The translations under genes were made by a program, and so were the position numbers. The notes under the pieces are model-generated. The model did no database searches. It worked only from the letters and a program-made list of their open reading frames with translations, and was not told the origin of the DNA. A DNA stretch of 33,679 bases from a virus (taxonomy: Duplodnaviria; Caudoviricetes): IMG/VR virus record IMGVR_UViG_3300032288_001772, positions 1-33,679 of that record; one strand, written 5' to 3'. Numbering within the stretch: the stretch's first letter is position 1; the number at the start of each line of letters is the position of its first letter. Below are positions 1 to 33,679 of the stretch, one piece after another.

Positions 1-2443
<2,443 letters not shown>

Positions 2444-2459
2444 GTGATTCCTTATATTG

Positions 2460-4307
2460 TTAATAGCGATTGTAGGTAGGCCAGCCCCTAAACGTTCTGC
2501 TCTCGCGACGAGGAGGTGTAGGCTTTTGCCAACTAAACCTGCCATTATCAAGTTCTGTCTGAATGTACGTCTCTACCCAAGTTTGTTCATCTTGACGCAT
2601 GTAGCTGCCGCCACGCAACGGGCTAGAGAAATTGTTTTGATCAATGTATCGCTTAATATCTTCAAGTTTGCTGGGTGGAATTGAAGAAAGAGGAATCCAC
2701 TGCATCTTTCCGGTCTCTGGGTTTTTCACAAAAGCCCCAAGATCGTCTTCGCCACGACGAAGCTTTTCGTAAGTTCCTTCTCCCTGCTTCAAAACCTCAA
2801 CAGAACTCGATTTCTGAACAAACATGTCGTTAACAACTTTTTTAATTTCCTCGTTAGTTAGCTGGCGGGAATTTTTAAGGACGCCGCCTTCAATGCGCTG
2901 AACCTGCCTATCTAATTCTTCGATATACCAGCGCCTTTCACTAGGCTCGGTAAGCCTCATTTCGTCAAGCTTAGAGTTAAGCTCTTCGCGCCAAGTAATT
3001 AGGCTGCGCTGCTCAAGCGATAAATCTCCAGTCATCCTCGCCCGCAAAGCCATCACATAATTAAAATCGCGGCTGTTAAGCGATCCGCGATAACGGACGA
3101 AAATCTCTTCCGGGCTTAAATTAGTTAGCTGCTCTGGGTTGTTTTCCAATTTGGAAAGCACAAGGCTGTTTGTATCCCAGTCTTTCTTAGCGCGATCATA
3201 ATTCAACAACACCTGATCCATGCCCGTGCTGCGAAGTTGGTTCTGAGTCAGTGGATTAATGTCCGAAAGCTGGCCGCTTTTGGCCTGCATTTGCGACAAA
3301 GCATCCTGTAGCGCCATGGCTGAGAGTTGGGCGCGTTGCTGCCGCTGGTTTTCGCTCATGCGGTTAACGGCATCACCCATAATGACGGCTTGACGTTCGT
3401 TGATCTTGCCCGACGAAAGCCAGCCGTGAACCTTGTTCAACTGTTCGTCTCGCGATGCGTTGAACATCTCTGGGCTTTCAAGCAGGCTCTTGACCATCTT
3501 GGTTTCGTTGATGGTGGTAACCGCCTCGCCCATGCGGGCCAACGTATCCGGCGACACTTCGCCCTCGCGGCCCTTCACGAAGTCGTAGTACTGGACGGCA
3601 TCGTCATGCCTATCGCCGCGCGCGAGATCGTCGAACATCTTTGCGTGAGCGGTATCTGACGCCGAAGCCAGCATCTGCTTGCGAACGTCATCGCTGACGC
3701 CACGCAGGTCGGCGATGGCGTTGACCTCGTCCATCCCGGTCTTCCAGTTGCCCGTGGCGGCGGCGAAGTTGCGCTTCGAGATGTTGCGACGGTAGTCCTC
3801 GAACGAGCTTTGGATTCGTGCTTCGGCAGAGCCAATTGCATAAATCTCAGACTGCTTTGCATAATGCTGATCAACGGCCATGGTTGCAGCCATGGTCCTT
3901 CGCGTAAACGCATCCCGAACCAATCGACGCTGAACTGGGTTCTGGGCGCGTTCTTCCAGCTTCTTGCGGGCCTCTTCGATGTCCTTGAACACCTTGTCCC
4001 GCGACTCGATGGCCCCACGCCCAAGCTTTGCCTCGTACCCTTCTTTCGGGTCGTAAACAATCTTGCGAATGGAATCGGCGAAGAGGTTGTCCAGCTCCTT
4101 GGCCGCAGCATCGTCAAGCTGGTTCTGCTGCCGCATCTGCAACGCATTCATGCGGAACGCGGCCTGCGCCAGCTCGCCAGTTGCCGCCCCCATCTGAGAA
4201 ATCTCTCGGGGGGTCTGATCCTCCATCGGGATCGTGCGCGGCGCTTGGACCGCAGGCATCTGAATCGGCTGAAGATCAACAGAGGTAAATCTAGGAACTT
4301 GAACCAT
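2460..4307 (-). CDS. Internal virion / ejection protein (615 aa, helical)
   Basis: Long helical ORF whose N-terminus (MVQVPRF...YEAKLGRGA) and position match podovirus ejection proteins. Confidence 0.7.
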   Translation of the reverse strand: MVQVPRFTSVDLQPIQMPAVQAPRTIPMEDQTPREISQMGAATGELAQAAFRMNALQMRQQNQLDDAAAKELDNLFADSIRKIVYDPKEGYEAKLGRGAIESRDKVFKDIEEARKKLEERAQNPVQRRLVRDAFTRRTMAATMAVDQHYAKQSEIYAIGSAEARIQSSFEDYRRNISKRNFAAATGNWKTGMDEVNAIADLRGVSDDVRKQMLASASDTAHAKMFDDLARGDRHDDAVQYYDFVKGREGEVSPDTLARMGEAVTTINETKMVKSLLESPEMFNASRDEQLNKVHGWLSSGKINERQAVIMGDAVNRMSENQRQQRAQLSAMALQDALSQMQAKSGQLSDINPLTQNQLRSTGMDQVLLNYDRAKKDWDTNSLVLSKLENNPEQLTNLSPEEIFVRYRGSLNSRDFNYVMALRARMTGDLSLEQRSLITWREELNSKLDEMRLTEPSERRWYIEELDRQVQRIEGGVLKNSRQLTNEEIKKVVNDMFVQKSSSVEVLKQGEGTYEKLRRGEDDLGAFVKNPETGKMQWIPLSSIPPSKLEDIKRYIDQNNFSSPLRGGSYMRQDEQTWVETYIQTELDNGRFSWQKPTPPRRESRTFRGWPTYNRY

Positions 4308-4309
4308 GG

Positions 4310-4987
4310 TTAAATGTCACTCGGGTAGTAGCCGCGATTCTGTGCAACTGCATAACTGCTGGCGATGCTTCCAGCAGAACCAAGCAGGCTTGTCGCTGCG
4401 CCCACATACGGGCGGATGGTCCTTCGGGTAGACGCCAAGTTCTGCGCGCTAACGCCAGCCATCATGCCCTCGTTCTGGATGTTCACGCGCTGCATGCGCG
4501 CGGCTTCCGCCTGACGCACGGAGTTCGCGTTGATCGTGATTGCATCCATCTCCTTGACGAGATCGGCGGTCGCCATCGTCTCGGCGGCGCTGCCTACGCC
4601 CGCCTGCACGCCGCGCGCGCCCAGCGAAGCTTCAGCCGCAGCCTTCTGCGCGCCCGCGCGCATCTTGTATTGGCTGATCTGCTGCTGCCCGGATTCCAAG
4701 ATCGACTGCGCCTGATACTCGGCGTTGCGAGCGTTGATGGCGGACATCGATTGCTGGAACTCCAGCGACAACTGCTGCGACTTGAGCTTGTAACGCTCGC
4801 TCTTTGCGGCGTAAAAGCTGCCGATGGCTCCTTGCAAGGCGCTGGTCGCACCAAGGAGCAAACCCAACGCCGCGTAGTTGAACTTGTCCGGTGCCGGATT
4901 CCCGGCACCCGGAGCAGCAGCCCCACCAGTTGGGTCGAAACCAAACTTGGATGCCTGAAACAGCGAAAAGTCATCCTCGTTCATCAC
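4310..4987 (-). CDS. Small internal virion protein (T7 gp14-like position)
   Basis: Ala/Gly/Gln-rich with hydrophobic ends and a typical GARGVQAGVGSA segment. Its start overlaps the nozzle stop. Confidence 0.75.
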   Translation of the reverse strand: MMNEDDFSLFQASKFGFDPTGGAAAPGAGNPAPDKFNYAALGLLLGATSALQGAIGSFYAAKSERYKLKSQQLSLEFQQSMSAINARNAEYQAQSILESGQQQISQYKMRAGAQKAAAEASLGARGVQAGVGSAAETMATADLVKEMDAITINANSVRQAEAARMQRVNIQNEGMMAGVSAQNLASTRRTIRPYVGAATSLLGSAGSIASSYAVAQNRGYYPSDI

Positions 4988-7900
4988 CCACCTCCGATAA
5001 CGGTTTCCGTGGTCAAGCTGGTGATTTCCAGCGGCAGGGGATCAGTCTGACGAACGAGCACCGTGCCGTCCCAATCCCACGTTGGCGTCAAAAGAACATC
5101 CACGTTTTCGCTAACCATGGTCGCGCTTGTGTTGTACGGATTGGACTTCACCAGCTTGTCTGCCGATGGCCCCATGTAGAAGTCGCCTGAGCGGAGCACG
5201 CGCAGGAACGCCTTGCTGACGTTCTTCACGCGATACTGACCAAACCCCTCCATCTGAAGCGTCACCGGAAGAGTCTTCAGTTCTGCCGTGATGGGAAGGC
5301 CGACAAGGATCTTCTGCCCAGTAGTAGCTGGCGTGGTCAGCGTGATGGATCCGCCGCTCACCACCTTGGAAGGCTGGATCTGGCCGTTGACCAGCACGCT
5401 TACCGTATTGCCGTTGAGATGGTCGAGGCCACCAACCGAGGTCACCGGACCTGCGCCGACAGTGGTCTGCAACGCGCTGTCCATGAACCATGCGTCGGCA
5501 AGCGTCGCGTACTCGCGAGACTGCATGCGCTCGACGTAGCGCAGCGGACTGGCCTGTGTCCCGCGATTCACGATGACGTACAAAAAGTCTTCGTCTCCCT
5601 CAGGAACGGATGCGCACGACTCGAACGTGCCCAGCGTGTCGTGCTGGTGCCACGCACCAACCTGCTCTTCGGGGACGTAGGTCATGCCAAGCAGTTTCCC
5701 GCTGGTGGAAATGAACCACAGAATCGGGCGCGGAGCCTTGCTGTAGGTCATATCGACGATGTCGTAATCGTCGAACAAATGCGCAGCGCGCATGCTCAGG
5801 TCGCCCGTGATGTAGCCGTTAGCCTGCCAGTTGTACCCCATCTCACGGACATGGCCACCGCGAGACGCGACGTAGACCATGGTGTTGTTGATTATCTGGG
5901 GCTGCGCGTTGTTGGCACCGATGAATGACTGCGGACGCACCGAGATGGTGAACGGCGTCAACGCATCACCGTTGACCGAGGTCACGCGCCATTCGGCGCT
6001 GTTGGTCAGCAGGACAAGCTGCTGCAACGGAACCATGTGCCTGATGGTGTTGGATTCGCGCGCGGCAACTTGAAAGAAGATTCTATCGGTATCCTGCGCG
6101 GGAAGGTGGTAACCAAGATCCGACTCGGTCCCCGACGCGGTCATCCACACGGCCTGCGGTTTGGTAATGGTCCCGCCAAAGCAGCGGCGCTGCTCGTAGT
6201 AGCAAACAGCGGCTGGGAAGTTGGTCGAGGTCTGAAGATCCGAACTGAACAGCGGCGGCGTCTGTCCAAGGTCGGGAGCGATGTTGTCATCCTTGAAGGT
6301 GACAGGCCCGTTGGCTGGTTGCTCGACTTGGCCGATGTACCCGAACAGACCGCTCTGCTCCTTGTAGACGTTGTAGCGAACGGCCCCCTCCATCCGATCC
6401 CAACTAATAGTGTTGTACGCACCAGTGACATACAAGTTGTTGGTGACGCTTACCTCCGCAGAAGCAAGGCTTTCGTCGAGACCCGGACCAATTGCCGACA
6501 CCTTGTACTTGTTGACCGTATTGATCGTCGGGTTGCTGAACTGCATCTTGCCAGTTCGACCAATGCGAATAATGAAGCCAGATGCGGTGCCGATGTTTAC
6601 AAAGGCCCCAGTGCCGTTTGGATCCGTAGTGATTTGAAACGTGGTTGCGTTGGCAGGACTTAGAGCCTTGACGTAGTAGGTCGTTCCAGCCGTGACGCCC
6701 GATGGAACCCCGTTGAGTCCGACTTGGTTGAAGATGACGGGGCAACCAACGGCGAGGTTGTTGGGATTCGAGGTAGTAATGGTGTTTGCCGTATCGTCAG
6801 AAGTGCAAAGCCATTCGCCGAACGTTGATCCTTCCGTGTTGAAGTTAACGTCCTTGCCTCCGTCGTAGGTCTTAAGCGTGACCTCTCTGGTGGCATCGGC
6901 TCCACCATCGCCATCGTTATCTTGAATCAGGAAGAACTTGTCGTTGACGAAGTTCCATTTGCAGTTGCTGATGTAAACCTGATCGTTGTTGGCATAGCCG
7001 TGATCGCTGTCAAACGTGAACAGCGCCTTGTCAACTCCACCAGCGGCGTTGCCTTCGTACTTGCGAATGAAGTCAATTTCGATTGCGCCGCCAAGGTTGG
7101 CCGTCACCGATACGTTGGTCGGAGTCGCAACCGTCCCTTGAAACGTCAGTGGAATCATGCGCCAATCGGTTGCGCCATACCTGCGCAACTCCATCGGCTG
7201 GTAGTTCGGATGAACTAGCGTCAGCACATCGTTGGATTGCGCGTAGTGAATGCTGAAGATGTCGGCTTCAGCGTAGGGCACACCATCAGACCGATGAGTG
7301 GGAATCTCGTATTCCCCGGTGATGGGCTGCAACCACCAAAAGGGGCTGCTTGTTGCGGGGCCAGTTACTGGGGCATCGTACGACTCGCCCTGCGTGTTGC
7401 GGTAATAGTAGACGCGGCTCGAAAACAAAACGAGTTCGCCTTGGCGGTATGCGTAGGACCCGGTACTGGAAGACGCAGCGGTAGTGAACGTAAGTTCCGG
7501 TCCACCAGAAGTTGCCGCGATTTTAAACGTGTTGGTAAGTGGCGTCGAAACGTAGTAGACGCGGTTGGCAACAAGCTCAGGAGGCAGATTGGCCCCAGTA
7601 AAAAACACTGGATCGCCAGCGACAAAAGTGTGGCCAGACCAGTTGACCGTGCTGGGTGCCGTGAAGGTGACGGATGTGCTTTTCGGCTTGTACGCGGTTG
7701 CGGACGGAGCGGTTAGCACCGCGCCGTTGGTGTAGAACCGGAAGAACGAAACGTTGGACGCATTGATGCCAAGTTCGATCACAACCGACTGAGTTGTGGA
7801 GAACACAAACGGAATCAGTCGCGACTTCTTCGCGCTGTTCCCAGTTGCCCGCACGAACAAGGTGCCCGGTCGGTTGTACGCAGGACCCTGCGGCTTCGTG

Positions 7901-8019
7901 ATGAAGTTCCGCAGGAGCGCCGCGCCCGTCTGGTACTTGGAATCGTCGATCCTCCCGAACATCTCGGGACTGATCTCGCCGCCACCAAACGACCGAGTGT
8001 AAATGCGCGTGCTAGGCAT
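4984..8019 (-). CDS. Tail nozzle / tail tubular protein B with inserted beta-domains
   Basis: Characteristic N-terminus SFGGGEISPEMFGRID...RPGT, plus FPAAVCYYEQRRCFGGT and VGAWHQHDT motifs; 1011 aa. Confidence 0.9.
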   Translation of the reverse strand: MPSTRIYTRSFGGGEISPEMFGRIDDSKYQTGAALLRNFITKPQGPAYNRPGTLFVRATGNSAKKSRLIPFVFSTTQSVVIELGINASNVSFFRFYTNGAVLTAPSATAYKPKSTSVTFTAPSTVNWSGHTFVAGDPVFFTGANLPPELVANRVYYVSTPLTNTFKIAATSGGPELTFTTAASSSTGSYAYRQGELVLFSSRVYYYRNTQGESYDAPVTGPATSSPFWWLQPITGEYEIPTHRSDGVPYAEADIFSIHYAQSNDVLTLVHPNYQPMELRRYGATDWRMIPLTFQGTVATPTNVSVTANLGGAIEIDFIRKYEGNAAGGVDKALFTFDSDHGYANNDQVYISNCKWNFVNDKFFLIQDNDGDGGADATREVTLKTYDGGKDVNFNTEGSTFGEWLCTSDDTANTITTSNPNNLAVGCPVIFNQVGLNGVPSGVTAGTTYYVKALSPANATTFQITTDPNGTGAFVNIGTASGFIIRIGRTGKMQFSNPTINTVNKYKVSAIGPGLDESLASAEVSVTNNLYVTGAYNTISWDRMEGAVRYNVYKEQSGLFGYIGQVEQPANGPVTFKDDNIAPDLGQTPPLFSSDLQTSTNFPAAVCYYEQRRCFGGTITKPQAVWMTASGTESDLGYHLPAQDTDRIFFQVAARESNTIRHMVPLQQLVLLTNSAEWRVTSVNGDALTPFTISVRPQSFIGANNAQPQIINNTMVYVASRGGHVREMGYNWQANGYITGDLSMRAAHLFDDYDIVDMTYSKAPRPILWFISTSGKLLGMTYVPEEQVGAWHQHDTLGTFESCASVPEGDEDFLYVIVNRGTQASPLRYVERMQSREYATLADAWFMDSALQTTVGAGPVTSVGGLDHLNGNTVSVLVNGQIQPSKVVSGGSITLTTPATTGQKILVGLPITAELKTLPVTLQMEGFGQYRVKNVSKAFLRVLRSGDFYMGPSADKLVKSNPYNTSATMVSENVDVLLTPTWDWDGTVLVRQTDPLPLEITSLTTETVIGGG

Positions 8020-8022
8020 AGG

Positions 8023-10359
8023 TCACCGTCCCGACATCCAAGGAGTAATCTGTTCCGGCTTGACGTTGCGCTGAGTCGCGTCAAGGGTTTCGGCCTTGCC
8101 GAGGTACGCCATCATCATCTGCTGGCAACGCTTGGCTTCAGCGGATCCCTGATCGCCCTTGATGATTGGACCAGCCAGCATGCTGGCCAGATGCCACGAC
8201 AGCGCCACGACAAACGTCTGCGAGAACGTTCGCGGGTCCGTTACCCGGTAAACAAATCGCACCTTCGCTTCGGGCTGATCCGTGTAGATGATTTGCTCGC
8301 CATCATCGTTGGTTTCGATGGTGTACGGCTGCGGGTTGTACATGCCAGCAGCCACCACCGGAGCCGTGTAGTACTGGGAGTTCGGCGGCGAGAACTGCGT
8401 GCTGTAATCGTCCGAAGAATCGGGCGGCAGCACCGCCACGATCTTGGCCGCGTTCTCCGGCATGAAGTAGGCGAAGTCGTACTCCGTGGAGGTGTTCGGA
8501 GCAGCAACGAGAACTTCGCGGCGCATCGCAAAGTTCCACTGCTGCATCTCAAGCAGACTGTCGCGAGCAATCGGATAGAACGTGGCGCAGTAGCTGCTCT
8601 GCACAGACCCATCGGTTGGGTCGATGCTGGTGATCTTCCCGCCTTCGCCGATGTGCGAAAGCGCCAAGTTGCAGATGTCCACCGCCGTCGTGCCCACGCG
8701 CGAGACCTTCTCCCACACGTTGAACGCCGCCGTTTCCCACTGCGTCAGACCAGCGCCGCTGAAGTGGGCCGCATCTCCGGGAAGCTTGTAGAACTCGTTG
8801 GTTTCGAAGGTGCCCATGTAGGGGTCTTCGTAAGCAAGCTTCTGCACCGCGTTGCGAACAAGCTCAGCACTTTCTGCGGTGCTGTTTGTGGCCCACGGCT
8901 CCGTCGTGATCTTGCCTTGAATCCACGGAATTGTTTCGGCAAGACCGCTGTACATGCCACGGTCCTTGATGGCTTGGCGCACAAGGCTCTTAAACGCGCG
9001 CAGGTTGTCTTCGTAAGCATTCGCCCAAACTGCGTTTGCTGTATCGCTTTCGCCCTGCGACATGAACACGCCTACAACTTCAAGCGTGTTGCCTTCCGAC
9101 GCGGCTGCGGCAACAGCGGTATCGAGGATGTCGAGGAAGCGCGTGTACAGACTCTTGGAGGCTCCGGGCGACCAGTTGCTGTGGGCCGTCGTGTCAAACC
9201 ATGCGGCGCGCGATGGATTGAGTCCGATGGCACCAAAAGTGAAGCCCTGCTCGTTTTGAGCCAAGCAAGTGCTTCCGACGCCGAGATTGCAAACGTAGAT
9301 TTCCTCGCCGAGGGCCTGCTTAAGGCGCATTGCGAGACCGACATGGTAAGCCGAGTTGTGGCCAATCGGACTTGCTTCAATCCGCAAAAGGTTCCAGTAG
9401 TAAGGAACGCTGTAGGAGTTCGGGTAATTAAACCCCGGTGGGAACGGGTTCGTCTTGTTGGCCGGAGCGGTCAGCGTGCTGTAAATCCTTCCTTCAAGCT
9501 TGGTCCAAGGAAAGAAGTAGCCCCACTTGTCAAAGCGCCCAGTCGGAGTGTTGGTCTTGTACCAGTTGCCCGTCTGCACTCCGTTGAACGAAGTGCCAAC
9601 AACTTGCGGCGAATCGCAAATGTGTTCCAAGGAGTATTCAAACTCGAACACATCCCCAACATGCGGTGCCTGCTGGTAGGTTCCTTCAACAACGACTTGA
9701 TGGTCGGTGGCGTCAGTGCCAACCGAAATGATTCTTTTGGCTACACCGATATTTCCTGCGTGCGTTGAATATGTGCACCGAACGATGACGTTCAGCAATG
9801 TGCCCGATGATGGGTTTGTACGGAAATCTCTCCAGCGGATGCCAAAGTAAAGTCGCGTGTTTCCGCCTTCTACTGTGGCGGTGGTCTTGTTGACCATGTT
9901 GAAAAAGATCGACTCGTCCGCGATAGATGCCGGAGAAAACGGAGGATCGACCGTGATCGTGTTGGCCGTGTTGGCCGTGATCTTATGAAGCGTGTTGGTC
10001 AGTCCACGCTTGATGACTACGTCATTAAGCGAGTTGTCGGCTGACGCCGTGATGTAAAGCGCCATGGTGCTCGTGCCACCTGAGCCAACTGCGCCAGTGC
10101 CCGGGTAGTACATGTAGCCGCTCGATGCCGGGTTGTAGAACGTCAAGTACTTGACGCTCGGCATGGCGAGGCCGCGAATGTTGACCTTGGAGTACCCGTA
10201 GAAGTCCCCCGGCACCGTGAAGAGGTCGCCTTGGGTGATTGACATCTTCGGGACGGCCATCAGGTCGGCGTTTGGATGCAGCAGAAGCCACGAAGCATCG
10301 TCACCGATTGGGTCCGAGTTGCTTTGCCCGAGCGAGATGAGAACTTTCTTGACGGCCAT
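8023..10359 (-). CDS. SGNH/SASA-family (sialate O-acetylesterase-like) esterase fused to tail adaptor (tail tubular protein A)
   Basis: GQSN, QGESD and DAAH motifs lie in the first ~550 aa. The last ~224 aa (VDICNLALSHIG...FYPIARDSLLEMQQWNFA...LSWHLASMLAGPI) match a podovirus adaptor. ATG 10359 is preferred to TTG 10377. Confidence 0.85.
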   Translation of the reverse strand: MAVKKVLISLGQSNSDPIGDDASWLLLHPNADLMAVPKMSITQGDLFTVPGDFYGYSKVNIRGLAMPSVKYLTFYNPASSGYMYYPGTGAVGSGGTSTMALYITASADNSLNDVVIKRGLTNTLHKITANTANTITVDPPFSPASIADESIFFNMVNKTTATVEGGNTRLYFGIRWRDFRTNPSSGTLLNVIVRCTYSTHAGNIGVAKRIISVGTDATDHQVVVEGTYQQAPHVGDVFEFEYSLEHICDSPQVVGTSFNGVQTGNWYKTNTPTGRFDKWGYFFPWTKLEGRIYSTLTAPANKTNPFPPGFNYPNSYSVPYYWNLLRIEASPIGHNSAYHVGLAMRLKQALGEEIYVCNLGVGSTCLAQNEQGFTFGAIGLNPSRAAWFDTTAHSNWSPGASKSLYTRFLDILDTAVAAAASEGNTLEVVGVFMSQGESDTANAVWANAYEDNLRAFKSLVRQAIKDRGMYSGLAETIPWIQGKITTEPWATNSTAESAELVRNAVQKLAYEDPYMGTFETNEFYKLPGDAAHFSGAGLTQWETAAFNVWEKVSRVGTTAVDICNLALSHIGEGGKITSIDPTDGSVQSSYCATFYPIARDSLLEMQQWNFAMRREVLVAAPNTSTEYDFAYFMPENAAKIVAVLPPDSSDDYSTQFSPPNSQYYTAPVVAAGMYNPQPYTIETNDDGEQIIYTDQPEAKVRFVYRVTDPRTFSQTFVVALSWHLASMLAGPIIKGDQGSAEAKRCQQMMMAYLGKAETLDATQRNVKPEQITPWMSGR

Positions 10360-10375
10360 GTTTGATCCTGAATGC

Positions 10376-10402
10376 AAAAAGGGGCCGCACTAGGCGACCC
10401 CT
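10376..10402 (-). terminator. Rho-independent terminator after the capsid gene cluster
   Basis: Minus strand reads AGGGGTCGC-CTAGT-GCGGCCCCT followed by TTTT. Confidence 0.8.
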
Positions 10403-10432
10403 CATCTAAAGAACGTTAGCAATGCAATTGAA

Positions 10433-10654
10433 TCAGGCTTCGCTTGGGGTCTGTGCCTGCCGCCGAACCCGAGTAAGTACACGCCTCTTCGGCGCTACTT
10501 CGGGTACAGCGGAAGGCTTTTGACCAGCAGTTTCCTGCGGTTCATCAAGGCACTCAATGTTGAGGCAGGGCGGTCCCAAATACTCGAAGATCGCACCTTC
10601 ATCACGATAAGCGTTATCGATGAAAACAGGACACAAAGCTCGATATCTAGGCAT
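10433..10654 (-). CDS. Small hypothetical virion-cluster protein
   Basis: 73-aa ORF tightly packed after the cement genes and before the terminator. Confidence 0.7.
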   Translation of the reverse strand: MPRYRALCPVFIDNAYRDEGAIFEYLGPPCLNIECLDEPQETAGQKPSAVPEVAPKRRVLTRVRRQAQTPSEA

Positions 10655-10657
10655 GGC

Positions 10658-11158
10658 TCAGACGATGGTAAAGCTCTTGGAGTAGTACGTTCTGCCGTCC
10701 AGCATCTGGATATCCTTGACGAGTTCGGCACGAATCGCACCAGCAGAGATGGCACCAACAATCGTGTAGTAGCCGGACAGATACCTAGCGCCAGTCGCAC
10801 CAATGGTGCCACTGATGGCGGTAATCAGGCCCGGCAACGGAACGACGATCTTGGTTGCTGGCGTGCCAGCCCCAACCGCTGCCGTGTGAGCGACAAGCTG
10901 CGCAGAGGCATAGAGTCCGCTCTGCACAACGGTTGAACTGCTGGACATGTCCGCATTCGGGCTGACGGCCAGTCCAAAGCGAACAGTTCCAGCGCCAGAG
11001 AAGGCTGTCGTGACCGTGACAAGGAGGGACAGCGTTTCGCCGTCCCCCAAGTCACGCGCCATCGACAGATCAACCTTGTCCGTGGAAATGATGTTGGTAT
11101 CAGTTCCAGTAACGGTTTGCCCGTTTGAAAACAGAAGTAGTTGATCAGCGATCATCAA
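10658..11158 (-). CDS. Capsid cement/decoration protein, Bbp16-like (paralog 2)
   Basis: D-x-x-L-x-FS-x-x-Q, STDKVDL...RDLGDGE and RYL motifs; SD AGGAGG; downstream of the major capsid gene. Confidence 0.8.
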   Translation of the reverse strand: MMIADQLLLFSNGQTVTGTDTNIISTDKVDLSMARDLGDGETLSLLVTVTTAFSGAGTVRFGLAVSPNADMSSSSTVVQSGLYASAQLVAHTAAVGAGTPATKIVVPLPGLITAISGTIGATGARYLSGYYTIVGAISAGAIRAELVKDIQMLDGRTYYSKSFTIV

Positions 11159-11172
11159 AGCCTCCTTTGGCT

Positions 11173-11688
11173 TTATCCAACGGTAATGCCAGTCGGATAG
11201 CTCTTCTTGCCATCCTGAACGCCGATCACAACATCGGAGATCACTCGGCCACCAGTTGTAAAAGTGCCAGTCGGAACATACCGAAGGCCAAAATACAACT
11301 GACCGAGATTTCCCTGCACGGCAGCGGCTGCGTTAACGATGCCCGCAAGAAGCGGGTTGATGCGAATAGCGCAAACGTAACCCATCTTCTGGCCCGTAGG
11401 TGCGATCAGCGAAACAAGTGGGATCACATCCGAGAAGCCAACAAGCTGAACGTTGGCGCTAAGGCCAACATCAGAAGCGATGACTGCTCGAACCTGAAGG
11501 TTGGTTCCGCCAGCAAAGGTGCCAGTTACGCGAGTGTAGACATAAATGTCTTCACCCTCACCCATGTCCCTGATGGCACCAAGGTCAATTACGTCGGAAG
11601 AAATAATTTCTGCCGCTCCGGTAATTGCCTGACCGCCAGCCGCACGATCTGCGGTGCTAGTAAGACTAAGACTTGCGTCAGTATACAT
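11173..11688 (-). CDS. Capsid cement/decoration protein, Bbp16-like (paralog 1)
   Basis: MYTD...SSDVIDLG..RDMGEGEDIY...YFGLRY; SD AAGGAG; immediately after the major capsid gene. Confidence 0.8.
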   Translation of the reverse strand: MYTDASLSLTSTADRAAGGQAITGAAEIISSDVIDLGAIRDMGEGEDIYVYTRVTGTFAGGTNLQVRAVIASDVGLSANVQLVGFSDVIPLVSLIAPTGQKMGYVCAIRINPLLAGIVNAAAAVQGNLGQLYFGLRYVPTGTFTTGGRVISDVVIGVQDGKKSYPTGITVG

Positions 11689-11706
11689 TGTTGATTTCTC
11701 CTTTTA

Positions 11707-12750
11707 TCAGACCGTGGCTTCGGTGTTGAGGATCGAGTCAACGCAACGAATCGGGATGCCGAGGAACGACAGCCACGAAGTGGCGGTGCCGAACTGGCTC
11801 AGACCCTGATTGACTGCGAGAACGTTCTGCGCCTTGTTCATGGCCTGAATCGACAGGTAGCTATGCACCGTTCGATTCATGTAGAACACAGGGCGGCCCA
11901 TCTTGAGATTCGGCGGGCGATACATGGCGCGAGCCATCAGTTTGACAAGCTGAGTGTTTACGTTGTCAGCCTGCGTACCAGTGCTGGTACCAAGGTCGGA
12001 GGGAAGAATGTTGGGGATGCGAACCACATACCTCCAGTCCTTGACCACCAGACCATTCTTCCACTGGTAGCGGGTCACCAGTGCCTGCATGCGGTTCGTG
12101 CTCGAAGCCGAACCAGCGGTAGAGCCTTCGGTGTAAACCGTCTGCTCGCCAAGGTCTTCATGCATGAGACCCGCCTTGCTGCCCTTCGGGAACGGGCAAT
12201 AAACCGTCTGATCACCCCAGACAACGAGGTAGACCGAGGTCATCGAACCCGAAGAAGAACCGCCAGCGGACAGAATGTTCTGACCATTTGCGGCAGAGCT
12301 AGACGAATAGCGGGGAGCCAGACCAAGGAACTCCTTCGGATCAACCGAGGGGTTGCCATAGAAAAGGGTCGTGGCCATGCGCTGGTTCATCGCCTCAAGG
12401 AACGCCGTGTCTTCGGACAGGCGGAACTGCGCGGTGTTGCCATTCAACATCGCGAGATCCTTATCGACCTCCGAGCGGGCCTCAAGAATCGAGCACGCCT
12501 CGTCCACCTGAGCGGTCGTGCTCTTGCTGGACGGGATACCCTGATTCAACGAGCGCCAGTAAACGGTCGGCAGACCAGTGCGGATAACGACGCGCTCGCC
12601 AGTGGGCAGGTTACCCTCCTTAAACACGCAGTCGGTCAGAATCTCGTTGGTCTGCGAAAGCAGCTCAGCAACGACGGGAACCTTGCCGTCTGGATCGGTG
12701 CGCTTAGCCCAATCAGCAAGGGTAAGATTAGTTGCGGTCAACGTAGCCAT
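11707..12750 (-). CDS. Major capsid protein (BPP-1 Bbp17 / epsilon15 gp7-like)
   Basis: TLADWAKR.DPDG, ELLSQTNEIL, RTGLP..YWR, EVDKDLA and GLVVKDWRYVVRI.NI motifs. Confidence 0.95.
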   Translation of the reverse strand: MATLTATNLTLADWAKRTDPDGKVPVVAELLSQTNEILTDCVFKEGNLPTGERVVIRTGLPTVYWRSLNQGIPSSKSTTAQVDEACSILEARSEVDKDLAMLNGNTAQFRLSEDTAFLEAMNQRMATTLFYGNPSVDPKEFLGLAPRYSSSSAANGQNILSAGGSSSGSMTSVYLVVWGDQTVYCPFPKGSKAGLMHEDLGEQTVYTEGSTAGSASSTNRMQALVTRYQWKNGLVVKDWRYVVRIPNILPSDLGTSTGTQADNVNTQLVKLMARAMYRPPNLKMGRPVFYMNRTVHSYLSIQAMNKAQNVLAVNQGLSQFGTATSWLSFLGIPIRCVDSILNTEATV

Positions 12751-12756
12751 GAGTCA

Positions 12757-13395
12757 TCAAGCCTTCTTAGAGTACAGAACATTGGCAAGGTCATTGAATG
12801 TCTGAGGTGCAGCAACCTTGCCGCCCTGAGACCCTGCCACGAAACGATCCTCACTAATCGCCTTTCCGGCGCGATACATGAACCGGATGACCTCCGGGTG
12901 ATCGCCAAGGCCGGAATCGTTCAGCAGACTGCGGAGTTCCTTGGTGCCAAAAGCATCAAGCGCCTTGCGGGCGACGCTTAGGTTGGCATCAAGCTTCTCT
13001 CCCCCAAACTCAGCATCAGCGCGAGTGTTCTGGACCCACTCGTTGCGGATGGTCTGAAGCTGCTGGTTCTGACGCTCCTGAAGCTTGGGAGCCATCGTGT
13101 CGAGAACCTTCTGGGCTGAATCCTGAGTGAGATTCAGTTCCTTCGCGACGTTGCCAAATACTTCCAGTACTTGGGAATCGAACTCGAAGCCTTCGTGAGT
13201 CTTGAACTCATACTTCTCCGGAGCGCCTTGCGGCTTGTCGGAAACGGGCTTCTGTTCCGCAGCTACGGGCTGCGGCGCGTTCTGGGGAGCCTTCTGCTCA
13301 GGTGCCGACGCGGCCTGTGCGGGCGCGGCGGGAGCCTGTGGTGCAACTGCTTGGCCTTCAGTTGGAGTCGTTTCGGGCGCTGTCAGTGCGGTCAT
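12757..13395 (-). CDS. Capsid scaffolding/assembly protein
   Basis: Ala/Pro-rich N-terminus, APEKYEF, AKELNLTQ..AQK and GLGDHPEVIR...GKAISED motifs; directly upstream of the capsid gene. Confidence 0.85.
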   Translation of the reverse strand: MTALTAPETTPTEGQAVAPQAPAAPAQAASAPEQKAPQNAPQPVAAEQKPVSDKPQGAPEKYEFKTHEGFEFDSQVLEVFGNVAKELNLTQDSAQKVLDTMAPKLQERQNQQLQTIRNEWVQNTRADAEFGGEKLDANLSVARKALDAFGTKELRSLLNDSGLGDHPEVIRFMYRAGKAISEDRFVAGSQGGKVAAPQTFNDLANVLYSKKA

Positions 13396-13699
13396 TCGCG
13401 TTCTCTTTCACAAGAGTCGGATACAGTTCTGGACACAGCGCGTGGATCATCGCTAGCAGTTGAAGCCCGTAGTTTCGATTGCCCTCTGCAAATGCCATTT
13501 GCATTGCATTGGGATTGAAGCTCAGGCGGAAAACGCCGGATTGATCCAGAAGCCGCCACACAATGCGTCGGCCCCGCTTGTTGCCCATGAGCCACTTGAA
13601 GTCACCTTCTTCGGTCTCACGGGACAGGCGCTCTCGCATAACCTTCTCGGCCTGCGCACGTTCCTGCCCCCTGATATCGATGGGGTCATAGTTGCTCAC
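13358..13699 (-). CDS. Bbp19-like conserved phage protein
   Basis: KWLM..KRGRRIVWRLL...MAFAEGNRN.GL motif; located before the scaffold gene. Confidence 0.8.
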   Translation of the reverse strand: MSNYDPIDIRGQERAQAEKVMRERLSRETEEGDFKWLMGNKRGRRIVWRLLDQSGVFRLSFNPNAMQMAFAEGNRNYGLQLLAMIHALCPELYPTLVKENANDRTDSARNDSN

Positions 13700-13737
13700 G
13701 CAAAAACCCTAGCCAATAACAAGGCGGCTACGGGTAC
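13700..13737 (-). promoter_or_regulatory. Candidate late promoter (GTACCCGT-N18-TAGGGT-N6-GTG)
   Basis: Intergenic, with the same 8-mer and geometry as 19954-19990. Confidence 0.6.
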
Positions 13738-13755
13738 AGATAGAAACGCAGCAAG

Positions 13756-14136
13756 TCAGCGCCGTCGAATATACGCAACGGCTACGCCAAGGTCGGCGGC
13801 TCCAATAAGAGGGTACGGGGTGTCGTTGCCGTACTTAATGCCGTAGCCGACGCCACCCTTTACGTTGCTCGGGTCGGGGAACCAGCCCGGCTGGACAAGC
13901 CCCTCGTTGACCACCTTGACCAGAGTCCAAGCCGTGGCAATCGACGTAGAAATCGTCTCGACCTCTTCCGCGCTCGGAACGAGGTATGGCTTACGAACCA
14001 GAGATTCAACAACCGTTGCGGTATCCGCAACAGAACGCGACAACTGTCGAGCGACAATGCGCGACTCGACGAGCTGTTCGACCTCTAGGACGTTCTGTTT
14101 CTGTGCGCCCTCACCGTAGAAGAGCGAAAGCAGCAT
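13756..14136 (-). CDS. Hypothetical protein (accessory virion block)
   Basis: 126-aa ORF packed 3 nt after the upstream gene. Confidence 0.6.
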   Translation of the reverse strand: MLLSLFYGEGAQKQNVLEVEQLVESRIVARQLSRSVADTATVVESLVRKPYLVPSAEEVETISTSIATAWTLVKVVNEGLVQPGWFPDPSNVKGGVGYGIKYGNDTPYPLIGAADLGVAVAYIRRR

Positions 14137-14139
14137 GGC

Positions 14140-15573
14140 TCAGATCACCATGATCCTTGCCATGATCGTGCTGTTGTTGATGAGGTTGTAGATGTAGGTG
14201 ATCTTGGTTGCGCCGTCCTTGTAGATCACATCGAACATGCAGTCGCCAATGCGTGCGCCACCGGACGGGTACTGCAACTGAGCAAACGGCATCAACTCAC
14301 TGGTTACGAAGTTGTACTTGTAGAACCTGTGGGTTGCGTCCTTTTGGATGTACAGGAAGTTGCCGTTGTAGGCGTAGCGAGTGCCCGTGGTGAAGGTCTC
14401 GTTAGCCGGGCCATACACAACACCGCTGACCCATGTGTTTGCGGCAATGTCGTAGTAGTCAAGCGTGCCAACGCCGCCAGCACGAAAGCTGTAGATGCGG
14501 CGACCGTTGATGATGGCATTTGTGTTGCTCCACGCGGAGTCAGAGCAATCCCAAACCCAATGACCCGACAAAGCACTTGATGGTGCGGCTGCCCGGGCAG
14601 CAACTGGAGTTAAAACAGTCCAAGTGTTGGTGCTGATGCTGTATCGGTACAGGGTGACAGCAAGGTTGCCCATGAGGTAAATAAAGTCATCGTTGCCCTC
14701 GATGGAGATGGTGCTGTCGATGTCGGGAGGTGTAGTCCACGCAGCCGTCAACGTGAGCAAAGTTGCCGTGTTGCTTGCAACGGTGCGGATCTGGCCAGCC
14801 CCGGTGCCGCTTACGATGCGGACTTGGAAGTTCTTCCACTGGTCAGTGGCCCAGTTGGCAGTCGAATCCTCAACAGCAGAGCCGCCAGTGCCCGTGGCCA
14901 AGAACTCATGGAACTTGACGTAGTCGGTGTCAATCCAACTTGGAGTGGCAATAACTCTTGCGTCAGTGCCAATGCTGGCGGCAAGGTTGGTAATGCTGAG
15001 GTTGGCAGACCAAGTGTTGGTGGCGAAGTCGTAGAAGCGCCACGTTGAACCCTGCGTACCTCCCGATTGAACAAACCAACGCGGAGTAATCAGTCGATAC
15101 TTGGTTGCGTTGGTAAATGCGCTTGCCTGCGTATCCACCGTGATGACGGCGTTGGCCCCGGTTGTGTTTCGCACAATGGGCAACGTTGCCCCAGCATTTG
15201 GGCCTTCAAGGATGTGGATCGAGTACCCGCGCAGATCACGCGCCAGCGTTTGATTGGTCGTGATGGTGCTGGTCGTTCCTGCGGTAGCGGTAAGGAACGC
15301 CACACCAAGAGTTGATCCAGTAGACCACGAAATGGCAGTCCCGCACGCGCCGCCAGTTAGCGTTCCAAGACCGGAGTTCGGGATATTAATCCAACCATCT
15401 TCGTCTGGCTGATAAAGCCAAATGGCTGAGTTGCCAGCGAAGTACATTTGCTGCTGGCGATAATGACGCGACGATGCAATGAACATCGACGTATCCTGCG
15501 TCACGGGCGCGGTTGCCAAAAACTCCCACCGCTTGAGGTCGAGGATCTTCCTGTTGCCGTTCGTAGTTGCCAT
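14140..15573 (-). CDS. Kelch-like beta-propeller virion protein with inserted beta-domains
   Basis: Repeated Y-D/S-x-x-x-N-T-W blades (FYDFATNTWS, YSISTNTWT, YYDIAANTWV); Thr/Gly/Ala-rich. Confidence 0.7.
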   Translation of the reverse strand: MATTNGNRKILDLKRWEFLATAPVTQDTSMFIASSRHYRQQQMYFAGNSAIWLYQPDEDGWINIPNSGLGTLTGGACGTAISWSTGSTLGVAFLTATAGTTSTITTNQTLARDLRGYSIHILEGPNAGATLPIVRNTTGANAVITVDTQASAFTNATKYRLITPRWFVQSGGTQGSTWRFYDFATNTWSANLSITNLAASIGTDARVIATPSWIDTDYVKFHEFLATGTGGSAVEDSTANWATDQWKNFQVRIVSGTGAGQIRTVASNTATLLTLTAAWTTPPDIDSTISIEGNDDFIYLMGNLAVTLYRYSISTNTWTVLTPVAARAAAPSSALSGHWVWDCSDSAWSNTNAIINGRRIYSFRAGGVGTLDYYDIAANTWVSGVVYGPANETFTTGTRYAYNGNFLYIQKDATHRFYKYNFVTSELMPFAQLQYPSGGARIGDCMFDVIYKDGATKITYIYNLINNSTIMARIMVI

Positions 15574-15574
15574 T

Positions 15575-15982
15575 TCAGGTCACCGTGATGTTTCTGCGGA
15601 GGCTGTCTGCGGTAAGAACCGAAAAGTCTTTGTAGGCTTGCCCAACGTCAAAGTTCATGGCACCCATGCGAAGCAACTGATTAAGTGTCGCAACTGTGCC
15701 CATGCTGCTGTTGCCGTCCGTTGTTACACGCAACTGCATCGCTGTGTTGTAGGTCAACCAGTTCGTCACCTTCGCCATCGACTGGATTGCCATGCGCATC
15801 GCTTCAATCGCCTCGATCAACTCGCCGTAACCAGCGACGGGCAGCGGGTTCGTTGCGCTTGCGTCGGCGGCTAGACCATCAGAGCCAACAGAAAGCTTGA
15901 CGCGCTGGTACATCACGCCACTGACATCGTCGGCAGCAATGTTGATTCCAGACCCCGGAGTGTAACTAACGTTGTCGGCCAT
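15575..15982 (-). CDS. Hypothetical virion-associated protein
   Basis: MADNV...IAADDV.GV.YQRVKL...NPLPV N-terminus typical of phage fibre-like proteins; tight packing. Confidence 0.65.
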   Translation of the reverse strand: MADNVSYTPGSGINIAADDVSGVMYQRVKLSVGSDGLAADASATNPLPVAGYGELIEAIEAMRMAIQSMAKVTNWLTYNTAMQLRVTTDGNSSMGTVATLNQLLRMGAMNFDVGQAYKDFSVLTADSLRRNITVT

Positions 15983-15983
15983 T

Positions 15984-16580
15984 TCAGATTCCGTTGAGGG
16001 TGTGGTTCACGAACACCTTGAGGGTGTCGTTCGAGGTCTTGGTGAACGGGGTGCCAAACTCGGCGTGCATCATCAGTGGCTCGCTCGCGCCCGGCGAGGG
16101 GTTCGTGATGATGATGTCCGCGATGTTGGATGCGTTGGCTTCCACCTTCGAGTAGCTGACGGCGTAGGTCACGACATCCACTCCGGCTCCCGTGTTGTCA
16201 ACGTCACTGTCGTTGATCTTCGGGTAGCCAGCCGTAAGCGCCTTCGCACTACCACTCACAAGGCCAACGAGGTTGGCGCGCGTGTTTCCCTTTGCGGGCG
16301 ACGCGCTCGCGCCGTTGTACATCTCGATGATGCCATCAAAGACGTTGGAGCCATCCGTGAAGTTCGTTGTGGCCGCACCAACTGCACGCTGCGCGTAAAA
16401 CAGATCGCCCGCGTCGGTGACGATGTTGCGCGTGATGTGCGTGATCTTCCTGCCCGTGTCCTTGTTTTCGAGAACGGCCACGATGCGCGTGTTGATGACT
16501 TGCGACAAGAGTCCCTCCGAGCCGTCCGCACTCTTGAGGACGGCTAGCACTTGGTCCTTGATGGTTGCCCGCTCGATCAT
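15984..16580 (-). CDS. Hypothetical structural protein (beta-rich)
   Basis: NIVTDAG and FTKTSNDTLKV motifs resemble tail-fibre N-terminal/collar-type domains. ATG 16580 overlaps the upstream stop (ATGA). Confidence 0.65.
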   Translation of the reverse strand: MIERATIKDQVLAVLKSADGSEGLLSQVINTRIVAVLENKDTGRKITHITRNIVTDAGDLFYAQRAVGAATTNFTDGSNVFDGIIEMYNGASASPAKGNTRANLVGLVSGSAKALTAGYPKINDSDVDNTGAGVDVVTYAVSYSKVEANASNIADIIITNPSPGASEPLMMHAEFGTPFTKTSNDTLKVFVNHTLNGI

Positions 16581-17056
16581 TCGGCCTTGCTTGCCAGCTT
16601 GGCCAGCCACGCCTTGGCTTCCGAAATCTGACCAAGCAGGTCGGCAAGTTCCGTTTCCAGTTCCTGCTTCTGAATCTTGAGGTCCTCGGAGACCACGCCG
16701 ATGGACTCCTGCATCTTCTGGGCCTCGTTAACCTCCTCAAGCGCCGCCTGAATATCTGCGGTTGCCTGCTTCTTGGCCTCGTCGATGATGCGCGCGGCCT
16801 GTTCCTCGGCGTGCGCAACAACGTTCTCGGCCTCCTCCGTGGCTACCTCAGCCATCTTGAGAGCGCGCTCCTTGGCCTCTTCGGTCTGCTTCTTGGCCTC
16901 CTCAAGCTCGGCCTTGGCCTTTGCGACCTTGGCTTCAAGCTCGGCCTTGTGCTGGTCAATCTGACCAATCGCCTCAAGAGCATCAGCCGCTTCCTTGAGG
17001 GACTCGAACTGACGGGACAGGGTGCGGATCTGCAACGCGGTTTCGATGTAGCTCAT
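16577..17056 (-). CDS. Coiled-coil protein
   Basis: Ala/Glu/Lys heptad pattern throughout 159 aa. Confidence 0.75.
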   Translation of the reverse strand: MSYIETALQIRTLSRQFESLKEAADALEAIGQIDQHKAELEAKVAKAKAELEEAKKQTEEAKERALKMAEVATEEAENVVAHAEEQAARIIDEAKKQATADIQAALEEVNEAQKMQESIGVVSEDLKIQKQELETELADLLGQISEAKAWLAKLASKAE

Positions 17057-17057
17057 C

Positions 17058-17423
17058 TCAGACTTCCTTCATCAGCAGGTAAACGTCAAGCTTGACCCCA
17101 GTGCCAGAGGTCACGCGAGGACGCAGGTAGCGCGTCAACTCGGGGATCATCTCAATGCGATTGTTGTTCAGGACAAGCGCGTTGCCCTGAAGGTCCGTAA
17201 GCGTCGCGTAGTTCACTCCGTCGTGCGAACCTTCAATGGTCACTGCGCCGCCACCGAAGCTACCAGCGTCAGGGGAGACAACGGCCTGCACCGAACGGTC
17301 TGCACGGTTGGTCCACGGAACAGGCTCGCCGACTGCGTTGTCGCCGACCTCGGTCAAGCCATACCAAACGGTGAGATTGGCGTTGTCCACACCAATCGAA
17401 ACAGTAGTAGACGCGATAGCCAT
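17058..17423 (-). CDS. Small beta-sandwich virion protein
   Basis: VTIEGSHDGVNY..L and RYLRPRVT jelly-roll-like motifs; directly after the portal gene. Confidence 0.7.
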   Translation of the reverse strand: MAIASTTVSIGVDNANLTVWYGLTEVGDNAVGEPVPWTNRADRSVQAVVSPDAGSFGGGAVTIEGSHDGVNYATLTDLQGNALVLNNNRIEMIPELTRYLRPRVTSGTGVKLDVYLLMKEV

Positions 17424-17424
17424 A

Positions 17425-19149
17425 TCAGACCTCAGTAGCCGTAGGTGAGTTGTAGCCAGAGAACATGTTCATCACATCAGTCAGCGCATTGGGCTGGCCA
17501 CCCGTAGGCGACTGAGAAAGATCGCGGACCGTTGCGGCCTGCTGCTGAGCCATCGCTGCCTGCTCCTTCGCGGCAAGCGCGGCATTCCTCTGCTCGCGCA
17601 GCAACGCCACGTTCTCGCTGGCAACGATGAGGTTCGGGTCCACGCCCAGCATGTCGCTGTAGGCGTCAACCCACTCGTCAGCATCGAACTTGTCCAGCAC
17701 ATCCGGCTTCATCTGGGCAACAACACCAAGGTTGCTCACCAGCCTGTCCACCGAGTTGGTGCCAATAGCCTTCTGCGCCTGCGCCAACATCGAGACGAAC
17801 TCGACGTTGATCTCCATGCCCTGCAACTCGGGCGGCGGCGGCGGCACTGCGCCAGATTCCAACATGCGCAGGAACGTGGTCTCGATCATCGGATCGAGCA
17901 TCTCGTTGTGCACGCGCTCCAGCACCGGGCCAAGCTGCACCAGCTTCTCCTCGGACCGCATCGCCACCTCCGTGGCCGTCATGCGCGTGTCAACAGCATT
18001 AGCCAACATCAGGAACAGGTCCGCGTGGAACGCACTGCGAATGCGCTCGCGAACGTCCTGAATGTCCTGCAACAGGTGGTTGAGGTTGAGGTTCACCTCG
18101 AACGCGGTGCGGATGCCGCCCTGCGGGCTCGACGAATCCACATAGGAGATGCCACCCGGCAAGGTCTCGACATCCCGGTTCTTCATCGAGGTCGGGACCT
18201 GCAACGGCGGCTTCGTCTGGTAGTCGATGCCCTGCGCCTTGCGAAGCTGCTCATGCTGCAACTGCTTGATGTCGCCGAGCGCCTCCATGCCGGGCGAGTT
18301 GCCGTAGATGTCGCCGCCGCCAACGGCCCACCTCGGGACGAGCACCGGGAAGTGCTGGAAGCCCGACTCGCGCAGGAACTTGTTCTCCTCCGCGCCGATC
18401 TCGAAGTAGCAAGACTTCCACGGCATGTTGACCGCGTCCCTCTTGCGAACGTCACGCTCGCGCACCTCGCGAGGCTCGATGGCGTGGATGACCGTGATCC
18501 ACTGATCAAGGCTGCCACGGTCGAACAGGTTCTGGACGTTCTTGCTACAGTTCTCGTAGCCGAACTCCTGCACAAGCTCGGCGACGGTCTTCTCGAACTC
18601 GCGGTAGAACGTGTCCACCCGGCCTCGATAATCCGTCGAGATAGCAAACTCGCCAACGGTCACGGGGTAGTGGTGGATCACCCGGTCGTAGTCCGGCAAC
18701 AGGATGCTGCTCGTCGTGCCGAACGCACCCAACTCCTCATACATCCCGTGCAACGTGCGATAGGTGTTGCTGCGGCTGAACACCATCAGCATGCGCTTGG
18801 TCACATCGTCAAGCCAAAGCCTGACCGTGTGGAACTTGTTCAACTCCGGGTCGGCAGTGCTAAGGCGGAACCACGGCCTCGCAGGGCTGGTGGCACCCGC
18901 CATCATGCCCGAGCCAAGGACCTTCAGCGCCCTCGTCCCCGTGTTGTCGTAGATCGCGTTGTGGCGGCGGTCGCCACGGTTGCGGTCCTGCACAAAGTAC
19001 CGCCCGTTGCGGGGCAGAAGATACTGCGTGATCTCCTGCCAGTGCGCCCACCAAGTCGCACGCTCAGACTTCAGCGATCCCCAACGAGTGAGGAGCTTGT
19101 CCCGGCGCGGCGACTTAGGGTGCGATTCTCCGAGCGTGTACTGGTTCAT
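17425..19149 (-). CDS. Portal protein (head-to-tail connector, T7 gp8/Bbp21-like)
   Basis: TSPARPWFRL, VPRW...GDIYG.SP.MEALGD.KQLQ and MTATEV..R.EEKL..LGPV.ER motifs; 574 aa. Confidence 0.95.
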   Translation of the reverse strand: MNQYTLGESHPKSPRRDKLLTRWGSLKSERATWWAHWQEITQYLLPRNGRYFVQDRNRGDRRHNAIYDNTGTRALKVLGSGMMAGATSPARPWFRLSTADPELNKFHTVRLWLDDVTKRMLMVFSRSNTYRTLHGMYEELGAFGTTSSILLPDYDRVIHHYPVTVGEFAISTDYRGRVDTFYREFEKTVAELVQEFGYENCSKNVQNLFDRGSLDQWITVIHAIEPREVRERDVRKRDAVNMPWKSCYFEIGAEENKFLRESGFQHFPVLVPRWAVGGGDIYGNSPGMEALGDIKQLQHEQLRKAQGIDYQTKPPLQVPTSMKNRDVETLPGGISYVDSSSPQGGIRTAFEVNLNLNHLLQDIQDVRERIRSAFHADLFLMLANAVDTRMTATEVAMRSEEKLVQLGPVLERVHNEMLDPMIETTFLRMLESGAVPPPPPELQGMEINVEFVSMLAQAQKAIGTNSVDRLVSNLGVVAQMKPDVLDKFDADEWVDAYSDMLGVDPNLIVASENVALLREQRNAALAAKEQAAMAQQQAATVRDLSQSPTGGQPNALTDVMNMFSGYNSPTATEV

Positions 19150-19150
19150 G

Positions 19151-19501
19151 TCACATGCCCAACATGGTCGTGCGGCCCAAAGTCAGGTCCTCGGGCCTAA
19201 CGCCCTGAGCGCCCGTTAGCATCGTGCTTGCTGACCCTTGGCCAGCGCCCTGCTGCGCAGCTTCCATAATCGCGTTAACGTCCGGCTTCTTGCGGTTGGC
19301 CATCGCCATCGCCTGCTCGCTCGAACGCTGCTGGCTAAGCGCCCGCGCCTCGGCCTGCTTCTGCGCCTGCTCCTGATTGCGCATCGCCTTCTGCTGAGCC
19401 TTGCGGCCCTTCTCGCCGGAGTAGATCGAATACCCGGCCTGCCCTGCACCAAGCACGGCCAGAGCGCCAAGAGCCGCAGCGGTTGAAGAAAAGACTGGCA
19501 T
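19151..19501 (-). CDS. Small virion protein preceding the portal
   Basis: Hydrophobic N-terminus, Gln/Ala helix and STMLTGAQGV...LG..T.LG C-terminus in a conserved pre-portal position. Confidence 0.75.
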   Translation of the reverse strand: MPVFSSTAAALGALAVLGAGQAGYSIYSGEKGRKAQQKAMRNQEQAQKQAEARALSQQRSSEQAMAMANRKKPDVNAIMEAAQQGAGQGSASTMLTGAQGVRPEDLTLGRTTMLGM

Positions 19502-19953
19502 CAGATCACCTTCATGTGCGTGCGTTCCACGGTTTGGTAGTTCATCCGGCCCAACATGTCGGCAACGCCGGACTTACCGTCCAACGCGATATCCGACATA
19601 ACCAAGAACTTGGCCCCCTGCGCCTTGCCCCACTCCTCGAACTTACGCAGGAGCCGAATACCGATAGGGCCGCGATACTTTGGCATAACCCACCAAGCCA
19701 TCTCGACGGCGGTCGGCACGTGCGGCTGGCACCATAGCGAGGACATAAGACCGATAATGGTGCCCACTACCTCGCCATCGACATCGGCCACGAAGATCAT
19801 CGCGCCTGCGTCCATTAGCCGATGGATACCCGTGGCGCAGCTAAGCTCGTCGAACGGCACGGTGCGGCTATATCCCATCTCCGAGAAGAAGTGCGAGCCG
19901 ACCTGCACCAACTGATGCACATCGGTTTCGGTGGCTTCTCTGATAATGGCCAT
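19501..19953 (-). CDS. GNAT-family N-acetyltransferase
   Basis: IREATETD, FVADVDGEVVG and WWVMPKYRGPIGIRLL...WGKAQGA (acetyl-CoA motif A). Confidence 0.85.
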   Translation of the reverse strand: MAIIREATETDVHQLVQVGSHFFSEMGYSRTVPFDELSCATGIHRLMDAGAMIFVADVDGEVVGTIIGLMSSLWCQPHVPTAVEMAWWVMPKYRGPIGIRLLRKFEEWGKAQGAKFLVMSDIALDGKSGVADMLGRMNYQTVERTHMKVI

Positions 19954-19990
19954 TGGGTTAACTTATGCTGTATCCATGGGCAACGGGTAC
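19954..19990 (-). promoter_or_regulatory. Candidate late promoter (GTACCCGT-N17-TAAGTT-N6-ATG)
   Basis: Fills the intergenic gap between terL and the GNAT gene and matches the motif at 13700-13737. Confidence 0.6.
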
Positions 19991-19992
19991 AC

Positions 19993-21312
19993 TCACTTCA
20001 GGGCATACGGATCGTAGTCCTTGATGCGCTTCTGCCTGCCTGCCTCGTCCAACGGGTCGCGCCTGCGGATAGGGGCAGCGAACGTTAACGCCAACGCATC
20101 GGCCATGTCGGGGGACTTGCCGCCTTGCAGGCGTTTCTTGATATCCTCTTTCGCCTCCAGCACTCGACGGCCTGAGGTGTCGTACCAGTAGATCGGCGTG
20201 GCCAACTCCTGCTTCAGGTCTACGTCGTTCGGGATAGCGCCGCCGTTGCGTATCCACTGCGCCATCTCCCACCACATTTCAGCGCGACGGTTCGCATATA
20301 GGTTGGGCTGCACCGCCTTACCCCCGAACGGCACCTCGATAACGTCGTAGCGCAGCATGCGCAGGCGGTCGATAACCCCGGCTCCAGCCCCGCTATCGAT
20401 AAAGACCGCGTCAGGCTCCCAGTCCTCGATAACGTTGGCGACCCTCGACGCTAGGTCCATGTTATCGATGCCCTGATAGACGCGGAACGGATAAGCTTGC
20501 AGCCCCCAGCGTTGGGCTATCACGCTGCGGTCATCGCCAAACCGCGCAGGATCGACGCCTAGCACCTTCGGCGCACGGTCGAGGTCTTGGGGTAGGTACT
20601 CGCGACGAGCCGCTGTTTCGGCGTCCAGCAGGCTCACAAGCTGGTCGCTGCCCGCCGCCGAGAAGTCGCATAGGTACTCGCGAGCGAACGACGCTTCTGG
20701 GGTATCGCGGCGCAGGCGCTCCACCTCGTCCTTATCGATAGCCTGCGTGTCGTAGACGGTATAGCGCGCACTATGCCACTCGGGCGTCGCCTGAGCCTTA
20801 TAGAACAGTTCGCTGAATAGGTTGACGCCGCTCGGTGTCCCGATAAAGAGCGCCCAGCCTCGGCGGTCGGACAACATAGGCTGGACGATATCCTGCCAGA
20901 CCTCTGGCCTAACCTGCGCGACCTCGTCGATAACGACGCCGTCAAGTCGGGCACCGCGTAGCGCGTCGGGGTTATCCGCGCCCAGCACCTTGATGGTCGC
21001 CCCGTTATGCGTGAAGGTTATGGCGAGGTCGCCCTCGTTAACGTCGCAGGCGCTAACGCGGCGCAGCCCTTCGAGCCGGGCCTTTAACCTAGCCCAAGCC
21101 AGCAGCTTCGCCTGCTTGAGATAAGGCGCGATGTACGCGAACAAGGCCAGCGGCTGCTTCGTTTGCAGCGCGGCGTTGATTAACTCCATCAAGGCTAGCT
21201 CGGTCTTGCCCGCTCGGCGATGCAGAGCCAGCACACGGAAGCGCGTGCGGTTAAGGTGGACCTGACGCTGCCAGTCGCGCGGCTCATAACCCAGCCGGAT
21301 AGTGTCAACCAT
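19993..21312 (-). CDS. terL: Terminase large subunit
   Basis: Walker A-like HRRAGKT, Walker B VVIDE, coupling motif FIGTP, and nuclease motifs LGVDPARFGDD and SPDMADAL. Confidence 0.95.
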   Translation of the reverse strand: MVDTIRLGYEPRDWQRQVHLNRTRFRVLALHRRAGKTELALMELINAALQTKQPLALFAYIAPYLKQAKLLAWARLKARLEGLRRVSACDVNEGDLAITFTHNGATIKVLGADNPDALRGARLDGVVIDEVAQVRPEVWQDIVQPMLSDRRGWALFIGTPSGVNLFSELFYKAQATPEWHSARYTVYDTQAIDKDEVERLRRDTPEASFAREYLCDFSAAGSDQLVSLLDAETAARREYLPQDLDRAPKVLGVDPARFGDDRSVIAQRWGLQAYPFRVYQGIDNMDLASRVANVIEDWEPDAVFIDSGAGAGVIDRLRMLRYDVIEVPFGGKAVQPNLYANRRAEMWWEMAQWIRNGGAIPNDVDLKQELATPIYWYDTSGRRVLEAKEDIKKRLQGGKSPDMADALALTFAAPIRRRDPLDEAGRQKRIKDYDPYALK

Positions 21313-21844
21313 CAGCAGGCTCGTCCATCGTTATGTGCTGCTGCTCTACGGTCGGCACCCCGGTGATAACCTGCAACTGCACTCCGCCAGCATGATCCAC
21401 GCCGACGCGGTCGCCATACTTCTTCGGGTTCCACTTAGCCAATAACTTGAGCCGCTGCTCGACCTGAATGCGCCGCCACTGCACATAAGCCGGATCTATC
21501 CTCGAACCGTCCTCGGTACGCTCCGGCTCCTCGTCGATCATCGCGATAGTATCCTCGGCAATCGCATCAGCACCTGCGTCGCGCGCGCGTGCGAAGCGTT
21601 CGGCGAATTCTTTATCCTTCCTCACCCATTCGTAAACCGCTCCCCACGAAGGCTTGTTGGGTTGTCTGCAATAATCCCGCAGAGTTCTTCCGTCAGTTAT
21701 CCACTCGATAACCTCGTCGGCGTAGACCTGAGGCACAGGTTCAGGTGGCCTGCCCACTGGCCTCGTTATCGTTGGCAACTGGGACTCTTCGCCAGTCGTG
21801 AGCGACTTGTGCGCGTAGCTGGTAATTCGCGACCTTTTGGACAT
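21305..21844 (-). CDS. terS: Terminase small subunit (true start may be TTG 21778)
   Basis: GRP, HTH (G.TLR..C...P....VY.W), FAERFARAR and LLAKWNPKKYGD motifs; overlaps the terL start. Confidence 0.9.
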   Translation of the reverse strand: MSKRSRITSYAHKSLTTGEESQLPTITRPVGRPPEPVPQVYADEVIEWITDGRTLRDYCRQPNKPSWGAVYEWVRKDKEFAERFARARDAGADAIAEDTIAMIDEEPERTEDGSRIDPAYVQWRRIQVEQRLKLLAKWNPKKYGDRVGVDHAGGVQLQVITGVPTVEQQHITMDEPADG

Positions 21845-22013
21845 AGCTTCTCTTGAGACCTAACTCGCGAGCGATGGCACCATAACTCCAGCCCTCGTCC
21901 TCGCGCAGTTCTCTGATTCTGTTGACGATAACCTGCGGGACCCGCGAGTTATGGTGTCCCTCGTTGATCCTGTGCCCGTATTCGTTAACGGGAACAAGGC
22001 GCGTGCGTTTCAA
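21741..22013 (-). CDS. Small helix-turn-helix DNA-binding protein
   Basis: EGHHNSR...IRELREDEGWSYGAIARELGL HTH; its TTG start overlaps the upstream stop. Confidence 0.7.
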   Translation of the reverse strand: MKRTRLVPVNEYGHRINEGHHNSRVPQVIVNRIRELREDEGWSYGAIARELGLKRSYVQKVANYQLRAQVAHDWRRVPVANDNEASGQAT

Positions 22014-22177
22014 CGCTTCTTCTTCTTAAGCATCGCAGCCCAAGGCGTTTTGCGCTTTGCATCTGCGGCGTTGAATTCTTTTGCAACCGATTGCGCGATA
22101 CCAACCTTCTTGGCGAAGGCCGGGTTGTGCGCTGCTGCGGCCATTAACTTTGCCTGCGCTGCGGATTTACTGGGCAT
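22010..22177 (-). CDS. Small basic phage protein (55 aa)
   Basis: Reads MPSKSAAQAKLMAAAAHNPAFAKKVGIAQSVAKEF... and fills the gap; below the ORF-track cutoff. Confidence 0.75.
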   Translation of the reverse strand: MPSKSAAQAKLMAAAAHNPAFAKKVGIAQSVAKEFNAADAKRKTPWAAMLKKKKR

Positions 22178-22179
22178 AG

Positions 22180-22680
22180 TTAGGTTTCCAGTGGACCGAA
22201 AATGGGATAAGCAATCGCCTGAACTCGTTCCTCGTTAACGCGACGAGGATAACCAGATGGCCTAGCAGGTTTCAGCGGCTGGATTCTGGGGTCCCCATTT
22301 TCCGCGATATAAAGCTCGCGAACGAGGTCGAGCTTTTCAGTTTCGAGGGTAGTTATCGTTGCGTCCTGAGTAGATACCTGCGAAGTTAAATCAGCAATAG
22401 TTGCGTCTTTTGCAACGATGCTAGCATTCAGGCTAGCGATAGTTGCCGCCTGCGATGCGATAGTAGCGTTCGCAGCTATCAGGTCGGCGCTAACGTCGAG
22501 GAGTTCGTTATACGAATCCTCATAGGTGTCCACCATGTTCCAGATATTGTTAATGGCTACTGTTCCCTCTTCGTCGTAGCCCCAAGTGCCCCAGTCGCTA
22601 ATTTTGAAGCCTTCCATCGTCGCGGCGTCCGCGATCAATAGCTTCAGGTCCTCGACTTCTGCATTCGTCAGAATGGTCAT
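22180..22680 (-). CDS. Coiled-coil hypothetical protein
   Basis: Heptad repeats (ATIASQA/ATIASLN/ATIADLT). ATG 22680 follows an SD-like GAGGA and overlaps the upstream stop. Confidence 0.65.
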   Translation of the reverse strand: MTILTNAEVEDLKLLIADAATMEGFKISDWGTWGYDEEGTVAINNIWNMVDTYEDSYNELLDVSADLIAANATIASQAATIASLNASIVAKDATIADLTSQVSTQDATITTLETEKLDLVRELYIAENGDPRIQPLKPARPSGYPRRVNEERVQAIAYPIFGPLET

Positions 22681-22913
22681 TCTTGGTCCTCGTCTATGGC
22701 ATCGGCGCAAGCGCGAAGCACCCGATGCATAAGGCGGTCGAAGTCCTCGCGCTCGGCGTCCTCGTCGAAGTAGAGAGCGAGGATTTCCCCCAGCAACTCG
22801 CGCAGGGCCAATAACTCAGCGGCTACGGCAGCGCCTTCGAGGTTGCATGGCGCAAGGTCCACGTTCGTGCGACCCTTGACCATCTGAGATAACCGCTTGC
22901 CTCTAACGCGCAC
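22677..22913 (-). CDS. Hypothetical protein
   Basis: 78-aa ORF coupled to both neighbours. Confidence 0.5.
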   Translation of the reverse strand: MRVRGKRLSQMVKGRTNVDLAPCNLEGAAVAAELLALRELLGEILALYFDEDAEREDFDRLMHRVLRACADAIDEDQE

Positions 22914-23143
22914 TAGGCACCGTCCTCGTCGTTATCACGCAGCCGCTCGCGCAGCCGTTCGAGCTTCGCCCACAACAGCACCGACCAGCCGCATACGTCT
23001 TCCAACTCCTGCTCGATCTCGTTAAGCAGGTTATCCACTGGCAGGTCAAGGCTGGCGTCGCCGTAGATGCGTGCGCCCTCGACCAGCCTTGCGCGGACCT
23101 TGGAGACGAACTTGTCGAGCGTGACCTCGATGGGGTGCTGCAT
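22913..23143 (-). CDS. Small all-alpha hypothetical protein (MazG-like acidic motif)
   Basis: MQHPIEV...GARIYGD...EIEQELED; the E-x-x-x-E-x-x-D spacing is reminiscent of all-alpha NTP pyrophosphohydrolases (tentative). Confidence 0.55.
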   Translation of the reverse strand: MQHPIEVTLDKFVSKVRARLVEGARIYGDASLDLPVDNLLNEIEQELEDVCGWSVLLWAKLERLRERLRDNDEDGA

Positions 23144-23293
23144 GCAGTACGGTGTAGCGGGATTCTGATGCGGTGCAAGAAGTTGGCCCCCTCGCCGAAG
23201 GCCAAGAACAGGAAACTCGAAAAAAATTTTCGGCTGCAAGTGCTGCAACTGCAACGACTTGCGACGGCTCGCCGACCACAACCCAAGTTGTTG

Positions 23294-23321
23294 TTGGCTC
23301 ACTGCCGATGGTGTGTATAAT
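23294..23321 (+). promoter_or_regulatory. Sigma70-type early promoter
   Basis: TTGGCT (23294-23299), 16 nt, perfect TATAAT (23316-23321); at the head of the plus-strand cluster. Confidence 0.7.
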
Positions 23322-23333
23322 AGGGGCATCGAG

Positions 23334-23368
23334 CGCGGAACGCCGCGAACGACACCGATCTTTGACAG
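23334..23368 (+). promoter_or_regulatory. Hairpin plus boxA-like antitermination element
   Basis: CGCGG-AACG-CCGCG hairpin, then GATCTTTGACAG, which resembles rrn boxA (GCTCTTTAACA), ~30 nt after the predicted start site. Confidence 0.45.
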
Positions 23369-23511
23369 TGCGAACGACCTGAACCTGCCTGCCGGACCGC
23401 AGGGCGCAATCGACAGTAGCGCCCGACCGACCAACCCGACAGTCAGGCCAACGACCCGAAGCAAAGGGCGCAGGTAGTGGGGAACGGACGCGAGTCCGCA
23501 AACTCCCGAAT

Positions 23512-23568
23512 GTGGTCTGGTGCGTAGAGCGCACCACTGACGATGGCCTCGGACAAGGCCGAAACCAC
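23512..23568 (+). ncRNA. Hammerhead ribozyme, type III (HH1)
   Basis: Stem III GUGG/CCAC; GUC site (cut after 23517); stem I UGGUGCG/CGCACCA; core CUGACGA plus one extra U; stem II GGCC/GGCC; GAAA. Confidence 0.88.
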
Positions 23569-23583
23569 TACCCGATGATAACC

Positions 23584-23841
23584 ATGAACCTTCCAGTGTT
23601 TACCCCTGAGCCGCTCACCTTCACCAGCGCCGTGCTTAACGGTCGCGACCCTAGCCGCCGCGCTTACCGCTGCGAGCACAAGAGCAGGAAGTTCACCATC
23701 AACATCGACGGCAACGTCATCACCATCCGCGAGTATGTCGAGTGGGATGGCGCGTTTATCCGCTCCACGGTGACTAAGGCCAAAGCCGACCGAATCACCA
23801 AGGCCCAGCAACTTGTCGAACGCATTACCAACAAACTCTGA
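23584..23841 (+). CDS. Hypothetical early protein
   Basis: ATG 23584 (or 23575) lies just after HH1; the upstream GTG extension overlaps the ribozyme. Confidence 0.65.
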   Translation: MNLPVFTPEPLTFTSAVLNGRDPSRRAYRCEHKSRKFTINIDGNVITIREYVEWDGAFIRSTVTKAKADRITKAQQLVERITNKL

Positions 23842-23861
23842 TCCATAACGAAAGCAACAAC

Positions 23862-24134
23862 ATGCACTACTACTCCATCACGACCGTCACCTCCCACCGC
23901 CTCTTCAGTGTCCTGCTCGCCGCGTACAGCGGCACCAACATCAAGCCCGAGCGTTGGCAAGTCGCGGAAATGGCTCGCGATCTAGCCTGCGCCTTGAACG
24001 ATAACCTTGAGTGCAAGCTTGGCAGCCGCAACTACATCTCAGGCAACGATATCGAAGACGCCATCGACGTTTTCCTCCAGCAGCAGCAACTCAACGAGAC
24101 CGTCAAGCAGATCCTTGATAACCAGAAGAAGTAA
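23862..24134 (+). CDS. Hypothetical early protein
   Basis: 90-aa ORF with an A/C-rich leader; tight packing. Confidence 0.7.
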   Translation: MHYYSITTVTSHRLFSVLLAAYSGTNIKPERWQVAEMARDLACALNDNLECKLGSRNYISGNDIEDAIDVFLQQQQLNETVKQILDNQKK

Positions 24135-24136
24135 CC

Positions 24137-24277
24137 ATGAGCCAGCAAACCATCACCGTCGCGTCGATTGACGTATTCGCAGCCCTTATCGCCAAGTTCG
24201 TACAGGAGGGCCTCACCTTCGAGGCCAGCGACGATAAGGACGGCGGCTTTGTTATCCAACTTACCGGAGGGTTCTAA
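24137..24277 (+). CDS. Hypothetical early protein (46 aa)
   Basis: MSQQTITVASIDVFAALIAKFVQEGLTFEA...LTGGF fills the gap between neighbours. Confidence 0.65.
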   Translation: MSQQTITVASIDVFAALIAKFVQEGLTFEASDDKDGGFVIQLTGGF

Positions 24278-24278
24278 A

Positions 24279-24428
24279 ATGACCGACGATAACCAAATCA
24301 CCATTCCCGATATCTACTGCCCAGCATGCGGCCACTACGACCATGCCAAGTACGGCAACATCGGCAAGCTGCTGTTCTTGCAGTGCGGCCAGTGCGGAAC
24401 CGATTTCGTGGCCAAAGACAAAACGTAG
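24279..24428 (+). CDS. Small zinc-ribbon protein (49 aa)
   Basis: CPACG...CGQCG; GGAGG upstream of ATG 24279. Confidence 0.7.
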   Translation: MTDDNQITIPDIYCPACGHYDHAKYGNIGKLLFLQCGQCGTDFVAKDKT

Positions 24429-24459
24429 AAAACCAAAACTAACTACCCCCTAAATTTCC

Positions 24460-24747
24460 ATGACCGCAACGAAGAAAACCAAAGCGTGCTTCCTCTCTCA
24501 GTTCCATGGCCGCGAAGGCGGCACCTACGTCGTGATCACGGCGTGTGGTCGCTGGGGACGCGGACCGACAATCCTTGAAGCCAAGCGCAACTGCCAGCAG
24601 CAGGGCGCTCGCAAGTTTGCGCCAGACTGCGTGCTGGTTGCATGGCAGGCGCTCGATGAGCGTGGCCTGCCCGGCGTCGATGGCGACGGCTGCCTGAGTT
24701 ACTACGGCAAGCTGGACTACCTCTGGAGGCCCAGCGACGCACGATAA
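24460..24747 (+). CDS. Hypothetical early protein
   Basis: 95-aa ORF containing WGRGPTILEAKRN. Confidence 0.7.
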   Translation: MTATKKTKACFLSQFHGREGGTYVVITACGRWGRGPTILEAKRNCQQQGARKFAPDCVLVAWQALDERGLPGVDGDGCLSYYGKLDYLWRPSDAR

Positions 24748-24751
24748 CGCC

Positions 24752-24767
24752 GCGCCCTTTGGGGCGC
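24752..24767 (+). repeat. GC hairpin copy 1 (GCGCCC-TTTG-GGGCGC)
   Basis: 4 nt after a stop codon; 15/16 identical to the copy at 25037. Confidence 0.75.
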
Positions 24768-24783
24768 AGAAAGAAAAACAACG

Positions 24784-25032
24784 ATGACAACCGAACTGAC
24801 ACACGCCTCTCTAGCCTTGTTCCTGACTCTGGCCCGCGACTCGATGGATTGGAATGGAGTCCCGCTGTTCGAAGGCAGCAAAAGGCAGTGCGGCAACCTT
24901 AGCGACCTTAAAACGAAGGGCCTACTGTCCACGCAGCAGGACGAGGAGAACCGCCTTTGCCACTGGGTAATGTTCAGCGAGTCTGGCAGGCAGCTTGCCG
25001 CCCAGCACGGCATCAACATTCCCGACAACTAA
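24784..25032 (+). CDS. Hypothetical early protein, possible winged helix
   Basis: LSDLKTKGLL...WVMFSESGRQLA resembles a wHTH wing pattern. Confidence 0.7.
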   Translation: MTTELTHASLALFLTLARDSMDWNGVPLFEGSKRQCGNLSDLKTKGLLSTQQDEENRLCHWVMFSESGRQLAAQHGINIPDN

Positions 25033-25036
25033 CTCC

Positions 25037-25052
25037 GCGCCCTTCGGGGCGC
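25037..25052 (+). repeat. GC hairpin copy 2 (GCGCCC-TTCG-GGGCGC, cUUCGg tetraloop)
   Basis: 4 nt after a stop codon and abutting HH2. Confidence 0.8.
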
Positions 25053-25108
25053 TCGGTATGCGCAGTGGTGCTGCGCACTGATGAGGCCCAGCCAAGGCCG
25101 AAACCGAG
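25052..25108 (+). ncRNA. Hammerhead ribozyme, type III (HH2)
   Basis: Stem III CUCGG/CCGAG; GUA site (cut after 25058); stem I UGCGCAG/CUGCGCA; core CUGAUGA; stem II GGCC/GGCC; GAAA; fully intergenic. Confidence 0.93.
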
Positions 25109-25115
25109 AACTAGC

Positions 25116-25463
25116 ATGAACATCAACGACACGCTCAATCATCACAAATCGCGTTTGCTCAACATTCTGGGCGAGCAGCCCGGCGCGACGGTCTACACTC
25201 TGATCACCAAGCGCAGCGATACCTCGCGCCGCGTGCGTCTGTTTGCCTGCTGCGATAACAAGCTGCACGAAATCACCAGTTCGGCAGCGGTACTTATCTT
25301 CGGCGCAAAAGTCCAGCGCGGTGACTGGGGATCGCGTACCCGCCTCAACCCAGAGGGCCTTCGGTTCGAGGGCTGCGGTTACGACGTAGGCAACCATGCG
25401 ATTGGGTTTCTGGCCTTCCAGCTTCACGGCAGCGAGGACGCGCTGAAGGAGCAGTCCCTGTGA
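25116..25463 (+). CDS. Hypothetical early protein
   Basis: ATG 7 nt after HH2; contains PGATVYT...GCGYDVG. Confidence 0.7.
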   Translation: MNINDTLNHHKSRLLNILGEQPGATVYTLITKRSDTSRRVRLFACCDNKLHEITSSAAVLIFGAKVQRGDWGSRTRLNPEGLRFEGCGYDVGNHAIGFLAFQLHGSEDALKEQSL

Positions 25464-25747
25464 CCACTGATCCCATCTACGAGTTGCCGTTCTGGGATTA
25501 TCACCTCGACATGCGCATGGAGGAGTTTGTCCGGCGCATGGCCGACGATCAAGGCATGACGCACAAGTGGCGCGCCGAGACCGACATGGAGTGCGTGATA
25601 TTACTCAGCAACATGCGCAAGTCGCGCATCACCGATAGGCCGGAAACCTCGCATGAGGAACGGCTGATTGCCGCCAAGCTTATTGGCAAGGCGCTATCGC
25701 TTCGACTTCTGATTGGAACCTACAACGAACTCAAGGAACAACAATGA
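25460..25747 (+). CDS. Hypothetical early protein
   Basis: GTGA overlap and SD AAGGAG. Confidence 0.7.
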   Translation: MTTDPIYELPFWDYHLDMRMEEFVRRMADDQGMTHKWRAETDMECVILLSNMRKSRITDRPETSHEERLIAAKLIGKALSLRLLIGTYNELKEQQ

Positions 25748-26142
25748 CCGCTACCATCAAACCTTTCAATCACTGCGAAGGCGCTCGCGTGCGCGTCTAC
25801 CGCAACCTCCGCAACAACAAGCTGAGTGTGCAGGACAAGGTCACGCGCCGAGTCATCGGGCATGTCGATCACATTGATCTGGTGCAAGCGCGTTTCATCG
25901 TGTCGCGCACCGGAGTCGAGCGCATCCGCGCAACCAAGCGCAAGCGCGTCGTTGCATTCGTCGAAGGCACCATTCAACGCTTCGACGGCTCGCATGTTCT
26001 GCATAACCGCGTTCAGTTTAATCCGTACCGCTGGGACACGTTCGTCGATACGGATGGACACGGCGTTGAAGCGGCTGCGGAGATTGTCGTGAACAGCACC
26101 GGATGGATGTGGGCCAACGGCCTGCGCTGGTCGCACTGCTGA
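25744..26142 (+). CDS. Conserved-type phage hypothetical protein
   Basis: VRVYRNL...SV...VIGH...F.VS..G..R....KRK.V.AFVEG...FNPY pattern recognisable from phage hypotheticals; ATGA overlap. Confidence 0.8.
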   Translation: MTATIKPFNHCEGARVRVYRNLRNNKLSVQDKVTRRVIGHVDHIDLVQARFIVSRTGVERIRATKRKRVVAFVEGTIQRFDGSHVLHNRVQFNPYRWDTFVDTDGHGVEAAAEIVVNSTGWMWANGLRWSHC

Positions 26143-26151
26143 CCCTAACCC

Positions 26152-26373
26152 ATGAATACCATGAACGAAATCAAACTCTACGCTCAGTGGAGCGTCATCA
26201 ATAACGCCTACATGATTCTGTTCGGCAGTGCGCCGTGCGGACTTGGATCGACCGAACGAATCTTCTGGCCCAACCTAGCGGAGTTGGCGGTCGAGTGTGC
26301 CGCGCTTGGTCTCAGGATGCGCCCGAGTGGGCGCGGGATCACGCGGCGTTGGTATCTTGAAGTTAACGAGTAA
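26152..26373 (+). CDS. Hypothetical early protein
   Basis: 73-aa ORF that fills the gap. Confidence 0.6.
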   Translation: MNTMNEIKLYAQWSVINNAYMILFGSAPCGLGSTERIFWPNLAELAVECAALGLRMRPSGRGITRRWYLEVNE

Positions 26374-26389
26374 ACATTAGGAGAAAAGC

Positions 26390-27232
26390 ATGACTACTAC
26401 CCCGATTCATCCGTTCCAGAAAGCTGGCCTTGGCATCGCACCGTTCCGGGTCCTCGCATACGAGTGCCGTCGCGGCCCGATCAAGCGCGTCGAGAACGGC
26501 GTGCTCGTCACGTACGGCAGTCCCGGCCAGCCAGTTACCGCGTGCGAGTACTGCTCGACGCCGATTGTGCACGTGTACATCATCGAGAGCAGTGACGGCA
26601 GGGAGTTCGTTGTTGGCTGCGAGTGCGTGCGCAAGACTGGCGACGCGCACCTCCTCAAGCAAAGCAAGCAGCACCTTGGCGAGTTCCGAGCCAAGCAGCG
26701 CGAGGCCCAGCGCGTAGAGCGCAAGCAAGTGTGGGAGAATCAGCGGCGCGTCGAGGTGGACGCGCAGAAGCGCGAGTGGCTCGCCGCCAACCCATGGTGG
26801 AGCCCGTTTGCCGCGAAGCATGGACAGAATCAGTTCGTGCAGTCGCTGGCCAATACGCTGCACCTCTGGGGCACGCTCAGCGAAAAGCAGGTGCAGTTTG
26901 CCCAGCGCCTGCTTGTTCAGCTTGACGTTCCAAAAGTCCCGGTGCCCATCACCGAAGGTCGCACGCGCGTCACTGGCACCATCGTCAGCATGCGCACCGA
27001 CCGGAACGGCTACGGCAGAGTCGAGACCAAGGTTCTGCTCGACGTTACGACCGACGCAGGCGCGTACCGATTGTGGGGCACGCTGCCGGACGGCGCGTAC
27101 AGGGCGGTGCGTGGCGACACGCTGGCCTTCGACGCAATCGTGCAGCGCAGCGACAGGGACGTTGCGTTTGGGTTCTACAAGCGCCCGACCAAGGTCGTGC
27201 TGACTCCGGCAGAAGCGGGGGTGGAGGCATGA
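26390..27232 (+). CDS. Zn-binding N-terminal domain, helical linker and probable C-terminal OB-fold protein
   Basis: CEYC...VGCECV, LSEKQ and EGRTRVTGTIVS...GFYKRPTK motifs; SD AGGAG. Confidence 0.75.
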   Translation: MTTTPIHPFQKAGLGIAPFRVLAYECRRGPIKRVENGVLVTYGSPGQPVTACEYCSTPIVHVYIIESSDGREFVVGCECVRKTGDAHLLKQSKQHLGEFRAKQREAQRVERKQVWENQRRVEVDAQKREWLAANPWWSPFAAKHGQNQFVQSLANTLHLWGTLSEKQVQFAQRLLVQLDVPKVPVPITEGRTRVTGTIVSMRTDRNGYGRVETKVLLDVTTDAGAYRLWGTLPDGAYRAVRGDTLAFDAIVQRSDRDVAFGFYKRPTKVVLTPAEAGVEA

Positions 27233-27471
27233 CCTCCGCCCAACTCGACAGTGACCGCCCGTACTGGGCAATCCACAAGGAGACGGCGCACAAGTTCGAC
27301 TGCTTCGAGGACTTGTGCAGGTTTATCTCAAGCCTGAGTCCGATAGTGCCGATAACCCTGCCGCTCTACTTCGGATACTTGCCGCCTCCAACTTGCGGAG
27401 CGGACGGTTCCATAACTTTCGATCCAGCAAGATTAACTTGGGTACTTAAGATTAACACGGGAGATAAATAA
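27229..27471 (+). CDS. Hypothetical protein
   Basis: ATGA overlap at 27229 with GGAGG upstream. Confidence 0.55.
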   Translation: MTSAQLDSDRPYWAIHKETAHKFDCFEDLCRFISSLSPIVPITLPLYFGYLPPPTCGADGSITFDPARLTWVLKINTGDK

Positions 27472-27473
27472 TC

Positions 27474-27716
27474 ATGGACAACTCGATAATTAGCCCGACT
27501 TGGATTGTGCGCGGTAATACCCGCAAAACAATCGAAGTCGGCGAACTACGCAACGAAACGGAAGGGGGGCGCTGGGTGTTCTGGTACTACTCCTGCCGCG
27601 CCGAAGTGTTCAAGGGCTGCACTACGGCTAGCTTTCACTGGACCTACGAACAAGCCGAAGCCGAAGCGGAACGCCGCTGGCAGGCACGATTGGAGGGCGC
27701 ATGTTCCAATATCTGA
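27474..27716 (+). CDS. Hypothetical protein
   Basis: 80-aa ORF with SD GGAG. Confidence 0.6.
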   Translation: MDNSIISPTWIVRGNTRKTIEVGELRNETEGGRWVFWYYSCRAEVFKGCTTASFHWTYEQAEAEAERRWQARLEGACSNI

Positions 27717-28147
27717 TCGCCGCCATCCTGTCCGCTTTGACTCTGGCCTACCTCGCCACCGCGCAGCGCCCCACCATCGAGCAAATCGATGCGTACCGCA
27801 AGGAACTGCGCCCGTTGCTCGACGCGATTCGACAGGTCGAGTCGGGCGGCAACGACGAGGCCACTGGAGACGGCGGCAACGCCATCGGCGCATACCAAAT
27901 CTGGATCGCCTACTGGTCCGACGCCGTCGAGTGGGTGCCGGACCTCAAGGGCGAGTACGAAGGTTGTCGTGCGCGCTGGTACGCCGAGCGCATAATGATC
28001 GCATACTGGCACCGTTATGCACGCCGGGCGCTCATCGATGGCGACTATGAAAAGCTGGCCCGGGTCCACAACGGCGGCCCCAAGGGCCACCTCAAGCAGG
28101 CAACCGAGAAGTACTGGGACAAGGTAGTCAGGCTGCTTGAGGACTGA
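27701..28147 (+). CDS. Lysozyme-fold enzyme (i-type/destabilase-like) with N-terminal signal or anchor
   Basis: AIRQVESGG (catalytic Glu), GAYQI...YW.D and ARVHNGGP.G motifs; hydrophobic first ~20 aa; SD GGAGG. Confidence 0.8.
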   Translation: MFQYLIAAILSALTLAYLATAQRPTIEQIDAYRKELRPLLDAIRQVESGGNDEATGDGGNAIGAYQIWIAYWSDAVEWVPDLKGEYEGCRARWYAERIMIAYWHRYARRALIDGDYEKLARVHNGGPKGHLKQATEKYWDKVVRLLED

Positions 28148-28165
28148 GCGCGCCACGTTCGGGAA

Positions 28166-28217
28166 TGGCGGGCGATCTCGGTGGGGGCGGTGGGGTAGTA
28201 GCCCCCCCACCCCGCCA
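28166..28217. terminator. GC-rich stem-loop between convergent operons
   Basis: TGGCGGG/CCCGCCA and GTGGGGG/CCCCCAC complementarity; no clear U-tract. Confidence 0.45.
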
Positions 28218-28221
28218 GCCT

Positions 28222-28332
28222 CTAGAAAAGCCAGCTAACCATCACGCAGAACCCGATCCACCAAACCATGCAGAACCACACGGCGAGCGCCCACACGGTC
28301 AGGCGTCCCCAGTTGATGTTTTGCTTGTTCAT
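28222..28332 (-). CDS. Small single-pass membrane protein (36 aa)
   Basis: MNKQNINWGRLTVWALAVWFCMVWWIGF...; ATGA overlap and SD GAGGG. Confidence 0.5.
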   Translation of the reverse strand: MNKQNINWGRLTVWALAVWFCMVWWIGFCVMVSWLF

Positions 28333-28652
28333 CGTTCCCTCTCCACCAAATCGCGCACTTGCTTGCGCATGATGTTCCATGCGTTGCACCAGCCGCAGAC
28401 CTCGCCGGAACTGTCCCAAATGCCCGGCTTCATGTGGCGATGGGAGGGAGCGTTGCCTTCAGGGCGTCCATCAAAGTACCTATCGCTGACGCCGCAGCGC
28501 AAAACTTCCTCGGCGGCATCAAGCAGGTTCTGCATCCGGTCAAAGTGCATCAGCACCCGGTGACTAAGCTGCCGCAGTCCGGCCCAGCTAATATTCTTAT
28601 CCGTCTCTCCGCGAAAGTCCTTCAGGATTTCTTCAAGCTGCTCTTTCTTCAC
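28329..28652 (-). CDS. Hypothetical protein with H-x-H and CxxC
   Basis: GTG start overlaps the initiator stop; contains HRHMKPGIWD...CGWC. Confidence 0.6.
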   Translation of the reverse strand: MKKEQLEEILKDFRGETDKNISWAGLRQLSHRVLMHFDRMQNLLDAAEEVLRCGVSDRYFDGRPEGNAPSHRHMKPGIWDSSGEVCGWCNAWNIMRKQVRDLVERER

Positions 28653-29416
28653 GACGATCCCCCTCTTTTCGTTCGGTACGCCACGCACTCGGTGCAGGCA
28701 CACGCCAAGCTTCCCAAGGGCATGTTGGGCATGTGGGTGACAGGCTTCTGGTAGACGGAGGTCTTCTTGGCCACCCACTCAGCCTTGAATCCCACCCAGC
28801 CGCGTAGGACACACTCCGACACGGCATCTTTCAGTTCCCAGCCAGCCTTCTGGGCCTCCCCCTCGATCAGGCGCAATGCGCCGGAGGTCAGGGGTGCCCG
28901 CTTGGCGCGGCGCAACTGCACGAAGTTAATCCAGAGGGCCTCGGGCACCGAGTCGGGGCGTTGCGCCTCCGACAGGGAGCGGGCGGTGTATTCTCTCTTC
29001 TCTGGTTTTGGTTTTGGTTTTGGTTGGTTGGACGTTTGTTCAACGTCCGTTGAACGTTCGTTGGACGGCTGTTGAACGTCCGTTGGCGGAACGCTCTGGC
29101 GACGCGCTGCGGAGGCTAGGCCAGCCTTGGCTGCCTTGGCGGACTTGTCCCGGTACTGCTGGAGGGTGTCCTCGACGCGCTTGTTGGTCCAGCCACGACC
29201 CTCGACGAGCACAAAGAACTCGCCCAGAACGGCCTTCACCTCGGCCTCGTTCGACGGCAGCCCAACCTGTCGTGCAACGACCGTTGGACATTCGTTCAAC
29301 GGACGTTCCTGTAAGTAGTACCAGTCTAGCATCCTGCGGTAAGCCAAATCCTCCAGCGGCGTTAAGTGACGGGTGTGCGCGGCGTAGTCGCCAACGTGGA
29401 ATGGGTAGTATTTCAC
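28649..29416 (-). CDS. Replication initiator, YdaU/DUF1376 family
   Basis: YYPFHVGDY...T.HL..LE..AYRR.LD.YY N-terminus, an iteron-bearing linker and a C-terminal RGW.GFKA.W domain. Confidence 0.85.
   Translation of the reverse strand: MKYYPFHVGDYAAHTRHLTPLEDLAYRRMLDWYYLQERPLNECPTVVARQVGLPSNEAEVKAVLGEFFVLVEGRGWTNKRVEDTLQQYRDKSAKAAKAGLASAARRQSVPPTDVQQPSNERSTDVEQTSNQPKPKPKPEKREYTARSLSEAQRPDSVPEALWINFVQLRRAKRAPLTSGALRLIEGEAQKAGWELKDAVSECVLRGWVGFKAEWVAKKTSVYQKPVTHMPNMPLGSLACACTECVAYRTKRGGSS
29028..29093. repeat. Six tandem 11-bp iteron-like repeats (TTG[A/G]ACGNNNG), putative origin A
   Basis: TTGGACGTTTG TTCAACGTCCG TTGAACGTTCG TTGGACGGCTG TTGAACGTCCG TTGGCGGAACG, next to a (TGGTTT)n tract. Confidence 0.8.
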
Positions 29417-29426
29417 GGTGGCTGCC

Positions 29427-29627
29427 TCAGGCGCTACGGCCACCCTTCATCAGGTCCCGCAGCAACTGCCGACGTTTCCGAACGCCTTCCGCCGTGCGAG
29501 CATTTGAGCAAGAGACGCACGTGCAGTTGATGATCCAACGTAAGGTGCCGCCACAAACCTTGCAGGGCTTCCCTTCGTACTTGGTCTGGCCTTCCATCGC
29601 GGCCTTGGTTCTGGGTGATTCGTTCAT
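29427..29627 (-). CDS. Small Cys-rich (zinc-finger) protein, copy A
   Basis: YEGKPCKVCGGTLRW..NCTCVSC. Confidence 0.75.
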   Translation of the reverse strand: MNESPRTKAAMEGQTKYEGKPCKVCGGTLRWIINCTCVSCSNARTAEGVRKRRQLLRDLMKGGRSA

Positions 29628-29634
29628 GGCCCCC

Positions 29635-29662
29635 TGCATACGGGGCAGCGTGGCACGGTCAA
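29635..29662 (-). promoter_or_regulatory. Candidate sigma70 promoter for module A
   Basis: TTGACC-N16-TATGCA-N7-ATG. Confidence 0.4.
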
Positions 29663-29809
29663 CCAGAAAGAGCACAATCTTCCGCTGGCAGGCGGGGTTG
29701 AGGCCCAGTCGCCGACTAACGCACCGCAATATTAGTTGACCATTTAATTAACTCGGCCATTTTTGATCGAAAGTGGCCCAACTTCCATCAAAAAGATCGA
29801 ACCGAAAGT

Positions 29810-30043
29810 TTAGCTATTCTCAGAAGACGCAGCCTTCTTGCCGCAATCGAAGGCCACGCTGACCCCCATGGTCATCCATTGCAAAAATAACATTCGGACA
29901 TGCTCGCCATGTTCGTACGCTTCGTTTGTGTCGGAAAACTTGCACAAGTCATGTAGCGATTTGCTAACCGCTTGCGCCAGAGCAGCAAACTCTGGCCGCT
30001 TACCAACGGCGGTTTCGTAAATCTTAGCTTCCTCAATGTTCAC
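29810..30043 (-). CDS. Hypothetical protein
   Basis: 77-aa ORF with SD GAGGGG. Confidence 0.6.
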   Translation of the reverse strand: MNIEEAKIYETAVGKRPEFAALAQAVSKSLHDLCKFSDTNEAYEHGEHVRMLFLQWMTMGVSVAFDCGKKAASSENS

Positions 30044-30096
30044 GTTTTTGTCCCCTCTATCAAAAGTTGGCGGCGAACTTTGAATAGCGCCGCTGG

Positions 30097-30360
30097 CTAT
30101 TCAGTTCGTCCGCACAACGCAGCCTTCAGAGCCGCCCATTCGTCCCTTCCCGGTTGCACTGATACATAGCGGAGCCTGCTGTCGATGTCCTCGGCTTCGT
30201 TTGCTGCGACCTCTTTCGCCGCCTCCTCGATCCTTCGCAGCCTGCGGATTTCTGCGGTCATTTCTGCAATGATTTCGGCAGCTAAACGATTCAGACAACT
30301 AGCGTCTAACAGCTGGGTTTTTACAATGCTTGCTTGGAACAAATATTTTTCGTCTATCAT
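30097..30360 (-). CDS. Hypothetical protein
   Basis: 87-aa ORF with ATGA overlap and SD AAGGAG. Confidence 0.6.
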   Translation of the reverse strand: MIDEKYLFQASIVKTQLLDASCLNRLAAEIIAEMTAEIRRLRRIEEAAKEVAANEAEDIDSRLRYVSVQPGRDEWAALKAALCGRTE

Positions 30361-30572
30361 GGCTTTGTCTCCTTTGCCGCAAGAGCATCCTTAAGCTGTT
30401 GCCGCAGACTGCGCACCTCGGCGAGCAGTTGGGGCACCTGATCGGCAAGCCATTGATCGCAGCAGCATCGGCTGTACCACTTTCCGCAGCCGACGCAGTC
30501 GGTGCTTTGCTCCCCAGTTCCCGGGGTTTCGCGTAGTTCTACTCGCTGCTGAATCTTGTCGATGTCGATCAT
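30357..30572 (-). CDS. Hypothetical protein (Cys-rich; VPQLLAEVRSLR)
   Basis: 71-aa ORF with SD AGGA. Confidence 0.6.
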   Translation of the reverse strand: MIDIDKIQQRVELRETPGTGEQSTDCVGCGKWYSRCCCDQWLADQVPQLLAEVRSLRQQLKDALAAKETKP

Positions 30573-30663
30573 GGCTTCCTATTCCTATTCCAATGGGCTA
30601 GGGCAAACAGGCCCATGAGCGCCACGCTGGTGGCGAACAAGGCCCTAGTGATCGGGTGCATGG

Positions 30664-30891
30664 CTAGGATCTCCCATTAACGAAGATCGGGGTGCCATCG
30701 CCCAGCCACGCCCCCGAGATGTTGTAGTCGAAGTGCTCCCAAGCCTCCTCCTCGGTCATGCCGTTGTCCTTGACCAGGATCTCGACCACCTTCTCGGCGC
30801 TGTACACCAGGACGTGCAGCCCGCGGTCGGTGAGGTAGGCGGTGCCCAGCTTGGCACCGTCGAACATCTCTGGAAGCTCCAGCGTTTCCAT
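30664..30891 (-). CDS. Conserved-type small phage protein
   Basis: FD.A..G...VYS..K..EIL....MT.EEA.E.FDYNI.GAW.G..TPIF pattern. Confidence 0.75.
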   Translation of the reverse strand: METLELPEMFDGAKLGTAYLTDRGLHVLVYSAEKVVEILVKDNGMTEEEAWEHFDYNISGAWLGDGTPIFVNGRS

Positions 30892-30893
30892 GG

Positions 30894-31739
30894 TTAGTCA
30901 GTGCAGTTGCAGGGAAGGCCGTCTTCTTGGACAGGGTCATCAAACAGCCATCCCTGTCGCTTCACCAGCAAAGCCAACGCCTCGTACTTGGGACGATCAA
31001 GCCTAAACACCTTTCCGTTTCCGGTTGCAGCAATATCCGTCCTAGACTCTTGCTTGATCCACCACTCAGCCGAATCTGGCTCTGCTTTCATAATCTTCAG
31101 CAGGCGTTCCTTGGTTTTGAGAAAGCACAAGGAGCAGTTGCCAAAGCTGTTGTCGCCGCCTGGTAGCTGAAGATCAAAATTGTTGTTCTTCCAGAACTCA
31201 AGGACGTGGGTCACGTCGTGGCCCGCTGCGTACATGGGGCACTCGATTTCCTCGGCGGCTGTGTCGCCCTTGATCTTGGCAACCCGCCTAGGTTCGTCAG
31301 CTCGCAGGCCGATGGAACAAGTCCAGGAGTCCCAGCCCAAACTACGGCAAAACCGTTTGCCAGTTCTGATCTTCAGCTCTGAGGTGCAGAACCTTTGCTG
31401 CGGGTTAGGCAAGGAGCCCTTGGCTTTGATCAGGTCGGCAAACGGTTCCCCGTTTCGAGAGGCCGTCTCGTAGTTGACCACTTTAAAGCTGTGTTCGTCG
31501 TTGACCCGCTGGTATTCTAGCCAAACGAGCGGCCTCCAGTTGGTTTCGATGTCTCTCAGAAAATCGTAGGTCTTGGGGTGCTCAAGGCCGGTGTTGCAGA
31601 AGACTGGGATCACGTCATCCGGCAACTTGCCGTCGTAAGCCTCAAGGACCTTGTGAAGCATGAACCCGCTGGTTCTGCCCCCTGACACGTTGATGAGTGC
31701 AGGGCCTTCAATCCGGTATGGGTTCCTTGTGGCGTTCAT
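30894..31739 (-). CDS. Phosphoadenosine phosphosulfate reductase-family (PP-loop) protein
   Basis: PP-loop SGGRTS, FCNTG.EH..T, RFCT.ELK, IGLRADE..R, NC..CFLK and C-terminal C.C.D motifs. ATG 31739 overlaps the upstream stop. Confidence 0.85.
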   Translation of the reverse strand: MNATRNPYRIEGPALINVSGGRTSGFMLHKVLEAYDGKLPDDVIPVFCNTGLEHPKTYDFLRDIETNWRPLVWLEYQRVNDEHSFKVVNYETASRNGEPFADLIKAKGSLPNPQQRFCTSELKIRTGKRFCRSLGWDSWTCSIGLRADEPRRVAKIKGDTAAEEIECPMYAAGHDVTHVLEFWKNNNFDLQLPGGDNSFGNCSLCFLKTKERLLKIMKAEPDSAEWWIKQESRTDIAATGNGKVFRLDRPKYEALALLVKRQGWLFDDPVQEDGLPCNCTD

Positions 31740-32458
31740 GCGGTCACCGTCCTCTTCGCCCGGTACTGGACACAGCCCTGGCAGTTGCAGGCTGCGGTCC
31801 CCAAGGGCATGTTCGGCATGTGCTGGACATCCTTGGACAGCGGCTTGCCGTTGATGGTCTTGGTCACCCAGTCGGCCTTGAAGCCCTGCCAGCCCCTGAC
31901 CACGCATTCCTTGATGGCAGCCTCCAAGGTCCACCCAGCCTTCTCCGCCTCGGCCTTGATGCCGTCCAAGGCCACCTCGGTCATGGGGGCCTTCTTGGCC
32001 TTGCGCACGGCTAGGTAGTCCTTCCAAAGGTTCTCAGGAACGTCCGAAGGACAAGGAAGAGAATACAGCGACCGCGTAGCGGGAGCCTCTTCTCTTCTCT
32101 CCTCTTCTCTTCTCTTCTCTAGGCTAGCAGGTTGATAGCACTCTGCTAGCAGGTTGCTAGCAGGTTGCTCCGGTTCTGCTAGCACGTTGCTAGCACTCTG
32201 CTCCAGCCATGGAGAGAGTCTTGTAAGTAGCTTGCTGGTATCGGCTTCCTTCATTCTCAGCCTGAAGGCCAGTTGCTTGAGGTGTGGCAGTTGCCCTTTG
32301 TCCTCAGCGGCGATGAGCCAGAGCATGATGAGTGCCTTGGCATCGTCCCCCGACAGGTTGTGCCACTCCACGTCGTCCAGGATGGACTTGTAGAGCTTGA
32401 TCCAGTGGGGGCTACGGTCCTTGTAGTGCTGGAACTTCTCCCAGTTCTTGATCTTCAC
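31736..32458 (-). CDS. Second replication initiator (replisome-organiser-type N-terminus)
   Basis: IKNWEKFQHYKDR.P.WIKLY..IL.D.EW..L N-terminus, an iteron linker and a C-terminal domain paralogous to 28649-29416. Confidence 0.8.
   Translation of the reverse strand: MKIKNWEKFQHYKDRSPHWIKLYKSILDDVEWHNLSGDDAKALIMLWLIAAEDKGQLPHLKQLAFRLRMKEADTSKLLTRLSPWLEQSASNVLAEPEQPASNLLAECYQPASLEKRREEERREEAPATRSLYSLPCPSDVPENLWKDYLAVRKAKKAPMTEVALDGIKAEAEKAGWTLEAAIKECVVRGWQGFKADWVTKTINGKPLSKDVQHMPNMPLGTAACNCQGCVQYRAKRTVTA
32123..32207. repeat. Seven to eight tandem 11-bp iteron-like repeats (GCTAGCANNNT), putative origin B
   Basis: GCTAGCAGGTT GATAGCACTCT GCTAGCAGGTT GCTAGCAGGTT GCTCCGGTTCT GCTAGCACGTT GCTAGCACTCT, next to a (CTCTT)n tract at 32087-32120. 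Confidence 0.85.
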
Positions 32459-32658
32459 TTGCCCTCAGCCTCCCTCTGGAGTCGGCCCTGGCGGGCTCTC
32501 TCCCTGGCCTTGCGCTGGCAAGTCTTAGCCCGTTCGCAACTGCACTTGACGCAGTCGCAGTTGACGGCGTAGCGGAGGGTCCCCCCGCATCGCCTGCATG
32601 CCCTACCCTCGTATCGCGGCTCTCCAGCGGCGATAGCAACTTCTCTGTTTGTAGCCAT
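32455..32658 (-). CDS. Small Cys-rich (zinc-finger) protein, copy B
   Basis: YEGRACRRCGGTLRY..NCDCVKC; paralog of 29427-29627. Confidence 0.75.
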   Translation of the reverse strand: MATNREVAIAAGEPRYEGRACRRCGGTLRYAVNCDCVKCSCERAKTCQRKARERARQGRLQREAEGK

Positions 32659-32665
32659 GGCATGG

Positions 32666-32694
32666 AGGCTACACCAATACCCAAACCATTTCAA
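32666..32694 (-). promoter_or_regulatory. Sigma70 promoter for module B (likely leaderless)
   Basis: TTGAAA-N17-TAGCCT-N7-ATG. Confidence 0.6.
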
Positions 32695-33620
32695 GCATCT
32701 GTCGCATCGAACACTGGCCTAGCCGTGTGAGGCACCACGACCTTGCGCTGCATGGGCCTCTCCCCCCTCGGCTCCGCATGCGTCAGCGGCCTGACCCCGT
32801 AGCTCATTCCACACACCTCCAACAAGATCTTTCTTGCGACAAACCTGGTACCTAAAGGCACAACAGATTGGGTCTCCAGATAGGCCACATACTTCACAAA
32901 TGTCCGGTAACCTCCAAGCATCCTACGGAGTCTGGTATCAATCTTGACCGGGTCCGCTCGCGGTGGCTCACACCAACGAGCTGCAAGCATCGCTCGCTCA
33001 AACATCCGCCTACGCCAAGCCTCACTCTTCTCCTCCAGGTACCGAGGCTCTAACCGATACCGCTCCAACAACCACAACGGCGGTAACCACCAACTGCCGT
33101 CCTGGTACCCCTCAAACATCGGGTACTCACTCACAGGATACGTGGCCGCAACCGACCGCGGAGACACCGACTTCCACTTCTCATACGCCGTTAACGGGTA
33201 CCGCGTACCAACCGCACGATACGCATCCGCGTGAGGCACCCCTGGCACCACATACACCGACTGAGGCACATACCGCAAAGGTGTGTCCAGAGCAAACGGC
33301 GGTAACGCTATACGGGACGTGGAGAGAGGGGGTGAACCTATACAGGACGTAGAGATGGAGAGAGGGGGGACCCTATCTATGTTTGTTGGGTCCCCCCCGC
33401 GCCGGGCTGGGTACGGGGATGGGTAGGTGGGCGTACCCCCACCCCCACCCGCCGCCACGCCGCGCCCCTCGCTAGGCTGCGCAGGATGGCAAGGGACGGG
33501 CGAACGGTGCGGTGCGTCTCCCTCACCGGGCGAGGGAAGGAAGGCGCTGCGGTGCGCTCCCTGGAAGGCGAGGGAAGGCGAGGATGCGAGGGAGGGAAGG
33601 CGAGACTGGCAACCCCCCAC
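32691..33620 (-). CDS. Possible hypothetical protein; start uncertain, probably well downstream of 33620
   Basis: Long open frame. The N-terminal third is translated repeat DNA; the part from about 33270 down looks more protein-like. Confidence 0.35.
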   Translation of the reverse strand: MGGCQSRLPSLASSPSLAFQGAHRSAFLPSPGEGDAPHRSPVPCHPAQPSEGRGVAAGGGGGTPTYPSPYPARRGGDPTNIDRVPPLSISTSCIGSPPLSTSRIALPPFALDTPLRYVPQSVYVVPGVPHADAYRAVGTRYPLTAYEKWKSVSPRSVAATYPVSEYPMFEGYQDGSWWLPPLWLLERYRLEPRYLEEKSEAWRRRMFERAMLAARWCEPPRADPVKIDTRLRRMLGGYRTFVKYVAYLETQSVVPLGTRFVARKILLEVCGMSYGVRPLTHAEPRGERPMQRKVVVPHTARPVFDATDA

Positions 33621-33679
33621 CGCAACCGCAATCGCCCGCCCAATAGCGGATCGCTGGCTCCGCGCACGGCCATGGGCAG

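Follow-up and report, generated by a model that had tools for sequence, protein, structure and literature searches.

Two type III hammerhead ribozymes in the rightward transcript of an uncultured freshwater phage, likely to divide it into a leader and two linear gene-block mRNAs

Gene layout and the two hammerhead motifs

The window (the whole 33,679-nt stretch of DNA that was analysed) is a tailed-phage contig from freshwater that represents an uncultured phage, and its sequence recurs unchanged within a 43,234-bp record rated complete (L128/G001). The DNA runs that contained most of the window are freshwater metagenomes. From ∼22.9 kb, the genes for terminase, head-tail adaptor, major head, tail and internal virion proteins are read leftward, as are the replication genes, which begin at the right end of the window. 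Between the structural and the replication genes lie 14 small + strand ORFs (23584-28147), and from this layout we infer that the + strand block is an early operon. A search for close strains with two ORFs gave nothing beyond the record of the window itself. Farther to the right, two replication-initiator/primosomal-like genes (28649-29443 and 31736-32458) flank a PAPS-reductase-like gene, and each of the two is preceded by a small gene matching PHROGs 15231, 1081 and 23777. The end of the window (33200-33679) is purine-rich, repetitive and strand-skewed. The features of the + strand block are as follows.

23294-23321, + strand: sigma70-like promoter at the strand switch (10/12), start predicted near 23328
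23328-23517, + strand: leader that HH1 would release, ∼190 nt, without an ATG-started ORF of at least 40 aa
23334-23347, + strand: 5' hairpin of the leader, predicted by folding, with a hairpin at the equivalent place in L131
23355-23367, + strand: boxA-like motif, 10/13 to the rrn boxA consensus of B. subtilis; the sole such match in the window
23473-23480, + strand: competitor segment of 8 nt, complementary to 23565-23572, a predicted rival of HH1 stem III
23479-23507, + strand: hairpin directly 5' of the HH1 cut, predicted by folding
23512-23568, + strand: HH1, type III hammerhead, GUC, predicted cut after 23517, extra U after A9
23584-25032, + strand: block 1, six small ORFs of 85, 90, 46, 49, 95 and 82 aa
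24752-24767, + strand: hairpin past the stop of ORF 24460, a near-copy of the hairpin before HH2
25037-25052, + strand: UUCG hairpin adjoining HH2 that would cap the 3' end of released block 1
25052-25108, + strand: HH2, type III hammerhead, GUA, predicted cut after 25058, next ATG 7 nt past its end
25116-28147, + strand: block 2, eight ORFs, the last a destabilase-type lysozyme, with HH2 in front

The preliminary description had reported two complete same-strand type III hammerheads at this locus, and the descriptor, folding and shuffling results confirmed both. When a type I/II/III descriptor was applied to both strands of the window, HH1 and HH2 alone were recovered, and the type III descriptor gave 0 matches in 500 dinucleotide shuffles. 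Each motif contains the type III core (C3-U4-G5-A6-N7-G8-A9, G12-A13-A14-A15 and U16-H17), with the one extra U of HH1; loops close stems I and II, stem III is open, and the core-adjacent positions are all paired. HH1 is made up of a stem III of 4 bp plus U16.1-A15.1, a stem I of 7-8 bp, the core CUGACGA, a stem II of 5 bp and GAAA, and the corresponding parts of HH2 are a stem III of 5 bp plus U-A, a stem I of 7-8 bp, the core CUGAUGA, a stem II of 4 bp and GAAA. Both isolated sequences folded into the hammerhead shape (HH1, z -3.2, 0/200 shuffles as good; HH2, z -2.5, 4/200). The predicted cuts delimit a segment of 1541 nt with six ATG ORFs inside, in agreement with the earlier description.

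The likeness to RF00008 extends to the core, the NUH triplet, the three stems and the open stem III. In the cmsearch that had been proposed as a check, no Rfam match was obtained in the window at the gathering threshold, and at an E-value threshold HH2 matched RF00008 with 41.1 bits (E 3.2e-6; gathering 48.5, a curator threshold of one model and not a structural criterion), whereas HH1 was unmatched, probably because of its extra U. That U is common to 15/31 aligned phage motifs. According to the accessible text of one study, an extra A at this position in CChMVd lowers the rate only moderately, and GUA before the cut occurs in natural active hammerheads (PMC1636495). A search model prepared from 31 type III motifs, HH1 and HH2 included, gave exactly two matches in the complete 43,234-bp record; no third or degenerate hammerhead was found in the window by this model, where the next best score was 9.5 bits. 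Trans-cleavage tags on the + strand comprised only the motifs' own sites plus one at 16881, antisense in the structural genes, and were rejected.

The leader, HH1 and their counterparts in related phages

The TATAAT promoter that had been noted upstream of the ribozymes exists, though the scan of the window found 4 such sites versus 2.8 expected. A search of 100 terminase-relative loci with the 31-motif model yielded one match, in L131 (TerL 71%), and a pattern scan of 76 TerS loci revealed 0 hammerheads; in both sets many loci are short or perhaps without the syntenic region. The retention of paired ribozymes by related phages, which the preliminary description had put forward for checking, is therefore not general. 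L131 keeps a promoter-like element (read by eye), the 5' hairpin, the identical 13-mer of the boxA-like motif and HH1, with a longer leader, a stem I that is changed but paired, and a first gene that differs from that of the window; its contig ends 337 nt after HH1. The order of promoter, 5' hairpin and boxA-like motif thus occurs in two phages (window, 23328-23367; L131, ∼630-585 on the - strand). In the closer relative L129 (TerL 75%) the same divergent operon is found, again with the lysozyme as its last gene; the leader there is short and a ribozyme is absent, so any benefit of the ribozymes is dispensable and they are accessory.

A 5' hairpin and boxA-like motif near the promoter correspond to the layout of an rRNA operon leader and, judged from sequence, may bring host antitermination factors to the early operon. 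The overall fold of the leader was no better than that of shuffles (z -0.26), and no Rfam family matched it. A scan for boxA plus GACCTG gave 73 loci; the matches listed were mostly coding sequence without hammerheads and included no further such leader. Hairpin-plus-boxA motifs were also observed upstream of hammerheads in L030, L031, L059 and L063.

Over 8 bp, the competitor segment of the leader is perfectly complementary to the 3' side of HH1 stem III (23473-23480 with 23565-23572). With this pairing the predicted probability of HH1 stem III in the leader context is near zero; the cost of the active fold is 1.7 kcal/mol as stem III begins to emerge and reaches 3.4-5.5 kcal/mol later, with tertiary contacts and kinetics unscored, and the family median is 2.9 kcal/mol. 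HH1 is thus predicted to be misfolded in its leader, and its cutting is perhaps slow or conditional. The corresponding cost for HH2 in its native context was 1.0-1.5 kcal/mol, a prediction that likewise leaves out tertiary contacts and kinetics, and its stem III probability varied from 0.08 to 0.75 with the folded context.

In the folding model, the 23473-23480 pairing is a possible off-state of HH1 that would also cover the first start region. It is conceivable on this basis that HH1 acts as a switch through release of its leader, with boxA loading an rRNA-type antitermination complex and the 8-bp pairing gating both cleavage and the first start codon. The 5' hairpin and boxA-like motif of the window and L131, arranged as in B. 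subtilis rrn leaders, are consistent with such a switch, as are the absence of both this leader and HH1 from L129 and a drop in the predicted cost of opening the first start region, which is 6.5 kcal/mol before the cut and 2.3 kcal/mol once it has been made. A similar drop, however, was seen in 1/9 control genes, and a competing helix was not evident in L131 in a 120-nt context (0.7 kcal/mol; the full leader gave 6.8 kcal/mol with another misfold). In addition, boxA-like motifs showed no clear enrichment ahead of first hammerheads (6 versus 3 of 53), and the leader pattern scan described above also speaks against the switch, which we consider improbable.

Gene blocks, strain variants and hammerheads of other phages

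The ATG starts of block 1 are at 23584, 23862, 24137, 24279, 24460 and 24784, and 6/6 of these ORFs are called genes in the protein collection. None of the six matched PHROG or the other fetched loci. ORF 24279 gave a sub-threshold zinc ribbon match, ORF 24784 resembled viral clusters without a name at 0.92-0.93 and also gave a weak HTH lead, and a function search with ORF 24460 returned nothing usable. The folding z in the 35 nt before the cut was -1.8 and -1.9 for the window's own two motifs. A GC-rich tetraloop hairpin is repeated directly after stop codons (24752-24767 and 25037-25052), the first copy being without a ribozyme behind it.

In an otherwise near-identical strain, X2, the gene behind HH2 (25116-25463) is a divergent allele with 83% aa identity; 32 of the 40 differences listed fall in this gene, from 25120 on, and neither ribozyme is altered by any of the 40. 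In the hairpin at 24752-24767 the same strain has the loop alone changed, into the UNCG type. A separate contig in runs X2 and X6 carries a version of HH2 with 3-4 changes and flanks that are unrelated; here too a hairpin comes before the motif and an ATG ∼25 nt after it. The flanked genes are therefore not constant, since both the first gene of L131 and the flanks of this HH2 look-alike differ from those of the window. Taken together, the L131/L129 pattern, the X2 allele and HH2 with other flanks indicate that the cassette is portable and accessory.

Hammerheads of other phages were collected with a core-plus-stem-II pattern, which gave 127 viral loci among the matches listed, 121 of them containing one or more complete motifs of type I or III. 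Motif numbers were surveyed in the first 80 of these loci with flanks of up to 4 kb, corresponding to 73 contigs besides that of the window, not dereplicated to species; one motif was present in 43 contigs, two in 12, three or more in 14, and none could be classified in 4. One contig (L043, L105, L106 and L107) contains 13 near-identical type I hammerheads in its first 7.7 kb, most of them ∼40-130 nt from the next ORF. An ATG-started ORF began no more than 40 nt downstream of 104/131 distinct motifs, compared to 15/130 on the opposite strand and 523/2000 (26%) random positions, and the bias was present for type III (24/30 versus 5/31 on the opposite strand) and type I (80/101 versus 10/99). 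A same-strand stop codon was located within 60 nt upstream of 98/128 motifs. From this proximity to start codons downstream and stops upstream, and from their numbers per contig, phage hammerheads behave as gene-front elements and not as pairs. Upstream hairpins (z ≤ -2 in the 35 nt before the motif) were detected for 13/31 type III motifs, 5/103 type I motifs and 11/100 random positions.

Release of the start codon by cleavage was considered as a general purpose and is unsupported, as a drop of at least 1 kcal/mol in the start-region opening cost was predicted for only 7/24 type III motifs and not for HH2. As separate observations, an ATG lies within the 3' strand of stem III in L029, L036, L053, L066 and L088, where cleavage might free the start codon, and opposite-strand pairs of hammerhead patterns, 100-280 nt apart and facing outward, occur in the metagenome loci L299, L306, L307, L323 and L345. 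A scan of metagenomes gave 105 loci.

Stems I and III of the collected motifs showed 101 double changes versus 35.5 in shuffles (0/500 as high), in a set with fixed stem II that had been filtered for pairing, which makes the test partly circular. The intact cores, the compensatory changes and the tight distance to start codons imply selection. The earlier argument that the differing yet paired stems of HH1 and HH2 reflect selection on structure applies to each ribozyme and does not extend to the two as a pair. The same three properties count against the proposal that the motifs are passengers on recombining gene cassettes, with little or no benefit to the phage. Such passengers would be expected to be patchy in relatives, as is the case here (1/100 loci), and a near-identical HH2 in a contig with unrelated flanks, together with an allele swap that starts directly behind HH2, fits the same proposal; we nevertheless consider it the least probable of the readings.

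Proposed fate of the transcript after cleavage

Cutting by a hammerhead produces a 5'-OH end and a 2',3'-cyclic phosphate end, and in a type III motif stems I and II stay with the downstream RNA. From the predicted cuts, the leaders left on the downstream RNAs are 66 nt (HH1) and 57 nt (HH2). The preliminary description had proposed a self-excising, circularisable mRNA, in which a host RtcB-type ligase would close 23518-25058 into a stable circular six-gene message; if true, a DNA phage makes a long-lived natural circular polycistronic mRNA by ribozyme excision. The end chemistry is right for ligases of this type, RtcB is encoded by 10/14 control genomes, and the ligated junction would be a poor ribozyme, with a hybrid stem III of only three pairs (2 bp plus U-A), as had been claimed. 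The weakness of this hybrid stem, which would stop re-cleavage, leaves no template for ligation either, so that ribozyme-templated ligation is unlikely.

Several other results stand against the circle. In the predicted fold of the 1541-nt piece each end closes in its own hairpin, and the two ends are unpaired. The hybrid stems of adjacent type III pairs (n = 5) amount to 1, 2, 1, 3 and 4 bp, without consistent cross-compatibility; many of 47 pairs in type I arrays do cross-match, a result that is uninformative because part of stem I was set by the pattern and the array copies are paralogous. Among the phage contigs, those with one motif or an array outnumber those with a pair, block 2 is fronted by a ribozyme with no closing one found, retrozyme-type terminal repeats are absent around HH1/HH2, and neither RtcB (PF01139) nor RNA ligase (PF09414) was matched in the complete phage record. 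For prophage clusters, circles and spliced products were sought and neither was detected, according to the accessible text of that report, which does not show the data (PMC3088659). The circular mRNA is thus unsupported, and we regard it as very improbable. At the DNA level, the joints listed for 8 runs included none that bypasses the segment (X9, X11 and X12 gave scattered pieces only), and the sole joint listed (X7) rests on 22-nt sides.

The other part of the earlier interpretation, protein-free processing of the polycistron, is supported and had been proposed before. In the accessible text of a 2011 study (Perreault 2011; PMC3088659), clustered hammerheads flank phage or prophage genes or gene blocks in C. 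scindens, A. caulinodans and A. tumefaciens; three tandem prophage clusters were cleaved in vitro, one of them in E. coli too, and processing to operon- or gene-length mRNAs was suggested. Like these clusters, the window has several hammerheads on the same strand, situated among variable small genes that share one phage transcript. The differences are that the phage here is a free, podovirus-like one, that its two motifs are both type III, that a boxA-like leader and 3' hairpins are present, and that activity is predicted. A single, variant, salt-adapted motif, HHphage, of the archaeal haloviruses HF1/HF2 likewise directly precedes the first ORF on a polycistronic early transcript, and the transcript 5' end in HF2 maps within 3 nt of the hammerhead cut, as reported in the same text (PMC3088659). 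With retrozymes and Avsunviroidae the window shares two same-strand hammerheads and, here by prediction, an RNA with 5'-OH and cyclic-phosphate ends; retrozyme hammerheads, as described in the accessible part of that source, are embedded in direct repeats of 300-400 bp on either side of a centre that is non-coding, and target-site duplications accompany them (PMC4918200). In contrast, the window pair has no common flanking repeat and encloses six ORFs, and its ligated junction would not restore the ribozyme.

Our preferred interpretation, to which we assign a probability of roughly 0.6, is that HH1 and HH2 cut the rightward transcript co-transcriptionally into the leader and two linear gene-block mRNAs, each predicted to have a hairpin-rich 5'-OH start and probably stabilised by it. 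The HH1 cut would remove the boxA-bearing non-coding leader, and the HH2 cut would split block 1 from block 2. Each cut would generate a new, hairpin-bearing 5'-OH end on the downstream mRNA, and the hairpin upstream of the cut would cap the released 3' end. Both a 5'-OH and a hairpin at the 5' end are obstacles to RNase E, so the new 5' end would probably be a poor entry point for 5'-monophosphate-dependent decay, and the upstream hairpin would be expected to slow 3' exonucleases. Each block could then be insulated, being translated and decaying independently of the upstream RNA. The portable cassette would comprise a 3' hairpin, a ribozyme and an A-rich start region, and it would work before a gene rather than as half of a pair. 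The enrichment of hairpins before type III cuts noted above (13/31 versus 11/100) favours linear products that are protected at both ends, which would amount to a natural insulator. This arrangement can be likened to the engineered RiboJ-type synthetic insulator, in which a defined cut provides a standard structured 5' end, and to T7 early mRNA, an early polycistron that is split by RNase III, a host enzyme that leaves a 5' phosphate.

In accessible sources, monophosphates made by RppH precede RNase E decay. A 5'-OH end is not always protective, to judge by analogy with the glmS product, which is rapidly degraded by RNase J1 according to the accessible text of PMC3328962. Cleavage might by the same token destabilise the early message, through RNase J entry at the 5'-OH or through phosphorylation followed by decay, and so keep the early genes transient; the block genes are small, variable and probably needed transiently, consistent with such timing. 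The hairpins that remain on both new ends are, however, a better fit to protection, and the repeated hairpin at 24752-24767 keeps its stem in the strain variant. We judge this timed decay to be unlikely, and stabilised linear mRNAs remain the preferred interpretation.

The ribozyme arrangement was already described in 2011, as far as the accessible text of that study goes (PMC3088659), and the enrichment of upstream hairpins and the boxA-like leader shared with L131 are small additions. The purpose of phage intergenic hammerheads was called undefined in the accessible part of a 2019 review (PMC6765202). A title search, with most subscription papers outside its reach, found neither a newer functional study nor natural phage circles. 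That purpose, open since at least 2011, is not answered by this locus. What the locus offers is a compact test case, in which one motif would trim a leader, one would split gene blocks, and a syntenic relative has neither.

Follow-up and report, generated by a model that had tools for sequence, protein, structure and literature searches.

The junction between two small genes of a podovirus-like phage contig carries what is, judged by its sequence and predicted fold, a genuine type III hammerhead motif in the usual phage setting (HH2; Table 1), with self-cleavage predicted. The same strand carries a further hammerhead (HH1) 1.54 kb upstream. We consider it reasonably probable that the two constitutively cut one transcript into a leader of ~190 nt, a six-gene piece and a downstream piece, with the ends capped by RNA structure. 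The features of the locus are listed by their position in the window, that is, the whole stretch of 33,679 nucleotides that was analysed.

Table 1. Features of the hammerhead locus, with positions in the window
Feature	Position	Strand	Details and basis
Sigma-70-like promoter candidate, operon start	23294..23321	+	10/12 consensus; top of 4 matches, 3.8 expected by chance
HH1, type III hammerhead	23512..23568	+	Extra U after CUGACGA core; core scan and helix parse; predicted cut 23517/23518
Sister hairpin	24752..24767	+	Same stem as 25037..25052, UUUG loop, no ribozyme; 91% direct repeat D10
Upstream ORF, 82 aa	24784..25032	+	TAA 25030-32; no PHROG/Pfam match
cUUCGg hairpin, 6 bp	25037..25052	+	GCGCCC-UUCG-GGGCGC, flush with stem III; pair probability 0.94; -11.2 kcal/mol
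HH2, type III hammerhead	25052..25108	+	Canonical core; sequence, fold and Rfam; predicted cut A25058/U25059
Stem-loop I of HH2, 7 bp	25059..25077	+	Stem 25059-65/25071-77, loop UGGUG; 6/7 pairs covary
Predicted loop I-loop II pairing	25066..25094	+	UGG 25066-68 / CCA 25092-94; one compensatory change
Downstream ORF, 115 aa	25116..25463	+	Single Met; weak GAG SD-like site; no PHROG/Pfam match

A preliminary description of this DNA had placed a stop codon, a hairpin, a hammerhead and an ATG in close succession at this junction, and all four are found where it had put them when read directly from the sequence. HH2 combines the core segments CUGAUGA (25078-84) and GAAA (25100-03) with a cleavage triplet GUA (25056-58; UH site U25057-A25058), a stem II at 25085-88/25096-99 with loop CAGCCAA, and a stem III with its 5' strand at 25052/3-57 and its 3' strand at 25103-08; the ATG at 25116 lies 7 nt past 25108, the end of stem III. 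This three-helix arrangement, with stems I and II closed and stem III open, is the minimum-energy fold, and 25052-25108 has a folding z of -2.5, with equal stability in 3 of 200 shuffles. The Rfam type III model RF00008 (clan CL00010) matches HH2 over its full length (model positions 1-54 of 54) with 41.1 bits and E 1.4e-6. The gathering score of 48.5 bits is not reached, and a search of the window at the gathering threshold returned no match; that score is a curation cut-off, and HH2 has the structural features of the family. These include the canonical core, the closed stems I and II, the open stem III, the U starting loop I and the A ending loop II, whereas the score, the triplet (GUA rather than GUC) and the phage DNA context set HH2 apart; an A at the same triplet position occurs in 12 of 81 members of the comparison panel described below, among the matches listed. 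No other Rfam family matched with E<4 within 23000-28400.

Position C25052 is common to the upstream hairpin and stem III, so that stem III has 5 bp once the hairpin is complete and 6 bp otherwise. The computed probability of stem III is 0.2-0.4, and within 0.5 kcal/mol of the HH2 fold there is an alternative, inactive structure that engages the core through pairing with UCGG. At the end of the 5' product of HH2, a weak 3-bp fold-back is seen.

Comparison with relatives supports the secondary structure: in an alignment of four sequences including HH2, pairing extends to 74 of 76 cells, and both partners have changed in 9 of the 19 pairs. The two loops of HH2 also occur in L283/L329 and L354. 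The proposal of the preliminary description that loops I and II pair through UGG/CCA gains a compensatory change at one position, where G25068-C25092, one of the nine doubly changed pairs, is replaced by C-G in L299/L331/L359 (one distinct sequence, with loops UGCUG/CAGGCAA); this is a single event, and the two remaining pairs are invariant among the four aligned sequences. Across the panel, complementarity between loops I and II is 2.54, compared with 2.13 +/- 0.08 when permuted (n=74). Contacts between these loops have been described as accelerating cleavage at low Mg2+ (PMC6155905). The UGG/CCA register was also tried on HH1, which it does not fit (2 complementary bases).

The minus strand of the contig carries genes for terminase, a head-tail adaptor (portal-type) and capsid, and 14 small ORFs form a plus-strand island downstream of the promoter-like site. 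The promoter candidate is counted by its position alone, because almost as many consensus matches are expected by chance as were found. HH1 precedes the first ORF of the island and HH2 follows six ORFs further on; both have coding-strand orientation and sit at gene boundaries, and together they bracket six ORFs of this phage contig. In both cases an ATG lies 6-7 nt past stem III, and the gene behind HH1 may start at an in-frame ATG 15 nt away. A complete record of 43,234 bases (G001), identical to the window across the 6,345 bases compared, has no further valid hammerhead (three pattern matches, one of them without helices). The nearest cultured relative of the capsid protein is that of Limnohabitans phage DC33 (78% identity); no hammerhead was found by pattern scan in DC33 or in a second capsid relative, MW202640.

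A homolog search with the ORF upstream of HH2 returned only itself. For the ORF downstream, an ESM Atlas search gave no match of 0.8 or more and a search for related loci returned only the identical record L325. Its one homolog, 83% identical, is equally long, and this agreement speaks for translation beginning at ATG 25116. The same frame is open from a TTG at 24957 (24957-25463, 168 aa) through both hairpin and ribozyme, probably by chance. At the junction of the plus-strand island with minus-strand genes, a G+C-rich inverted repeat (28180-28215) is a possible operon end. The contig also holds two replication-initiator-like genes (28649-29443 and 31736-32458), and both genes contain 11-nt tandem repeats (at 29023-29085 and 32123-32210, respectively).

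HH1 shares an identical loop I and a nearly identical loop II with L169/L328; neither HH1 nor its leader has an Rfam match at E<=5. The leader (23325-23517), for which no homolog was found among the loci fetched, is structured (z -2.1 for 23325-23600), with a short hairpin between the promoter candidate and HH1. It also contains, near 23357-23367, a motif that we take to resemble an antitermination boxA.

The cUUCGg hairpin directly upstream of HH2 has counterparts in the same phage. The arrangement GCGCCC-N4-GGGCGC occurs three times (24752-24767, 25037-25052 and 26319-26334), against 0.02 copies expected, and nowhere else in the 43 kb of G001. The sister hairpin at 24752-67 begins 4 nt past the preceding stop codon, and in a related freshwater-metagenome contig its loop is UACG with the stem intact, among the matches listed; the third copy lies within ORF 26152-26373. 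The recurrence of the stem at a junction without a ribozyme means that the hairpin is not exclusive to ribozymes, and the ribozyme-free copy after a stop codon, together with the UACG loop variant, looks like a real RNA hairpin in general use at gene boundaries. The three copies are most likely RNA hairpins, but they might also act at the DNA level, as an operator or a recombination site. An intrinsic terminator was considered for the hairpin at 25037-52 and rejected, as it has no U tract and falls outside the 12 terminator-like sites.

For comparison with other hammerheads, a panel was assembled by pattern scans, with types I and III assigned by the pairing rule alone and a bias imposed by the patterns themselves (stem II GGCC/GGCC, with GGU/ACC in two scans). 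Copies of this phage aside, the scans yielded at least 122 type III loci, at least 199 type I loci and at least 47 unclassified cores. Once L333-L369 were set aside, with L354 kept, at least 121 and at least 196 remained (L359 and L367 repeat viral loci); de-replication at 85% left at least 81 and at least 139, and a flank-length filter left at least 75 and at least 129. The metagenome scan contributed 37 loci, 34 of them without a valid 7-bp stem I or unparsed and mostly A+T-rich; a narrow hammerhead pattern had zero matches in bacterial genomes.

Among the matches listed, 46 of 75 type III rows carry a hairpin that reaches -10 kcal/mol or better and terminates no more than 6 nt from stem III, compared with 20/75 and 21/75 by the same criterion 45 and 85 nt upstream. 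Without this window, an adjoining hairpin of this strength is found in 44 of 73 type III but 24 of 129 type I rows among the matches listed, and stricter de-replication at 70% gives 22/42 and 12/69, with the same limitation. Type I ribozymes have a terminal stem III hairpin of their own (median -10.7; -8 or better in 98/129 among the matches listed). Taken with the adjoining hairpin of type III, this indicates that, in both topologies, the 3' end created by the cut tends to be a hairpin. At the other side of the cut, the downstream product would start with a 5' hairpin of -6 or better in 73 of the 75 type III rows among the matches listed.

The type III excess is partly a G+C effect. Among the matches listed, it is significant in two of four G+C bins; the 60-70% bin has 12/26 vs 9/27 (p 0.41) and the bin below 50% has 2/6 vs 3/51 (p 0.08). 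Measured against shuffles, upstream 41-mers reach z<=-2 in 18/75 type III and 12/129 type I rows (among the matches listed), and a set from bacterial genomes gives a weak replication (12/20 vs 6/20 and 8/20). Presence of the hairpin with respect to an upstream ORF does not differ significantly (31/44 vs 15/31 among the matches listed, p 0.06). In six loci (L299, L262, L166, L320, L040 and L143), sequence 5' of stem III can pair with the 5' strand of stem III; such a fold-back could turn the cut end into a hairpin almost without a tail. Four others (L091, L264, L394 and L402) share the motif TTCTTTGACAA 5' of stem III in place of a flush hairpin.

These counts bear on the earlier reading of HH2 as an insulator: the difference between types III and I gives comparative support to its capped upstream end, whereas the translation gate that formed its other half is poorly supported, as set out further below. 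With capped ends, the mechanism would run as follows. We infer co-transcription of the small genes from the promoter at 23294 and cutting by both ribozymes in vivo. The HH1 cut would free the leader. With the HH2 cut, at A25058/U25059, six genes would be left on a piece of 1,541 nt (23518-25058), followed by a further piece from 25059. At its 3' end the six-gene piece would carry the cUUCGg hairpin and a 6-nt tail, and the hairpin would slow 3' exonucleases; the piece from 25059 would have a 5'-OH and open with the 7-bp stem-loop I. Each block of genes would thereby receive fixed ends and its own half-life in an insulator-like manner, with no need for a host nuclease. A parallel is the long early transcript of T7, which RNase III cleaves between genes to give pieces whose ends are structured; that cut is made by a protein of the host, whereas here the RNA is proposed to cut itself.

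Cutting of polycistronic RNA by clustered phage hammerheads is not new, and HH2 fits the kind already described in 2011 in passages of Perreault et al. (PMC3088659). There, multiple hammerheads flank blocks of genes in prophages, with a pseudoknot between loops, and processing into shorter mRNAs was proposed (PMC3088659), a proposal repeated by Weinberg et al. 2019 (PMC6765202). Tandem prophage hammerheads are reported to cleave both in vitro and in E. coli (PMC3088659, PMC6765202). The present locus resembles those clusters in having coding-strand ribozymes that bound a short block of small genes with variable neighbours; for HHphage of HF1/HF2, a start codon 13 nt on is given (PMC3088659). 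The main text of that article describes no upstream hairpin ('hairpin' appears twice, in other senses), and its Dataset S1 and Figures S1-S5 may show such elements. A literature search of non-subscription main texts did not find the upstream-hairpin rule, and passages in two articles still call the purpose of bacterial and phage hammerheads undefined (PMC6765202, PMC6155905). What the panel offers is a testable design rule, namely that, for either permutation of the ribozyme, the upstream product tends to have a hairpin as its 3' end, external in type III and formed by stem III in type I. The HH2 locus is one more example of it.

Two engineered or natural systems are close enough to invite comparison. 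In the RiboJ of Lou and colleagues from 2012, the extra hairpin reportedly sits on the downstream mRNA, before the RBS. The likeness to HH2 is that a hammerhead cut fixes the downstream 5' end and that an accessory hairpin is present, as the RiboJ passages of PMC7536230 indicate; the hairpin of HH2 lies instead on the upstream, gene-carrying product, and no downstream hairpin of the RiboJ type was found. The glmS ribozyme also self-cleaves before a gene and leaves a 5'-OH mRNA, but is metabolite-dependent and leads to decay by RNase J1, according to passages of PMC6765202 and PMC3997798; no ligand-binding part or trigger is visible in HH2. For RNA viruses of eukaryotes, initiation of translation that depends on a ribozyme has been reported (PMC13725137), but in a different system.

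The hairpin might instead serve mainly as a folding aid that stacks on the short, open stem III or keeps upstream sequence and the terminating ribosome away from it, or as a gene-boundary element, with end protection secondary. Among the matches listed, no gap separates it from the ribozyme in 34 of 61 type III but 9 of 62 type I folds, as coaxial stacking needs, and the hairpin added in RiboJ is described, in the passages concerned, as stabilising ribozyme folding (PMC7536230). The sister copy after a stop codon without a ribozyme and the copy within an ORF also speak for this explanation. However, hairpin strength shows no correlation with the length of stem III (rho -0.07, p 0.57 among the matches listed), type I ribozymes, likewise with a short open helix, are without such a hairpin, and hairpin and stem III compete for C25052, and we regard this explanation as unlikely. 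Protection of the upstream end may itself be incomplete: in E. coli, exonucleolytic decay is already promoted when a 3' stem-loop is extended by five A residues (PMC3997798), so that the 6-nt tail may not protect fully.

For the downstream product, the cut could have the opposite effect and destabilise the RNA, its 5'-OH offering entry to a 5' exonuclease as with glmS and leaving a brief burst of the downstream genes. An RNA with a 5'-OH end resists RNase E, the enzyme on which the Limnohabitans group relies. A paired 5' end also hinders RNase E, which favours an accessible 5' monophosphate, whereas RNase J1 degrades the 5'-OH glmS mRNA, as stated in parts of PMC3997798; whether protection or decay follows thus depends on the host. 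A ribozyme of the same class (L383) in a contig binned as Planctomycetota leaves the host group wide, but the cultured phage with the closest capsid relative (78% identity) has Limnohabitans as its host, and the downstream product would begin with a 7-bp hairpin, though that stem belongs to the ribozyme fold anyway, and destabilisation appears very unlikely. Even less probable is an inactive or neutral passenger brought in with a mobile gene module. The competing inactive fold, the lack of hammerheads in DC33 and MW202640 by pattern scan, the variation of downstream genes among relatives and the dense divergence of a related contig right after the ATG would fit a passenger. Against it stand the perfect core, the covarying stems and loop pair, and the absence of any substitution at 24914-25119 in that related contig, among the matches listed.

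The divergence amounts to 32 substitutions in 25120-25315 of the related contig vs at least 8 in 24400-25119, among the matches listed, and suggests a swap of gene alleles beginning directly after the ATG of ORF 25116. An HH2-type ribozyme in L283 precedes a different gene, one in common with L354 (45%). Upstream of that ribozyme, L283:18-251 encodes a homolog of the zinc-ribbon ORF 24279-24428 of the window (49%, 41 aa). An Ocr-like identity of the genes behind L283 and L354, considered because of a resemblance, had no Pfam or PHROG support.

That HH2 gates translation, as had been suggested, receives little support from the placement of the ATG, the location of the SD or the opening costs. 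The 3' strand of stem III does lie near the site where a ribosome would bind, given the ATG 7 nt on, but the SD-like bases it contains amount to a 3-nt GAG (-3.0 kcal/mol). In the panel, the distance from stem III to the ATG has a median of 20 nt, and 4 of the 69 remaining type III rows have it at 8 nt or less; where an SD reaches -4 or better (52 rows), stem III includes some base of the SD in 7 and half or more of it in 1 (all among the matches listed). Relatives with the same loops have their ATG, of a different gene, 24 nt (L283) and 22 nt (L354) from stem III, and ribozymes of the same class (L246 and L383) have it 14 and 15 nt away. Opening the region -13..+3 at HH2 costs 3.0 kcal/mol before and 3.1 after cleavage, and opening -20..+13 costs 7.5 kcal/mol before and after. 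The gain from cleavage is -0.1 to 1.3 kcal/mol at 37 C and up to 3.1 at 15 C with one construct, a range covering 15 temperature/length combinations and two 5' starts in a folding model that leaves out core and tertiary contacts. No SD that is sequestered and then freed was found at HH2, and it is unlikely to be a regulated translation switch.

A gate in which uncleaved stem III would hide the start of ORF 25116 until cleavage frees it, or a loading ribosome would block folding, has some points in its favour. In this phage the ATG follows either hammerhead by 6-7 nt, a short distance that is rare in the panel; the opening cost at HH1 drops by 2.5-3.5 kcal/mol on cleavage in two of three regions tested; and the contacts left out by the model would deepen the block. 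These points are set against the small gain of HH2 at 37 C, the single panel row with its SD mostly in stem III, the longer distances in the four relatives, the 3-nt GAG of HH2 and the alternative start at HH1, as well as the lack of a visible ligand input. Moreover, the blocking fold is the fast-cleaving fold, so any gate would be transient, and we judge one improbable. An SD of -4 or better is missing from six of the first seven genes of the operon, which would permit a short spacer on that ground alone. It is similarly improbable that, in this SD-poor operon, the ribozymes are placed against start codons on purpose, cutting before translation and so coupling processing to translation; if true, each downstream block would be translated only once cut free and capped.

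An unannotated pair of hammerhead motifs, type III (core at 686) and type I (core at 2578), lies upstream of the RNA polymerase gene in Rhizobium phage RHEph01 (L402, NC_047738.1). With both types near the left end of a cultured phage, a test of the hairpin rule becomes practical.
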